From sequence record SRR9188677_85: a stretch of 64,000 nt of DNA; one strand, given 5' to 3'. The position numbers and the translations under genes are program-made. Below are positions 1 through 64,000 of the stretch, one piece after another. How positions within the stretch are numbered: position 1 is the stretch's first letter; every line of letters begins with the position of its first letter. The notes beneath the pieces are model-generated. The model had not been told where the DNA came from. It saw nothing but the letters and a program-made list of their open reading frames with translations, and searched no databases.

Positions 1-30
1 CTGGGCGACCCCGTCTGGGCGACCCCGTCT
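1..30. repeat. Tandem 14-bp repeat (CTGGGCGACCCCGT)x2, REP-like; may be truncated by the window edge
   Basis: Direct duplication visible; a near reverse-complement copy AGACGGGGTCGCCTAGA lies at about 3492-3508. Confidence 0.7.
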
Positions 31-74
31 TCAAGACTTTGTAAGTGTAACCACTAAAAATCTAATTCAAACAG

Positions 75-109
75 AGCTAATAGCTAACAGCTAAAGGCTA
101 ACTGCTATC
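75..109 (+). repeat. Degenerate heptamer tandem repeat (NGCTAAN)x5
   Basis: AGCTAAT AGCTAAC AGCTAAA GGCTAAC TGCTATC immediately before susD. Confidence 0.6.
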
Positions 110-115
110 ACAAAT

Positions 116-1681
116 ATGAAAAATATCAAATATCTCTTATTCGCAACCATCGCCATAGGTGCCTCTTCCTGCGAGGATTTTTTGAAGGAAGAACCAAAGT
201 CGTTCCTTTCAGAAGAGCAATATTACAAAACCCAAACTGACGCGGTGAACGCGGTAAACGCAGTTTATTTCTTTATGAATTCAGGCGGAAGCGCTATTCA
301 AACGCCTTATAATACCCTGTTCAATACGGGTATGAACATGGCCGGTGATGACGAAGATCCGGGTCCTGGCGCAACAAGCGCAGACGTTCGGTCATTGTCA
401 GTTCTGGCGCATTCGTCAACCAACCTTCGTATTTACGAAATCTGGCAACAGCACTATGCCGCTATCAAAAAGGCCAATGTGGCATTGGAAAAAATTCCTG
501 CTATTGATTTCGATAATGCATTAAAGGAGAGACTTTTGGGAGAAACAAAATTCCTGAGAGCGCTATATTATTTCAATCTGGTTCGCCTGTATGGTGACGT
601 TCCGTTGATCACAGAATATCAAAAATTCGTAAATGCAGCTGATTATAATATTGCTAAATCACCTTCTGCTGACGTCTACAGGCAAATAGAAAAAGACCTG
701 ACGGAAGCCGCTGACGTTTTACCTGTCAGCTACGTTTCACCCAATGTGGGAAGAGCAACCGCGGGTGCTGCAAAAGCTTTGTTGGCAAAAGTACATTTGA
801 CGGAAGCATCGTTTCCACTGAACATCGCTACCCATTATCAGGATGCAGTTACGGTGGCCGAACAGGCGCTTTCAACCGCAGATGGTGGAACCGGAGCGTA
901 TGGATACGACCTTGTTACGAACTACGCAGAGGTGTTTTTGCCAGCGTTCAAAAACAACAAGGAGCACATTTTCTCTGCACAGTTTAAGTCTAACTCGTTG
1001 GGACAAGGCAACAATGAATGGTCTCGTTCTATCTTGTCGGGTATTCCGGGATTGACAGGCAACTATGCTCATATGGTGCGGTTTTATACAAAAGGCGATG
1101 ACAAGTTTTTTAATATTTATAAGCTGTTCCGTGCGGACGACAAACGACGTGCTGTGACTTTCGTACGCAGTTTCACGAGCCCATCAAACGGGAGGAAGTT
1201 TGCCTTGCCCCTGACCAACACCGCTGTGCCGAATGATTCTACTCCATTCTGGAACAAATGGGCAGATCCAACGTCGACAGCCGTTACAGCCCAGGCGAGT
1301 TCCAACGTGCCGATTCTGCGATATGCAGAGTTACTTTTAATTCATGCAGAAGCTGAGAATGAAGCAAATGGCCCAACTGAAAAGGCGTATAAATCTATAA
1401 ATAAGGTCAGAAAAAGAGCGGGATTACCTGACCTTACGACCGGACTGAGCAAAACGCAATTCCGTGATTCTGTCTACCTGGATCGCCGCCTGGAACTGAC
1501 ATATGAATACCAAAGATGGTTTGATCTGATTCGTCAGAAGGACTCAGCCGGAAATTCCAGTTTCGTAGCTAACCTTCAAAAGGTGGGCAAAACCAACGCT
1601 GCCGCTAAGCACCGTTTGTATCCACTGCCACAGTCTGAAATTGACAATAATAAGTTGCTGGTTCAGAACGAGGGCTGGTAG
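116..1681 (+). CDS. RagB/SusD family outer-membrane nutrient-binding lipoprotein
   Basis: Lipobox ASSC; SusD motifs FLRALYYFNLVRLYGDVP, GRAT..AAKALLAK, LRYAELLL..AEA, RRLEL..E..RWFDL, C-terminal QNEGW. Confidence 0.95.
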   Translation: MKNIKYLLFATIAIGASSCEDFLKEEPKSFLSEEQYYKTQTDAVNAVNAVYFFMNSGGSAIQTPYNTLFNTGMNMAGDDEDPGPGATSADVRSLSVLAHSSTNLRIYEIWQQHYAAIKKANVALEKIPAIDFDNALKERLLGETKFLRALYYFNLVRLYGDVPLITEYQKFVNAADYNIAKSPSADVYRQIEKDLTEAADVLPVSYVSPNVGRATAGAAKALLAKVHLTEASFPLNIATHYQDAVTVAEQALSTADGGTGAYGYDLVTNYAEVFLPAFKNNKEHIFSAQFKSNSLGQGNNEWSRSILSGIPGLTGNYAHMVRFYTKGDDKFFNIYKLFRADDKRRAVTFVRSFTSPSNGRKFALPLTNTAVPNDSTPFWNKWADPTSTAVTAQASSNVPILRYAELLLIHAEAENEANGPTEKAYKSINKVRKRAGLPDLTTGLSKTQFRDSVYLDRRLELTYEYQRWFDLIRQKDSAGNSSFVANLQKVGKTNAAAKHRLYPLPQSEIDNNKLLVQNEGW

Positions 1682-1708
1682 GTTGAAAAATTAGAGCCTC
1701 AAAGGGTT

Positions 1709-1836
1709 TTAGCCACGAATTGCACCGCAGCGGCGGCCGCGAATGACCACGAATTAGCTGGTGCAAAGTAACAGCGATCGCTGTGGTGCGTATTCGTGAA
1801 AATTCGCGGACGCCGCGCGGTGCAATTCGTGGCTAA
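1709..1836. repeat. Long imperfect inverted repeat (CACGAAT/ATTCGTG type), intergenic
   Basis: Left arm TTAGCCACGAATTGCACCGCAGCGGCGGCCGCGAAT..CACGAAT pairs with right arm ATTCGTG..ATTCGCGGACGCCGCGCGGTGCAATTCGTGGCTAA. Confidence 0.85.
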
Positions 1837-1900
1837 GAAAATACAGCAAATTTTGAGGCTAATATCATAGGAACGTAATTCAAAGCAAACACAAATTGAA

Positions 1901-3483
1901 ATGCACTCATTCAGAGCTGTTTTGCTGATTTGGCTCATACAACTTGTTGCTGTTTTCCAAGTCGCAGCCCAACAATCGTCCGAAAAACCCAACATTATCA
2001 TCATCCTCGCAGATGACATGGGATTTTCTGATTTGGGAAGCTTCGGCTCTGAGATCAAAACACCAAATCTGGACAGGCTTGCTAAGGAAGGATTGACGTT
2101 AAGACAGTTTTACAATAGTGGCAGATGCTGTCCTTCGCGTGCTGCTTTGCTGACTGGCTTGTATCCGCATCAGGCGGGAATTGGTGATATGGTTCAGGAT
2201 AAAGGTTCGCCTGCGTATCAGGGATATTTGAGTGAAAATAGCGCCACCATTGCTCAGCTTTTGAAAACGGCAAATTACAATACTATCGTTTCAGGAAAAT
2301 GGCATGTCGGCCTTGTTCCGTCTGCGTTTGCGAATAACCGTGGCTTCGATAAATCGTTCACGATGCAGAATAACGGAAGCAGTTATTTCAATTCCGAACC
2401 GATTTATAATGATGGACGGAAGGTGACTTTTCTCTTAAATGGAAAGGAAATTCAGAGAGCCGATACCTCAAAATATCTGACACAGGCTATTACCGATTTT
2501 GCCATCAAATCTTTAAATGAGATTAAGGACGACAAGAATCCATTCTTCCTGTATGTAGCCTACAATGCACCACATTGGCCGATACAAGCATTGCCGGAAG
2601 ATGTTGCAAGATACAAAGGCAAGTACCTGAAAGGCTGGGATGTACTTAGCAACGAACGTTTGAAAAAGCAAAAGGAATTAGGTATCATCCAAAGCGAATG
2701 GGCTCTATCAAAACGATATGATCAGGTTCCGGAATGGGATAGATTAACGGATGCTGAGAAGGAATTTTGGGATACCAGAATGGCGATATACCGGCTATGG
2801 TCGACAGGATGGATCACGGAATTGGTGAAATTCTGTCAAAATTAAAAGAGCAAGGCAAAGACAAGAATACTGTTATTCTGTTCATGTCCGACAATGGCGG
2901 CAGCGGGGATACTGTGAAGGATTGGAACTATGTAACGCAAAAAAACGGAACACCCGGATCGGTGAATTCGATCGACAGCTATTATCCTAACTGGGGAAAT
3001 GTGAGTAATACGCCATTCAGTTTGTTCAAGAAGAATACGCATGAAGGTGGAATCGCGTCACCTTTTATCGCCTGGTTTCCTGCATTAATTACGGCAGGTT
3101 CTACTACCAATTATGTGAGTCATTTGATCGATATTTTACCAACTTGTCTTGAATTGGCAAAGGTTACTTATCCCAAAGAACTCAACTCAAAGTCACTCAC
3201 GCCATTAGAAGGAAAAAGTCTGAAACCTGTTTTCGAGAATAAAATACAAACACGCAAAGAGACGCTGTTCTGGGAACACGAAGGTGCAAGAGCAATCCGA
3301 AAAGGTGATTGGAAATTGGTTGCAGAACTGAACCAACCGTGGGAGTTGTACAACCTTAAAAACGACCGAACTGAAACCCTTAACCTTAAAGAAAAACATC
3401 CTGACAAGGCAGCTGAATTGGAAAAGGAATATTTGCAATGGGCTCTGAAAGTAGGAGTAGTAGATTGGAATACAATTAAATAG
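1901..3483 (+). pseudogene. Arylsulfatase (S1, Cys-type), split by a 1-nt frameshift near 2791; true lesion or sequencing error
   Basis: N-half has signal peptide, DDMGFSD, CCPSRAALLTG, GKWH, APHWP; C-half (SDNGG, EGGI, FWEHEG) continues in another frame; one added G restores MAIYAAMVDRMD, matching paralog MAIYAAVIYRLD. Confidence 0.9.
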
Positions 3484-3491
3484 TGCAGAAA

Positions 3492-3522
3492 AGACGGGGT
3501 CGCCTAGACTTGGCAGGTCTAG
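3492..3522. repeat. REP-like element related to the repeat at 1-30
   Basis: AGACGGGGTCGCC followed by hairpin TAGACTTGGCAGGTCTA. Confidence 0.55.
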
Positions 3523-3561
3523 AATAATTCTGGATTAATAACTTAACCTTAAAATTTAAAT

Positions 3562-5181
3562 ATGCAACTGAAATTCAAGCCGGTACTAGTATTGGCACTC
3601 TGCATTATAATTAAGACCTCCTTTGCTCAAAAGAAACCAAACGTCATCGTCATCCTGGCAGATGATTTGGGCTACTCGGATCTCGGTTGCTATGGAAGTG
3701 AAATCCCGACGCCAAACCTGGATAAGCTGGCTCAAAACGGCGTTAGGCTAACCAGCTTTTACAACACAGCCCGTTGTTGCCCAACCCGAGCGGCTTTGCT
3801 AACCGGCGTTTACAGTCACCAGGCAGGAATCGGTCATATGATGGAAGACAAAGGGGTTGACCATCCCGCTTACCGTGCCCAGTTGAATCACAGTAGCGTG
3901 ACGATCGCAGAAGTAATGAAAAGTGCGGGCTATTTTACCGCGATGAGTGGCAAATGGCACGTTGGTCAGCCGCACGGAACCGTTCCGTGGAAGCGCGGTT
4001 TTGATCGTTCGTTGAATGCTCCTGCCGGAGGTTTTTACTATGGCGCAGGAGCGAATGCGAAGCTTTTTTTGAATGGCGAGGAACTGGCGAATGATTCGGA
4101 TAAGTTGCCAAAAGATTGGTATACAACCGATTTGTGGACGGATTTTGGATTGCGTTTTATTGATGAAGGCATTGCTGCCAAAAAGCCGGTTATGCTTTAT
4201 CTGGCGCATAATGCACCGCATTTCCCGTTGCAGGCACCGCAGGAAGATATTGATAGATTCAAAGGAAAATATTTAAAAGGTTATGAAAAGCTTCGTCAGG
4301 AACGCTACGCAAAACAAATCAAATTGGGCCTGATCGACCCTTCCTGGAAGTTGCCACCTAGAAACCCGAACATTCCAAAATGGGAAAGTTTGAGCCAGGC
4401 AGATAAGGAAAAGTATGACCACATGATGGCGATATACGCCGCGGTTATTTACAGGCTCGACAAAAGTATCGGTGATCTTGTAGCCGGCTTGAAGAAAAGA
4501 GGTGTCTTTGATGATACGGTCATAATGTTCGTGTCAGATAATGGTGGAAACGCCGAACCGGGTATTGAAGGAAAGTTCGATGGGGACAATCCGGGATCAG
4601 CAAAATCGAATGTATTTCTCGGACAAGGCTGGGCAGAAGCGGCGTGTGCACCTTTCTGGGCATACAAGCATCATACGCATGAAGGCGGCATTTCTTCTCC
4701 GGGAATTATTTCCTGGCCAAATGGCATTCCTGCATCCAGAAATGGTAAATTTGAAAAGCAACCTGCTCACATCATTGATATTATGGCGACACTTGTGGAT
4801 ATTGGAGGAGCGAAATACCCGACTACTTTCGAAGGACAAAACATTCAGCCATTGGAAGGAACGAGCTTGAAACCTGCATTCACGGGAAAAGCGATTAACC
4901 GTAAAAATCCAATTTTCTGGGAACATGAGGGCAATCGTGCAATCCGAGATGGTAAATGGAAACTGGTTGCCGAGCGCTCAGAAAAGTGGCAGCTTTATGA
5001 TATGGATAAGGATCGGACGGAATTGGTTGATTTGTCAGCCAAGAATCCAGAAGTTACAAAAGATCTTGAAGCCAAATACGCATCTTGGTACAAAAGAGTA
5101 GGAGCCGAGCCTTATGACAAAGATTTCAAATGGTTTTACGATTACGAAAAGGCAAAAAAAGAAGCAGCATCTGAGAAGTAA
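3562..5181 (+). CDS. Arylsulfatase (S1, Cys-type)
   Basis: Signal peptide; DDLGYSD, CCPTRAALLTG, GKWH, APHFP, SDNGG, FWEHEG. Confidence 0.95.
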   Translation: MQLKFKPVLVLALCIIIKTSFAQKKPNVIVILADDLGYSDLGCYGSEIPTPNLDKLAQNGVRLTSFYNTARCCPTRAALLTGVYSHQAGIGHMMEDKGVDHPAYRAQLNHSSVTIAEVMKSAGYFTAMSGKWHVGQPHGTVPWKRGFDRSLNAPAGGFYYGAGANAKLFLNGEELANDSDKLPKDWYTTDLWTDFGLRFIDEGIAAKKPVMLYLAHNAPHFPLQAPQEDIDRFKGKYLKGYEKLRQERYAKQIKLGLIDPSWKLPPRNPNIPKWESLSQADKEKYDHMMAIYAAVIYRLDKSIGDLVAGLKKRGVFDDTVIMFVSDNGGNAEPGIEGKFDGDNPGSAKSNVFLGQGWAEAACAPFWAYKHHTHEGGISSPGIISWPNGIPASRNGKFEKQPAHIIDIMATLVDIGGAKYPTTFEGQNIQPLEGTSLKPAFTGKAINRKNPIFWEHEGNRAIRDGKWKLVAERSEKWQLYDMDKDRTELVDLSAKNPEVTKDLEAKYASWYKRVGAEPYDKDFKWFYDYEKAKKEAASEK

Positions 5182-5241
5182 CAAAGCGTAGATACTTACA
5201 AAAAAGCATTAGGAATTATTGTAAGAATAGCAAAACAAACA

Positions 5242-5288
5242 GTGCCATAGGCACGACCGATTTTGTAACCCCGGAATTTATTCCGTGG
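5242..5288. repeat. Paired small palindromes, REP-like
   Basis: GTGCC-ATA-GGCAC and CGGAAT-TT-ATTCCG between sulfatase genes. Confidence 0.45.
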
Positions 5289-5322
5289 ACTCAAAAAGTC
5301 AGCAAGGCGAAATAATCTAAAC

Positions 5323-7131
5323 ATGAAAAAAATCAAGTTCTGGCTACTACTTATGTGTCTGCAAGCAACGCAAGTGTTTGCCCAAGACCGTCCCAACATC
5401 CTTTGGATTGTCAGTGAAGACAACATTCCCATGCTGGGTGCTTACGGAGACAAATTCGCTACCACGCCAAATCTGGACGCTTTCGCGCAAAAAAGTATTT
5501 TGTATAAAAATGCATTTTCGACCGCACCAGTTTGTGCACCTTCTCGCAATACACTCATCACCGGTATGTACCCGCCGTCCAATGGAACCGAGCATATGCG
5601 GAGCATTTATCCCGTGCCGGATTATGTAAAATTCCTGCCAAAATATCTTCGTGAAGCTGGATACTACACAACCAACAATGCCAAAAAGGATTACAATACG
5701 ACAGATCAATTAGACGCCTGGGACGAATCTTCCACCAAGGCAACGTGTAAAAACAGGAAACCGGGTCAGCCGTTTTTTGCTGTTTTTAACTTGAATGTAA
5801 GTCATGAAAGCTCTTTGTTTGAGCCAGTTGCAAAGCTAAAACATGATCCTGAAAAAGTGCCGTTGCCACCTTATCATCCTGCAACACCGGAAATGAAACA
5901 TGATTGGGCACAGTATTACGACAAGATCGAGGACATGGACGGTCAGTTTGGCCAACTGTTGAAAGAACTGAACGAAGCAGGTTTAGCTGAAAATACCATC
6001 ATTTTTTATTACGGGGACAACGGTGGTGTTCTCGCAAGAAGTAAAAGATATATGTATGAATCGGGTCTGCACGTACCTCTGATCATTCATTTACCAAAAA
6101 AATATGAAGACCTGGCTTCGGTAAAACAAGGAAGTCAGACGGATCGGCTGGTAACATTTCTGGATTTTGCTCCCACTATTTTAAGCCTGGTTGGAATAAA
6201 AATCCCGGACTACATGCAGGGAGAAGCGTTTTTGGGCAAACAACAAAAACCTGAGCATGAGTATGCATACGGTTTTCGGGGAAGAATGGATGAGCGAATT
6301 GACATGTCCAGATCGGTTCGTGATAAGAGATTCAGGTATATCCGCAATTATCTTCCTCACAAAATTTACGGTCAGTATCTGGAATATCTCTGGAAAGCGC
6401 CGTCTGTACAGTCGTGGCTGGATGAATACAAAGCGGGAAAACTGAATGCTGTTCAATCAAAATTCTGGCAGGAAAAACCGGCAGAGGAATTGTTTGATGT
6501 ACTCGCCGATCCACATAATGTGAAGAGCCTTGTTGACGATCCTAAATATGCCAGCGATCTGAAAAGGCTAAGAAAAGCGAATGAAGACTGGATTCTCAAA
6601 TCAGTAGATGTTGGCTTTATACCCGAAGCAATTTTGTCTGATATCGCCGTGACAACACCGTTACGCGATTATTCTAAAAGTGGAAAGTACAATCTTAAAC
6701 TTGTGTTGGAAACTGCCGATCAGGCGTCTTCGCGCAATGCTGCCTATACCGATAAATTGATTGCAAAACTTGCAAACCAGGATCCGACAGTGCGTTATTG
6801 GGCTGCAACCGGATTGCTGATTCTAAAAGCAAAATCTGGCAAGAAAACATTGATTAAAGCAACGACAGACTCAGAAGCGGCGGTTCGTATTGCTGCATCG
6901 GAAGCGCTGTATCAAATCGGCGAAAAGAAATTGGCAATAAAGACGTTGACCGATGAATTAAAAGGTCATAATCTGACAGCCAGAGTTCAGGCGCTTAATG
7001 CACTTAGTAACATCGGAGCCGACTCCTCGCCTGCCCTGGAAAACGCAAAACTATTGATCAAGGAAACGCCGGGTATGTTCGATTACGATTCCAGAGCTGC
7101 AAAGGACTTTGTAACAAGGTTTGGAAATTGA
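5323..7131 (+). CDS. Sulfatase (S1, Cys-type) with C-terminal HEAT-like repeats
   Basis: SED, CAPSRNTLITG, GDNG, RMDER; tail with DPTVRYWAATGL, DSEAAVRIAASEAL, ARVQALNAL helical repeats. Confidence 0.92.
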   Translation: MKKIKFWLLLMCLQATQVFAQDRPNILWIVSEDNIPMLGAYGDKFATTPNLDAFAQKSILYKNAFSTAPVCAPSRNTLITGMYPPSNGTEHMRSIYPVPDYVKFLPKYLREAGYYTTNNAKKDYNTTDQLDAWDESSTKATCKNRKPGQPFFAVFNLNVSHESSLFEPVAKLKHDPEKVPLPPYHPATPEMKHDWAQYYDKIEDMDGQFGQLLKELNEAGLAENTIIFYYGDNGGVLARSKRYMYESGLHVPLIIHLPKKYEDLASVKQGSQTDRLVTFLDFAPTILSLVGIKIPDYMQGEAFLGKQQKPEHEYAYGFRGRMDERIDMSRSVRDKRFRYIRNYLPHKIYGQYLEYLWKAPSVQSWLDEYKAGKLNAVQSKFWQEKPAEELFDVLADPHNVKSLVDDPKYASDLKRLRKANEDWILKSVDVGFIPEAILSDIAVTTPLRDYSKSGKYNLKLVLETADQASSRNAAYTDKLIAKLANQDPTVRYWAATGLLILKAKSGKKTLIKATTDSEAAVRIAASEALYQIGEKKLAIKTLTDELKGHNLTARVQALNALSNIGADSSPALENAKLLIKETPGMFDYDSRAAKDFVTRFGN

Positions 7132-7191
7132 AAATCAACAAGATAGCCTATTGACAATGTCGGCGGCATTCATTATGTTTACTTAATTAAG

Positions 7192-7208
7192 TCTACAAAA
7201 TTTGTAGA
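7192..7208. promoter_or_regulatory. Palindromic operator candidate TCTAC-N7-GTAGA
   Basis: TCTACAAA-A-TTTGTAGA perfect inverted repeat 22 nt before ATG 7231; related copies at 11148, 13004, 56830. Confidence 0.6.
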
Positions 7209-7230
7209 AGTAACTAGTAAATGTATCGTG

Positions 7231-10200
7231 ATGGCAAAACTCTACCGAATTGTATGTGTTGCTTTGGGAGCTATTTTGATTGCTTCCCATTGCTTTGCCC
7301 TTGACTTGTCTGCAAGCATTACCTCCGGTGGAATAAGCCGCAGCTTTGTGTTTCACTCACCCGGAACTGCGGTTGCCGAAAATTTACCCTTGGTGATTGT
7401 CATGCATGGAGACGGTGGAACGGGAGCCGGAATAAAGGGATACACCGGTTTCGATGCCGTAGCCAATTCCTCCAATTTTGTTGCCGTATATCCCGACGCT
7501 TTGAACGGCGCATGGAACAGGTACGTGGACAATCAGCCTGGCGACGCCGGATTGGGTAATCCGAATGCCCCCGACGACGTGCTTTTCATCTCAGATGTGA
7601 TTTCCTATTTCTGTTCGACTTATCATATTAACGCTCAAAAAGTATATGCTACCGGACATTCGGCAGGAGGATTTATGGCTTACCATCTGGCTTTAAAGCT
7701 ACCCAGTCGAATAGCTGCTTTTGCACCTGTGGCGGCCAGCGTTTGGGGCGCTTCCAGTTATATTTCCAGTCTCTATACCAGCAACTTTGTGAAAGTGCCC
7801 ATCATGCATATTCATGGAGATGCTGACCAAACGGTTGCTTATCCAGACCCTGACAATGTTGCCAGGGACTGGGAAGAGTGGCCAATGAACAATTTCAGCG
7901 CGTTTACCTGCGGAGCCAGAACTTACACCTCCACCACAAACCTGGTCACAGATGCTCAGCAAATTGTAAAAATCAAAAAGCTCGTTTTTTGTCCCGGCGG
8001 CCCGGGTCTTAAAGAAGTCAGCCTGATCAGGATCGTTGGTGGAGGACATGGATGGCCGGGTGTTGCAGGTTGGAACACAGCACAAAATATCTGGGATTTT
8101 TTTAATGGTTATTCCCTTTCCGGCATTGCGTCTTGCGCAGCAGTTGTAGCGGTTAACACGGTAACGGTTTCGGTGAACACCGGTTTGGAAAGAAAGACAA
8201 TCAGCCCACTCATCTATGGACTTAACCCATATCATTACGATCAGACGCTGACGGGCATGGCCGTAAATGCGAGTGGAACGGGCGTTACGGCGCTGAGATT
8301 TGGCGGTGATGCAGTGTCGACTTACAATTGGGAAAAGAATGTGAATACCTCCTGGAACAGCACTTGTTGTGCGACTTACAACTCCAACGACAACAACCAT
8401 TTTCTGGCTTATGCATCCGGACAGTCCTCGGTTAATTTCGGTGTAAAAGCAGGTGCGCCATTAAAATTGATTTCGGATGCCAACAATCTTTCAGCTTATT
8501 CATTGATTCAAATTTCAGCAGCTAAATACGTTGCAAAAGATTTTGGCGGTTGTATTATGACTCCGGGTTGTGGCGCCGCCGCGACAGGTGGCAGGCTGGA
8601 CGAAGTGTTGATACAGAAACCGACTGCGCTAACACTAACACCTAACCTTACAGACGCTTTCGTATACGCAGACGAAGAGGTAAACTACCTGATTAACCAG
8701 GCAGGACTCAGTACCACGGGTGGGCCAAAAGGCTATTGTCTGGAAAACGAACCTGGAATATGGAGCAATACGCATCCGCTTAATCACCCAGTAAAAGCGA
8801 CTTGTAATGAGGTAATTACTAAAAACAGCGATCTGGCGAAAAGGATTAAAACCCTGGATCCGAACGCTGAAACCTTTGGTCCGGGAATGTTTGGGTTTTC
8901 AGAATATGTTCATTTGAATACCGAAGGAAGCTGGGGCAATCCAAACTATTATCCGGCTGACTGGGCCACGTACAATATGAGTGGGGTTGCAGGCTTCAAT
9001 GCAGTCAATTATCAGTATATGACCTGGGTTTGTTCGTATCTGCGTCAAATGAAAATGGCTTCTGATACAGAAGGAAAGCGACTTTTGGATGGTTTGGACG
9101 TTCACTTTTACAATCAGGGAAATAACGTTTATCAGGATTCACGCAGTTTTTGGGATCCAACTTATGTTGAAAGCAGCTGGATTACCAGCGATGTGATTGG
9201 AGGAAGGCCGCTATATCTGGTCAACTATTTGAAGAAAGCAATCAACGATTTTTATCCCGGAACCAAGCTGGCCATAACGGAATGGGGAAATTTTGAAAAT
9301 TACAGTCAGGTTTCGGCAGGTATTTACACAGCTGACTTACTTGGAGCGTTTGGAAAAAATGATGTGTATATGGGCACATATTTTGGCAGGCTAATGGGTT
9401 TTACGGCCGGAGCTTTTAAGGTATTTAGAAATTATGATGGAGCAAACGGAACGTTTGGGAATACGGCCGTTGCGTCTCAGTCGACAAATAACACTAAAGT
9501 AACTGCATATTCTTCGCTAGAAGGAACCTCAGAAAATAAGCTCCATGTTGTTTTGATCAACCGATCTTCAACAGCCGAACAAGTTGGACTTGCATTGACC
9601 TCAGCTGCAACTTATGGTACTGCCGAGGTTTACGCGATGGAGTCCGGAGGAGCTGGCGCGATTACCCAAAAAACTTCACTCTCTGGTATCACAGATAACC
9701 AGCTTACTTACTCACTACCGGCAAGGTCGGTTTATCATTTTGTACTTAATTCCTCAACTCCATTGCCAGTGACGCTGGTTAGTTTCACGGCTGAAAAGGA
9801 AGAAGGAAGTTCTGTAAAAGTGCGGTGGAGAACTGCTTCGGAAATAAATGCAGATGTATTTGAAGTTGAGAGAAGCATCAATGGGAAAGACTTCCAGACA
9901 GTCCATTTAGCGAAATCATCTGGTGCTGAGAATTCAGAGGCTGAGTATCAGTATTTGGATGAAAATCTGGTTCCTGATACTTATTATTATAGATTAAAAA
10001 GTATTGATCAGGACAAAAGTTTTGCCTATTCCAAAATCGTTTCTGTTGAAATTGATGGTGAATATGACTTTTTCGTATCGCCTTCTCCAACCCAGAATAC
10101 GTTTACAATCGGAAATTTTAACGGAAATGTGCCGTTTGATCTGGAAGTGTTAGATGTAAGCGGGAATAAAGTTTTGTCTAAAAAAGTGATTAAAAAAGGT

Positions 10201-10290
10201 CAGGAAATTGACATTCGCTCGTTGCGTTCAGGAATTTATTTTGTGAAGGTAAATGGGAAAGATGTGAAGCGGTTGGTGGTAGTTAGATGA
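7231..10290 (+). CDS. T9SS-secreted fusion: LpqC/PHB-depolymerase-like esterase + GH44-like glycoside hydrolase + CTD
   Basis: MHGDGG, GHSAGG nucleophile, HGDAD, GGHGW; then ISPLIYG, RFGG..STYNWE, ENEPGIW..TH, LDVHFY, AITEW, FRNYDG; PLPVTLVSF and SGIYFVKV T9SS tail. Confidence 0.85.
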   Translation: MAKLYRIVCVALGAILIASHCFALDLSASITSGGISRSFVFHSPGTAVAENLPLVIVMHGDGGTGAGIKGYTGFDAVANSSNFVAVYPDALNGAWNRYVDNQPGDAGLGNPNAPDDVLFISDVISYFCSTYHINAQKVYATGHSAGGFMAYHLALKLPSRIAAFAPVAASVWGASSYISSLYTSNFVKVPIMHIHGDADQTVAYPDPDNVARDWEEWPMNNFSAFTCGARTYTSTTNLVTDAQQIVKIKKLVFCPGGPGLKEVSLIRIVGGGHGWPGVAGWNTAQNIWDFFNGYSLSGIASCAAVVAVNTVTVSVNTGLERKTISPLIYGLNPYHYDQTLTGMAVNASGTGVTALRFGGDAVSTYNWEKNVNTSWNSTCCATYNSNDNNHFLAYASGQSSVNFGVKAGAPLKLISDANNLSAYSLIQISAAKYVAKDFGGCIMTPGCGAAATGGRLDEVLIQKPTALTLTPNLTDAFVYADEEVNYLINQAGLSTTGGPKGYCLENEPGIWSNTHPLNHPVKATCNEVITKNSDLAKRIKTLDPNAETFGPGMFGFSEYVHLNTEGSWGNPNYYPADWATYNMSGVAGFNAVNYQYMTWVCSYLRQMKMASDTEGKRLLDGLDVHFYNQGNNVYQDSRSFWDPTYVESSWITSDVIGGRPLYLVNYLKKAINDFYPGTKLAITEWGNFENYSQVSAGIYTADLLGAFGKNDVYMGTYFGRLMGFTAGAFKVFRNYDGANGTFGNTAVASQSTNNTKVTAYSSLEGTSENKLHVVLINRSSTAEQVGLALTSAATYGTAEVYAMESGGAGAITQKTSLSGITDNQLTYSLPARSVYHFVLNSSTPLPVTLVSFTAEKEEGSSVKVRWRTASEINADVFEVERSINGKDFQTVHLAKSSGAENSEAEYQYLDENLVPDTYYYRLKSIDQDKSFAYSKIVSVEIDGEYDFFVSPSPTQNTFTIGNFNGNVPFDLEVLDVSGNKVLSKKVIKKGQEIDIRSLRSGIYFVKVNGKDVKRLVVVR

Positions 10291-10296
10291 GGGGTT

Positions 10297-10734
10297 TTAA
10301 TCCTCCACTTCACCAAAACCCTCAATCTGTACCTTAACCCATTCCTGCATTCGCTCGTTTTTATAAGCAAACCAAAGCTCACGATATTCGCCGGAATCAT
10401 TTATTACGTTTTTAAATTCTCTGAACGGTTTTCGCCTGTTCAGTGCATCAAACAATCTTTGCTTTAATCTGAGTTTCTCAGGAAGTCCTTCAGTAAAATC
10501 TTCCATGAACTTGAAACTCTCGAAGGACTCTGGTTTTCTGATGACGAAATAGTCGGCAGAGTTTTGTTCAACTTTGTCAATATCTTCATCCCAACCTTCG
10601 GTGTCCATTGACGAAAGTTCGTCCATGTCTGGTAAAGTAATGGTTTCGCCAGTTTCTTTGTGGATATTGCATAGCATGCCCATATCGATGTTTTCAGCTA
10701 TGTCTTTAATTTCTTCGGGTGTGAATGGTCTCAT
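10297..10734 (-). CDS. UPF0158 family protein
   Basis: FKFMEDF, L..AL.RRKPFREFK, RELWFAYK motifs; acidic. Confidence 0.75.
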   Translation of the reverse strand: MRPFTPEEIKDIAENIDMGMLCNIHKETGETITLPDMDELSSMDTEGWDEDIDKVEQNSADYFVIRKPESFESFKFMEDFTEGLPEKLRLKQRLFDALNRRKPFREFKNVINDSGEYRELWFAYKNERMQEWVKVQIEGFGEVED

Positions 10735-10735
10735 A

Positions 10736-10951
10736 TTAGATTTCTATTTGGATAAAAGTTTTAGTGTGCTGTTGATGATTGCCTAATTTTGCTATTGCGG
10801 AGTCCAGGCGAGCGACGTTTGCCTTTGAAGACAATTCATGTTCTGTGGCACACGATGTAGAAGGTGTCCTGGACTCGTAGAAGGAAATGTTCTTCGAACT
10901 TTTCAAATTCCGAATAAATCGTTTTAAAGTGGTTTCCAAAGTCTTTTTCAA
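10736..10951 (-). CDS. Small hypothetical ORF, possibly a degraded YefM-like antitoxin fragment
   Basis: TEHELSSKANVARLDSAIAKL resembles antitoxin C-terminal ET.YLLSS.ANA.RL; non-ATG start; no partner toxin seen. Confidence 0.3.
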   Translation of the reverse strand: MKKTLETTLKRFIRNLKSSKNISFYESRTPSTSCATEHELSSKANVARLDSAIAKLGNHQQHTKTFIQIEI

Positions 10952-11140
10952 AATAGAATCTTTTAAAGGGTTATCAATTTTAGTTGCTCACAAAATCGAC
11001 TGCTGCGCCAAATTAGGCTTTTAATAGTTGTAATAACTTCCAAAATCCTTCAATGTGTTGGTATGTGGTTTAAATTCCAAAATACCAACTTAAAATTTGT
11101 TGGATAATAGTGGCTTTTGGGATAACAGAAATTAATTAAG

Positions 11141-11166
11141 TACTTTGCTTACTAGTTTTGTAGACT
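11141..11166 (+). promoter_or_regulatory. Putative -7 promoter box (TACTTTG) abutting operator CTTAC-N7-GTAGA
   Basis: TACTTTG-CTTAC-TAGTTTT-GTAGAC about 90 nt upstream of sulfatase 11258; same layout as 12997. Confidence 0.6.
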
Positions 11167-11257
11167 AAGTAAATCGGTTTCGCACCAGCCGTTTGCCTCG
11201 AATATCAGAGCGGATTTTCTTGTCCGTTCCTTCAATTTATCATTCTCAATTTAAAAG

Positions 11258-12793
11258 ATGTTAAGAAAGTATTTATCCCCATTATTCGCGTCACTGATGA
11301 TTATATTGGTTTCGCTGGTTACTTTTTCTTTTAAAAAATCAAGAGAGACTAAATCCAGAACCGACACCGGGCGTCCGAATATCGTTTACATTCTGGCAGA
11401 CGACATGGGCTATGGGGACATCTCTTATCTAAACAAAGACTCTCAAATTCCCACTCCAAATCTGGACCAACTTGGTAAGGACGGACTGGTTTTCACAGAT
11501 GCGCATTCCGGTTCTGCTGTTTGCTCACCAACAAGATATGGCATTTTAACTGGTCGCTATGCTTTTCGTTCACGATTGAAAAAAGGTGTCCTTGGCGGTT
11601 ATTCACCGATGTTAATTGAACCGGATCGATTTACGGTAGCGGATTTACTTAAAAATGCGGGTTACCAAACAGGCGTTGTCGGCAAGTGGCATCTTGGACT
11701 GGACTGGAAACTTATCGACAATTCTAAACCTACTGACTCTGTTAAATATGACGACTGGACGAATACCGATAATCTTGATATCGAAAAAGGTGTCACAAAG
11801 GGGCCGAATGACCTTGGTTTTGATTACAGTTACGTAATCCCGTCTTCCCTTGATATTGCCCCTTACATCTATCTGGAAAATGGCAAACCCACTGATAAAA
11901 ACATCGTTGACATTAAAGGGAATAAGGAGCCAAGAGGCGTTTTCTGGCGCGATGGAAAGGGTTCGAAAACTTTTGAAATCGAAAAAACACTGGATGTCTT
12001 TGCCCAAAAGGCGAAGGATTTCATGGTCGGCGCTTCCAAAGAAAAAGGTAAACCGTTTTTTCTGTATTTGCCACTGAACAGTCCGCATACTCCCTGGCTG
12101 CCGTCTGAAAGTTTCAAAGGAAAGTCAAAAGCAGGCACATACGGAGATTTTGTTGCTCATACGGATGCAGCGGTAGGACGCGTTTTGCATACGCTGGATA
12201 GTCTTGGACTTTCAGAAAATACGCTGGTCATTTTTACGTCGGACAATGGTGCAGATTGGAAACCGGGCGACAAACAGCTTTATCCGGCTCATCAGGCCAA
12301 TTATATTTTCAGGGGTGAGAAGTCAGATATTTGGGAAGGCGGGCATCATATTCCTTTCATTGCGAGATGGAAAGGCGTCATAAAAAGCGGAGGAAAAACG
12401 GATCAAACGATTTGCCTGACAGACCTCATGGCGACAATCGCTTCTTTGACTAGACAAAAACTTCCTGCGGAAGTCGGACCGGATAGTTTCGATATTTCAC
12501 GGTTATTCAAAAATCCTTACCAAACAAAGCCAGTCAGAGCAAGCACAATTCACCATTCTATCGAAGGAATGTTTTCCATCCGTAAGGGAAAGTGGAAGTT
12601 TATTGACGGGAAGGGAAGCGGCGGCTGGTCGTCAAAAGGAGAGGCTTCTGATCCTGACGGCCAGTTGTATGATATGGATACCGACCGTATTGAATCGAAA
12701 AATGTTTATGCCGAAAACCCTGAAATCGTAAGAGAATTAAAAGCCATGCTGGAGAAGCAGAAAGGGCAGGGGTATTCGAGAGAAATTGAATAG
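11258..12793 (+). CDS. Arylsulfatase (S1, Cys-type)
   Basis: DDMGYGD, CSPTRYGILTG, GKWHLG, SPHTP, SDNG, WEGGH. Confidence 0.95.
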   Translation: MLRKYLSPLFASLMIILVSLVTFSFKKSRETKSRTDTGRPNIVYILADDMGYGDISYLNKDSQIPTPNLDQLGKDGLVFTDAHSGSAVCSPTRYGILTGRYAFRSRLKKGVLGGYSPMLIEPDRFTVADLLKNAGYQTGVVGKWHLGLDWKLIDNSKPTDSVKYDDWTNTDNLDIEKGVTKGPNDLGFDYSYVIPSSLDIAPYIYLENGKPTDKNIVDIKGNKEPRGVFWRDGKGSKTFEIEKTLDVFAQKAKDFMVGASKEKGKPFFLYLPLNSPHTPWLPSESFKGKSKAGTYGDFVAHTDAAVGRVLHTLDSLGLSENTLVIFTSDNGADWKPGDKQLYPAHQANYIFRGEKSDIWEGGHHIPFIARWKGVIKSGGKTDQTICLTDLMATIASLTRQKLPAEVGPDSFDISRLFKNPYQTKPVRASTIHHSIEGMFSIRKGKWKFIDGKGSGGWSSKGEASDPDGQLYDMDTDRIESKNVYAENPEIVRELKAMLEKQKGQGYSREIE

Positions 12794-12996
12794 TGACGCA
12801 GATCTACCTATTTGATTCGAAGAACGTTTAGTAAATTCAACTTTGAGCAAGACACAACCTTTCCTTAATTTTAATAACTATAAAATTAATCCAATTACAA
12901 GTTTGATCAATGCCGCAGGGGTCATCTAAACAAGCTATTTTTCCCAATACAGCCACTAAAAAGACAAAAAACTTGTTTCTGATATTTTTATAAACT

Positions 12997-13020
12997 TACT
13001 TTGTCTATCAATATAGTAGG
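12997..13020 (+). promoter_or_regulatory. Putative -7 promoter box (TACTTTG) abutting operator TCTAT-N7-GTAGG
   Basis: TACTTTG-TCTAT-CAATATA-GTAGG 55 nt upstream of the Cys leader ORF. Confidence 0.6.
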
Positions 13021-13075
13021 GTATTTCTTTTGTTAGCCACCAGCAAAGGAAATTTTGTTAGAATTCGTTTAAACG

Positions 13076-13168
13076 ATGAAAACGATGAATTTACATTCTT
13101 CGCAACAATATGTTGCATATCAGGTGGTTTCACTTCGCGGTTTCTTAAATCGGCGCTGTTGTTGCTGA
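13076..13168 (+). CDS. Cys-terminal leader peptide MKTMNLHSSQQYVAYQVVSLRGFLNRRCCC (30 aa; alternative start 13085), putative cysteine-sensing attenuator
   Basis: Hand translation; ends TGT TGT TGC TGA; lies between the promoter/operator and gene 13263; below ORF-track cutoff. Confidence 0.75.
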   Translation: MKTMNLHSSQQYVAYQVVSLRGFLNRRCCC

Positions 13169-13262
13169 GACATCTTTTCTGATCCACTATTTCTTATTTT
13201 TTTCTGAAAGACATTTTTTACAAATGCCGTTACAGATCACTCAAAATCATATTTAAAACATC

Positions 13263-14195
13263 ATGAAAAATTTCAAGTCATTACTATTAGCTACGGGGCT
13301 AAGCCTTACTTTCACTCCTGCTTTATTTGCACAAGAAACCTCTCAAAACAATGTGGTCGTTACAGGCGTTCGTTTTGCTTACCCGCTTGTGGAAAAATGG
13401 ATTAAAGATTATACTGCAGAATATCCAAAAGCTCAGGTTGCAATTGAAACCAGAACGGTTACAGATCCCGAAAAATACGACTTGCTTATTGAAGCATATG
13501 ATCAGGAGAAACTGGCAAAGGAAGGCCGCGAATTCATATCCATTGGCAGGTATGCATTATTGCCGGTTGCAAATGCGAAATCGGAATTTGCGAAACAATA
13601 CGGCGAAGATGGTTTGAACGAAAAAACCTACAAGCAAGTATTCTTTCATGACATTTATGCTGAAAAGGACAAGTCGATTACAACTCCATTCACCGTTTAC
13701 ACGCGTCTCCAGAAAGCCGGGGCACCTATCACTTTTGCAAAGTACTTCGGTTACGAGCAGCAGCAAATCAAAGGCAAAACAATTGCCGGTGCTGACGAGC
13801 ATTTGATCAAGGCCCTTTTAAAAGATGAAACAGGAATTACCTACACCGTTCCCGGACTTGCTTATGATTTGACAACCCGCAAACCAACAGAGGGAATTGC
13901 CGTGATTCCGGTTGATTTGGATGGCAACGGCAAAGTGTCGAAAGAGGAAAAACAAGTTGAAAATTTGGATTTGGTACTAGACAAACTCGAAGGTGAGAAA
14001 TTGAAAAACGTGCCGGTTGAGTACATCCATTTTTCCATTTCAAAAACCAGCACAAATCCCGAAGCGAAAAAATTCCTGCTCTGGGTAGCGTCTCACGGAG
14101 ATAAAGACCTGCGTCAGTTTGGCTATCTGAAGCCAGATGCAAAACGGGTTAAGTTGGAAAAAGAGAAACTCGAACGGTTCTCAGCGGTTAAATAA
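13263..14195 (+). CDS. Periplasmic substrate-binding protein, PstS/PBP-like; ligand possibly sulfate or a sulfate ester
   Basis: Signal peptide; VTGVRFAYPLVEKWI..Y resembles the PstS-like N-terminus; C-terminal A.KFL.WV...G; no Cys and a single Met. Confidence 0.75.
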   Translation: MKNFKSLLLATGLSLTFTPALFAQETSQNNVVVTGVRFAYPLVEKWIKDYTAEYPKAQVAIETRTVTDPEKYDLLIEAYDQEKLAKEGREFISIGRYALLPVANAKSEFAKQYGEDGLNEKTYKQVFFHDIYAEKDKSITTPFTVYTRLQKAGAPITFAKYFGYEQQQIKGKTIAGADEHLIKALLKDETGITYTVPGLAYDLTTRKPTEGIAVIPVDLDGNGKVSKEEKQVENLDLVLDKLEGEKLKNVPVEYIHFSISKTSTNPEAKKFLLWVASHGDKDLRQFGYLKPDAKRVKLEKEKLERFSAVK

Positions 14196-14202
14196 TCACA
14201 TA

Positions 14203-14258
14203 ACGTGAGTCTCATAAATGTGGCGGTCCTGTTTCGCCACCGTTTTTGAGACTCACGT
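14203..14258 (+). terminator. Hairpin after the binding-protein gene (terminator or mRNA stabiliser)
   Basis: ACGTGAGTCTCA...TGAGACTCACGT with inner GTGGCG/CGCCAC stem. Confidence 0.6.
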
Positions 14259-14421
14259 ATATAGTATATAGTTAACAAACTTTTTTGTTGCCTTTTTATG
14301 AGATTAGCGGTCGAATCTAGCAATCGTGCTGCCGATATTTGTATTTTTGAGTGCAAAATCAAGAGCTATTATGTTATTCCGACGCGCTTTACGCTATCCC
14401 TTCCGACTTTTTCAAATAAAA

Positions 14422-15807
14422 ATGAAAAATATCTTACTTATAACACTTCTGCTTGCCAACGTGTTATCGGCTTTCGCTCAAGCAAAATCCGCCAAACCCA
14501 ATGTGATCATTATCATGGCAGATGACCTCGATAGCAGACAATTGAGCTGTTATGGAGGCCAGAATCTAAAAACAACCTACATTGACGCACTGGCAAAAGA
14601 AGGTTTGAAGTTTAATCAGATTATTGCTTCCGAAGCCATGTGTGTACCAACCAGAGCCTCCCTTTTTACAGGTTTGTATCCGGTGAAACACGGTTCTTTC
14701 CAAAACCATAAGCCCGTTTATGACAATCTGAAAAGCGTAGGACATTACCTCGCAGACTTGGGTTATAAAGTTGGATTAACGGGAAAAGACCATGTCACTA
14801 AACCGAAAACAGTTTTTTCATTTGATATTATAAAGGGCTTTGAACCAAACTGTGTTTCGCCTACAGATGACTACCAACTGGATGATGTGAAAAAGTACAT
14901 CACGCAGGACGAGAAACCGTATTGCCTTTTTGTAATGAGTATCAATCCGCATGTTCCCTGGACTTCGGGTGATACAACGGAATTTGAAGCTTCAAAAGTT
15001 ATCTTGCCAAAAGACTATGTGGACACGGAAGTTACGAGGCGGCAGTATGTTAAATACCTTGCAGAAATCAGGCGGCTGGATGATCAGGTGGGAGACATTG
15101 TTAAGCTTTTAAAGGAAACTGGTCAGGATAAAAACACCATTGTCATTTTCCTTGGCGAGCAAGGAGCTCAGTTTCCGGGTGCAAAGTGGAATCTTTGGGA
15201 TGCCGGGCAAAAGAGTTCGATGATCGTGAAATGGCCGGGAAAGGTGACGCCTGAAACCGAAACGGAGGCAATCGTTCAATACGAAGATATTACCCCGACG
15301 CTGATTGATATTGCCGGTGGAAATCCAATCAATGGCCTGGACGGCAAAAGTTTTCTTCCAGTCATTTTAGGCAATAGCAAAACTGCACGAGAATACGCGT
15401 TTGGCATTCATAACAACATCCCGGAAGGCGACCCATATCCAATTCGCAGCATTCGCAACAACCGCTATAAATTGATTTTAAATCTAGCTGCTGATAAGCC
15501 CTACTACAACCGGTTTATGATGAACAGAGAACGTCCGGACAAAAACACAGTTTGGTTTTCCTGGACAGAAAAAGCGGCTAACAATGTTCAGGCAAAGCAA
15601 ATTACAGACCGTTTTGTGAATAGACCGCCGGTCGAATTCTACGATTTGCAAAAGGATCCAGGTGAATTTAAAAACCTCGCAACTGATCCTGCTTATCAAA
15701 AAGTAGTTGCAGAATATACCAAAAAGCTTCACAACTGGATGGAGGAGCAAGGGGACAAGGGAGCTGAGATTGATGTGGTTTATGCTAAGAAAGGGGAGGC
15801 GAAATGA
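14422..15807 (+). CDS. Sulfatase (S1, Cys-type; sulfamidase-like)
   Basis: Start re-called at MKNILL signal peptide; ADD, CVPTRASLFTG, GKDH, NPH, HNNIPEG. Confidence 0.92.
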   Translation: MKNILLITLLLANVLSAFAQAKSAKPNVIIIMADDLDSRQLSCYGGQNLKTTYIDALAKEGLKFNQIIASEAMCVPTRASLFTGLYPVKHGSFQNHKPVYDNLKSVGHYLADLGYKVGLTGKDHVTKPKTVFSFDIIKGFEPNCVSPTDDYQLDDVKKYITQDEKPYCLFVMSINPHVPWTSGDTTEFEASKVILPKDYVDTEVTRRQYVKYLAEIRRLDDQVGDIVKLLKETGQDKNTIVIFLGEQGAQFPGAKWNLWDAGQKSSMIVKWPGKVTPETETEAIVQYEDITPTLIDIAGGNPINGLDGKSFLPVILGNSKTAREYAFGIHNNIPEGDPYPIRSIRNNRYKLILNLAADKPYYNRFMMNRERPDKNTVWFSWTEKAANNVQAKQITDRFVNRPPVEFYDLQKDPGEFKNLATDPAYQKVVAEYTKKLHNWMEEQGDKGAEIDVVYAKKGEAK

Positions 15808-15963
15808 GCTTTTGAGTACAAAATAATTGCTCAATGTGACATAGACTTTGGCTTATTCAAAAAAAGTAATCACACAATTTCGACAGCTCACAATGACTCA
15901 AAAAATTGCATGACTCAAAGAAGATTATCTAAATAAATCACGAGAAAATAATCTTTAACCCAA

Positions 15964-17391
15964 ATGAAGTTTCAGCCAATTCCTCTTAAAACAATCATAG
16001 CCTTCGCGCTACTTATATCGCCATTCCTGACAATTGCTCAAAAGAAGGCAAAAACTCAGCCACCCAACATTGTCTTCATTGTTTCCGACGATCACAGTGC
16101 TCCGTTTTTGGGTTGCTATGGTTATCCGGATATCAAAACGCCTAATATCGACAAACTTGCGGCGGAAGGGATTTTGTATAAAAAGGCATATACGACATCA
16201 CCACAATGCGTTCTTTCTCGTGCAGGTTTGATGACGGGACGTAATACGTTGGATGTCAGATTGACACGGTTTTCGGCTCCGCTTGGCGCTGACATCGTTT
16301 CTTATCCTGAAATTTTAAGAAAGTCGGGTTATTATACAGGAATTCTGGGCCGGACTTTTCATTTGGACGGAACGAGGAGAGTGAAAGCTTCTGCCGATAT
16401 TTTTGACAAACACGGATTGGAAACGTTCAAAAACCGGGTCGATTATCTGAGAACGACCGGGAATGCGGACAGCATTTTCATGCAGTATAATGAGTTCATA
16501 GACCAGGTTCCAAAGGGCAAACCCTTTTTTGTTCAAGTAGGATACAGCGATCCGCACAGGATTTTTAATGCAAAAAACTCTGAACCGGATCCAACTAAAA
16601 TTTCGGTTCCTTCGCTGTGGCCGGATACTAAATTGCTAAGAGAAGATTTTGCCGCTTATCTGGGAGAAATTCAACGACTGGATAGCGATGTGGGAAAAGT
16701 GCTGGACGATCTCAAAAAGAGAGGTTTGGACAAAAATACATTGGTGGTTTTCATTGGCGATAATGGCGGAGCGTTGCTTCGTGGAAAAGGAACATTATAT
16801 AATCTGGGTTTGAATGTGCCGCTGATCATGCGCCATCCGGTTTTGATAAAACCTGGACAGGTTAGCGAGGCATTAATTACAGGAGAGGATATCGCACCAA
16901 CATTTCTGACAGTTGCGGGTGCCGCAGTTCCAAAAGAAATCACAGGAGTCAGTTTGACACCTTCATTTCAAGATGTCTCTTTCAATGGTCATGACGAAAT
17001 ATTTGCAGTACGCGGTGCACACGGACAGAATTTACCGCATAATACAGCCGACTTCGATTTGGGAAGAACTGTTTTCAGTAAAAAATACAAGTTGATATAC
17101 AATGCCATGTGGCAACTTCCTTATTATCCGGTCGATTTTGCCGCGCAACCTTTTTGGCTTGAGTTAACGCAGCGGCACATTGAAGGGAAGCTGGATCCAA
17201 AGTTCGATAAATTGCTGTTTGCGGACCGCAGGAAAATGTTTGAGCTGTATGACGAAGAAAAAGATCCGAACGAATTCAATAATCTGGCAGGTGATCCGAG
17301 TGTAAAGGATATAGAGTATCAGCTTAAATTAAAGCTGCAGGAATGGATGATTCTCAATCGCGATTATTTGCCGCTGCCAATTGCGCCTTAG
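15964..17391 (+). CDS. Sulfatase (S1) with atypical CVLSR motif
   Basis: SDDH, QCVLSRAGLMTG, DPHR, GDNG, RGKG. Confidence 0.92.
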   Translation: MKFQPIPLKTIIAFALLISPFLTIAQKKAKTQPPNIVFIVSDDHSAPFLGCYGYPDIKTPNIDKLAAEGILYKKAYTTSPQCVLSRAGLMTGRNTLDVRLTRFSAPLGADIVSYPEILRKSGYYTGILGRTFHLDGTRRVKASADIFDKHGLETFKNRVDYLRTTGNADSIFMQYNEFIDQVPKGKPFFVQVGYSDPHRIFNAKNSEPDPTKISVPSLWPDTKLLREDFAAYLGEIQRLDSDVGKVLDDLKKRGLDKNTLVVFIGDNGGALLRGKGTLYNLGLNVPLIMRHPVLIKPGQVSEALITGEDIAPTFLTVAGAAVPKEITGVSLTPSFQDVSFNGHDEIFAVRGAHGQNLPHNTADFDLGRTVFSKKYKLIYNAMWQLPYYPVDFAAQPFWLELTQRHIEGKLDPKFDKLLFADRRKMFELYDEEKDPNEFNNLAGDPSVKDIEYQLKLKLQEWMILNRDYLPLPIAP

Positions 17392-17482
17392 AATTCGGAC
17401 TCAATTATTTTTATCTGAGTTTCAATGGAAAAGTATATGAGCACAGGAAAGTTATTTTAAATATAGATTAATACTACATGAA

Positions 17483-18877
17483 ATGAATGTATTAAGACCC
17501 GTTGCCATAGCCGGATTGGTAGTTTTATTTTCCATTTTTTGCTTCTCGGCCTATGGGCAACAGAAGGAAAATCCGAAACGTCCAAACATCATTTTCCTGC
17601 TAACCGATGACCATCGCTGGGATGCGTTGGGCGTAATGGGTAACAGGATAATTCAAACGCCAAATCTCGATGCACTCGCAAAAAGAGGGATTTTATTTAA
17701 AAAAGCTTATTGCACCACCGCGATTTGCTGCGTTAGTCGGGCCAGTATTTTAAGTGGTCAATACGAATCAAGACACAAGATAAACGATTTCAATACCGAT
17801 TTTACACAACGTGCCCTTGATAAAACGTACCCTGCTCTGCTAAAAAAGGCAGGGTATAAGCTTGGTTTCATTGGTAAATTCGGTATTGATGTCAGCAACC
17901 AGCCCGATTCACTTTTTGATTACTGGGCGAGTGCAAAAGAAGGGCAACCGGTTTACGAACTCGTTAATAAAAGCGGTAACGTTATTCACCACACGGATAG
18001 CGTTGGTAAGGATATTACACAGTTTCTGAATCAATTCGCAGGGAAAGAACCATTTTGTTTGTCGGTCAGTTTCAAAGCGCCACATGAACTGGACGGTAAT
18101 CCGCCGACCTATCCGGTTCAGGAAAAGTATAAGGATTTATATAAAAACGTTGTGATTCCGGAACCTCTCACAGCCGATCCAAAGTACTGGAATAGCTTCC
18201 CCGATTTTTTCAGGACAGACAGAAACATTGCAAGAGACAGATGGAAACCGTTGCTTTCCACTTCGGAGCTCCGGCAGGAAACGACCAGGAATTATTACCG
18301 TTTGATAACAGGCGTCGATGAAGTCATTGGAAACCTTGTGGCACAATTGAAACAACTAAAAATCGACGACAATACAATCATCATTTTTATGGGTGACAAT
18401 GGGTTTTCGCTTGGCGAACATGGCTTGGAAGGAAAATGGTTCGGCTTTGAAGAATCGATCCGTGTTCCGTTGATTATTTCAGGCGCGCCTTTGCCCAAAG
18501 ATCTGCAAATGACCGAATCTGATCAGATCAGCCTAAATATCGATGTTGCTCCAACGATTCTTGCCTTGGCTGGTATCGCTATCCCAAATGAAATGCAAGG
18601 CAAAAATCTAATCGGCTTGTTGCAAAAGAAGGAACCTGCCAGAAAAGATTTTTTCTATGAACACACCTTCATGGGCAGTCCGGGTTTGCCAAAAGTGGAA
18701 GGCGTTGTTTCAACAAACTTCAAATACATGAAATTTATCGAGCATGATTATGAAGAGCTTTATGATACCGAAAAGGATCCGCACGAAACCACTAGTCTGG
18801 CAAAAAGTTCTGGTTCGAAGGTGAAGTTGAGTGAAATGAGGACGCGGTATGCGGAGTTGAAGGAATTGGTGAAGTAA
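17483..18877 (+). CDS. Sulfatase (S1) with atypical CCVSR motif
   Basis: TDDH, ICCVSRASILSG, GKFG, KAPH, GDNG..LGEHGL.GKW. Confidence 0.92.
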   Translation: MNVLRPVAIAGLVVLFSIFCFSAYGQQKENPKRPNIIFLLTDDHRWDALGVMGNRIIQTPNLDALAKRGILFKKAYCTTAICCVSRASILSGQYESRHKINDFNTDFTQRALDKTYPALLKKAGYKLGFIGKFGIDVSNQPDSLFDYWASAKEGQPVYELVNKSGNVIHHTDSVGKDITQFLNQFAGKEPFCLSVSFKAPHELDGNPPTYPVQEKYKDLYKNVVIPEPLTADPKYWNSFPDFFRTDRNIARDRWKPLLSTSELRQETTRNYYRLITGVDEVIGNLVAQLKQLKIDDNTIIIFMGDNGFSLGEHGLEGKWFGFEESIRVPLIISGAPLPKDLQMTESDQISLNIDVAPTILALAGIAIPNEMQGKNLIGLLQKKEPARKDFFYEHTFMGSPGLPKVEGVVSTNFKYMKFIEHDYEELYDTEKDPHETTSLAKSSGSKVKLSEMRTRYAELKELVK

Positions 18878-18914
18878 ACCTGATTTGTTCCTCAAAAACC
18901 TTCTGTGCTTTGAA

Positions 18915-20033
18915 CTAGTTTAAACATAGCATTTCATTTTCGAAAAAACGTCTGGTATTCTCCAAATTAAACAACGGACTAATCATACCCTTTTCAAAAG
19001 GTCTTGGATTAACAGAATGCCTCACTTTATTTACCCATTCCGGATCAGCAATTGCAGCTCGCCCGATCGAAAACAGATCTCCCTGTTCGGTAGCCAGCAG
19101 TTCCTGAGCCTTTGACAAGTCGTGTAATCCACCGTTGGCAATGACAGGAGTTCCGGTTATTTGTTTTGCAATTCCAGATGATGAGGAGCCATCCGGATAC
19201 ATGCATTCGCGTGCCCAGTTGCCACCTTCGGCTGCAATGTGGATGTATGAGAAATTACATTTGGCAACTTCAAAAAATAGTTCTTTCGCGAAATCAGCAC
19301 CAACTGGCCAACGGTATTTCAGATCGTTCACTTTGCTTTCGGAAAGCCTTAACCCTATGATAAAATCCGAGTTGACAGCTTCTTTTATTCTTCCAAAAAT
19401 CTCACGAATTATTCTGAACCGGTTGTGCATAGAACCACCATATAGATCAGTTCGGATATTGGTGTGCGGTGTGATAAACTGGTCCAGCAGATAACCATTC
19501 GCAGCATGGATTTCGATCCCGTCAAATCCTGCCAGTTCAGCATGTTTGGCAGAGTTAGCAAAACCATCAATCACGTTTTCGAAATCAGCTTTGTCCATTT
19601 GTTTCGGAAAATCATACATTTCCACTGAGAGTCCGGCTTTATTCATTTTGCTGCCAACAGGCCTGACGGCAGACGGAGCGATTGCAGTATCATTTTTGAA
19701 AGACAATGCGCCTGCATGCATAAGCTGGCAAATCGCCAAACTTCCATGGAAATGAATGCGATCCGTAATTTTCCTCCAGCCCTCGATTTGATCCTGATTA
19801 ACAATTCCCGGCTGATTCGCCAGTCCTTTGCTACCAAAAAGGTCGGTATAGGTTCCTTCTGAGATGATCGCTGCAAAGCCACCTTTGGCCATTGCCTCAT
19901 AATACTCCTGCATCGCAATTGTCGGAATGCCTGCGCACGTCGCACTATCACGCGTCATAGGTGCAACTACAAATCTGTTTTTTAGGGTTGCTTGTTCTAT
20001 TTTAATTTGATCAAAAAGGTTCTTGCTATCCAT
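18915..20033 (-). CDS. NADH:flavin oxidoreductase, Old Yellow Enzyme family
   Basis: NRFVVAPMTR, QLMHAG, GFDGIEIHAANGYLLDQF, N.RTD.YGGS. Confidence 0.92.
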   Translation of the reverse strand: MDSKNLFDQIKIEQATLKNRFVVAPMTRDSATCAGIPTIAMQEYYEAMAKGGFAAIISEGTYTDLFGSKGLANQPGIVNQDQIEGWRKITDRIHFHGSLAICQLMHAGALSFKNDTAIAPSAVRPVGSKMNKAGLSVEMYDFPKQMDKADFENVIDGFANSAKHAELAGFDGIEIHAANGYLLDQFITPHTNIRTDLYGGSMHNRFRIIREIFGRIKEAVNSDFIIGLRLSESKVNDLKYRWPVGADFAKELFFEVAKCNFSYIHIAAEGGNWARECMYPDGSSSSGIAKQITGTPVIANGGLHDLSKAQELLATEQGDLFSIGRAAIADPEWVNKVRHSVNPRPFEKGMISPLFNLENTRRFFENEMLCLN

Positions 20034-20193
20034 CTTTCACTGTGTTTTATATATTTACAAAGGTCATCCACAGGAACCGATTATGTCCTTAATAAATCTT
20101 ATGAAATGATCTTAAGATAGTTTAAGAAGGATAGTTGGTTTGAAAGAAAGGGAGCTCTAAAATCTGATTGTACAGCAGATTTTTTTCATATTC

Positions 20194-20772
20194 TCATCTG
20201 GCAATTTTCCTGATATTACTCAAAAACTCGGGTGTAATTCCCAGGTAGGAAGCGATGTATTTCTGGGGAATGCGTTGGAGAAAAGTTGGATAAGTTTTTA
20301 CGAATGCCTCATAGCGTTCCGCACCGCTCATGCTGATATTATTCAAAATTCTACGGTCTTGAGCAATCGCACCGTTTTGATTGAGTATTCTAAAAAAGTA
20401 ATTAAATGCCGGAATTTGCTGATACAAATTCTCCAGATCCTGTTTATTGACTTGCAGCAGGAAACTGTCTTCGAGGGCAACAATGCTTCTCGTGGCTGGC
20501 GTGTGCCTCACAAAACTTTCCAAATCAGTAATCCACCAATCTTCGATTGCAAAATGAAGGGTATGGCTATTGCCATCTTTGTCGGTAGTATATGAATGCA
20601 GACAGCCGTTGATTACGTAATTTTCATGGTCACAATAGTTTCCTTCCTGCAAGAGGAACATGCGCTTTTGAAGACGTTTCAATTGAAACGAGGATTTAAT
20701 CAGTTCGATTTCCGACTGGGAAAGGTCGATGTGCTTGCTGATGTGATTGATTAACGGTTGGTAAGCGTCCAT
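20194..20772 (-). CDS. Crp/Fnr family transcriptional regulator
   Basis: cNMP-binding-like N-terminus; C-terminal RIPQKYIASYLGITPEFLS HTH. Confidence 0.9.
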   Translation of the reverse strand: MDAYQPLINHISKHIDLSQSEIELIKSSFQLKRLQKRMFLLQEGNYCDHENYVINGCLHSYTTDKDGNSHTLHFAIEDWWITDLESFVRHTPATRSIVALEDSFLLQVNKQDLENLYQQIPAFNYFFRILNQNGAIAQDRRILNNISMSGAERYEAFVKTYPTFLQRIPQKYIASYLGITPEFLSNIRKIAR

Positions 20773-20791
20773 TGGAAAGTCTTTCGTATCA

Positions 20792-22252
20792 TTAAAACGG
20801 CCCCTTATTATTCACCTTATCTGCATTCTTACTTTTTCCTGGCATCTCACCACGCGTTCCTTTCGCAGGCAATTCCTTTCCATTTTCCCTGTCATACCAA
20901 TCCGGTGTAATGTCTTTTGGATCCGTATCAGCCGTTTCGGATTGCCAGTTTAGTAGCACTTTTTTTAAATTCACGATTTTGCTTTCGTATGATTTGTCTT
21001 TAATCAAATTGTGTTCCTGCAACGGATCTTTCTGATTGTCATAAAACTCTTCGGTTGGTCTTGGAAGTATGAAAATTTCGTTTTGATAAGCCGTGATTGT
21101 ACCATCCTTTTTTGCTTTTTTTAAGGCTTTTGCAGACGGACTTTGATTGGCGTCAATCGGACCTTCGTTGGTTAATTCTGGTCTTGTATTGATCAAATAC
21201 AGGAAATCCTTGGTGCGGACAGACCTTTCAAAAGCCTGGTAATCATGCCAATTATGTTCACCAAAAACGTAGTTTCTAAATGGCGTTTCCGGCTTTTTCA
21301 GAAGCTTTACAAAACTTGTTCCCTGTATACTTTCGATTGGCTTAACGCCGGCAAGCTCCAATAGGGTAGGAGCGATATCAATGCTGCTAACCAGACCTGA
21401 AATATTCTTTCCTGTCCCGGTTATTCCTTTCGGCCATTTGATTACAAATGGCGTTTTCAAGCCTCGATCCAATACCCGCGTTTTGTTTCCCGGAAACGGC
21501 CTTGCATTGTCAGAAGTGAAGATGATAATCGTGTTATCTGCAATTCCCTGGACTTCCAATTCTTTTTGCAATTGACCCAAATAATCATCGATACGGGAAA
21601 TTTCATTGTAGTAAAACGCCAGGTCTTGCCTTGTTTCTTTCGTGTCTACAAGTGTGGGTGGCACAATTACTTCTTCGGGCTTATATGGGTTTTCAAACTG
21701 ATCATTCGCCGACCACTCGCGATGGGCATCGTAAGAAGCAAGCCAGAAGAAAAACGGTTTGTCTTTCGGACGGGATTTCAACAAACTAATCCACTGTTTT
21801 TCGCCACCTTCGCCATTGTCAGTTTTATTTACCAAAAGTGTGTCGTAAGCACGGCGGGAATTCTCGCCTTCATGCCATTTCCCGGCGAGTGCCGAGTAAT
21901 AGCCATTTTGTTTCAAAAGCTCAGGGAAATAAGACAGACGCCGGGGCAAAGGCGTATGCAACTCAGCCGCTCCCGTGTTGTGCGGATAACGTCCGGTTAG
22001 TATGCTTGTCCGGCTTGGACTGCACGAACTGGCGGTTAGAAACAGATTATCAAACTTCAAACCTTCTTTGGCCAATTGGTCAATATTTGGTGTTCGAACT
22101 GCTTTATTTCCGTAAACGCCGATGTCCTCCGGGCTGATATCGTCACCGATAATAAAAATAATGTTGGGGCTTTTGATTTCATTTTTTTGCTTGCAGGAAG
22201 CAAGACTAAACATAACGAGAGCTGCAATTAGAAGATATTTTTTAACGGTCAT
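20792..22252 (-). CDS. Sulfatase (S1, Cys-type), lipoprotein
   Basis: Lipobox LASC; GDD, CSPSRTSILTG, GKWH, SDN, HNWHD. Confidence 0.93.
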   Translation of the reverse strand: MTVKKYLLIAALVMFSLASCKQKNEIKSPNIIFIIGDDISPEDIGVYGNKAVRTPNIDQLAKEGLKFDNLFLTASSCSPSRTSILTGRYPHNTGAAELHTPLPRRLSYFPELLKQNGYYSALAGKWHEGENSRRAYDTLLVNKTDNGEGGEKQWISLLKSRPKDKPFFFWLASYDAHREWSANDQFENPYKPEEVIVPPTLVDTKETRQDLAFYYNEISRIDDYLGQLQKELEVQGIADNTIIIFTSDNARPFPGNKTRVLDRGLKTPFVIKWPKGITGTGKNISGLVSSIDIAPTLLELAGVKPIESIQGTSFVKLLKKPETPFRNYVFGEHNWHDYQAFERSVRTKDFLYLINTRPELTNEGPIDANQSPSAKALKKAKKDGTITAYQNEIFILPRPTEEFYDNQKDPLQEHNLIKDKSYESKIVNLKKVLLNWQSETADTDPKDITPDWYDRENGKELPAKGTRGEMPGKSKNADKVNNKGPF

Positions 22253-22276
22253 GCGTAATTTGTTTCAATCGTAAAT

Positions 22277-23365
22277 TTAGAATTCAACAGTCGTTACAAC
22301 GACGTTTTCGTCCCTCTCAAACGCGCAAATTGTCACCGGCTTTGAGCCTGGGATTTGAGCTAATTTAGGATATTTTCCTACGCCCAGCGATTGCGTTTGT
22401 GAACCGTCTGCATGCCGGAACTGGATTTCTCCATCTCGTTCCCAAGCCATTGCGACACCCGTTTTTGTTTGAGCAAGAACAGGAGTTTTGCCTCTGCCAA
22501 GTTTTGTTTCCGGCTCATCAGGCGTTGAGACGTAGACCTCTTTTTCACGGCGCCAGATGGTTGTTACCTTTCCTTTTGTATCGACGGACAAATCGCCTCC
22601 ATCCATTGGACATCCATCAATGATGTAGTCGCCCAAGCCTTGCTTTTTTGCTTGGCTGAAATGTTTGCCACCGTCGTCAGAATAAATCAGATACATATTT
22701 CGCGCTCCGTTCATTTTGTTGCGGAACATGACATAAATTCTTCCATTCTTATCCATCGCGAGTGAAGGTTTGCAGCAGTCGCAAATACCATCTTGTTTTC
22801 CCTGATAAACCAACTGGTTTTTCGACCAGGTCAATCCGCCGTCGCTTGAAAAAGAACCGTATAAATTATTCACTTTCCCCAACCTCAAATCAAGCCAAAC
22901 GGTGAATACGTTGTTTTCGCCGTAAGTCAAAATTGCTGACAGTGCTTCCAGCGCGGTGCTATCGGTGTCGTTCACTTTAACCGGTTTGGACCATTCATTG
23001 GTTTTGTGATTCTGCCTCAGCGAGTATAAGTTGCCAAAATGGTCCCCGACTGTTACGATCGTAAAGTCTTTTGAAGAAGCAATTTGCGGTCCGCGGCCCA
23101 TACCCAGACCCATATTGTCAAAATTTCCAAGCATTAACGGCGTTGAGAAAGACTTGCCGTTATTTGTCGAAGAAACAAAATATAAATCCCTTTCTTTACC
23201 ATTTTTGATGCCGTATACCATTCGGATCGTGCCATTAGCGTCAACAGAAATCTCAGGCTGACTGCCTTTGCCGACAATGGACTCTGTACCAATCGGTACC
23301 AAGATTTTCAATAATATCCCAAACCAGAAAACGGAAAGTGCCAACGCGATTTTATAAATAATCAT
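22277..23365 (-). CDS. BNR/Asp-box beta-propeller (sialidase-like) protein with CDCC and GCP motifs
   Basis: Asp boxes STNNGKSF, SSDGGLTW, SDDGGKHF; ICDCCKP; IDGCPMDG. Confidence 0.8.
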   Translation of the reverse strand: MIIYKIALALSVFWFGILLKILVPIGTESIVGKGSQPEISVDANGTIRMVYGIKNGKERDLYFVSSTNNGKSFSTPLMLGNFDNMGLGMGRGPQIASSKDFTIVTVGDHFGNLYSLRQNHKTNEWSKPVKVNDTDSTALEALSAILTYGENNVFTVWLDLRLGKVNNLYGSFSSDGGLTWSKNQLVYQGKQDGICDCCKPSLAMDKNGRIYVMFRNKMNGARNMYLIYSDDGGKHFSQAKKQGLGDYIIDGCPMDGGDLSVDTKGKVTTIWRREKEVYVSTPDEPETKLGRGKTPVLAQTKTGVAMAWERDGEIQFRHADGSQTQSLGVGKYPKLAQIPGSKPVTICAFERDENVVVTTVEF

Positions 23366-23477
23366 TATTTAACCCGGTCGAAGTTAGTGGAGATTGCAAG
23401 TATAAATAAACAAAAGAACCTTCGTATTAAGGTAGTAAAAGTACCCTATTAATCAAAAATCGAGAACATATAGAGTG

Positions 23478-23841
23478 ATGGAAATTGAAATACATGAAAT
23501 AAACGATGTAAGAATAGCCGAGGTTATTTCCGAAGACATTGTCATTGCCAATGCGCAGGATGGGCTGGATTTGTTAGGCAACTTATACTATCAGGAATTT
23601 GACAACATCATCATTTATGAAAAACGTAACTCCGGATTTCTTCGATTTGAAGACAGGAATTGCCGGAGAAATTCTTCAAAAGTTTTCAAATTATCGTGTC
23701 CGTTTGGCTATTGTTGGAGATTTTAATGAATACAATAGCAAAAGTATAACTGACTTTATTTTTGAAAGCAATAAACGCGGGCAGGTCAATTTTGTAGGGT
23801 CAAAATCAGAAGCGTTACGCAGACTTTCCATTCAAGCATAA
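23478..23841 (+). pseudogene. DUF4180 family protein, frameshifted in the A-run 23620-23624; probably an assembly error
   Basis: N-half DGLDLLGNLYY and C-half PDFFDLKTGIAGEILQKFSNYRVRLAIVGDF lie in different frames. Confidence 0.8.
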
Positions 23842-23952
23842 ACTGAGAAGGTTTTCGACAAGCGGGATTAGATCTGAACGGTGGAATAGAAATTATGGTA
23901 CCATCATCAAGTTCTATTTTAGTTTTTTATTCCAGCCCATGGAATACAATGC

Positions 23953-23968
23953 TGACATAGGGCTGTCA
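23953..23968. promoter_or_regulatory. Palindrome TGACA-N6-TGTCA upstream of the VOC gene
   Basis: TGACA-TAGGGC-TGTCA 47 nt before ATG 24016. Confidence 0.5.
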
Positions 23969-24015
23969 CTTTAACATTTTAATTTTGTTAAAACCATCAC
24001 CCAAAACAAAAAAAC

Positions 24016-24465
24016 ATGGAATCGAAATCAATGTTACGCGGAATGGCAAACGTAAGCTACTGGGCCGACGATTTGATAGAAGCACGCAAGTGGTACACCG
24101 ATTTATTTGGCATAGAACCTTATTTTCAAATGCCAAATGCAGAAACGCCTGGCTATATAGAATTTCGTGTTGGCGATTACCAGCACGAGGTGGGAATCAT
24201 TGATAAAAAATACGCTCCTAAGTTGGCTCAGGCAGGTCCCGGCGGCGCGGTACTATTCTGGCATGTCGACGATATTAAGGCTACTTTTGAAAAATTGATT
24301 GCCATGGGAGCGACAGAATATGAGCCTATTACCGACCGGAGTGGCGGAAAAGAAACATTTGTAACTGCCTCCGTGGTTGACCCATTCGGAAATGTCCTGG
24401 GCGTGATGTTTAATCAGCATTATCTCGAAATTTTTGATCAAAAGAACGCACAGTCTTTGATATGA
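24016..24465 (+). CDS. VOC/glyoxalase family protein
   Basis: ARKWYTDLFG, FWHVDD, VDPFGNVLG. Confidence 0.88.
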   Translation: MESKSMLRGMANVSYWADDLIEARKWYTDLFGIEPYFQMPNAETPGYIEFRVGDYQHEVGIIDKKYAPKLAQAGPGGAVLFWHVDDIKATFEKLIAMGATEYEPITDRSGGKETFVTASVVDPFGNVLGVMFNQHYLEIFDQKNAQSLI

Positions 24466-24467
24466 AG

Positions 24468-24604
24468 GTTTCACGCAGAGTCTATCTCACGCAGAGCAGA
24501 TGAGCCGAGGCGCAGAGAAGTGAGAAATTTAGGGCATAGTTTAATTTCTCCTCTTTCTCTGCGGCTGTCTCCTCTGCTCTGCGCGGCGGGCGCTCCGGTG
24601 AAAC
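24468..24604. repeat. Imperfect inverted repeat of CGCAGAG/CTCTGCG units
   Basis: Three CGCAGAG units followed by CTCTGC(G) units, bounded by GTTTCAC/GTGAAAC. Confidence 0.7.
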
Positions 24605-24753
24605 ATTTTACTAAACTGCAATGACCAAGGCTTGAACTCCTCTTTAGTAACACCCATTATTCGCTTGCCTTGTTTCTTTTAAGAAAAAGTTAAAATCACT
24701 TATCTGCAATCACGATTTTGTTTAATTTTAATCAACACTAACTTCGACGAAAT

Positions 24754-25107
24754 ATGACTTACTTCAAAACATCACTGCTGGTATTTGCATTATTCCTATG
24801 TGCGTCATTTACTGTGCTGCATCACGGTTGGGCCGATTATGACCAGACGAAGCCCCAGGATTTTCAGACTAAAATAGAAGAGGCGATCTACGAAAATCCG
24901 CATGTATTGGCGAAAGTCAAATACAACAAGGAAGTAATAACGGTTTTTTTGGCACCAACGAGTCGCATGACCGATCGTGGGTTAACGGCAGATATGATCA
25001 CAAAAGGCACCCAGGTGAGATTGGTGGCTTATCCGCACAAAACGAAAAAGAACGAAATGAGGGCTGAAAGAATTTTTGTAAACGAAGAAAAATACGAACT
25101 ACGCTGA
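24754..25107 (+). CDS. Exported DUF6152-like protein
   Basis: Signal peptide, HHGW..YD, Y.NPH, EMRAERI, C-terminal YELR. Confidence 0.75.
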   Translation: MTYFKTSLLVFALFLCASFTVLHHGWADYDQTKPQDFQTKIEEAIYENPHVLAKVKYNKEVITVFLAPTSRMTDRGLTADMITKGTQVRLVAYPHKTKKNEMRAERIFVNEEKYELR

Positions 25108-25109
25108 TT

Positions 25110-25586
25110 GTGCCTGAATTTTTAGAATGGTTAGAAAGCGGTTCTATTGCTGTTTACATCCGGCAATCACTTTGGCTATACCCGGTATTGGAGATTATTC
25201 ACATACTGGGTATAGTACTTTTAGTGGGTGCTGCCTTTATGTTTGATCTCCGTTTACTCGGATTTTCCAGGCAATTGCCTGTGACAGGTATGGCAAGCCA
25301 CCTGTTGCCCTGGTCACAGCGAGGATTAGTGCTCATTGTTCCATCGGGCTTATTTCTTTTCATTACCAATGCCAAAGCACTCGGCGCCGATCCCGTTTTC
25401 TGGACAAAAATGATTCTCATATTGATCGCCGCGCTCAATGTACTTGTTTTTCACAAGTTGATTTTCGTGCGGTATGCAGATCCCAAAATGCCGGAAAATC
25501 TGCCCTTTGCTGCCAAAATCTGTGCCGTCGTTTCCATTTTCGTGTGGATTGCTGTAATCGCCTGCGGACGACTGCTCGCATACTAA
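25110..25586 (+). CDS. DUF6644-like integral membrane protein
   Basis: GTG start; YP.LEI.HILG, DLRLLG, F..KM, GRLLAY; four hydrophobic segments. Confidence 0.75.
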   Translation: MPEFLEWLESGSIAVYIRQSLWLYPVLEIIHILGIVLLVGAAFMFDLRLLGFSRQLPVTGMASHLLPWSQRGLVLIVPSGLFLFITNAKALGADPVFWTKMILILIAALNVLVFHKLIFVRYADPKMPENLPFAAKICAVVSIFVWIAVIACGRLLAY

Positions 25587-25749
25587 GCGGCATTCGAATC
25601 ACATAAGTCGCGAACCGCCTCTTTAAGGTATTGATAAGCATTTTGTCAGATTGAGAGGTCGGCCGTGCGGTCGAACTCCGGTGATGTCTGAATTATATTC
25701 AGCTGTTAAAAATTTCGTTTATTTTCTATTCCAATCAACAGCTCATAGC

Positions 25750-26259
25750 ATGATCAATATCGTAAAAGAAAATCTATGGTCGCAATTTGGAGCAAGTATT
25801 GACATGCTTGAAAACGCCATTATACTCTGGCCGGACGAATATTGGGAAACCGATAAGAAGTTCTTTTACAACGCTTATCATTGTCTGGTTTTTCTGGACT
25901 ATTATCTGACTATTCCTGCGCCAAAGGAATTTGCCTCGGTCCTAACTTTTACAATAATGAAGTCTGGCGAAGTACCCGAGGAGGCGATTGACGATATAAT
26001 ACCGGAGAGAATTTATAGCAAAAAAGAATTACTCGACTATCTGCGGGCAAGTCGAAAAAAGTGCTTTGAATTAATACAAAACCTGACCGAAAAAAAACTC
26101 GGTGAACGCTGGATTGAACAGGACGGAGACATGAATTATGCCGTTCTGGAAATCTTGCTTTATAATATGAGACATGTTCAACATCACGCCGCACAACTGA
26201 ACATGATTTTGCGACAAACGATTGATGATGCACCGGCCTGGGTTTCGCAGGCGAAATAA
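25750..26259 (+). CDS. DinB family protein
   Basis: Start re-called at MINIV; QFGASIDML, AYH, YNMRHVQHHAAQL. Confidence 0.85.
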   Translation: MINIVKENLWSQFGASIDMLENAIILWPDEYWETDKKFFYNAYHCLVFLDYYLTIPAPKEFASVLTFTIMKSGEVPEEAIDDIIPERIYSKKELLDYLRASRKKCFELIQNLTEKKLGERWIEQDGDMNYAVLEILLYNMRHVQHHAAQLNMILRQTIDDAPAWVSQAK

Positions 26260-26377
26260 ATATTAGAATCTGTGGGGAATTCCTATCCGCGGTTTTGGCT
26301 ACAACCTTTACACTTTCGACTACAAATTAAGCGCTGTTTCTGCTGAATTTTGCTTCATAAATCAGTAAAAATAGAAT

Positions 26378-27118
26378 ATGAAAAATGAAATTGAAGGAAA
26401 GGTGATAGCAATTACCGGAGCAAGCAGCGGCATTGGTAAGGCAACGGCTGTAATGCTTGCCGCACAAGGCGCGAAGGTTGTATTAGGAGCCCGACGTGCC
26501 GATCGGCTAGAGGATGTCGTTTCTATCATTACCCAAAATGGTGGGCAGGCTGTTTACGCCGTTACGGATGTGACACGCCACGAAGATCTGACCAATCTCG
26601 TTGAGTTGGCCTGCGGTCAGTTTGGCAGGCTGGACGTGATGATAAACAACGCCGGGATGAGCGAGCTATCGCTGATCGATGAGCTGGATCTTGAAGGCTG
26701 GGAACAGATGATCGATGTAAATATTAAAGGTACATTGTATGGCATTGCAGCAGCAATACCTGTTTTCCTCAGACAAAGATCTGGTCACATTATCAACATC
26801 ATTTCCACTTCCGGAATAAAGATTGTACCCATGCAGGGCGTATATGCCGGAACGAAAAATGCGGTTCGTACCATTACCGAAGCAATGCGGCAGGAATCCA
26901 ACGGGCGGTGGCGTGTGACGGGAATTTCTCCTGGATTTGTAGGAACCGAATTTGTAGACACCATAAAAAATGAGCAGATGCGAGCTGTTATCAAAGAAAA
27001 AATGGAAGAGCTTGCGATTTCTCCTGATGCAATTGCCAGTGCCGTCGCTTATGCAATCGGACAACCTGCTAATGTTGACGTAGGTGATATTGTAATTCGT
27101 CCAAGCTTGCAGGATTAA
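26378..27118 (+). CDS. Short-chain dehydrogenase/reductase
   Basis: TGASSGIG, NNAG, YAGTK. Confidence 0.95.
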   Translation: MKNEIEGKVIAITGASSGIGKATAVMLAAQGAKVVLGARRADRLEDVVSIITQNGGQAVYAVTDVTRHEDLTNLVELACGQFGRLDVMINNAGMSELSLIDELDLEGWEQMIDVNIKGTLYGIAAAIPVFLRQRSGHIINIISTSGIKIVPMQGVYAGTKNAVRTITEAMRQESNGRWRVTGISPGFVGTEFVDTIKNEQMRAVIKEKMEELAISPDAIASAVAYAIGQPANVDVGDIVIRPSLQD

Positions 27119-27248
27119 TTGCGGTTTTGTGGAGCGCCGCGACTATGTATGCGTCTCCATAAACATCCATAAATCAGCTTTTCTGCGGCCTTTCAGTTCG
27201 TTTGTGGGGACACAAACGAGGGCGTCAGCAGATATTAGATAACTAAAT

Positions 27249-28157
27249 ATGAAAACAATTCCGCTTCATCATTACGATAATATTTCTGCACTTATGCGAC
27301 GACTGGAACAGCCAAAGCCGCTTCATCCGCTTGTCGCGTTGATCAATTACGACAATGTAAAAGTGCCGCTTACCGATGTCGGAGATAGATTCTCGCTGGC
27401 GTATTACAAGATATCCTTCAAAACCAATTTCAATGGGAAAGTGAAGTATGGACAGGGTTATTATGATTTTGAAGAAGGCGGATTGGCATTTTTAGCGCCA
27501 AATCAGATCGTTACCATGTCTGACGACGAACATTGCTACAACGGCTACTCGCTATTTTTCCACCCTGATCTGATCAGAAATTATCAGCTTGGCGACGCAA
27601 TTGATCAATATGGGTTTTTCTCCTACGCCGTTGGAGAAGCCCTGTTTTTGTCGGAAAAGGAAAAGGTTACTATCGCTTCCCTTTTTGAATCGATTTCAAC
27701 CGAACTCGATAATAACATCGACCATTTTAGTCAGGATGTGTTAGTGTCACAGATCGAACTGCTGCTGAATTACAGCAACAGATATTACAACCGGCAGTTC
27801 ATAACCCGGAAAAGTGTTCATAATGATATGATTGACAGTCTGAACGCTTTCTTATCAGAGAGGTTTAAATCTCAAAAATCACTTGTTTCGGGCTTACCGT
27901 CGGTTCAGGAAGTGTCTGACTATCTCCATGTTTCGCCGCGCTATTTAACTGATATGCTAAAATCGCTAACCGGCCAAACTGCGCAGCAGCATATTCACGA
28001 CCAATTGGTAGAAAGGGCAAAAAACGTTTTGACAAATACGAATTTAACCGTTGCTGAAATTGCGTATGATCTGGGATTTGAACACCCTCAATCATTCAAC
28101 AAATTATTTAAGCAAAAGACAAACATGTCTCCTATGGAGTTTCGATCCGGGTTTTGA
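27249..28157 (+). CDS. AraC family transcriptional regulator
   Basis: YDFEEG N-domain; C-terminal EIAYDLGFEHPQSFNKLFK. Confidence 0.93.
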   Translation: MKTIPLHHYDNISALMRRLEQPKPLHPLVALINYDNVKVPLTDVGDRFSLAYYKISFKTNFNGKVKYGQGYYDFEEGGLAFLAPNQIVTMSDDEHCYNGYSLFFHPDLIRNYQLGDAIDQYGFFSYAVGEALFLSEKEKVTIASLFESISTELDNNIDHFSQDVLVSQIELLLNYSNRYYNRQFITRKSVHNDMIDSLNAFLSERFKSQKSLVSGLPSVQEVSDYLHVSPRYLTDMLKSLTGQTAQQHIHDQLVERAKNVLTNTNLTVAEIAYDLGFEHPQSFNKLFKQKTNMSPMEFRSGF

Positions 28158-28177
28158 GCAGTCCGTGGTAGTTTACT

Positions 28178-28534
28178 TTACAAACCAAGTATCTGTTTCC
28201 GATGATTAACGCCCCAGTCATGCAATTCCATCATCACTTTTTTTAATGTGCGGGAGTAATCCGTAGCGACATATTCGATCAAGACCGGAGGGCCGTCATG
28301 TACAATTCGTTTAATCAGCTGATGCTCTTCCATGTCTTTCAATTCTTTTGAAAGTACTTTCGGATTGATCCTCGGAACACTTGTTTCTATCTCTTTAAAA
28401 CGTCTGTTGCCCTGCATAATGGAAGTCAGGATCAACACTTTCCACTTGCCGCTGATTACCTCCAGTGCATCACGGATCGGGAGCATCTGCTGAATACAGT
28501 CAATATGTTTGGTCTTGCCTTCTGTTAAAATCAT
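28178..28534 (-). CDS. HxlR family winged-helix regulator
   Basis: N-terminal Cys, ALEVISGKWK, RFKE, LSKELKDME, PP..IEY. Confidence 0.9.
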   Translation of the reverse strand: MILTEGKTKHIDCIQQMLPIRDALEVISGKWKVLILTSIMQGNRRFKEIETSVPRINPKVLSKELKDMEEHQLIKRIVHDGPPVLIEYVATDYSRTLKKVMMELHDWGVNHRKQILGL

Positions 28535-28538
28535 GTTG

Positions 28539-28587
28539 CTTACTTTAAGGTAACTGCCAAACCGGCTTTCTGCTTACTTTTTGTAAG
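28539..28587. promoter_or_regulatory. Two CTTAC..GTAA inverted repeats between the divergent hxlR-like and doxX-like genes; likely autoregulatory operators
   Basis: CTTACTTTAAGGTAAC (28539-28554) and CTTACTTTTTGTAAG (28573-28587). Confidence 0.5.
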
Positions 28588-28629
28588 TGAAAGTAGTGAT
28601 CTTTGTCACACAAACAAAGGTCGATCGAG

Positions 28630-29037
28630 ATGATAAGTCAACAGAAAAAATCAAACACACTCAATATAATTCTTTGGATTGTCCAGGTGCTGCTTGCTCT
28701 ATTTTTCGTCGGTGGCGGCATATTCAAATTAGTAACACCTATTTCAGAACTTGCCAAAATGTGGTCCTGGGCAGGAGAATATCCAAGCCTCGTTCGCACA
28801 ACTGGCCTGATTGATCTCCTTGGCGGTATTGGTATATTGTTTCCCAGTCTTACCCGTATCAAACCGGGACTAACTCCAATTGCTGCTTTAGGTTGCGCTA
28901 CATTAATGGTGAGTGCCATTGTCTTTCATTTTTCGCGTGGAGAAGGCGCCAATACACCGTTTAATTTTGTTATGCTGGTTCTAGCGCTTTTTGTTTTCTG
29001 GGGACGTTGGTGGAAGATGCCGGTAAGGTCTAAGTAA
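28630..29037 (+). CDS. DoxX family membrane protein
   Basis: LWIVQVLLA.FF..GG.FKL, AALG, AIVFH..RGE. Confidence 0.85.
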   Translation: MISQQKKSNTLNIILWIVQVLLALFFVGGGIFKLVTPISELAKMWSWAGEYPSLVRTTGLIDLLGGIGILFPSLTRIKPGLTPIAALGCATLMVSAIVFHFSRGEGANTPFNFVMLVLALFVFWGRWWKMPVRSK

Positions 29038-29078
29038 ACACCAGGCTAAGAATGTAAGTTGTTTATCAAACGGTTCAC

Positions 29079-29348
29079 TTAAAAGTAACTTTCGCCGATT
29101 ACAATCCTGCTGTTTGCCAGCTCATCATTGATGGAAATATCGCACGAAAGTGTATGCATTCCATCTATCTCGACCGCGCAGGAACCGCAGCCACCCATAC
29201 CGCAACACAGCCCAAAACCCGGAATGGCAAAACGATCCGAAAGCAACGACATCAGTGATTGATGTTGATTCTTCTTGGTCTGCACCTGGTATTCTTCTCC
29301 CTGGAAGATAACAGTGAAAATGATCGTATTTTTCTCAGGATCGATCAT
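29079..29348 (-). CDS. Small 2Fe-2S ferredoxin-like protein
   Basis: LCCGMGGCGSCAV and distal LSC. Confidence 0.75.
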   Translation of the reverse strand: MIDPEKNTIIFTVIFQGEEYQVQTKKNQHQSLMSLLSDRFAIPGFGLCCGMGGCGSCAVEIDGMHTLSCDISINDELANSRIVIGESYF

Positions 29349-29554
29349 CAGCTTTGAGATTTTTTATTGTCTGTTGTTACAACACAGTCTGCCAGACTTT
29401 CTACCATTTGCTCCTGGGCATTGCCTGACTAATTTCTTGTCAATGGTAATATAGGAGGAGCTTTTCACACCTAGTTAATTCTTGAAAAATTGAATATATT
29501 TCTTAACTGTTCGGGTAATGTAGTTCACTTTTTTGATTTATAATTGTTGCAAAA

Positions 29555-30196
29555 ATGGAAATAGACCACATCTTCATTTTCACGGATGACAAGGGAAAAG
29601 TAGCTGACGAACTTGTTTCCTTCGGGCTAACGGAGGGGAGCGGACAGTCGCATCTGGGACAGGGAACGACGAACAGAAAATTTTACTTTGAAAATTTCTT
29701 TTTAGAAATTGTCTGGGTTCATGATGAGCGCGAAATCAAAAGCGAGTTGGTGATGCCAACGGGACTCTCGCAAAGGGCAGACTATAAAGCCAACAACTTT
29801 TCCCGATTTGGACTTGGTATTATAAGCACAGATGAAACCGACAAAATCTTCGAAAATGCCTTGAAATATCAGCCAGTCTATTTTTCGGAAGGACTCACGT
29901 TTGACATCTTAACGAACGAAAGTACGCCCGATTTGCCATGGATGTTCAGAATGCCATTCAAAGGTCCGCCGAAACCGAGGACAGAACCAACTCAACATGA
30001 AAACGGATTGGAGCGATTGACCCGAGCGAGTTTTAATTATACAAAAGCAACCGACGAATTTCTTGAAATGTTTAAGGATGAATCCCAAATCGTTTTTTCC
30101 AGAGCATCCGATGTTTCACTGATTCTCACATTTGACAATCATCGGCAGGGACGATATAAAGAGTTTAACAATCTGAGTTTGATTATTGAATATTAA
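29555..30196 (+). CDS. VOC (glyoxalase_3-like) protein
   Basis: IDHIFI, H.GQGT.NRKFYF.N.FLE. Confidence 0.75.
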   Translation: MEIDHIFIFTDDKGKVADELVSFGLTEGSGQSHLGQGTTNRKFYFENFFLEIVWVHDEREIKSELVMPTGLSQRADYKANNFSRFGLGIISTDETDKIFENALKYQPVYFSEGLTFDILTNESTPDLPWMFRMPFKGPPKPRTEPTQHENGLERLTRASFNYTKATDEFLEMFKDESQIVFSRASDVSLILTFDNHRQGRYKEFNNLSLIIEY

Positions 30197-30223
30197 AAGT
30201 GAAGGCATTAGCAAACATTCCGT

Positions 30224-31582
30224 TCACACAAAAGCACTCTCACCGGTGATCGCCCGGCCAACGATTAATGAATTGATTTCTTTGGTTCCTTCGTAAGAGT
30301 AAATTGCTTCTGCGTCAGCAACAAACCGTGCAATGTCATATTCAAGTAAGATGCCGTTCCCACCAAAAAGTTCGCGTGCATGATCAACAATAGAACGCAT
30401 TCTGAGCGTGCAAAATACCTTGGCAAGTGAGGCATGTTCGTCCGTAATATTGTCGCCATCCTGTAATTGCGAAAGTCGGTAAACCATTGTTTGCATTGCT
30501 GTCAAATCGCCCAGCATCGTCACGAGTAAATCCTGTACCAATTGAAAGCTGGCGATCGGCCGCCCGAATTGTTTTCTTTGCATCGTATACGCCAGCGCCA
30601 ACTCATACGCACCGCGTCCACAACCGACAGCCTGCCATGCCACACCGGCCCTGGTCATGCGCAAAACGTTGGCCGTATCTTTAAACGAATTGGCATTTTG
30701 CAGCCGATCCGATTCGCTCACTTTACAGTCAGTCAAAGTAATAACAGCGTTTTGCACAGTCCGCAAAGCCATTTTGTCCTCCATCTTAACAGCTCTAAAA
30801 CCAGGATTGTCTTTACGTACAATAAAACCCTTCACCTGATTGTCCTCAGGGTTTCTTGCCCAAATGATGGTAATATCCGAAAACGTAGCATTACCAATCC
30901 ATTTCTTCTGGCCATTGAGAATCCATTCGTCTCCTACTTTGACACAGGTAGTTGTCAATCCGCCGGCAGCAGCTGAACCTACCTCGGGTTCCGTAAGTCC
31001 AAACGCACCGATCACTTCCATCCGCTGCATGATTGGCAGCCAATGTTGTTTTTGCTCCTCTGATCCGCACAAATAAATTGAGCCCATTGCCAGTCCGCTG
31101 TGCACGCCAAAAAATGTGGAAATGGAAGAGTCAATCCGCGCCATTTCCATCGCTATAAATCCTTCCAGCAACGATGAACGTCCTGCACAACCATAGCCAT
31201 TGTAAGTGATTCCGCATATATTCAGCTTCGCCATGAGCGGAATAATATGCATTGGGAAATGTGCCTTATTCCAGTATTCATTGGCAATTGGTTTTATCTC
31301 GGTCTCCATAAATTCCCTTACTTTCAGCTGAACGATGCGATCCTCGGGCGACAAAGTTTTGGTCAATTCATAAAAATCTCCGTTCACTTCGGGCGGTACT
31401 CTTTTTGTATCCGAACCAGCTTGCATCATTTTCATCATTTTGGCAAGATCTTCATCGCTCATTTTGGAAACCAGTTTCATTAGCCTATTTAGATCAACCT
31501 TCTGAGAAAGCTTATTCAAGGCACCCATATCTATATTTTGAAGAAATGACCTTAACTGAGAAAACGATTCGAAAACACCCAT
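30224..31582 (-). CDS. Acyl-CoA dehydrogenase (glutaryl-CoA dehydrogenase-like)
   Basis: FGLTEPEVGS, NGQKKWIGN, RKQFGRP, GGNG, YSYEGT. Confidence 0.92.
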   Translation of the reverse strand: MGVFESFSQLRSFLQNIDMGALNKLSQKVDLNRLMKLVSKMSDEDLAKMMKMMQAGSDTKRVPPEVNGDFYELTKTLSPEDRIVQLKVREFMETEIKPIANEYWNKAHFPMHIIPLMAKLNICGITYNGYGCAGRSSLLEGFIAMEMARIDSSISTFFGVHSGLAMGSIYLCGSEEQKQHWLPIMQRMEVIGAFGLTEPEVGSAAAGGLTTTCVKVGDEWILNGQKKWIGNATFSDITIIWARNPEDNQVKGFIVRKDNPGFRAVKMEDKMALRTVQNAVITLTDCKVSESDRLQNANSFKDTANVLRMTRAGVAWQAVGCGRGAYELALAYTMQRKQFGRPIASFQLVQDLLVTMLGDLTAMQTMVYRLSQLQDGDNITDEHASLAKVFCTLRMRSIVDHARELFGGNGILLEYDIARFVADAEAIYSYEGTKEINSLIVGRAITGESAFV

Positions 31583-31842
31583 CTGACTCTTTGTTTAAAA
31601 AATGATTTGTATTGTTTGAATAGAAGTCCGTAGGTGTGCTAATCTCCCGATCAGGAGTTTCTGGCGGCATCATGGTGAATCTACTTCCTTAACAGAAATC
31701 TTCCTGCCAAGCTGTATAGCTTTTTCAAAAGCGGTTGTTACGAATGGTAAAATGTGGGTGTACCAATGGGGAGATTTGAGCGAAATTGTGGTTTAAATAA
31801 TTACAGTTGAGATATATTCTTGAAACTTTATTATTTACCTAT

Positions 31843-33162
31843 ATGCCAAACCGAAGGGATTTTATCAAACAATCGACTATCGCCGGAGCTGGAGTGCTTA
31901 CCACTTCCAGTCTGTTCCAATATAGAGGCTCACCAAATGACAAGGTTGTTTTGGGTATTATGGGTACGAATAGCCGGGGTCTCTTTCTCTCGAAACAATT
32001 TGCCAAATTTCCCAATGTGGAAATCGCCTATATCTGCGATCCGGATACCAAAGTATTGGCTAAAACAATAGCTGAGATTGAAAAGATCACCGGCAAAAAA
32101 CCACAGGGAATCAGCGATATACGGAAAATGCTGGAAAAGAAGGATTTCGACGGGATGGCGATCGCCGCTCCCGATCATTGGCATGCTCCCGCCGCGGTTA
32201 TGGGATTACAGGCCGGTAAGCACGTGTATGTAGAGAAGCCCTGCAGCCACAACCCGCGCGAAGGTGAGTTGCTGGTAGAAGCAACCAATAAGTATAAAAA
32301 ACTGGTACAAATGGGAAGCCAGCGTCGTACTTTTAGTAATGTGAAGGACATGATTTCCAAACTTCATGGCGGCGCAATCGGGCGGGTGTATTTTGCAAGA
32401 GGCTGGTACGTCAACAGTCGAAAATCCATTGGAAAAGGATCGGTAACAGCCGTTCCATCCAATCTTGATTTTGATCTGTGGCAAGGTCCGGCACCGAGGA
32501 GCGAGTACAGGGACAATCTGGTACCTTACAACTGGCACTGGTTCTGGAACTGGGGAACGGGTGAAGCGCTCAATAACGGAACGCACGAACTTGACGTAAT
32601 TCGTTGGGGCCTGGGCGTTGATTATCCAACTCAGGTTGTATCAGCCGGAGGGCGTTTTCATTTTCAGGACGACTGGCAAACACCCGATACACAGACGATT
32701 ACCTACAATTTCCCAAACAATACCGCCGCTACCTGGGAAGGCAGAAGCTGCAATGGATACAACTCTGAGGGAGAAGCAAGGGGCGTTATATTTTATGGAG
32801 ATAAGGGTACAATTGTCTATCCTGGTGCAAACGGGTATAAAGTTTTTGACATGGCAAATAAGCTGGTATCGGAAGTAAAAGACGACACGCCTTTTGACGC
32901 CACGAATACGGTGAGCCCGCTGGAAAGTCTGGATGGACTGCATTTATTGAACTTCTGCGAAGCCATTGGGGAAAAGGAAAAAATTAACGCACCCATTTTG
33001 GAAGGACACAAGTCGACACTGCTGCCGCAACTAGGGAACATCGCATACAGAGTTGGCAGAACATTACATTGTGATCCCGCAAACGGACATATCCTAAACG
33101 ACAAGGATGCCATGAAACTCTGGTCGAGAGAATATCAAAAAGGTTGGGATGTAGTGGTATAA
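31843..33162 (+). CDS. Gfo/Idh/MocA oxidoreductase, Tat-exported
   Basis: NRRDFIK Tat motif, PDHWH, YVEKP, GSQRR, NWHWFW..G.G. Confidence 0.92.
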   Translation: MPNRRDFIKQSTIAGAGVLTTSSLFQYRGSPNDKVVLGIMGTNSRGLFLSKQFAKFPNVEIAYICDPDTKVLAKTIAEIEKITGKKPQGISDIRKMLEKKDFDGMAIAAPDHWHAPAAVMGLQAGKHVYVEKPCSHNPREGELLVEATNKYKKLVQMGSQRRTFSNVKDMISKLHGGAIGRVYFARGWYVNSRKSIGKGSVTAVPSNLDFDLWQGPAPRSEYRDNLVPYNWHWFWNWGTGEALNNGTHELDVIRWGLGVDYPTQVVSAGGRFHFQDDWQTPDTQTITYNFPNNTAATWEGRSCNGYNSEGEARGVIFYGDKGTIVYPGANGYKVFDMANKLVSEVKDDTPFDATNTVSPLESLDGLHLLNFCEAIGEKEKINAPILEGHKSTLLPQLGNIAYRVGRTLHCDPANGHILNDKDAMKLWSREYQKGWDVVV

Positions 33163-33176
33163 ACTTTAATTTTTAG

Positions 33177-33986
33177 ATGAACATCAAATTTTACGCACCC
33201 GAATGGGGCAATACTTTTCCGTTTGATACCTTCTGCAAAAATGTAAAAGATGCCGGATATGACGGCGTTGAAATGGCTTTGCCGTTTGACGACACAGAAA
33301 AACAGGTTATCCTTGATTGTTTGAGAAAGAACAAACTGGAACTGATCGGTCAATACTGGCAATCATTCGAAAAAGATCTGGAAGAGCATGCGAAAAATTA
33401 CGAGAAATATCTTCGAAATCTGATCGATGCCAAACCGGTTTTTATCAACTGCCAGACGGGAAAAGACTATTTTTCTTTTGACCAAAACCGGCAGCTGTTT
33501 GAATTGGCGACCAGACTTTCAAAAGAATCCGGAGTTAAAATTATCCATGAAACGCATCGGGGAAAAAGCCTTTTTGCTGCGAACATTACAAGAGAATATC
33601 TGACTAAAATTCCTGACCTGCGGATCACGCTGGATATTTCGCATTGGTGTAATGTCCATGAATCTTTGCTCGCGGATCAGGCCGAGGAAGTGGCGTTGTC
33701 AATTGCTCATACCGATCATATTCACAGCAGAGTCGGCCACCCGGAAGGCCCGCAAGTAAACGATCCGCGCGCTCCCGAATGGGCGGAGGTATTGGAAACG
33801 CATTTGAACTGGTGGGACAAAGTGGTTGAAAAACATCAGAATGATAGAACACAACTAACAGTAACCACCGAATTCGGCCCGGCTACTTATATGCCTGTAA
33901 TGCCTTACACGCAGTTACCGCTTGGGAATCAGTGGGAGATAAATGTTTATATGATGGATTTGTTGAAGGAACGGTATTGGGGGTGA
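33177..33986 (+). CDS. Sugar phosphate isomerase/epimerase (xylose-isomerase-like TIM barrel)
   Basis: GYDGVE, HETHR, DISHW, HIHSRVG, EFGP. Confidence 0.88.
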   Translation: MNIKFYAPEWGNTFPFDTFCKNVKDAGYDGVEMALPFDDTEKQVILDCLRKNKLELIGQYWQSFEKDLEEHAKNYEKYLRNLIDAKPVFINCQTGKDYFSFDQNRQLFELATRLSKESGVKIIHETHRGKSLFAANITREYLTKIPDLRITLDISHWCNVHESLLADQAEEVALSIAHTDHIHSRVGHPEGPQVNDPRAPEWAEVLETHLNWWDKVVEKHQNDRTQLTVTTEFGPATYMPVMPYTQLPLGNQWEINVYMMDLLKERYWG

Positions 33987-34120
33987 GCGTCACAGCCCCT
34001 TAAAGGTTTTTTGCCACGAAAAGGCGAATATAAACTCATGAAAGTGGACTTTTCTTGAATAGATCTTCGCGTACTTTGCCGAGCGACGTTCGCTTTAACT
34101 TTTCCTTCTTTGCGTGAAAA

Positions 34121-34762
34121 ATGACTAGCAATTCAATGACCAATAAAGCCATTCGCATCATCTTCGCCGCCTTCGCAATCATCATCGGCCTTTACCCGGT
34201 GATATACTTCGTATTGGACAGGAAATTTGGTTTGCTCGGCTCCAAAACGGACGAGCTGCTTAACAACGTAGCCTGGAATACAGGATTTTACACGCACATC
34301 ATTTTCGGTGGGATTGCACTGCTGATTGGTTGGGCGCAATTCAGCGATAAACTTCGGATTAAGAATGTTAGGCTGCACAGGCGAATAGGGATTGTTTATG
34401 TCCTTGCCGTTATGTTGAGTTCGCTTGCTGGCATTTATATTGGCTTTTTTGCAACTGGTGGTTTCGTAGCTGCTTCCGGCTTCATTAGTTTAGGCGTTGT
34501 TTGGTTTTCAACCACTTTACTGGCCTTTCTAACCATCAAAAACGGCCAGGTTGTTCGGCATCAACAACTGATGATTTATAGCTATGCAGCTTGTTTTGCC
34601 GCTGTGACTTTAAGAATATGGCTGCCCATTCTGGTAATTATTTTTAAAGATTTTATCGTGGCATATACCATCGTTGCCTGGCTTTGCTGGATCCCGAATA
34701 TGCTTGTCGCCTATGTTCTAGTCAAAAAATTGGGTTCGAATTTTACCAGAATACGCGTTTGA
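34121..34762 (+). CDS. DUF2306-like membrane protein
   Basis: HI.FGG.AL, HRRIG..Y, HQ..M..SYA..FAAVTLR, WL.W.PN. Confidence 0.8.
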   Translation: MTSNSMTNKAIRIIFAAFAIIIGLYPVIYFVLDRKFGLLGSKTDELLNNVAWNTGFYTHIIFGGIALLIGWAQFSDKLRIKNVRLHRRIGIVYVLAVMLSSLAGIYIGFFATGGFVAASGFISLGVVWFSTTLLAFLTIKNGQVVRHQQLMIYSYAACFAAVTLRIWLPILVIIFKDFIVAYTIVAWLCWIPNMLVAYVLVKKLGSNFTRIRV

Positions 34763-34833
34763 CAAAACATTCCGCTGAGCGGTATATCGTGCGGTTTTTT
34801 GGTTTTATTAATGGTCAGATCCAAATTGCTCTC

Positions 34834-35916
34834 ATGTTAATCCTGTTATTCAAAAAGCGGCTTTTTCTTAAATCCGCTCTCATCGTTTTTTGCTTATTAT
34901 TCAACGGGTTTCCTGAATTAAAAGCGCAGGATTACCCATCAGAAAAGCAAGTTGCCAAAGATTTTCAAGACCTTTTAAACCGTCCGTCTACCGATCCAAG
35001 GCCATCTTCTCAATTAATCAAATCCGATTCTGCCTTGATTGAAAATGGATTTTTCTTTTCCGAAGAAACCGAAAACGTGCCGTTTTTGATTTACAAACCT
35101 CTTACAGACAATAAGAAATTTCCGGTAATCATTTGTTTGCACGGAACTGGTGGAAGCAAGGATAATCCGGATATAAAGGAGATGCTGTATCAGTTTTCCA
35201 AACTTGGTTTCATGGCAGTTGCGATTGATGCCCGTTTTCATGGCGAAAGGGTTCTGGCAAGCGCAAACAGCCGGAGTGCTTATGTGGAAGCAATTACAAA
35301 GGCATGGCGGAACAGCGATGCCAAAAACCAAACGCATCCCTTTTTCTATGACACCGTGTACGACCTTTGGCGCTTAACCGATTATTTGAGTTCAAGATCC
35401 GATGTAGATTCGTCCCGTATAGGCATGACGGGCATTTCCATGGGTGGGATTGAAACCTGGATGGCGGCTTCGGTTGACAAAAGAATTAAGGTTGCTGTTC
35501 CCATTATAGCAGCTCAAAGTTTTAAATGGTCGCTTGAAAACAACCGATGGCAAGGTAGAGTTGGCACAATCCGGGCGGCACAAGAAGTGGCAGCCAAGGA
35601 CTTAGGCGATTCGGAAGTAAGTGAGTCAAATATAAAAGCCTTGTGGGACAAAGTAATTCCAGGCATCCTCAACGAATTCGACTGTCCGTCTATGATCAGA
35701 CTTTTTGCTCCGCGTCCTTTGCTTTTGCTAAGCAATGGCGACGACCAAAATTGTCCATTACCGGGTGCTGAAATTGCCTTTGCATCTGCAAAAAGCGCTT
35801 ACAATTTAAAGCACGCTTCTGAGAAATTACAGATTAACGTCACTCCAAACGAACCGCACCGCTTCCTGCCAGTACATATGAAATCGGCAAGTGAATGGTT
35901 TTTGAAGTGGTTGTAA
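34834..35916 (+). CDS. Exported alpha/beta hydrolase (dienelactone hydrolase/acetylxylan esterase-like)
   Basis: Start re-called; LHGTGG, GISMGG nucleophile, APRP, D..CP, PH. Confidence 0.85.
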   Translation: MLILLFKKRLFLKSALIVFCLLFNGFPELKAQDYPSEKQVAKDFQDLLNRPSTDPRPSSQLIKSDSALIENGFFFSEETENVPFLIYKPLTDNKKFPVIICLHGTGGSKDNPDIKEMLYQFSKLGFMAVAIDARFHGERVLASANSRSAYVEAITKAWRNSDAKNQTHPFFYDTVYDLWRLTDYLSSRSDVDSSRIGMTGISMGGIETWMAASVDKRIKVAVPIIAAQSFKWSLENNRWQGRVGTIRAAQEVAAKDLGDSEVSESNIKALWDKVIPGILNEFDCPSMIRLFAPRPLLLLSNGDDQNCPLPGAEIAFASAKSAYNLKHASEKLQINVTPNEPHRFLPVHMKSASEWFLKWL

Positions 35917-36090
35917 AAACTTCATTACGTCGTGAGTCTGCTAATAGACGTAAAAGACCAGGGGATTATACGCTGATCAAGCATATTGAACATTACCAAG
36001 ATTGACACATTTCCGCAATTATTTCTCAATTGCTGACAATTTTTTCTTCCTATATTAGCAATGTATATCAAATAATTAACCGCTAAATTT

Positions 36091-38925
36091 ATGAAGAACT
36101 CAGTCGGTATCTGGCGACACATTCCTAAGCCAGTTACAGTTGCTGCACAAATTATTACGTTAGGCTTCATCGCAGCCTTCACCATGCAGGATACCATCAC
36201 CAAGCCTGATGAAAGCCGTTTTACACCAGTTGTACTTGCCGACAATCTGGATGAACCCATGGTTTTTGAAGTGCTTCCGGATGGGACATCATACATTGTG
36301 GAAAGAAAGGGGGCGTTGAAAAAATACAATCCATCTACTAAAACCACCGATTTAATTGCCACAATTCCCGTCAACACCAAATACACAAGCGCAGAAGGCG
36401 TGGTAAGGGAAGCAGAAGAAGGATTAATGGGCATGACGCTGGATCCGAACTTTGCAAAAAATCACTGGATATACATGTACTACGCCGATCCGGTTGAGAA
36501 GAAACACATTTTGTCGCGATGGGAATTAAAGGATGATCAATTGATTGAGTCTTCCAAAAAAAATGTCATTGAAGTAGTAACCCAACGGGAAGTTTGCTGC
36601 CATACCGGCGGCGGGATGACGTGGGACAAAGCAGGGAATCTGTTCCTGACAGTTGGTAATAACACAGGAAACCAACAAGCAGCGCAAACGGATGAACGCC
36701 CGGGCCGTGCAAGCTGGGACGATCAGGGACATGCGGGTAATACCAACGATTTGAGAGGTAAGATCCTGAGAATACATCCCGAGGCAGATGGAAGTTATAC
36801 CATTCCGGAAGGCAATCTTTATCCAAAAGGAACAGCGCTTACCCGCCCGGAAATTTATTCGATGGGACACCGTAACGCATGGCGGATATCGGTCGATAGC
36901 AAAACAGGTTTTGTGTACTGGGGAGAAGTAGGCCCTGATGCAAATGAGGATTCGGAGATCGGACCGAGAGGATACGATGAGCTTAATCAGGCCAGAAAGC
37001 CGGGAAATTTTGGCTGGCCATGGTTTGTAGGTGACGATCAGGCTTTTCCTGTTTTTGATTATGCAAACAATAAGCCGCTTGGTAAAAAAGACCCGAAACA
37101 TCCCGTAAATGATTCTCCGAATAATACTGGTTTGAAAGAGCTATTTCCAAATGCACCAAGCTTCATTTATTTCCCTTATGGCGTTTCTGAGAAGTTTCCT
37201 TTGGTTGGATCTGGTTCAAGAAGTGCAACTGGAGGCTCGGTTTACCACCGTTCCGATTTCAAAAATCCGAAGCGTCCGTGGCCTGCTTACTACGAAGACA
37301 AATGGATAGCAGCAGATTTTTCACGTGGCTGGATCATGGCGATTTCAATGAAAGAAAATGGCGACTACGATTCAATGGAAAGGGTTTTACCATCGTATCA
37401 CCCTGTGCAGCCGATCGATATCAAGTTTGGTCCGGATGGGGATTTGTATATTCTGGAATATGGAAGCAACTGGTTCAGAAAAAGCGATAATTCGCGCTTG
37501 GTACGGATAGAATATAACGGGGGAAATCGTAAGCCAATCGTTCACGTTTCGACGGATAAAAAGGGTGGTAAGGTTCCATTTGAGGCCACTTTGTCTTCGG
37601 AAGGAACCAAGGATTTCGACGGTGATGCATTGAAGTACAACTGGAAAATCACCAGCCCGGGCGCCGCTCCAAAAACAGTTTCCGGGGAAAATCCGAAAGT
37701 TACATTTGATAAAACAGGCGTTTACACTGCTACTTTAACCGTAACGGATCCTAAGGGATTAAGCAATAGTGAGTCTCTGAAAATAATTGCAGGAAATGAG
37801 CCACCTCAGGTCTCTGTAAAGCTAGCCGGAAACAATACTTTTTTCTTTGCCAATAAACCAATTAAATATGACGTCGAAGTTGCCGACAAAGAAGATGGTA
37901 GTCTGACAGATGGTAAAATCAAACCTGACCAGGTTGCGGTAAGTATCGACTACACGTCCGAAGGGTTTGACTTGGCGGAAGTAGTTCAAAACCAGCGTAG
38001 TGTGGATGCATCGACGCAGTTTGCGGTGGCGCAGGTTTTGATGAGCAAAAGCGATTGTAAAGTTTGCCATCAGCCTAATACAAAATCTGTCGGGCCTTCA
38101 TTTGCTGATGTTTCTAATAAGTACAAAGGTGAAAATGGTGCGTTGGATAAGCTCGTGAAAAAGGTGCTAAATGGTGGATCCGGTGTTTGGGGAGAAGTGG
38201 CCATGGCTGCTCACCCTGCATTACCAGTCGCAGATGCCGAGGTTATAGTGAAGTACATCTTGAATAGCACCGACAAAACGCTTAGTACTCTGCCGATAAA
38301 AGGAGAATTTACGCCAAAGATTCCGCAAGGAGATAATGGAAAAGGTTCGGTTATTATTCGTGCCGGTTTTACAGATCGTGCTGTAAGTGGTGGAAAACCA
38401 ATTCCCGCACAGACTACCGAAGAAATGATCGTTTTGAAAAGTCCTGATGTATTTGCAGCTACCGCGCCGGTTGTTAAAGGTGCCGAGCTAAAAGCATTGG
38501 GTGTTGCAGGGCAAGGTTTTAGTGTTGTGCCATTTAACGGTAGCTATCTGGGTTTCAAATCTATTGACTTGACTGATATTGAGAAACTTGAATTGAATGC
38601 ATCGGCACAAGCACGTGAAGGAAGTGTGGGTGGAACCATAGAAATCCGTCTGGATTCGCCGACCGGTACGCTTGTAGGAGAGGAAAAAGTGAATGTTGCT
38701 CCGAAAGTGGATGTGGCCAAAGTAATGGCTGAAATGGAGAGTGAAAAGAAAAATGCAAAACCTGGCGAACCTGCGAAACAACGTAATCCATTCGCCAGAC
38801 CGCCGGTGAAGATCACGTTGAAAAAGACCGAAGGAAAGCATGATCTGTATTTCGTATTCAAGAATGATGCTGCGAAAACGATTGAGCCGTTGCTTAGCTT
38901 TTCAACGATTAAGTTTCAGCAGTAG
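36091..38925 (+). CDS. Glucose/sorbosone-dehydrogenase-like propeller + PKD + cytochrome c + CBM6-like multidomain protein
   Basis: EEGLMG, CCHTGG, LRGKILRI, GHRN, FGPDG; PKD GVYTATLTVTD; heme motif CKVCH with GPSF and M ligand; IEIRLDSP.G and HDLYFVF. Confidence 0.88.
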   Translation: MKNSVGIWRHIPKPVTVAAQIITLGFIAAFTMQDTITKPDESRFTPVVLADNLDEPMVFEVLPDGTSYIVERKGALKKYNPSTKTTDLIATIPVNTKYTSAEGVVREAEEGLMGMTLDPNFAKNHWIYMYYADPVEKKHILSRWELKDDQLIESSKKNVIEVVTQREVCCHTGGGMTWDKAGNLFLTVGNNTGNQQAAQTDERPGRASWDDQGHAGNTNDLRGKILRIHPEADGSYTIPEGNLYPKGTALTRPEIYSMGHRNAWRISVDSKTGFVYWGEVGPDANEDSEIGPRGYDELNQARKPGNFGWPWFVGDDQAFPVFDYANNKPLGKKDPKHPVNDSPNNTGLKELFPNAPSFIYFPYGVSEKFPLVGSGSRSATGGSVYHRSDFKNPKRPWPAYYEDKWIAADFSRGWIMAISMKENGDYDSMERVLPSYHPVQPIDIKFGPDGDLYILEYGSNWFRKSDNSRLVRIEYNGGNRKPIVHVSTDKKGGKVPFEATLSSEGTKDFDGDALKYNWKITSPGAAPKTVSGENPKVTFDKTGVYTATLTVTDPKGLSNSESLKIIAGNEPPQVSVKLAGNNTFFFANKPIKYDVEVADKEDGSLTDGKIKPDQVAVSIDYTSEGFDLAEVVQNQRSVDASTQFAVAQVLMSKSDCKVCHQPNTKSVGPSFADVSNKYKGENGALDKLVKKVLNGGSGVWGEVAMAAHPALPVADAEVIVKYILNSTDKTLSTLPIKGEFTPKIPQGDNGKGSVIIRAGFTDRAVSGGKPIPAQTTEEMIVLKSPDVFAATAPVVKGAELKALGVAGQGFSVVPFNGSYLGFKSIDLTDIEKLELNASAQAREGSVGGTIEIRLDSPTGTLVGEEKVNVAPKVDVAKVMAEMESEKKNAKPGEPAKQRNPFARPPVKITLKKTEGKHDLYFVFKNDAAKTIEPLLSFSTIKFQQ

Positions 38926-38930
38926 GTTTT

Positions 38931-39007
38931 TGTGAGATGTGAGATGTGAGATGTGAAAAGTAAAAGGTGAGAAGTGAGAGGTGAGAGGTGAAATGTGAGA
39001 AGTGAGA
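38931..39007 (+). repeat. Heptamer tandem repeat (NGTGAGA)x11
   Basis: TGTGAGA x3, TGTGAAA, AGTAAAA, GGTGAGA, AGTGAGA, GGTGAGA, GGTGAAA, TGTGAGA, AGTGAGA. Confidence 0.9.
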
Positions 39008-39087
39008 TGTTTGTCGCCAATTTATGACCGTGTTCAATTTTCCTCAAGTAATTTGATTGACCTGAAAACCTAATTAGTATAAACCGT

Positions 39088-40032
39088 ATGAAAACAAACA
39101 GACGAGATTTTTTAAGCAAGGCAGCTGTACTGACAGCTGGTAGTCTTGCTTTACCATATTTATCCAACGCAGCAAAAATATTTGATATAACGCTGGCAAC
39201 GAGGCCAATTGGCATTCAACTATTTACGGTGTTTAAGCCTATGAATGAAGATCCGGAAGGCACGCTTAAAAAGATAGCTGCCATTGGATATAAAGAGGTT
39301 GAATCGGCATTCAGTACGCGTGGAGGATATTATGGTTTGAAACCTAAGGAATTCAAGAAAGTGGTAGAAGATTTGGGGATGAAATGGCGGGCTCATCATG
39401 CGCTCGGCGCTCCTTTCAAAATGCCGCCACCTGATAAGATGCCGAAAGGAGCCGATGGGAAACCGATATCCATTCCAAAAATGCCTGCACTTATGACGCT
39501 GCGCGACAATTACCAGCAACTGGTGGACGATGCTGCGGAGGCAGAACTCAGCTACCTGGTCTGTGCCAGTACGCCGGTTGCCAATATGGAAGAAATAAAA
39601 AATTCAATTGGAGTGTTTCAAAAAACGGGCGAAGCGGCTAAGAAAGCAGGAATCGGATTTGCCTATCACAATCATGCGACTGAATTTGATCAGGTAGAAG
39701 GCGGTAAAACGCCTTACGAACTCGTTCTTTCTCAGACGGATCCGGAAATGGTGAAAATGGAGCTTGATCTTGCCTGGGCAACCAAAGCTGGAAAAGACCC
39801 GGTTGCGTTATTCAAAGAACATCCCGGCCGTTTTCCATTATGGCACGCCAAGGATATCAAAAGTGACCTCCAGACAATCACCGAAGTCGGTAATGGAGTG
39901 GTAGAGTTCAAGAGGATATTCGAAGCAGCGAGTATTGCCGGTTTGAAATATTTCTTCATCGAACAGGACATGGCGCCGTCAATGGAAAATGTTGAGACAG
40001 GTTATAAAAATATGGCTAAGATTTTAGCATAA
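39088..40032 (+). CDS. Tat-exported sugar phosphate isomerase/epimerase (TIM barrel)
   Basis: NRRDFL, GIQLFTV, YHNH..EF, ELDL.W, H.KD, EQD. Confidence 0.9.
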   Translation: MKTNRRDFLSKAAVLTAGSLALPYLSNAAKIFDITLATRPIGIQLFTVFKPMNEDPEGTLKKIAAIGYKEVESAFSTRGGYYGLKPKEFKKVVEDLGMKWRAHHALGAPFKMPPPDKMPKGADGKPISIPKMPALMTLRDNYQQLVDDAAEAELSYLVCASTPVANMEEIKNSIGVFQKTGEAAKKAGIGFAYHNHATEFDQVEGGKTPYELVLSQTDPEMVKMELDLAWATKAGKDPVALFKEHPGRFPLWHAKDIKSDLQTITEVGNGVVEFKRIFEAASIAGLKYFFIEQDMAPSMENVETGYKNMAKILA

Positions 40033-40052
40033 CGATTGCGAGTATTACGAGT

Positions 40053-40092
40053 AAAAGCCGGTAAAGGGTAATGATTCCCTTTATCGGCTTTA
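40053..40092 (+). terminator. Intrinsic terminator-like hairpin
   Basis: AAAGCCGGTAAAGGG...CCCTTTATCGGCTTT. Confidence 0.65.
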
Positions 40093-40149
40093 TCTTTGTC
40101 TGGATTTAATTGACATTTCTGGAAATCCAAAATTATAACCCCTTTTCAC

Positions 40150-40758
40150 ATGCAAACCGAAGACCTTTTGAAGCAAATTGAATTCATCAAGGAAATTGAT
40201 AAACTCAAATATATTCAGCGTAAAACCAAGCTTTTTAATAGTGACAGGAATGAAAATGATGCCGAACACAGCTGGCATTTAGCCATGATGGCGATCATTT
40301 TATCGCAGCACTCCAATACTCCGATTGACGTGCTAAAAGTGGTCAAGATGGTTCTGATCCACGATATCGTAGAGATTGATGCAGGTGATACCTTTATCTA
40401 CGACACACAAAAAAACCACACAAACACGAACGAAGAACGCGTTGCTGCAGAACGTATTTTTGGGATTTTGCCAAAACAGCAAGCTGAGGATCTGATCGCA
40501 ATCTGGGAAGAATTTGAAGCTGGCGAAACAGATGAGGCTAAGTTTGCAAAGTCTATGGACCGCCTGGAACCGTTGTTGCAAAATGCATCCAATAACGGTG
40601 GAACATGGAAAGAATTTGGGGTTGGATATGAGAAGGTATTTGAGAAGAAAAAGGCAATACGGAATGGTTCAGCATCCATTTGGGCTTATGCAGAAAACCT
40701 GATTGACGAAAGTGTTGAAAAGGGAATATTGAAAAGAGATAACCTGAGTGTTATTTAA
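40150..40758 (+). CDS. HD domain phosphohydrolase (YfbR/HDDC2-like)
   Basis: ENDAEHSW, IHDIVEIDAGD, DRLEP. Confidence 0.92.
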   Translation: MQTEDLLKQIEFIKEIDKLKYIQRKTKLFNSDRNENDAEHSWHLAMMAIILSQHSNTPIDVLKVVKMVLIHDIVEIDAGDTFIYDTQKNHTNTNEERVAAERIFGILPKQQAEDLIAIWEEFEAGETDEAKFAKSMDRLEPLLQNASNNGGTWKEFGVGYEKVFEKKKAIRNGSASIWAYAENLIDESVEKGILKRDNLSVI

Positions 40759-40792
40759 TAGCTACTTGATTTTCAAATCATTTCTTGATACT

Positions 40793-41170
40793 ATGAAAAT
40801 AATTATTGGTGCAGCTGTTTTATTTGTAGCAAGTAGTACAACCTCGTTTGCCCAAAAAGATAAAGAAGATTTGCCGACTTACGATCAGATTATGCCAAAA
40901 TTTGAAAACATGGTAGATTATGGTATACCGGGTAAAGGTCAGGTTATGACCGTGAATGCGAGCCTGCTGGGTAAAAACATTTTCGACTATCCTGAGAATT
41001 CGGTAATCTATTATCTCGATGGCAAGAAAACGGTTGACCGGGATTATGTTAAGAAGATGATCGATTTAAATGCATACAGAATCAATCATGTAGCAACGGA
41101 CGAAATCGGAAAAGACGGAAAGCGGATCATCAGGATCGATTACAAAAAGAAAGCTGATCGGACCGAATGA
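40793..41170 (+). CDS. Exported hypothetical protein
   Basis: Signal peptide MKIIIG..SFAQ; YYLDGK motif. Confidence 0.6.
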   Translation: MKIIIGAAVLFVASSTTSFAQKDKEDLPTYDQIMPKFENMVDYGIPGKGQVMTVNASLLGKNIFDYPENSVIYYLDGKKTVDRDYVKKMIDLNAYRINHVATDEIGKDGKRIIRIDYKKKADRTE

Positions 41171-41205
41171 CTTGTAGATTTTGAATTACCTAATGCTGAA
41201 AACAG

Positions 41206-41562
41206 ATGAAAGTGAAACGCATCGTATGCAATATCCAAAGTCAGGATGTATCGCTGGCCAAAAACTTTTACCAGAATATTTTAGCGCTGGATATTTTGAT
41301 GGATCAAGGCTGGATTGCGACTTACGGCTCCGACACAAAAATGGATGTCCAGATTAGTTTCGCAGCCGAGGGCGGATCAGGAACCAAAACGCCCGACCTG
41401 TCGATAGAAGTTGATGATGTGGACGAGGCTCTCGATCGGATGAAAACAGCGGGCTTTGCAATAGAGTATGGCCCTGTTAACGAGCCATGGGGCGTTCGAC
41501 GTTTTTATGTCCGGGATCCGTTTGGTAAGTTGGTGAATATTTTGGCACATATTCCCGGCTAA
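41206..41562 (+). CDS. VOC/glyoxalase family protein
   Basis: DLSIEVDD, EPWGVRRFYVRDPFG. Confidence 0.9.
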   Translation: MKVKRIVCNIQSQDVSLAKNFYQNILALDILMDQGWIATYGSDTKMDVQISFAAEGGSGTKTPDLSIEVDDVDEALDRMKTAGFAIEYGPVNEPWGVRRFYVRDPFGKLVNILAHIPG

Positions 41563-41606
41563 CCGGGAATACGTTAAATGACTTGCGTGCTTCGATCATT
41601 CCCTTG

Positions 41607-42272
41607 TCAATCCTTACCCGCCGTCGCTCCCGGCATGCGGCCTTTCAAAAAGGCAATCTGACCTCGGTGATTCGACTCATGTTCACAAACGTGAAACCAT
41701 TTCCAGTACGTGTTCAACGGCTCTTCTTTTGACCATTCCGGATCTATGGCTAACAACCATTTATCGTCTTTCTTTTTCAATTCGTCGAGCGTTTTTTGCC
41801 TTACTTCCGTCAGCTTGTCAATGTAATACTTTGCATCATTTCCTTTTATATTCTTTCGGCCTTCATCGCCCAGTTCCATCGCTGAATTCCAGATTTTCTT
41901 TTCTTCTTCGCTAAATTCCTGCCTGCCTTCGAAAGAATTGATTTGATAATATTTGTCTACCGCAGCTAAGTGCAACAGCAAAGCGCCAATCGTATTCGCC
42001 TTGGGATCGGGCAGATAATCCAGTTGTTCTACTGTTAAATTTTTGACTGAATTGATGATGGTTGACCGATTGTAATTCAACATTGAAACCAGCGTACCAA
42101 TTTGCGGTGTATAACCTTTAAGCGGTCCAATGACGAGAAATCCGTTTTCTTTAATACTCTCGTTAGAGTAAGCCATCGTTGAAATGGTGGAGAGACCTGC
42201 CATTCCAAGTGTAATGGATGCAGTTTTTTTAATAAAGTTTCTTCTGCCAGGTAGAGATTGATTGTCTTCCAT
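41607..42272 (-). CDS. Tat-exported DinB/DUF664-like protein
   Basis: RRNFIK Tat motif; NTIGALLLHLA; HVCEHESNHRGQ. Confidence 0.85.
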   Translation of the reverse strand: MEDNQSLPGRRNFIKKTASITLGMAGLSTISTMAYSNESIKENGFLVIGPLKGYTPQIGTLVSMLNYNRSTIINSVKNLTVEQLDYLPDPKANTIGALLLHLAAVDKYYQINSFEGRQEFSEEEKKIWNSAMELGDEGRKNIKGNDAKYYIDKLTEVRQKTLDELKKKDDKWLLAIDPEWSKEEPLNTYWKWFHVCEHESNHRGQIAFLKGRMPGATAGKD

Positions 42273-42467
42273 TTTATATCAATTTAGGTTTTGTGAACTG
42301 CTAAGTAATTCAAATGTACACTTTTAAATGACCCGAAAATTAGGGAAATAGAAAACCTTATTTATCGGCAAACGGGCCGGGAAGGAGCCGGGAAAATCAT
42401 GAAATTGTTTAAAAGTGCAACCTCTTGGAATCCGTCATTAGTAAAACTACTTTTAACAAAAAAAGCC

Positions 42468-43466
42468 ATGGGGAATACGTTCAATGCATTGTATATAAGT
42501 CAGGTTGAAAGTGGTTTCGATAAGCAACTTAAAACGCTGGGCATTGGAGCACTTCCTGTGAATGATCTGCTTATCAGGGTTAGTTATTCTTCCTTGAATT
42601 ACAAAGACGCTCTGTCGGCATCTGGTAACAAGGGTGTTACGCGAAAATTTCCCCATGTGCCGGGCATTGATGCGGCCGGGATCATTGAGGAATCTAACTC
42701 CGTTAATTTTCAAGCGGGCGATTCGGTGATCGTTACAGGATTTGATCTTGGAATGAACACCTGGGGAGGTTTTGGTGAATACATTCGTGTGCCAAAAGAA
42801 TGGGTTATCCGTTTGCCCGAAGGACTGTCACTGAAAGAATCCATGAGTTTTGGAACTGCGGGATTGACAGCAGGATTGTCTGTTGAAAAAGTACTGAACG
42901 CGGGAATCACTCCTACCGACGGTCCGGTCATTATCAGCGGTGCAACTGGTGGTGTAGGAAGTATGGCAACCGCGATTATGTCTAAACTGGGTTTTGAGGT
43001 CGTCGCCATTTCAGGCAAAAAGGAAGATGTTTTCCTGAAATCTACATTAGGGGCGAGTCAGATTCTGAGCCGCGAAGAATTTCTTGAAAAATACAATAGC
43101 AAACCGCTTTCACCGGCGGATTTTGCGGGAGGTATCGACAATGTTGGCGGTCCAATCCTCTCAGGAATTTTGAAATCTGTAAGGCAAAACGGAGTCGTTA
43201 CTAGCTGCGGAAATGTGGCCGGCGTGGATCTGAATACAACCGTTTTCCCTTTTATTTTGCGTGGAGTTACCCTGGCTGGAATCGATTCAGCATTGGCGCC
43301 AATCGCATTGCGGAAGAAGGTTTGGGAATCTTTAGCGGGAGATTGGAAGCCTTTGCATTTGGATGAGATGATTCAGGAAATTGGGTTAGAGGATTTGGCA
43401 GAAAAATTGGATGGGTTGCTGGAGGGAAAGGCCAAAGGGCGTTATGTTTTGAAGCATGTGATTTGA
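42468..43466 (+). CDS. yhdH: YhdH/YhfP (AcuI-like) quinone oxidoreductase, MDR family
   Basis: YSSLNYKDAL, PGIDAAG, GTAGLTA, GATGGVG, PFILRGV.L.GIDS. Confidence 0.9.
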   Translation: MGNTFNALYISQVESGFDKQLKTLGIGALPVNDLLIRVSYSSLNYKDALSASGNKGVTRKFPHVPGIDAAGIIEESNSVNFQAGDSVIVTGFDLGMNTWGGFGEYIRVPKEWVIRLPEGLSLKESMSFGTAGLTAGLSVEKVLNAGITPTDGPVIISGATGGVGSMATAIMSKLGFEVVAISGKKEDVFLKSTLGASQILSREEFLEKYNSKPLSPADFAGGIDNVGGPILSGILKSVRQNGVVTSCGNVAGVDLNTTVFPFILRGVTLAGIDSALAPIALRKKVWESLAGDWKPLHLDEMIQEIGLEDLAEKLDGLLEGKAKGRYVLKHVI

Positions 43467-43610
43467 CAACTTTTTTTTGAAGTTGTCAAATCTATCTATG
43501 CGAAAGTTGTCAATCTGCCAAGAATCTAGCCGAGTTATTTGAAGGCACCAGATTTGACAACTTTTAAGAAAGTTGTCAAATCTCTCTCGCACATAAAAGT
43601 TGTCAAATCT
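43460..43610. repeat. REP cluster GATTTGACAACTTT/AAGTTGTCAAATC: two full palindromes plus two half-sites
   Basis: Palindromes 43460-43492 and 43551-43582; half-sites near 43503 and 43596; another copy at 47461-47506. Confidence 0.9.
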
Positions 43611-44142
43611 TCCCAACCACCGGTACTAAAACCTCGACACTGGTAGAATCCGACTCCTTACCTGTCGCCTTTCCAATGCCAAAATCACCACGATTCACTT
43701 TAAATTTTCCGTGAAAAGCTGCCTTGCCGTTTTCATTCTTGAAAGTGAAAGGAATAGAAATTGTTTTTTGAATACCATGTAAATCCAGGTCGCCAGTTAC
43801 AACATATCCGGAATCACTTTTTGTAATTTCGGATGATACAAAGTGAATGGTTGGGTACTTTTCTGCATCAAACCACTTGTCACTTTTTGCGTGTTTGTTC
43901 TTCAAATCCTTTCCCGTGTTGATTGAATTCACATCAACGGAAACATCAAACTTTGAATTTGCGAGATCATCCGCATCAAACCGGATCGTGCCATCCAGCT
44001 TGTCGAATGTTCCGTCCGCGTATTTCCCTTCAAATTTTATTGAATATCCCGTCGCGATTGTCCATTCCTGCAAAAGAAGGAAAGTGAAAGCGCTGGAAAA
44101 GATAAAAAGGATGAGTGCAGAGAGAGGAATCGCTTTTTTCAT
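43603..44142 (-). CDS. YceI family protein
   Basis: SINTG..L.NKH, WFDAEKYP.I.F, G.L.LHG, NR.DFGIG. Confidence 0.9.
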   Translation of the reverse strand: MKKAIPLSALILFIFSSAFTFLLLQEWTIATGYSIKFEGKYADGTFDKLDGTIRFDADDLANSKFDVSVDVNSINTGKDLKNKHAKSDKWFDAEKYPTIHFVSSEITKSDSGYVVTGDLDLHGIQKTISIPFTFKNENGKAAFHGKFKVNRGDFGIGKATGKESDSTSVEVLVPVVGKI

Positions 44143-44212
44143 TACATCTCGACTTTTGAAATTACTTCTGGGTTTCGTTAAGTCACTTATATAGTGCTTT
44201 CAAAATGTAAAT

Positions 44213-44533
44213 TTATCTCTTGGAGATTTTGTTCAGCGAAATGCTGCGTTGCAAATTGCTCTTAAATCTCACAATTCCTGCTACTCGTTTTTTCATGTGT
44301 TTGGTTTTGCAATTTTCCACACGAACGCGCCACATTTTATAGCTTTTGAATTTTAAGTTATCCTTCATCAGAAGTTTTACGTCATTTTCCTTTAAGCCAA
44401 ACTGAAATTCAATCGCCTCAAACGGAGTGCGATCCTCCCAGGCCATTTCGATGATCCGGTTTTTATCATCGGGAGATAACGAAAAGCTTCCCGACGAATG
44501 TTTCTCGTCTTGCAAACTAGTTGTCGAAATCAT
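44213..44533 (-). CDS. TIGR03643/DUF2805 family protein
   Basis: RIIEMAWEDRTPFEAIEFQFGL.E, LK..SY.MWR.RV. Confidence 0.88.
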   Translation of the reverse strand: MISTTSLQDEKHSSGSFSLSPDDKNRIIEMAWEDRTPFEAIEFQFGLKENDVKLLMKDNLKFKSYKMWRVRVENCKTKHMKKRVAGIVRFKSNLQRSISLNKISKR

Positions 44534-44536
44534 CGG

Positions 44537-45850
44537 TTATGACATTTGATGTAAATCATGTGTTTTGAGCCACAAATTTCGATAAGCAAAATCATGGTCA
44601 TAATCATTGGCCTGCTTTTCAATATTGAAGTAGCGATCTGCTTTGGGATCATTTCCTACGCCTGCAATATAAGCCCAGTTTCCCCAGTTGCTCGATACGT
44701 CATGATCAATTAATTGCTGTTCAAAATAGGCAGCTCCATAACGCCAATCCAGTTTTAGATCGTGACACAAGTAGCTGGCCACATTTTGCCGCCCGCGGTT
44801 GCTCATGAATCCGGTCAGTTTCAATTCCAGCATATTCGCATCAATAAAATCGACCCCGGTTTCAGCATTCATCCATTTTGAAAATAGCTCGGGATCATGA
44901 TTTTGCAAATCTACTTTGTTATTTTTGATACCATTTTGCTCAAAAAATTTCTTTCTGTATTTCTTCATCATGAACCTGAAATAGTCCCGCCATAGCAATT
45001 CAAATTCCAGCCAATAAGTGGATGGATTGGCACCGTATCTGCTTTCGTATTTTTTAAGTTCGTAGTAAATCTCTCTCGGAGACAAGCAACCCATCGCGAG
45101 CCAGGCTGAGAACTTGGTAGAGTAGTTTTCGCCAACCATTCCATTTCGGGTTTCTTTGTAAGTAGAAATGGCGCGGCTTTCATAAAAATAGTATTGCAAG
45201 CGGTTGTATGCAGCGGTTTCTCCACCGTGGTGTTTGATAGCGGCTCTCTCATCCTGATGTTGTTCGACAAGGCCAAGTAATGGCAAGTCTGGCAATTCCA
45301 GTGGAGGCAGCGAGGGTGACTTTATGGAGGTGGGCTTTGAGAAAACCTCTCTTATCGTTCCTTCACGTTCAATTCGTTTTCGGAAAGTAGTGAACACATC
45401 GGGAATATCCCTGCTGGAAAAGGGAAGGTCTAGCGCATGGTATAAAGTGCTGGTACTGAATGTTTCCAACCGGCAATTTACTTTCCAGACAGCATTTTCT
45501 ACCGCTTCCTCAGTTTGTTTTTCTTCGTAGGTAACTTCTTTTTTTGAATATATTTTCTCTGCACCGTACTGTTTAGCAATCTTAGCTAATTCAACTTCCG
45601 GTTTGCCTTTTACCACAATTAATCCCGATCCCAGGCGTCGTAAATTTTCTTCCAGATCTGCCAAAGATTCCAATAAGAATTTGGCTCTGAAATTACCAGT
45701 CTTTTGAAATCCATACTCCGTAATATCAAAATGTGCATCTTCAAGGCAATAAACCGGAATGATCTCGTCGCTTTGTTCAATAGCGCGAACCAGGGTTTCA
45801 TTGTCGTACAATCTCAAATCTGTCTTGAACCAAACGATTGACCTACGCAT
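44537..45850 (-). CDS. Cryptochrome DASH family protein
   Basis: WFKTDLRL.DN, YKETRNG, YSTKFS.WLA.G, ELLWRDYF, TGFMSNRGRQNVAS, SNWGNW.Y.AGVGND. Confidence 0.93.
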   Translation of the reverse strand: MRRSIVWFKTDLRLYDNETLVRAIEQSDEIIPVYCLEDAHFDITEYGFQKTGNFRAKFLLESLADLEENLRRLGSGLIVVKGKPEVELAKIAKQYGAEKIYSKKEVTYEEKQTEEAVENAVWKVNCRLETFSTSTLYHALDLPFSSRDIPDVFTTFRKRIEREGTIREVFSKPTSIKSPSLPPLELPDLPLLGLVEQHQDERAAIKHHGGETAAYNRLQYYFYESRAISTYKETRNGMVGENYSTKFSAWLAMGCLSPREIYYELKKYESRYGANPSTYWLEFELLWRDYFRFMMKKYRKKFFEQNGIKNNKVDLQNHDPELFSKWMNAETGVDFIDANMLELKLTGFMSNRGRQNVASYLCHDLKLDWRYGAAYFEQQLIDHDVSSNWGNWAYIAGVGNDPKADRYFNIEKQANDYDHDFAYRNLWLKTHDLHQMS

Positions 45851-47397
45851 TACAATTCATTAATATGGTTTAAATAATATTCTGCCTGAGATAAAATTTG
45901 TGTTTTCAAATCGGGCTGCATTTTGTGCCAAACGTTGTACATCATACCGATCCGCGGGTTTTTTCCGAGTTTGTCTTCATGTTGATCGTAAAAATTCCAG
46001 TATAAGCTGTTAAAAGGACAAGCCTTGTCACCCGTCTTTTTACCCGGATCGTAATAACAAGGTTTGCAGTAGTGACTCATTTTGTCAATATATGCGGCCG
46101 AACTTACATACGGTTTCGTGCCAATCAAACCACCATCCGCAAACTGGCTCATGCCTCTTGTATTTGTGATTTCCACCCATTGCAAAGCATCAATGTAAAT
46201 TCCCAGGTACCATTTATCCACTTCGTCGGGATGGACTCCGGCCAGCAAAGCAAAATTTCCTGTAATCATCAATCGCTGAATATGGTGCGCATAGGCCATA
46301 TTGAGCGACTGCCCGATGGCGTACTTCAAACAATTCATCTTTGTTTTTCCAGTCCAGTACCAATCCGGAAGTTTGTTATTATTTTCCAGATAATTAGTCG
46401 TTTCGAACTCTGGCATTTTTAACCAATACATCCCGCGCATGTACTCGCGCCAGCCAATGATCTGACGTACAAAGCCTTCCAGTTGATGAAATCCAATTTC
46501 TTCCTTTCGTTTTTCCCATTCTTCAATTGCTTTTTCTACAACTTCTACCGGAGACAACATTTTGGTGTTCATTGTGAAAGAAAGCCTCGAATGATAAAGC
46601 GACCATTCATGCGGCGTCATCGCGTCCTGATAGGTACCAAACAATGGCAAACATTCGCGTACAAAAAAGTCGAGCAACGTCAGCGCTTGCGTTCTGTTGA
46701 TGGGCCAGACAAAGTTTCTTGCATCAATGGAGCCAATCGTTTTGATATCCGTCTTCTGAATAAGTTCCGCTATCTCTGAAACATCATTGTCGAAAACCAG
46801 CGGCGTGGAAGGTACATGTTTTGCTGGTAATTTTTTCCGGTTGTCATGGTCGTAATTCCACTGGCCTGTCAACGGTTCGTCTCCATCCATCAATATCCGA
46901 TGTTTCCTTCGCATATGCCTGTAAAAGCTTTCCATTAGGAAGGTTTTCTTGCCCTTAAAAAACAAACCTAATTCCTCTCGCGTTCCGAAAAAATGCTCTG
47001 AATCATAAACATGATGGCTGATAGCTAATGTTTTAGTATAATTTTTAAGGATTTGGTCAACCCGGTATTCGTCCGGAAGCTGGTACTCAAAATGGGCATA
47101 GTTGTGTTGATGAATCAGTGCGTCAATATTCTTTTCAAAAGACTGTAAATTGTTTTCGTCATTTAGGTGAAAGTAAATAACATTGTGACTATGCGATTCC
47201 AGCTCTTCTGCAAACTGTCGCATCGCTGCAAAAAAGCCAACCACTTTCTGGATATGATGCCAAACATAATCCGTTTCTGTCCGAATTTCCATAAAAACAT
47301 AGGTCACGTTTTCATCAATTTCCTTAAACCATGAATGATTTCGGTTTAGCTGATCTCCTAAAATGAGCCGTAGGGTTTTTTGGGTTGAGGTGTTCAT
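45850..47397 (-). CDS. Fe-S bacterial cryptochrome/(6-4) photolyase (PhrB/CryB-like)
   Basis: LILGDQL, HIQK..F.AMR, WNYD..NR, YAHHIQRLM, KPY.SS; Cys ligands MNCL and YCKPC..ACPF. Confidence 0.92.
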   Translation of the reverse strand: MNTSTQKTLRLILGDQLNRNHSWFKEIDENVTYVFMEIRTETDYVWHHIQKVVGFFAAMRQFAEELESHSHNVIYFHLNDENNLQSFEKNIDALIHQHNYAHFEYQLPDEYRVDQILKNYTKTLAISHHVYDSEHFFGTREELGLFFKGKKTFLMESFYRHMRRKHRILMDGDEPLTGQWNYDHDNRKKLPAKHVPSTPLVFDNDVSEIAELIQKTDIKTIGSIDARNFVWPINRTQALTLLDFFVRECLPLFGTYQDAMTPHEWSLYHSRLSFTMNTKMLSPVEVVEKAIEEWEKRKEEIGFHQLEGFVRQIIGWREYMRGMYWLKMPEFETTNYLENNNKLPDWYWTGKTKMNCLKYAIGQSLNMAYAHHIQRLMITGNFALLAGVHPDEVDKWYLGIYIDALQWVEITNTRGMSQFADGGLIGTKPYVSSAAYIDKMSHYCKPCYYDPGKKTGDKACPFNSLYWNFYDQHEDKLGKNPRIGMMYNVWHKMQPDLKTQILSQAEYYLNHINEL

Positions 47398-47460
47398 TTG
47401 GGTATAGCGTTGTTTGTCTCCGGCGTGATTGGTTTATGAACAATTATTAAGCCAGAGAAT

Positions 47461-47506
47461 GATTTGACAACACTAGGCGTGCCCCTTCAATGAAAATTGT
47501 CAAATC
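47461..47506. repeat. REP copy of the GATTTGACAA/TTGTCAAATC family
   Basis: Same arms as the 43460 cluster. Confidence 0.75.
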
Positions 47507-47543
47507 AAAACAAAAAAATTAACAAAAATTAAGAACCTTGATA

Positions 47544-47573
47544 TTTGTTCGTACGAAAAATTTCCTACCTTTG
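47544..47573 (+). promoter_or_regulatory. Putative promoter (TTTG...TACCTTTG) overlapped by candidate BlaI operator TACGAA-N4-TTCCTA
   Basis: TTTG 47544-47547, TAnnTTTG 47566-47573, imperfect palindrome 47552-47567. Confidence 0.6.
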
Positions 47574-47599
47574 AATTGTTGATCAACATATGCTTAAAA

Positions 47600-47965
47600 A
47601 TGGAACCAACCAAGTCAGAATTAGAAATACTACAAGTGCTTTGGCAACACGGACCGTCGACAGTCCGCTTTGTTAATGACAAGCTTAATGAAGAGAAAAG
47701 AGCCGTTCAGTATTCGTCCACTTTGAAGCTCATGCAAATTATGGCTGAGAAGGGAATTGTGAAGAGAGACGAGAGTAGTATGAAGCACGTATATAGCCCG
47801 GCGGAAGAAGAGGACAAGACAAAAAAGGCTTTGCTCGATCGTTTTGTGGACTCTATGTACAAAGGTTCGGCGTCCAGCCTGGTAATGCAGCTTTTCGGCA
47901 ACAAAAATACGTCGAAAGAAGAGCTCGATGAGATTAAGGATTTCTTGAAGAAACTTGACCAATAA
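47600..47965 (+). CDS. BlaI/MecI/CopY family repressor
   Basis: ELEILQVLW..GPSTVR, Y..TLK.MQIM.EKG, GSA..LV. Confidence 0.93.
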   Translation: MEPTKSELEILQVLWQHGPSTVRFVNDKLNEEKRAVQYSSTLKLMQIMAEKGIVKRDESSMKHVYSPAEEEDKTKKALLDRFVDSMYKGSASSLVMQLFGNKNTSKEELDEIKDFLKKLDQ

Positions 47966-47991
47966 GTCATTAACGATAAATTCTATTAGCC

Positions 47992-49983
47992 ATGAATATT
48001 CATTTTTTCAGTGCTCCTTTTTCTCAAAAAGTAATTCAGGCATTTAGCTGGACGTTGATCCATTCGCTTTGGCAGGGTTTAATTCTGGCTGTTTTAACCG
48101 GAGTTATGTTGCTTTTAACCAAAAAAGCAAAACCAGCTCTTCGCTACAATTTACTGGCGGGCATGCTTGGGTCTTTCATCTTAACAAGTACAGCCACCTT
48201 TTATCTGGAATATCAAAAAGTGGCAAGTACCGTGACTTTGGTTAGTTCAAAAGCAGAATCCATTTCCGGTTCGTTGACTAACACTCATGCTGTTGGTACT
48301 TTGAGGTTGCTAACGAATCAGCAGTTTTTGATGAAAGAACTGATGAATTTTTGCAGCAAAAATGCAGCCGTAATCGTGGCAATCTGGTTTTTGATTTTTA
48401 TGCTAAAAACGATGAAAGCCGCAACCGGGCTGTATTACGTTCATCACCTGCGGCGTAACGGAATTTACGAAGTTGACGAACTCTGGAGACAGAAATTGAC
48501 TATGTTAGCGCAAAAGCTAAATATCCGGAATGCGATTCAATTGTTTGAATCTGAGCTTGTGCAGACACCGATGGTCATGGGATTTTTGAAGCCGGTAATA
48601 TTGGTTCCACTTGGTTTCTTAACTAATATTCCATTCAGTCAGGTCGAAGCGATTTTGCTGCATGAACTTGCCCACATCAAGCGAAAAGATTATCTAGTAA
48701 ACCTGTTTCAAAGTTTTGCCGAGAATATCTTCTTTTTCAATCCTGCCGTTCTCTGGATTTCTTATCTTATCAGAGAAGAAAGGGAGCATTGCTGCGACGA
48801 TCTGGCGATAGGCGTCACACAAAACAAGCAAACCTTTGTGAATGCTTTGGTCGTGTTTCAGGAGTACAAGATCGCTGGTTCAGCACATAGCCTGGCTTTT
48901 GCAGGAAAGCGAAATCATTTGCTGGATCGTGTAAAACGCATTATTTACAACAACAATAAACAATTAGATGCCATGGAAAAATTATTTGTAACAGCAAGTT
49001 TGATCACCGTCGCCGCATTGTCGGTCGCATTTTCACCCACGCCAATTAAGAAGGCCCTAAAAAATCGGGTAGTTCACGAGAATGCTATCTTCTCACAATC
49101 CTCGGAAAACACACAGCATGAATTAATAGTGGAGGACACGCTGCCATCCAAATCCGCCAGGAAATCGTCTGGTTTAGAGACCATTGAAATTTCGAAAGAC
49201 GACAAGCACTATGAACTCATCAGACAGAATGGGGAAATAACGGAGTTGAAAATCGATGGCAAAGTAATCCCAAAAGACAAGTTTGGAGCTTATGAATCGG
49301 AAATTCAGCAGATCATCAAGGAAGAACAAGAGCAGCACGAGCAGGCAGAAATACAAAGGGAAAAAGCGGAAGTACTGAGGGCGGAGGCGGATGTTCACAG
49401 GCAGGAAGCCGACAAACTCAGACAGGAAGCTGAACAAATGAGGAAGTCAACGGAAGAGCTGCGTGAACAGGCCGAAGCAATGCGGATTGATGCAGAAAAA
49501 ATGAGAACCAGCGCAACGCAGTATGCAAATAAGAGTGAGTTGCAAGCCAATGCTAATCAAAATAATTCCAGAAACATTGATGAAATCAGGAAGCATACTG
49601 AATTGGCCAGGAAGAACGCAGACTTGTCCAGATTGGATGCTGAAAAGATGCGTGAGCAAGCGGACGTGATGAGGAAACAGGCTGATGAAATGCGAGCTAA
49701 AGCAGAGGTTTCAAGAAAAGAGGCCGAAAAAATGCGTGAGGAATATGAGAAATTACAAAGCGATTTTATCAATGATTTGGTAAAAGAGGGTGTGATAAAA
49801 GACGCAAATAATCTGTCGTACAGTCTTAGCAATGCGGAGCTTGTCGTGAACGGCGTTAAACAGCCAGAGCAGCTTCATACCAAACTGAAAGCTAAGTACA
49901 TCAAGGACAAGTCCGTTGAAATGGTTTATAATTGGAAGGGTAGGACAGGTTACACAACAACTGGATTTATACACACCAAATAG
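47992..49983 (+). CDS. M56 (BlaR1-like) membrane metallopeptidase with heptad coiled-coil C-terminus
   Basis: WTL.HSLWQG, P...G..KP.I, HELAHIKR.D, FFNP..W, ERE..CDD; EQAE..R heptads. Confidence 0.92.
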   Translation: MNIHFFSAPFSQKVIQAFSWTLIHSLWQGLILAVLTGVMLLLTKKAKPALRYNLLAGMLGSFILTSTATFYLEYQKVASTVTLVSSKAESISGSLTNTHAVGTLRLLTNQQFLMKELMNFCSKNAAVIVAIWFLIFMLKTMKAATGLYYVHHLRRNGIYEVDELWRQKLTMLAQKLNIRNAIQLFESELVQTPMVMGFLKPVILVPLGFLTNIPFSQVEAILLHELAHIKRKDYLVNLFQSFAENIFFFNPAVLWISYLIREEREHCCDDLAIGVTQNKQTFVNALVVFQEYKIAGSAHSLAFAGKRNHLLDRVKRIIYNNNKQLDAMEKLFVTASLITVAALSVAFSPTPIKKALKNRVVHENAIFSQSSENTQHELIVEDTLPSKSARKSSGLETIEISKDDKHYELIRQNGEITELKIDGKVIPKDKFGAYESEIQQIIKEEQEQHEQAEIQREKAEVLRAEADVHRQEADKLRQEAEQMRKSTEELREQAEAMRIDAEKMRTSATQYANKSELQANANQNNSRNIDEIRKHTELARKNADLSRLDAEKMREQADVMRKQADEMRAKAEVSRKEAEKMREEYEKLQSDFINDLVKEGVIKDANNLSYSLSNAELVVNGVKQPEQLHTKLKAKYIKDKSVEMVYNWKGRTGYTTTGFIHTK

Positions 49984-50003
49984 ATTCTTGATCAACTCTT
50001 TTT

Positions 50004-50040
50004 ACAGCTCCGGAATTTGGTTTTCGGAGCTGTTTTGTTT
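50004..50040 (+). terminator. Intrinsic terminator
   Basis: ACAGCTCCG...CGGAGCTGT followed by TTTGTTT. Confidence 0.75.
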
Positions 50041-50256
50041 GGCGAAATGTACTGAACTTATCTAACATAAATGCCTAGCCAAGAATCGAGCCAAAAAGTA
50101 CATACGAGTTGCCGGATTAAATGTTGAAAATAGCAATGGAGGTTTCAAAACATGCTTTCAATGGCATTTTAATGGCAAATAGGATGGATTTTTGGGCATT
50201 TAATATTCAGGAATCGGTATCTTGTTAAATCTAATTGTACCGATCTGCTCACCTTC

Positions 50257-52227
50257 ATGAAACACATTTGCTTATCAGTTCTGTCTTGCCTTTTCGTTTT
50301 GAGCGTTTACGGGCAGAAATCCGATTCAGGAAAATCCAAATATGTCGCGTCTGATTTATTTCCGGCAATTTCGATTTTGCCAGAAAGTAATACCTACCGC
50401 ACAGCAAGCGGCGAGCCAGGGCGGGCGTATTGGCAAAACCAGGCTGATTATAAAATCGATGTAACGCTTGATGATAAAACGGAAGAGATTACCGGCGTGG
50501 CTATCATCACTTACGCCAATAACAGCCCAAAATCGCTTTCGTTCTTATGGATGCAGCTGGACCAAAACGTTTACAAAAAGCACTCTAAGGGAATCGATTC
50601 AAAACTTTTCATAGACAACAATGCCGCTGGAACTAAGTATGAGGGAGGATTTGCGATTGAATCCATTTCATTTATGGGATTGAAATCAGGGAACAAGGAA
50701 GCCAGGTTTTACATCAATGATACGCGAATGCGCGTCGAGCTCGCGGAACCGCTTCTTTCAAATCAAAAGGTTTCATTTCAGATAAAGTATAGTTACCACT
50801 TTCCGAGAAATTTTAAGAACGCGGATTTTAATGTAAACCGGACAGACATTTTACCAACTAAAAACGGCGACATTTATTCCGTTGCACAGTGGTATCCGCG
50901 TATGTGTGTGTTGGATGATGTGGACGGCTGGAATACTTTGCCTTATCTGGGAAATGGCGAGTTTTATCTGGAATATGGAAATTTTGAGGTCAGCATCACT
51001 TTGCCATCTGCCTATATCGTAGAAGCTTCCGGCGATCTGCAGAATCCACAGGAAGTGTTGACTTCCAGCCAGCTTGATCGTTGGAATAAAGCAAAGACAT
51101 CCTCGGAAAAAGTCTTTATCCGAAGCGCGGATGAAGTCGGCGACATTGCTTCCCGGCCAGCCAGAGCTACTTGTACCTGGAAGTTTAAGCTGAATAATGC
51201 ACGGGATTTTGCATGGACTGCTTCCAAATCGTTTGTTTGGGAAGGTATTGGAATTCAGCTGCCAAGTGGTAAAAAAGTTTTGGGTAGTTCATTATATCCG
51301 GTTGAATCCAAATTGGCTAAAAGCTGGGAGCGATCCAGTGAATACATCAAATTCACGTTGCAATATTTTTCGGAAAAGTGGTTCGAATATCCCTACAATA
51401 AAGCAGTTAACGTTGCCTCAAATCTGGATGGGATGGAGTACCCGGCGCTCGTATTCTGCTCCGCAAAAGATACCGGAAACATGTTTTGGGCAGTGGTTAA
51501 CCATGAGCTGGGGCACACCTGGTTTCCAATGGTTGTAGGCAGTAATGAAAGAAAACACGCCTGGATGGACGAAGGCTTTAACGCTTTTATGGATAACATG
51601 GCGACCAAAGATTTCAATAATCATGAGTTCATCGGCTATCCGGAAATCGATGTTCCCACACTGGCATTGTTTGCCGATTCACTGGTTCCAATTATGACTA
51701 GACCGGATGTTATTCCCGGCAATGTAGTTTATAATATCCAATATCAAAAGGTCGCTTATGCGCTCACACTCTTGCGTGAGCAGATCCTGGGCAAAGAACA
51801 GTTTGACTTCGCTTTTAGGAAGTACATCAGAGACTGGGCTTACAAACATCCTACGCCCTGGGATTTTTTTCGTAGTATAAACAACTCAACCGGCGAGGAC
51901 TTGACCTGGTTCTGGAAGTCGATGTTCATTGAAAATTACAAACTGGACCAGCGGGTAAAGGAGGTGAAGGGCTTGGGGAATGGCGATATGGGGAGAGTTG
52001 AGATTACAGTTGAAAATCTGGAAAAAGCGGCGATGCCTTTAATCGTGGAGATCAGGTATAAAAGTGGGAAGACGGAAAGGCATAATTTTCCGGTTGAGAT
52101 CTGGATGCAGGGTTACCAGTATCGTTTTTCGCCGGATTTGTATGAGCCAGTAATGAAGGTGGTCATTGATCCTCATGGGATTTTTCCGGATGTGGAGGTA
52201 GGAAATGGTGTTTGGGAGGGGAGGTGA
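50257..52227 (+). CDS. M1 family aminopeptidase
   Basis: YWQN.ADY, QWYPR, GMEYP, HELGH..F, WMDEG, HP.P.DFFR. Confidence 0.92.
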   Translation: MKHICLSVLSCLFVLSVYGQKSDSGKSKYVASDLFPAISILPESNTYRTASGEPGRAYWQNQADYKIDVTLDDKTEEITGVAIITYANNSPKSLSFLWMQLDQNVYKKHSKGIDSKLFIDNNAAGTKYEGGFAIESISFMGLKSGNKEARFYINDTRMRVELAEPLLSNQKVSFQIKYSYHFPRNFKNADFNVNRTDILPTKNGDIYSVAQWYPRMCVLDDVDGWNTLPYLGNGEFYLEYGNFEVSITLPSAYIVEASGDLQNPQEVLTSSQLDRWNKAKTSSEKVFIRSADEVGDIASRPARATCTWKFKLNNARDFAWTASKSFVWEGIGIQLPSGKKVLGSSLYPVESKLAKSWERSSEYIKFTLQYFSEKWFEYPYNKAVNVASNLDGMEYPALVFCSAKDTGNMFWAVVNHELGHTWFPMVVGSNERKHAWMDEGFNAFMDNMATKDFNNHEFIGYPEIDVPTLALFADSLVPIMTRPDVIPGNVVYNIQYQKVAYALTLLREQILGKEQFDFAFRKYIRDWAYKHPTPWDFFRSINNSTGEDLTWFWKSMFIENYKLDQRVKEVKGLGNGDMGRVEITVENLEKAAMPLIVEIRYKSGKTERHNFPVEIWMQGYQYRFSPDLYEPVMKVVIDPHGIFPDVEVGNGVWEGR

Positions 52228-52258
52228 TTGAAGTGAATAAAATTCAGTTTCACTTTTC

Positions 52259-52370
52259 GAGGCTGTTTCAAGAGTTTGGCTATTTACTTACTAAATACCA
52301 ATAAAATACTGAAAAATCAGTATTGTTAGCAAGTAAGCGAAGGACGATATTGTGCTCTTGAAAGCGCTTC
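52259..52370. mobile_element. Possible ~110-bp MITE or IS remnant
   Basis: Imperfect terminal inverted repeats GAGGCTGTTTCAAGAG / CTCTTGAAAGCGCTTC; no coding capacity. Confidence 0.4.
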
Positions 52371-52503
52371 TTAGTACGGAATTTTATTTCCACATTTTCA
52401 AAATCACGACACCAAAACATGCGACACATAAATGCCCATTTTAAAAATCGGTAGCCTTTATTTAACACTTACAGTTAATAAGGTAAACTCCGAAAACCTG
52501 CTT

Positions 52504-54576
52504 ATGAAAAACATATACGGATTTTTATTTTTATTGATTATTATCCTTCATACCGGTTCTGCCTGTGCACAGGAAGAAATATTTAATTATAAGAAAGCAC
52601 TGACTATTAATCGAACGTTAGGGGCCAGTCTGCTGTCGATCAATCGCACAACCGGAGAAGTGGTTTTAGGTGGAGGCGATAGTAGGGGACCGTCCATGCC
52701 GAATCTTACTTTTACCTGGGTCTGGGGCGACGAAACAAGTAACGAAGGATTTTTTCCTCAGTCAAAAAAATACGCTGACCTCACTAAAAATTACGTCGTC
52801 AAGGTTATAGCCAACTATTCGGGTACCGAAAAGGATACCGTCGAAGTCCTGGTCGATTTTATCGAAGGTAAGCTTACCCCGACAGCGTTGGATGCCAAAT
52901 TGAAAGTTATCATTCCAAGTCAACCATTTGTATTTACCAATTTTAGTAATCCGGCATTAGTCCCTTTTACAAAAGATTATTTTACAAGATTGTCGCGGGC
53001 AGATCTGGAATATTTGCTGCAGGTTGGGGCTTCTATTGAATTTGATTTTGTCAATCAAAACGCTTTGCTCTTTAATGATAAATTTGAACAGTATATGCTG
53101 CGTGACACGGCTTTCAAGGGAGCTTATTCCATTTGGTATAGTAAACCTGTTGGTTTTGGTGTGAATGAAGGTTTTATAAATGGTGACATTGATTTTTCAA
53201 CTTTGTATCATGAAATGGGTCACAATATCACGCTCAATTTTCCTGCCAACTATAATTTCGGAGGCAAGATAGATGGCCCTGCAAACGCTATTTTTTCAGA
53301 GTCAATGGCGCAAATTTTCCAATATTCTACGGGTTACGAAGTGATCAATAACTATAAGAAATATGGGCTGGACGATGTGTTCTTATTTAAGTACAAAACC
53401 AATTTCTTTAATGGAGTTGCCCGGTTAACATCTTCTTACAGAGAATATATTAATACTGGTAAGCCTTTTACAACCTGGAATGATCCGGCAACTCCCAACG
53501 ACGAAGCCTTTCTATCATTCCTGACAACGGCTTACAAATTTTATGAATATGCAGAACAGGACGGAAAGGGCTACCGAGTACCTATAAAGCGACTTACTCA
53601 ATTCCTGAGTAAGTTCAATGAGGAGTGGGAAAGCAGGTACGATCAACACAATAATACGCCGGTAGCAAACTCATTCCGGGCGACGATGATGGTTGCGGCC
53701 ATATCGCACGCTTTTCAAAGGGATTTGCGAGCCGATTTCAAGGCACTAAATTATCCTGTCAGCGATTCGGATTGGGCTTTGCTAAATCCGGAAATACTCG
53801 ATATATCTGCAAGCTCTATGGATATCGCCTCACCGGCAAATAGCACAGGCACTTTTACGATAACTTCTAACTTAAACTGGACCGTAAGCAGCTCACAACC
53901 CTGGTTGACAGTTTCACCGACTTCCGGGACAAATAAACAAACAATTACAGCTACGGCGACAGAAAACGCCTCAGCAAGCCCCAGGCTAGCAGTAATTTCC
54001 GTTTCCGTGAATGGTGTTGCTGCTAAGATGATAACCGTTACTCAGGCAGGACTTATTGGATCATTGAGTGTTTCTGCCAAAAACATAAGCCTCAATTATA
54101 CAGAAGGAAGTACCGCAGGCTTTGACATTACTTCCAATACAAAATGGACAATCTCCAGTTCCGAGGCCTGGCTGAACGTTAGCCCCGCAGCTGGTGACAA
54201 CAGTGCCAAAATAACAATCACCGCTAACTTAAATCCACTCTTTGAGGCACGGAAAGCTACGGTTACTATCAAGGCGACCGGAGTTGCCGACCAATCCATC
54301 GAAGTATCGCAAGCATCATCTCCTGTTACCGGGTTGACATCAAATAAGAATGAGTTACAGATATTTCCGAACCCGGTCAGTGATGTTGTTCACATTAGTG
54401 GCATGTCCTCGAAAAGCAAAGTGAAAATTTATTCAGCAAACGGCAGTCTTCTGGAAGAGAAAAGTAAGGATGTGGGAATAACTGAAATGACGGTTACAAA
54501 TCTACCCGCGGGACTGTATGTGATTCAAATTCTTACTGGTAGTAATTCGACTCAGTTTAAATTTATCAAGAAGTAG
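52504..54576 (+). CDS. T9SS-secreted putative zincin metalloprotease with two BACON domains
   Basis: Signal peptide, PKD-like W.WGD, HEMGH with downstream FSE, two ITSN..W.ISS..WL.VSP..G repeats, IFPNP...GLYVIQI CTD. Confidence 0.78.
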   Translation: MKNIYGFLFLLIIILHTGSACAQEEIFNYKKALTINRTLGASLLSINRTTGEVVLGGGDSRGPSMPNLTFTWVWGDETSNEGFFPQSKKYADLTKNYVVKVIANYSGTEKDTVEVLVDFIEGKLTPTALDAKLKVIIPSQPFVFTNFSNPALVPFTKDYFTRLSRADLEYLLQVGASIEFDFVNQNALLFNDKFEQYMLRDTAFKGAYSIWYSKPVGFGVNEGFINGDIDFSTLYHEMGHNITLNFPANYNFGGKIDGPANAIFSESMAQIFQYSTGYEVINNYKKYGLDDVFLFKYKTNFFNGVARLTSSYREYINTGKPFTTWNDPATPNDEAFLSFLTTAYKFYEYAEQDGKGYRVPIKRLTQFLSKFNEEWESRYDQHNNTPVANSFRATMMVAAISHAFQRDLRADFKALNYPVSDSDWALLNPEILDISASSMDIASPANSTGTFTITSNLNWTVSSSQPWLTVSPTSGTNKQTITATATENASASPRLAVISVSVNGVAAKMITVTQAGLIGSLSVSAKNISLNYTEGSTAGFDITSNTKWTISSSEAWLNVSPAAGDNSAKITITANLNPLFEARKATVTIKATGVADQSIEVSQASSPVTGLTSNKNELQIFPNPVSDVVHISGMSSKSKVKIYSANGSLLEEKSKDVGITEMTVTNLPAGLYVIQILTGSNSTQFKFIKK

Positions 54577-54642
54577 TTTCGAGTATTTATTACAGGTTTA
54601 AAATAGTTCAAATCCATTTTCAACTTTTAAATTCAAAGCCAC

Positions 54643-55086
54643 ATGAAACAAGCACTATTCACATTGTTTTTGATCAGTTTGATTTGCGCCAACGCCAGCG
54701 CTCAGTCTAATTCATCTGACCCCAAAGCGACAATCATCGCAGCCAACAAAAAGTTCGTAGACATCTTCAACAAAGGAACCGCGGGTATAGGCGACTTGTA
54801 CACCTCCAATGCCGAACTTTATCCACCGAACTCGGAAGCGTTGAAGGGTGCAGCGATCGGCACATACTGGAAGGGTGGGTTTGATATGGGAATTAAAGAT
54901 GTAAAATTGGAGACCGTTTCGGCAGATCCTGCTGGCGATCACATCATCGAAACAGGTAAGTACACGCTTGCCGGAGCCGATGGAAAAACAATCGATACCG
55001 GAAAGTATATGGTGATTTGGAAAAGGGAAAAAGGTGAATGGAAACTGTTCAAGGATATTTGGAATACAAGCATGGCGATGAAGTGA
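54643..55086 (+). CDS. Exported NTF2-like (DUF4440/SnoaL-like) protein
   Basis: LY..NAEL.PP, E.G.Y, GKYMVIWK...GEWK...DIWN. Confidence 0.85.
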   Translation: MKQALFTLFLISLICANASAQSNSSDPKATIIAANKKFVDIFNKGTAGIGDLYTSNAELYPPNSEALKGAAIGTYWKGGFDMGIKDVKLETVSADPAGDHIIETGKYTLAGADGKTIDTGKYMVIWKREKGEWKLFKDIWNTSMAMK

Positions 55087-55132
55087 AGAATTTCATAAAA
55101 AAGGATTCTGACGCTTTTCTTAAAACGTCTAA

Positions 55133-55285
55133 TGAAAGAGGTTGTCTCAAAAGTACAAAGTGGCTAGTTCCTGTCACATTGAACTTTCGGACCGCCGATG
55201 CGGTCGAAATGCCCTTTTTGAGTGAGTTAGGGGCCTTAGACAAGCTCAGGCTGACTACATTACAGCTTTGAGACGGCCTCTTTCA
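55133..55285. mobile_element. ~150-bp MITE-like element with an internal REP-like motif
   Basis: TIRs TGAAAGAGGTTGTCTCAAA / TTTGAGACGGCCTCTTTCA (17/19 match); internal GACCGC..GCGGTC hairpin and GACAAGCTCAGGCTGAC. Confidence 0.65.
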
Positions 55286-55381
55286 CTATTTTGACCTTTC
55301 GGTAATACGTGAAATCCCCTGTTACATTTCAGCTTTGAACAAGCGTCATTTGAAGAAGAACACTCAGCCTGTTGCCTTTCC

Positions 55382-56704
55382 TCAAAATATATACTGAACC
55401 CGACATGTAACCACATCGTCCTGCACATCTTTTGTAAACCCTGTCAAGCCCGATTTTTCATTTCTGACATGGTCGTAATACAACATGAATTTTAACGATT
55501 CATTGGCATAATAAATATAGCCCATACCAAACGTGTCGTAGCGCAAGTCCGTTTTACTGAATCCGGTTGCCTCCGAAATCTGGTTGCCAGACACCTTTTT
55601 ATTCGCATCGTACCAATCGTATTTGGCGACAAACTGATGCTTTTCACTTCCTAAATGCTGGAGGAAATAGAAGTATGCTCCGTCGAAATTTCTGATATAT
55701 AGCGGATCTTTCAGGCCATTTGTAATCGGATAAACTCCCGGAGTTTCACTGGTTGCCAGTGTTGCCGTTTGTACACCCACCATATATTCAGCCCTGAATT
55801 CAGTTTGGCCTTTTCGGTTCGGGAACACAAGTTGCGCATCGGCACCAGCATAATTACGCGCAGCGATTTTCTTGAAGTTTGAGGCTGATGTATCCCGCTG
55901 CATAATATATTGCTCGGAAACCAACCTTGATTTGTAAAGAACATTGGACTGACTGGTAATTCCACCCAAATAGCCCGACAATCCGGCGGAAAGCATTGGA
56001 CCTGTTTTTCCAAACAATTTTGTCGGCTTCAATGTGACCCTTCCTATAACATCCTTGTGACTGTCGTAGTCTGTTGGGCCTGACATTCCTTGACCGTTGA
56101 ATACGCCAAGGTCCAGCTTTAAATTTCCCCACTTGCTTCCTTTCCGGCGGTCATTCAGGGTTACCATTATTCCTAGGTCACGCTCCGTTTTCATGAGTAT
56201 CTGCGACATTCTGCCCCGTTCGGGCGACTCTCTATTCGGGGAGGCAAGATTTAATTCATAACTGAATGGCCTTGCAAACATTCCGGTGGTAATAGAAAAA
56301 AGTTTGTATTTGTTTTCATAGAATCTCCCCCAGAAATCCCGTATCGCCACACCACGTTCGGTGCCATCGAAATGAAAAACGAAGTAAGAAGTTGGGTCTC
56401 CGCTATCATTCAAGTGAACATAATCCACCCGAAGACGTCCGCGACGGATCATAAAACGATTGTTGGAGAACGGTGAGAAATTGCCGCCGTTGTAACTTTC
56501 AATTCCGTCTTCATGCGAGTACTGAAATTGGGGCTGGATATAACCGCTTATTTTCAGGCGGTTATAACGTTCGTAAATGGATAGCATTCCTTTACCCATC
56601 TGGTTGGTGGTATCCACCATATCCATTAAGAAACGTTGGGCAAAAATGGTATTGGACGAGAGGAACAGATAAAGAAAAAGAAGTCTGTAGATCCGTTTTG
56701 GCAT
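55382..56704 (-). CDS. Outer-membrane porin (OprO/OprP-like anion-selective family)
   Basis: Signal peptide, SGY.Q.QFQ, F.IRRGRL, RPF.YE, ESPER, ERDLG, FNG.G, C-terminal QYIF. Confidence 0.8.
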   Translation of the reverse strand: MPKRIYRLLFLYLFLSSNTIFAQRFLMDMVDTTNQMGKGMLSIYERYNRLKISGYIQPQFQYSHEDGIESYNGGNFSPFSNNRFMIRRGRLRVDYVHLNDSGDPTSYFVFHFDGTERGVAIRDFWGRFYENKYKLFSITTGMFARPFSYELNLASPNRESPERGRMSQILMKTERDLGIMVTLNDRRKGSKWGNLKLDLGVFNGQGMSGPTDYDSHKDVIGRVTLKPTKLFGKTGPMLSAGLSGYLGGITSQSNVLYKSRLVSEQYIMQRDTSASNFKKIAARNYAGADAQLVFPNRKGQTEFRAEYMVGVQTATLATSETPGVYPITNGLKDPLYIRNFDGAYFYFLQHLGSEKHQFVAKYDWYDANKKVSGNQISEATGFSKTDLRYDTFGMGYIYYANESLKFMLYYDHVRNEKSGLTGFTKDVQDDVVTCRVQYIF

Positions 56705-56829
56705 TATTCAGGAAATTAAATTAGTGTCAATTGAATTAGCAAAGGACTTCATTTTTTTAATCATATATATTATTTCAACAATCAGCTCTGAGTAATATTC
56801 TTATGAAATCTAGAATAGTAGAAATTTTT

Positions 56830-56846
56830 TCTACTTTTTTTGTAGT
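56830..56846. promoter_or_regulatory. TCTAC-N7-GTAGT motif copy upstream of the porin
   Basis: TCTAC-TTTTTTT-GTAGT; overlaps a second palindrome AGTAGAAA-TTT-TTTCTACT. Confidence 0.4.
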
Positions 56847-56928
56847 ATAAGTTTGCTGATATATGAAATATTTCGTTTTCTTTGTAAGAAATATTACAAC
56901 AAAAGATAATAGAGGAGGGTAATTATAT

Positions 56929-56963
56929 AAGAGCTTCGGATTTCCGAAGCTCTTTATTTTTTT
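56929..56963 (+). terminator. Intrinsic terminator with no annotated + strand gene upstream
   Basis: AAGAGCTTCGGA-TT-TCCGAAGCTCTT followed by TATTTTTTT. Confidence 0.7.
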
Positions 56964-57004
56964 ACATGTACGTAGGACATATTTGATTTGAAAATAGGAG
57001 TATC

Positions 57005-57270
57005 AAATAAAAGACCGTCGTGAAGTTCCTTCAATCCGCCTGGTTAAGTCAACGATTTTTTAGAGAGGAAGAAGTGCCAGGCAACTCCTTTCCAGGCAAA
57101 TCATTACTCCTATCTCAAGGATTTTACCGGATCGGTCGTTGCGGCTTTCAGGGAGCACACGTAGTTTGAAAACGGATAAATTAAAGCGCAGGCCAGCTCA
57201 TGGGATAATCCTGATACATGGAGTGTCGCGTACAGACGGTTCCGTGTCAGGTTACGTCTGGTATTTCTGT
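57005..57270 (-). ncRNA. Candidate structured ncRNA or leader of unknown family
   Basis: GC-richer than flanks; minus-strand TTACTTTG box at 57271-57278; several stems; ends in a stem plus U-tract near 57005-57012. Confidence 0.45.
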
Positions 57271-57373
57271 CAAAGTAAATTTGGGTGGTTTTCCATTCCA
57301 TTTGGCACAACATGGCGAATAGCGTTAAACTGGTGAAAATGTCGTAACTTCTAAAAATTAACAGAAGAAAACG

Positions 57374-57583
57374 ATGATAAAAATTAAGATTCTTACAGCC
57401 AAAGACTTGCCGTTGCCAAGTTCGATTTTGAAGTTCAGGATCAAGAACACGACCAATTGGAGAGTCGGATATACTGACCAGGACGGAGCGGATTTTGTTC
57501 AGGAAGTAGACGGAGTAATTTATAGTTATTCCTGGAATCAAATCGACGAATATTATTTGACGCCTGTTGTGACTGTTGCTTAA
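57374..57583 (+). CDS. Small hypothetical protein (69 aa)
   Basis: ATG with A-rich leader; protein-like composition (FRIKNTTNWRVG, YSWNQIDEYY). Confidence 0.65.
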   Translation: MIKIKILTAKDLPLPSSILKFRIKNTTNWRVGYTDQDGADFVQEVDGVIYSYSWNQIDEYYLTPVVTVA

Positions 57584-57693
57584 GATAAGCCGGTCATTCT
57601 TGTAATATTTTACCGGTGACGTTTTGCTGAAAATGACTTTCTTATTAAATTGAGCTGAATCGTCACTATGGCCAGTACAATCAGCAAATAATT

Positions 57694-59058
57694 ATGAACA
57701 AAATTCTTCTCTTTGCATTTCTGTGTCTAACTGCTGCTTGTGGCAAAAAGGATAAGCTGGTTCCCGAACCGATTGTACCTGAGGAAACTGCAAATACGAC
57801 CGAGGATACGCTTCATTTTGTAAAGGAGGTGGTAGTTCCGGGAGCCAGCGAAGTAGTCGTGGACTCTTTATCCCGAAGTATTCTGATAACATTGCCAGAG
57901 AGTTACACAAAGGACGAGATTACGTTCAAGCTGAAATTTTTTGCTGGTGCTGCTATACCTTACGGTGACGCGCTCCCGTCTCCGGATCAGTTCGAATTCT
58001 TTTTTAAAAATCACGTGCCCTTTATGTTCGACGTCACAAATGCTTCAAGGGCTACACGTTCTTTCAGGGTGTTTGTCAGGCACGAAGGACCTATAAAAGC
58101 TACAATCGATCAGACTGATGCTCCCCGTCCGGTTAACGGCGGAAACGTGTCTATACCAATAGTAATCATTTCCGGCTTAGGGACGATGCCTGAAACGCCG
58201 GCTTCCAAAGATAGTTTATCTATTGTGCTAGGTGATGAGAGAACGGGAAAGGGGATTCCTGGCTACTATTTTGCATCAGCGCTCAATTTTAGAAGTGTGC
58301 AGTCCGTTACTTCAGCAAGTAGTGTCTTTTTGAAATTATCTTATGGTCTCAAATCGATTGTTCTGGGAAAGAATCTGAAATTCTCTAGAGTAGCTTCGGT
58401 TGTGAACTCGGTTGGGGAGCATTCATTGTTTAGGCCCTTGCCTGCTGGCGAAAAGGTAACTATCTGGGGCCAGGACTTTCTTCCGAATAAAATTTATAAA
58501 GTGCGTATTGCAAGCGACTTCCAACCCGCAGCGATCACAGTTAACACCACTTATGAGAGCATGTCTGCTCTTAACTTTGTGATTCCTGCGAGCGCACAGG
58601 ACGGTTCATATTCATTGAGTATTTTAGAAGACGATGAACTCGTCAAGCGAATTCCTTGTATAATTTCTTCTAAACCAGTTACAGCCATTGGCCAAATATG
58701 GGGAACTCGAACTGAGTATCTTATGGGCTCGCCTGCGTTTATGAACACGTCTAGGAATATTCTGGCAAGAGGAAATTCATTATTCGTAAGTCCTTTTCCT
58801 GCCTTGCTGGGCGGAATGTATCAAGGTTACGACTCGAAAAAACAGTTACCCCAATTGGTGCTCACAAGCGCAGGCAAAAAGATTATTTTAGATGCAAAAG
58901 CTAGAGGAGATGCAAGCTATGCAGACGGCTCATTCGTGTTGTATTATGGCGAATACACTATTCCGGCTGACCTGCCTTCCGGACTTTATGAAGTTAGGAT
59001 GCTAAACGCTGACAAATCGGAAACGCTACCGTTTTGGAATAAAATTGAAGTTAAATGA
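57694..59058 (+). CDS. Hypothetical lipoprotein with Ig/IPT-like beta domains
   Basis: Lipobox LTAAC; G..VTI.G..F, L.F.IP....G.Y, IP.DLPSG.Y. Confidence 0.75.
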   Translation: MNKILLFAFLCLTAACGKKDKLVPEPIVPEETANTTEDTLHFVKEVVVPGASEVVVDSLSRSILITLPESYTKDEITFKLKFFAGAAIPYGDALPSPDQFEFFFKNHVPFMFDVTNASRATRSFRVFVRHEGPIKATIDQTDAPRPVNGGNVSIPIVIISGLGTMPETPASKDSLSIVLGDERTGKGIPGYYFASALNFRSVQSVTSASSVFLKLSYGLKSIVLGKNLKFSRVASVVNSVGEHSLFRPLPAGEKVTIWGQDFLPNKIYKVRIASDFQPAAITVNTTYESMSALNFVIPASAQDGSYSLSILEDDELVKRIPCIISSKPVTAIGQIWGTRTEYLMGSPAFMNTSRNILARGNSLFVSPFPALLGGMYQGYDSKKQLPQLVLTSAGKKIILDAKARGDASYADGSFVLYYGEYTIPADLPSGLYEVRMLNADKSETLPFWNKIEVK

Positions 59059-59172
59059 CACAAAGCACAAGCAAGAACAATTGAAAGATTTCTTGGTGGC
59101 AGTGTTTAACAGCAGTATAAAACAACTAAAAATAAGGTTTTGATTTACAGTATCACGACCAATCCTGAACGC

Positions 59173-60426
59173 TTACACATTGTTCTTCTTAATTGTCAGG
59201 AAATTGGCTGCCCATTGGAACGCGATAAAGCTGTAAATAAACACGACGCTTAGTGTGTTATAAAGCTCGCCTGATTCAAAAGTTTCGACGATGGCTCCGA
59301 TTCCCGTCAGAGCCATAAAAGCAGTGTAAATGATAAGCGAATATTTGTATTTGCTTGGAGCAAACATGGAACTGCATGGTACCATCATTGCAAATCCGAA
59401 TGCGGCAACAGAAAGGAATTTCTCTTCGCTAGTGATCAGATAGGCTAGAAGGCCAATCAAGAAAATTAGCAAACTCAATCCGACAAAATTGGCGCTAAGC
59501 TTTTCTTTTTTATCAAGTAAATGCTTTCCGTATTTATTAAAACGGAGAAAAAGATTGCTTACTGGTGTGATGATCCATGTCGAAAACGCAACGACAGCTA
59601 GCAGCATGATCAGCGGATTAAGGTAAGGCTGCAGACCTTCGTTTTTCTCTGCAATAAACCTTAAAAACCGGGAACCTGCATAAAAACCGATGATGACACC
59701 CCACTGGTATTTGGCTGTTAAGTTGCCGATCCAAAAAGCATATTTTAGAAAAAGTCGGTATAAAAAGTTGTTCGCTTTTAGTGCCTCTACTGTCCCGGCT
59801 TGGGCATAAGTAGAATTGGGATCGTTTTTTAATGCTTCCCGAAAGTGCTCCAGTGCTTTTTTATGGTCACCTTTTTCGAGCAGGCTCCATCCGTAATTGG
59901 AATGTGTGTAGGCATTGTTTGGATCTTCGCGTAAAGCACCCTCGATGGTTCTGAATGATTCTTCTGGTCTGTCCAGTTTAAGCAGAGCGGTGCTCCTGGT
60001 ATTGAGTCCAAGCAAGTTTTGCGGATCCAGTTCCAATGACCGGTTCGCCAGTTCCAGCGCGTGCTCAAATTGCTTCCTGTTCAATTTTATTGACGCCCAC
60101 AGTGCATAGTAGTCCGCGTCGGCCGGATCCAGTTCCAATGCCTGTTGAATGTGATTTTCCGCATCGTCGTACTTGTTTTTATGCAAGGCAATTCTAGCCT
60201 TTGTAAAAAATAAATAGGCCGAATCCGGACTGATTCCGATAGCGGTGTTGATCAGGTCGTCCGCCTTTTGAACCTGATTCAACTGAAGATTTACTTCTGC
60301 CAGCAGCAGAAGTGTATGTATATCATCCGGATCACTGCTTAGTACCTCATTCAGAATGCGTTCGGCTTCCGCATAACGTTGCTGTTGTATTAATATTTCC
60401 GCCCTTTGAAGAAGGTTAGATGTCAT
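59173..60426 (-). CDS. TPR-repeat protein with polytopic C-terminal membrane domain
   Basis: About six TPR units (ALELDP, ALREDP, ALKNDP) followed by about six hydrophobic segments. Confidence 0.88.
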   Translation of the reverse strand: MTSNLLQRAEILIQQQRYAEAERILNEVLSSDPDDIHTLLLLAEVNLQLNQVQKADDLINTAIGISPDSAYLFFTKARIALHKNKYDDAENHIQQALELDPADADYYALWASIKLNRKQFEHALELANRSLELDPQNLLGLNTRSTALLKLDRPEESFRTIEGALREDPNNAYTHSNYGWSLLEKGDHKKALEHFREALKNDPNSTYAQAGTVEALKANNFLYRLFLKYAFWIGNLTAKYQWGVIIGFYAGSRFLRFIAEKNEGLQPYLNPLIMLLAVVAFSTWIITPVSNLFLRFNKYGKHLLDKKEKLSANFVGLSLLIFLIGLLAYLITSEEKFLSVAAFGFAMMVPCSSMFAPSKYKYSLIIYTAFMALTGIGAIVETFESGELYNTLSVVFIYSFIAFQWAANFLTIKKNNV

Positions 60427-61742
60427 TATTTTTTGATTTTTAGATGATGAAGTATATCGTCGTACAACCCTGATTCATTGGCAAACAGGGCGAAATTCTT
60501 GGCCGTAGTAAACCATTCCAAAGTGCTCGACTTGTGTTTCCGGCTTGCGTTTAAAAGATCCGCCGTTTTGATGGGTTTGGGAATGCCATCAATAAAAGAG
60601 GACTCAATTTTTTCTTCGATTGCAATGTCAATCAGCGCCTCGATGTCAGCGCCGGAATAATGTTCGAGTTTCTTGGCAAGTTGCTTGTAATCGATGCCTT
60701 CTACGGGCTTGTCTTTTAATTTTAATTCAAGAATTGATTCCCTGGCAGTCTCATCCGGTGGAGGTACGAATATGATGCGATCAAACCGGCCTGGTCTTCT
60801 GAACGCCGGATCCAGATGCCACGGCGTGTTGGTTGCACCGAGAATCAGGATTCCTTCATTGTTATTGTCAATTCCATCCAATTCCTGCAAAAACTGATTG
60901 ATCAGGTGTCTGCCGCTCGATTGCTTCATATCACTTCTACTGGCTCCCAGTGCATCTATTTCGTCAAAAAATAACACACAAGGTGTATTTTGGCGTGCAA
61001 TTTCAAATATTTCATGCAGATTTCGCTCACTGCTACCAATCCACATATCAAGTATATCATTCAGGCCAACATTGATGAATCTTGCATTCACCTGTCCGGC
61101 GGTTGCCTTCGCAATAAATGTTTTTCCGCAGCCAGGAGGTCCGTAAAGTAGAATCCCACCTCCTGTTTTCTTTCCGTATGCTTTGTAAATTTCAGGGTGT
61201 AAGAGCGGCTTGATGATTTCGAGGTCAATCTCCTTTTTCACATTGTCCATCCCGCCGACATCACCGAAGTTGATTGAAGGCTTTTGAATAAAATTCCTTT
61301 CGAAATCATCCTCAAAATCTTCATCGTCAAATTCCTCAGGACCGCCTGAAACACGGAGATCCTTGTCAAATTCTTCATCCTGAAAGCCCGGATTTAATTT
61401 TAATGCCTTTTGGTAAATATCTATGGCATGTCCGACTGCATTCTCCCTCAACAGTGCCCGGGAGTACAATAGCAGCATATCAAAATTGCGAGGCTCGTCT
61501 TCAATGAGGTGTTCCAAAATCACATTGCACTTGGAATATTCGCCTTTCAGAAATGAAATTCTGGCTAGTCCGAATTTGGCCGAACTATCATTTGTGAGTC
61601 TTAACAGTCCCGTAAATTGCTCTTCAGCTTCGTCGAGCCGATTTGCCTTTAAAAGGATTTCGGCCAAATGCTGCTTTAAGGGAATATTATCAGGTGAAAA
61701 TTTGAGTGCTTCTTTTAAACTGTTGATTGAATTATCGTCCAT
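60426..61742 (-). CDS. AAA ATPase (classical Cdc48/Vps4-like module) with N-terminal TPR domain
   Basis: DVGGM, GPPGCGKT, pore loop MWIG, FFDEID, ATN.PW.LD.A.RRPGRFD. Confidence 0.93.
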   Translation of the reverse strand: MDDNSINSLKEALKFSPDNIPLKQHLAEILLKANRLDEAEEQFTGLLRLTNDSSAKFGLARISFLKGEYSKCNVILEHLIEDEPRNFDMLLLYSRALLRENAVGHAIDIYQKALKLNPGFQDEEFDKDLRVSGGPEEFDDEDFEDDFERNFIQKPSINFGDVGGMDNVKKEIDLEIIKPLLHPEIYKAYGKKTGGGILLYGPPGCGKTFIAKATAGQVNARFINVGLNDILDMWIGSSERNLHEIFEIARQNTPCVLFFDEIDALGASRSDMKQSSGRHLINQFLQELDGIDNNNEGILILGATNTPWHLDPAFRRPGRFDRIIFVPPPDETARESILELKLKDKPVEGIDYKQLAKKLEHYSGADIEALIDIAIEEKIESSFIDGIPKPIKTADLLNASRKHKSSTLEWFTTAKNFALFANESGLYDDILHHLKIKK

Positions 61743-61857
61743 ATTGTAATTGGTATTGACCAGGTAAACTGTAAAAGTCTCACATTCCCGGAGACCAACC
61801 GTTAATAATACACCAAATATTCTTCTGGAAAAAGTTTCTGAGTAGCTGAAAAAGTTT

Positions 61858-61978
61858 CATGCAGAGAGCGCAAAGGTTAAACGCAGAGGGAAACGCAAAG
61901 ACCAAGGAGTTCGTTAATTGAACTCTCCGCGTAACTCTGCGTAAAACTCCCAATAACTCCGCGTTTAAACTTTCGCGA
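61858..61978. repeat. Degenerate CGCAGAG/CGCAAAG...CTCTGCG inverted repeat cluster
   Basis: Same unit family as 24468-24604. Confidence 0.55.
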
Positions 61979-62051
61979 ACTTCAAGGCAAATTTTGAGAT
62001 TTTGGCACTACCTTAGTCAAACGCCTGATCACATCGAAATTTCACTCCAAT

Positions 62052-63176
62052 ATGACATTTACAAAATTAAAAATTATCCTGAACCTGCTTATTTTTTGCC
62101 TATTTCTAAGTGCGTTTACATCCTCAAAACAGACAAGTTCCATTAAAAGCCTTGAAAAAACGCTTGATTTGCTTATTGCAACTGTACCTGATTTCAGCGG
62201 AATTTTGTTAATCGCGGACAAAGGAAAGCCAGTTTACCACAAAGCATTTGGTTACAAAAATTTCAATACAAAGGAACCTCTTACCACAGCAAACATCGTC
62301 GAAATCGCCTCAGTTTCAAAGCAGTTTACTGCCATGACAATCATGATGATGCATGAGCAAGGAAAATTGAAATTTGACGACCCGATCGAAAAATACATTC
62401 CTGGACTGCCTTACTCAGGTATTACAATCAGAAACCTGCTTAATCATACCTCAGGTTTGCCAGATTATCAGGATGTGATGGACCAGCATTGGGATAAAAC
62501 CAAAGTAGCCAACAACGCCGACAATATTAATTATCTGATCAAATATCATCCCCCAGTACTTTTTGCACCGGGGGCCAAATATGAATATAGCAACACAGGT
62601 TATATGCTTTTGGCTAGCATCATGGAGAAAGCCTCAGGAAAAGACTTTATTGAATTTTGCCGTTCGCAGTTTTTTAAGCCTTATCGAATGACCAAAACGG
62701 ATATCCGGACATTGGACCAAAAGAAAGAATTAAAAGATCTAGCACTAGGCCACATTTACGTAAAAGAAAAGCGACGCTACGTTCCGGCAGATTCATTTCC
62801 ACAATTTAACTATGCGATATGGCTTGGTAACCGCATTGGTCCCGGAAGAGTAAGTTCGACATCAGAAGATTTATTGAAATGGGACAGAGCACTTTATGGA
62901 GGCAAACTAGTAAAACCAGAAACACTAAACCAAGCCTTTTCTCCCGCCAAACTGAATGATGGAAGTCTATCGCAATATGGCTTTGGCTGGCACATGGAAA
63001 CAAGCCCGAAGCTAGGAAAAGTAGTCCGCCACAGTGGTGACAATCCAGGTTACCAAACGCAATTCATCCGGTATATTGATGCGGATAAAACGGTGATTTT
63101 ATTTTGTAATAATGATCATGTCAGGTTGCCGGAAATTGTGAAGGGGATTGAGGGGGTGATGGAGGCTGGGGATTAG
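62052..63176 (+). CDS. Serine hydrolase, beta-lactamase class C/AmpH-like fold
   Basis: ASVSKQF (SxxK), LL.HTSG, YSNTGY (YxN), HSG. Confidence 0.9.
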   Translation: MTFTKLKIILNLLIFCLFLSAFTSSKQTSSIKSLEKTLDLLIATVPDFSGILLIADKGKPVYHKAFGYKNFNTKEPLTTANIVEIASVSKQFTAMTIMMMHEQGKLKFDDPIEKYIPGLPYSGITIRNLLNHTSGLPDYQDVMDQHWDKTKVANNADNINYLIKYHPPVLFAPGAKYEYSNTGYMLLASIMEKASGKDFIEFCRSQFFKPYRMTKTDIRTLDQKKELKDLALGHIYVKEKRRYVPADSFPQFNYAIWLGNRIGPGRVSSTSEDLLKWDRALYGGKLVKPETLNQAFSPAKLNDGSLSQYGFGWHMETSPKLGKVVRHSGDNPGYQTQFIRYIDADKTVILFCNNDHVRLPEIVKGIEGVMEAGD

Positions 63177-63467
63177 TATTTTTTTGTCAGGCGGGATTAC
63201 GGAACAGTATTTTTTATGTCAAATTTGTTGGAGACTTTTGCTGTACAGTTCATATTAGTCACTTACAAAGCAGATTCAACCAATATTTCCAGCGAAAAGT
63301 ATTTTCAAGAATTGGTACTTTAAAATCGAGTATGCGGTGCTGGGACGATCAGAATAGCTTTGATAATCGAAAACGGAAATTTTTATAATCTTTATTTTAG
63401 CATTTAGTTAGGATAAATTACGACTATTAATTCCGTACTTACTTATTATTTCATCATTGTTCCAGAA

Positions 63468-64000
63468 ATGAATTATTTAGAAAGGAATATTCAAATATTT
63501 AAAGATGTTTACAAAGGTCTCTTAAACGACCACTTGCAAAATGATGAAGGACTTGTTTTGGGAGGTCCTCACTTGATGGTAAGGGAATTGATTATTGAAA
63601 TTACAGATAACAAGCTTTCAAGGACAGAGAATAAGAAGTATTTTCAAAAAAAATTTAAAGAGATACTTAAAGAGGAATCGAAGTATTTGTCAAATCAGAC
63701 TACAAATTTTTCTCTTATTGACAAAAATTTACATACAGAAAGACTAGACTATTTACTAGAAATTTGTAGAAAAATTGAAGTGGCCTTTGACGATGGAAAA
63801 TACTTTAAATCAATTGTAGAATATTTAATTGAAGTACTAAGTGTAGATAATGGTTTTAATAACAAAGTATATGTCGATTTAAAAAATATTACACAGAAGA
63901 TTATTATAGAACTGATATTGAAGGGCTACAATATTAAATATCTTCACAACTTGGTAGACAGACTGTTTGACGAATATACAACCGATGAAAACGGGAACAT
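63468..64000 (+). CDS. AT-rich hypothetical protein, partial (runs off the window)
   Basis: Hand translation is open from ATG 63468 to the edge: MNYLERNIQIFKDVYKG...IELILKGYNIKYLHNLVDRLF...; absent from the ORF track because there is no stop. Confidence 0.75.
   Translation, partial: MNYLERNIQIFKDVYKGLLNDHLQNDEGLVLGGPHLMVRELIIEITDNKLSRTENKKYFQKKFKEILKEESKYLSNQTTNFSLIDKNLHTERLDYLLEICRKIEVAFDDGKYFKSIVEYLIEVLSVDNGFNNKVYVDLKNITQKIIIELILKGYNIKYLHNLVDRLFDEYTTDENGN

Follow-up and report, generated by a model that had tools for sequence, protein, structure and literature searches.

The 64,000-nt stretch of DNA analysed here (the window, from record SRR9188677_85) carries on its plus strand, at 13263-14195, a gene for a secreted, PstS-like substrate-binding protein of 310 aa. 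The protein gives a weak match to PF12849 (PBP_like_2) below the cut-off and has no NCBIfam match and no PDB sequence match; its 704 homologues are labelled in their sources as phosphate-ABC-type binding proteins, and the closest named ones, from Dyadobacter, are 74-83% identical to it. One sulfatase gene lies upstream of the binding-protein gene (11258-12793) and three lie downstream (14326-15807, 15964-17391, and 17483-18877), and in relatives the binding-protein gene is followed by sulfatase genes or by a SusC/SusD-like outer-membrane pair. Directly past the stop codon of the binding-protein gene, a terminator-like hairpin with a T run (14220-14250, plus strand; inner stem 14220-14240) is nested in a longer stem (14203-14258), and the predicted hairpin is likely a terminator or processing site between the binding-protein gene and the sulfatase genes. 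Because of this hairpin, the three downstream sulfatase genes (14326-18877) need not share the regulated transcript. The earlier note is to be corrected on this point, as the sulfatase genes downstream are perhaps transcribed separately.

Ahead of the binding-protein gene lies a plus-strand leader ORF (13076-13168) of 30 codons and a stop, which begins with an ATG at 13076, ends with a TGA at 13166-13168, and is translated as MKTMNLHSSQQYVAYQVVSLRGFLNRRCCC before the stop. A second in-frame ATG (13085) is the start common to all Dyadobacter copies, and four loci (L002, L005, L028, and L030) have the equivalent of this second ATG and lack the first. Exactly as the earlier note had it, the only Cys codons of the 30-codon ORF are its last three, TGT TGT TGC at 13157-13165, which together with the TGA make up the candidate sensor (13157-13168, plus strand). 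Taken alone, the ORF in the window is suggestive and not strongly beyond chance: runs of at least three TGY codons number 11 by chance on the two strands of the window, and one of the 497 ATG-started ORFs of 15-60 codons in the window has CCC within its last seven residues. The ORF is judged real because of the comparison across genomes and not because of the window statistics, and on that comparison the Cys-ending leader ORF is genuine, which confirms the earlier observation.

For the comparison, one genome per species was scanned with the binding-protein gene, and the best 80 of 119 loci were used. Loci of at least 52% identity (L001-L060 and L068; 61 loci) and the window form a core set of 62 places, which consists of the window with 36 Dyadobacter loci and of 25 non-Dyadobacter loci from Ohtaekwangia, Chryseolinea, Parachryseolinea, Chryseosolibacter, Dawidia, Xanthocytophaga, Pseudochryseolinea, and MAGs. 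A uORF with Cys residues clustered at its C-terminus stands before the PstS-like gene at 59 of the 62 places (from the best 80 of 119 loci), with 35/37 in the Dyadobacter group and 24/25 at the non-Dyadobacter orthologous loci. Within one order, Cytophagales, many soil bacteria thus carry the uORF ahead of a gene for sulfur scavenging. Among 19 more distant loci (49-56% identity), a small ORF with adjacent Cys codons near its end is present in 4 and absent in 15. The exceptions within the core set are L019, L034, and L058. At L058, a different gene lies immediately upstream of the binding-protein gene and there is no Cys uORF. At L034 (5829-5946), the uORF is lost and the promoter and hairpin are kept, and at L019 (5947-6010), a deletion removes the Cys run and the spacer, so that codons 1-16 of the leader continue in frame into the binding-protein gene.

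The uORF peptides have 25-71 residues, and their bodies diverge and are not alignable between genera. In the 58 uORFs analysed, 2-7 of the last ten codons encode Cys (median 4), and the share of Cys is 40% there and 1.5% in the remainder of the peptides. In 43 of these uORFs no sense codon follows the last Cys, and in all 58 the last Cys lies no more than three codons from the stop. TGT and TGC are used 165 and 69 times, respectively, in 26 distinct third-base T/C patterns; the length of the run varies by whole codons, and variation within the run occurs only at third positions. When the 450 nt upstream of the gene were searched in the 80 sources (best of 119), 55 of 56 runs of at least three TGY were found inside an ATG-started ORF, 15-51 codons past the ATG and 0-8 codons ahead of the stop. 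The density of such runs is 1.56 per kb in these upstream regions and 0.095 per kb elsewhere in the 80 loci, which is a 16-fold enrichment. Because the Cys codons are synonymously variable, in frame, and placed at the stop, and the peptide bodies are divergent, the pattern carries the signature of a codon-run sensor. The short ORF with terminal Cys codons and synonymous variation that the earlier note proposed to look for in orthologous leaders is thus present.

We aligned 35 Dyadobacter leaders and ran RNAalifold on 22 of them. The best-conserved stretch of the alignment is the block 12996-13019, which had been noted earlier as a promoter/operator. It begins with the -7-like TTACTTTG box (12996-13003) of a putative promoter (12973-13003, plus strand), in which the box follows a TTG (12973-12975) and a 20-nt spacer; both elements are conserved among the 35 leaders, and we take them to resemble the Bacteroidota -33/-7 consensus TTTG/TAnnTTTG. 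The near-invariant block TCTATCAATATAGTAG follows (13004-13019, plus strand; at least 90% conserved columns in the 35 leaders), lies at the expected transcript start, and is a possible operator. This block has a single exact copy in the window, and the operator-like block is not clearly repeated there, with 10 matches at up to three mismatches against 4.3 +/- 2.2 expected. A similar sequence, CTATTGACTTAGTAG, is found about 250-330 nt 5' of the binding-protein homologue at four distant loci (L063, L066, L067, and L072), where it lies upstream, not downstream, of a TATATTTG box. Because the position of the block relative to the box differs at the distant loci, CTATTGACTTAGTAG and the block 13004-13019 suggest a DNA site for a shared regulator. 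In the window, a perfect palindrome, TCTACAAAATTTGTAGA (7192-7208), just 5' of a GH44/esterase gene at 7228, is loosely like the block 13004-13019.

A distance of 73 nt separates the end of the promoter-like boxes from the first ATG, and this interval holds a covarying hairpin downstream of the predicted transcription start. This 5' hairpin (13024-13052, plus strand; stem 13024-13032/13044-13052, loop TTAGCCACCAG) has 8 predicted pairs, 7 of them with compensatory changes in the 22 Dyadobacter leaders. The loop core CCACC is invariant in the 35 leaders, and SAM-I aptamers at orthologous loci carry the same motif in their P3 loop. The first 27 nt of the Dyadobacter uORF are conserved at the nucleotide level, synonymous sites included. 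RNAalifold predicts a hairpin H1 (13083-13102, plus strand; CGATGAAT/ATTCTTCG) that encloses the ATG at 13085; H1 gives no covariation evidence because it is invariant. A hairpin that hides the start codon was rejected as a general feature of the uORFs, with a pairing of 0.59 against 0.57 in shuffles and 43 of 77 leaders above their own control. The adjacent hairpin H2 (13102-13116, plus strand; GCAACA-ATA-TGTTGC) has a folding energy of -6.3 kcal/mol and a z of -5.75 in the window, and z is below -1 in 18 of 33 Dyadobacter copies with differing stem sequences. The 5' arm of H2 is also complementary to the Cys run, and the minimum-free-energy fold of the window leader pairs GCAACAA with the run; as a whole, this leader folds no better than shuffles (z -0.30). 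Further into the uORF, GGTGG (13123-13127, plus strand) is invariant in Dyadobacter though its codons encode different residues. It is complementary to the loop CCACC, and the possible pairing of the two would have an invariant 5-bp core with no covariation in the 35 leaders; of five SAM-I aptamers whose P3 loop contains CCACC, three lack a downstream GGTGG. The spacer contains the conserved motif CCGTTACAGATCA (13227-13239, plus strand; shared GTTACA) and is otherwise clade-specific. The nucleotide-level constraint on the 5' hairpin, H1, H2, GGTGG, and the GTTACA motif shows that RNA features matter in addition to the Cys codons. No assembly of these conserved leader elements into a covariation-supported switch was obtained.

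A SAM-I riboswitch (RF00162) is found directly 5' of the uORF at 6 of 9 non-Dyadobacter orthologous loci tested, with scores of 69-78 bits (gathering score 44.4). The Dyadobacter loci tested (L001 and L016) have no match at the gathering score, the leader in the window matches no Rfam family and gives no SAM-I match even at E<=10, and no family is found directly upstream of the distant loci L063, L066, L067, and L072. Because this independent signal directly precedes the uORF in sister genera, the uORF is linked to sulfur. A pattern of four Cys codons and a stop, searched for in five related genomes, gives 26 matches against 4 in a reversed control, and the matches revealed additional leaders with a poly-Cys uORF behind an aptamer. 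The RF00162 search gave 21 matches in the five related genomes and 106 matches in 49 of 61 Cytophagales genomes, from which 29 new loci were taken, one per genome; the resulting set has 50 SAM-I leaders out of the 120 matches listed (7 common to both searches). When a uORF is defined uniformly by an ATG or GTG at -10 to +15 nt from the aptamer 3' end, a length of 10-60 codons, and at least three Cys in the last ten, 21 of the 50 leaders have one; across 200 shuffles, the mean number of such leaders is 0.055 and the highest is 1. By the same definition, 0 of 29 SAM-I leaders in a phylum-wide sample have a uORF, and none of these has a TGY run. Because of this, the combination of aptamer and poly-Cys uORF looks confined to Cytophagales or a part thereof, among the genomes searched.

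The genes that follow the combined leaders encode Cys/Met PLP enzymes (O-acetylhomoserine sulfhydrylase type, MetY-like), sulfatases, PhyH-type dioxygenases, sulfite reductase, amino-acid permeases, the binding protein, and two proteins without a family, and in Chryseolinea several loci per genome carry a Cys-run leader. The uORFs start -7 to +12 nt from the aptamer end, that is, from the 3' strand of its closing helix, and because of this adjacency SAM binding would be expected to gate uORF translation. We give roughly even odds to the proposal that the SAM-I riboswitch of Cytophagales commonly has a poly-Cys uORF as its expression platform, with SAM gating translation of the uORF, the charging of Cys-tRNA gating the ribosome at its end, and the leader in the window being a derived form that has lost the aptamer. 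Such a leader would be a two-input sulfur sensor, for SAM and cysteine, that works without a Shine-Dalgarno sequence or an intrinsic terminator, perhaps via Rho. The Dyadobacter leader in the window would then have kept the uORF, together with a hairpin with a CCACCAG loop that corresponds to the P3 loop in the aptamers of orthologous leaders.

The spacer between the leader ORF and the binding-protein gene (13169-13262, plus strand) is a candidate Rho-loading region. Its length of 94 nt and its 19 C and 7 G agree exactly with the earlier hand count, and it is weakly structured, with a minimum free energy of -4.4 kcal/mol. The absence of a strong intrinsic terminator is also borne out: one weak site was found, at 13150-13168 on the Cys codons, with 0.7 +/- 0.8 expected by chance. 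This absence is meaningful because the window does have a terminator-like hairpin after the binding-protein gene. In the 50 SAM-I leaders, a terminator (a hairpin of <= -8 kcal/mol and a U run) occurs in 1 of 21 leaders of the uORF type, where it lies inside the uORF, and in 8 of 29 leaders without a uORF. No mutually exclusive antiterminator/terminator pair with a U tract was found in the uORF-type leaders, and no conserved helix was found 3' of the stop in Dyadobacter (RNAalifold and single folds) or in the MetY-type leaders. C exceeds G in 33/34 Dyadobacter spacers, 23/24 other orthologous spacers, and 9/10 other uORF leaders, with the reservation that related sequences are not independent and counts such as 33/34 overstate the number of evolutionary events; the corresponding share is 51% in 146 control upstream regions. 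None of 29 control regions in the window has a C/G ratio of at least 2.5. With means of 0.26 for C and 0.16 for G, the skew is modest; it peaks within the 15 nt that follow the stop (ratio 1.5) and is broken by G-rich hairpins in many Dyadobacter spacers. All five related genomes searched encode the Rho domain PF07497.

These comparisons support the earlier reading of the leader as a cysteine attenuator, as far as sequence can. Very probably, the leader ORF is a regulatory, Cys-sensing leader peptide that serves as a gauge of charged tRNA-Cys; Rho as the effector step is put forward more tentatively, at somewhat less than even odds. The explanation as a whole, in which a Cys-tRNA-sensing leader governs a sulfur-scavenging gene and a tnaC-like, Rho-dependent control of read-through is the proposed output, has in our estimate a probability of about 60%. 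The leader would report the supply of charged tRNA-Cys and so set the expression of the binding-protein gene, perhaps also of the sulfatase genes behind it. Transcription would start near 13010, and ribosomes would translate the leader. When cysteine is plentiful, ribosomes would reach the stop and leave, the bare C-rich, G-poor RNA around and after the stop would be open to Rho, and Rho would stop transcription ahead of the binding-protein gene or in its early part. If Cys-tRNA runs short, a ribosome would stall on the three terminal Cys codons, cover the stop and the first bases of the spacer, and hinder Rho loading as in the E. coli tna operon, which would permit read-through. We infer the stalling, the role of Rho, and, from physiology, the direction of this response. 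The tnaC-like model of the earlier note is favoured because there is no terminator, C exceeds G, Rho is encoded, and the Cys run lies at the stop. The masking of a Rho site of 60-80 nt is not self-evident, because a stalled ribosome covers only the first few bases of the spacer.

The Rho model does not account for the 5' hairpin with its CCACC loop, GGTGG, H1, H2, and the GTTACA motif, and these elements point to a possible structural switch. Cys-tRNA would still be sensed, but the output would be a change in RNA structure that leads to non-canonical termination or RNA processing, with the Cys run pairing with the GCAACA arm of H2, the CCACC loop pairing with GGTGG, and the hairpins just past the stop as its candidate segments. 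Nucleotide conservation beyond coding needs speaks for such a switch, as do the seven compensatory pairs of the 5' hairpin, the invariance of GGTGG across different codons, the maintenance of H2 with changed stems in 18/33 copies, the predicted pairing of GCAACAA with the Cys run in the window, and two near-isoenergetic pairings past the stop in the fermentans clade. However, no helix past the stop is conserved across clades, the hairpins there have no U tract, L021 has no post-stop hairpin at all, and the z of the window leader (-0.30) is that of an unremarkable fold, so that we consider this mode of output unlikely. Less probable still is translational attenuation, in which the stalled ribosome would melt a duplex that hides the start region of the binding-protein gene. 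Bacteroidota depend on unstructured start regions, which counts in favour of such control, but the start of the binding-protein gene lies 67-180 nt from the leader stop in Dyadobacter and is predicted to be mostly unpaired. In a thermodynamic model of 34 leaders, the predicted accessibility of the start does not change when a ribosome footprint masks the Cys run or the stop (means 0.60, 0.60, and 0.60), which gives no support here for the RBS-sequestering duplex of mycobacteria, where translational attenuation has been shown for polycysteine sORFs (10.1101/834739).

Two further explanations dispense with sensing altogether, and we regard both as highly improbable. If the ORF encoded a functional Cys-rich micropeptide, for example a metal-binding or modified one, conservation of both the ORF and its C-terminal Cys cluster would be expected, and both are conserved. 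The body of the peptide, however, is not conserved between genera, its 5' part in Dyadobacter is conserved at synonymous sites too, and the same type of ORF stands before unrelated sulfur genes right after SAM aptamers; no peptide-maturation genes were found near the leader ORF. The other possibility is that the UGY repeat is an untranslated RNA motif, such as a protein-binding site, or that the ORF is a chance feature, and indeed TGTTGTTGC is of low complexity, with 11 such runs in the window by chance. This explanation is countered by the in-frame position of 55/56 runs behind an ATG and near a stop, by the restriction of variation to third positions, and by the 16-fold enrichment.

In the trp, his, thr, and leu attenuators, codons for a single amino acid are repeated close to the end of the leader ORF, and the genes behind it are tied to the supply of that amino acid. 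The present leader likewise has its codon run near the end of a short leader ORF, and it differs from them in having no terminator/antiterminator pair with a U tract. In the tna operon, TnaC stalls through its nascent peptide and free tryptophan at the stop codon. Like tnaC, the present leader has a short ORF and a long, C-rich spacer that lacks an intrinsic terminator, and a stall right at the end of the ORF and the masking of a Rho site at the stop are proposed for it, whereas the cause of stalling expected here is a shortage of charged tRNA at repeated codons, with the role of Rho being a proposal. In Salmonella mgtA, a riboswitch-type leader is combined with the sensing uORF mgtL, and a SAM-I riboswitch with a second input, uncharged initiator tRNA, has reportedly been described (PMC7270179). 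An interplay of riboswitch and uORF is also described for the B12 riboswitches of M. tuberculosis (Kipkorir et al., 2024, PMC11260477). The mgtA/mgtL and B12-uORF leaders resemble the leaders studied here in joining an aptamer and a translated uORF that modulates the downstream gene, and they differ in their inputs, which here would be SAM and Cys, and in that the copy in the window has no aptamer.

Cys leader peptides themselves have precedents. In Actinobacteria, they were predicted before cys genes without terminator hairpins, and Rho was proposed, with E. coli tnaC cited as an analogy (Seliverstov et al., 2005, PMC1262725). In mycobacteria, leaderless polycysteine sORFs are described as cysteine-responsive translational attenuators that form a 'Cys ribulon' (Canestrari et al., bioRxiv 10.1101/834739). 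Both groups share with the present case a short ORF with a Cys run near the stop, a place before sulfur or cysteine genes, and several loci per genome. The present leader differs from the mycobacterial sORFs in its phylum and in not being leaderless, with a predicted 5' UTR of about 65 nt that contains a conserved hairpin. Relative to both groups, the targets here include sulfatases and a binding protein with a TonB-type transporter, and most relatives have a SAM-I aptamer. The uORFC-8-2 of Rhodobacterales, before cysS, has tandem Cys codons and is interpreted as a ribosome-mediated attenuator that responds to tRNA-Cys charging (Brewer et al., 2021, PMC8632094). It is alike in its tandem Cys codons and its reading of tRNA-Cys charging, and it differs in having two mid-peptide Cys codons inside a stem, an intrinsic terminator with a U run, and a tRNA synthetase gene under its control; the leaders here have 2-7 C-terminal Cys, no terminator, and scavenging and assimilation genes as targets. 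The literature that we searched, which was covered in part and whose supplementary catalogues may hold cases, contains no Cys leader peptide in Bacteroidota and no SAM riboswitch with a Cys-rich uORF. As a correction to the earlier note, Cys leaders have been described before in other groups, Actinobacteria and Rhodobacterales. In the literature searched, the Cys leader peptide described here is the first in Bacteroidota; it is usually fused to a SAM riboswitch, which the copy in the window lacks.

Sulfate esters are a major pool of soil sulfur. To our knowledge, it has not been established how Bacteroidota switch on their sulfatases and sulfate-ester uptake systems, and the Cys leader is a concrete candidate for a cis-regulator of this switch. 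The wider result is more interesting than the case in the window: a poly-Cys leader ORF comes directly after about four in ten of the Cytophagales SAM-I aptamers sampled. Because these aptamers adjoin a Cys-rich uORF instead of a terminator, the comparison suggests that Cytophagales SAM-I aptamers may act through the translation of a leader peptide. Bacteroidota largely lack Shine-Dalgarno-led initiation, and the finding bears on how riboswitches act in such a phylum. It also extends the 'ribulon' idea of ribosome-coordinated regulons from Actinobacteria to Bacteroidota.

Some further features were observed around these leaders. The leader of the upstream sulfatase gene in the window (11140-11200, before the gene at 11258) is laid out similarly, with a TACTTTG box, then a CTA...TAG block, and a loop ending in GCACCAG on a small hairpin, and it has no uORF. 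SAM-I aptamers before sulfatase genes at L123, L125, and L127 also have CCACC in P3, and CACCAG-type hairpin loops may be a shared mark of sulfatase-type leaders. At the non-Dyadobacter orthologous loci L036-L060, a long hairpin is shared about 60-160 nt past the uORF stop (for example, L045:5880-5960), with 15 predicted pairs, 5 of them compensatory. It matches no Rfam family, is followed by no consistent U tract, and has an invariant TTGGTGG in its apical loop and GCCRCCAA at its 3' base. By complementarity, these two motifs could pair with the CCACCAG P3 loop or with one another, and a kissing-loop or pseudoknot element is possible on the predicted fold. In the fermentans clade (L009, L016, L068, and others), an ATG at position 5956 lies 45 nt upstream of, and in frame with, the start of the binding-protein gene; it is not conserved elsewhere, and the signal peptide starts at the downstream ATG. 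In the MetY-type leader at L144, four Cys codons and a stop recur in frame 9 nt past the first stop. At L153 and L154, where SAM-I leaders precede amino-acid permease genes, the poly-Cys uORFs seemingly start with GTG, 9 nt past a short aptamer of 91-93 nt.
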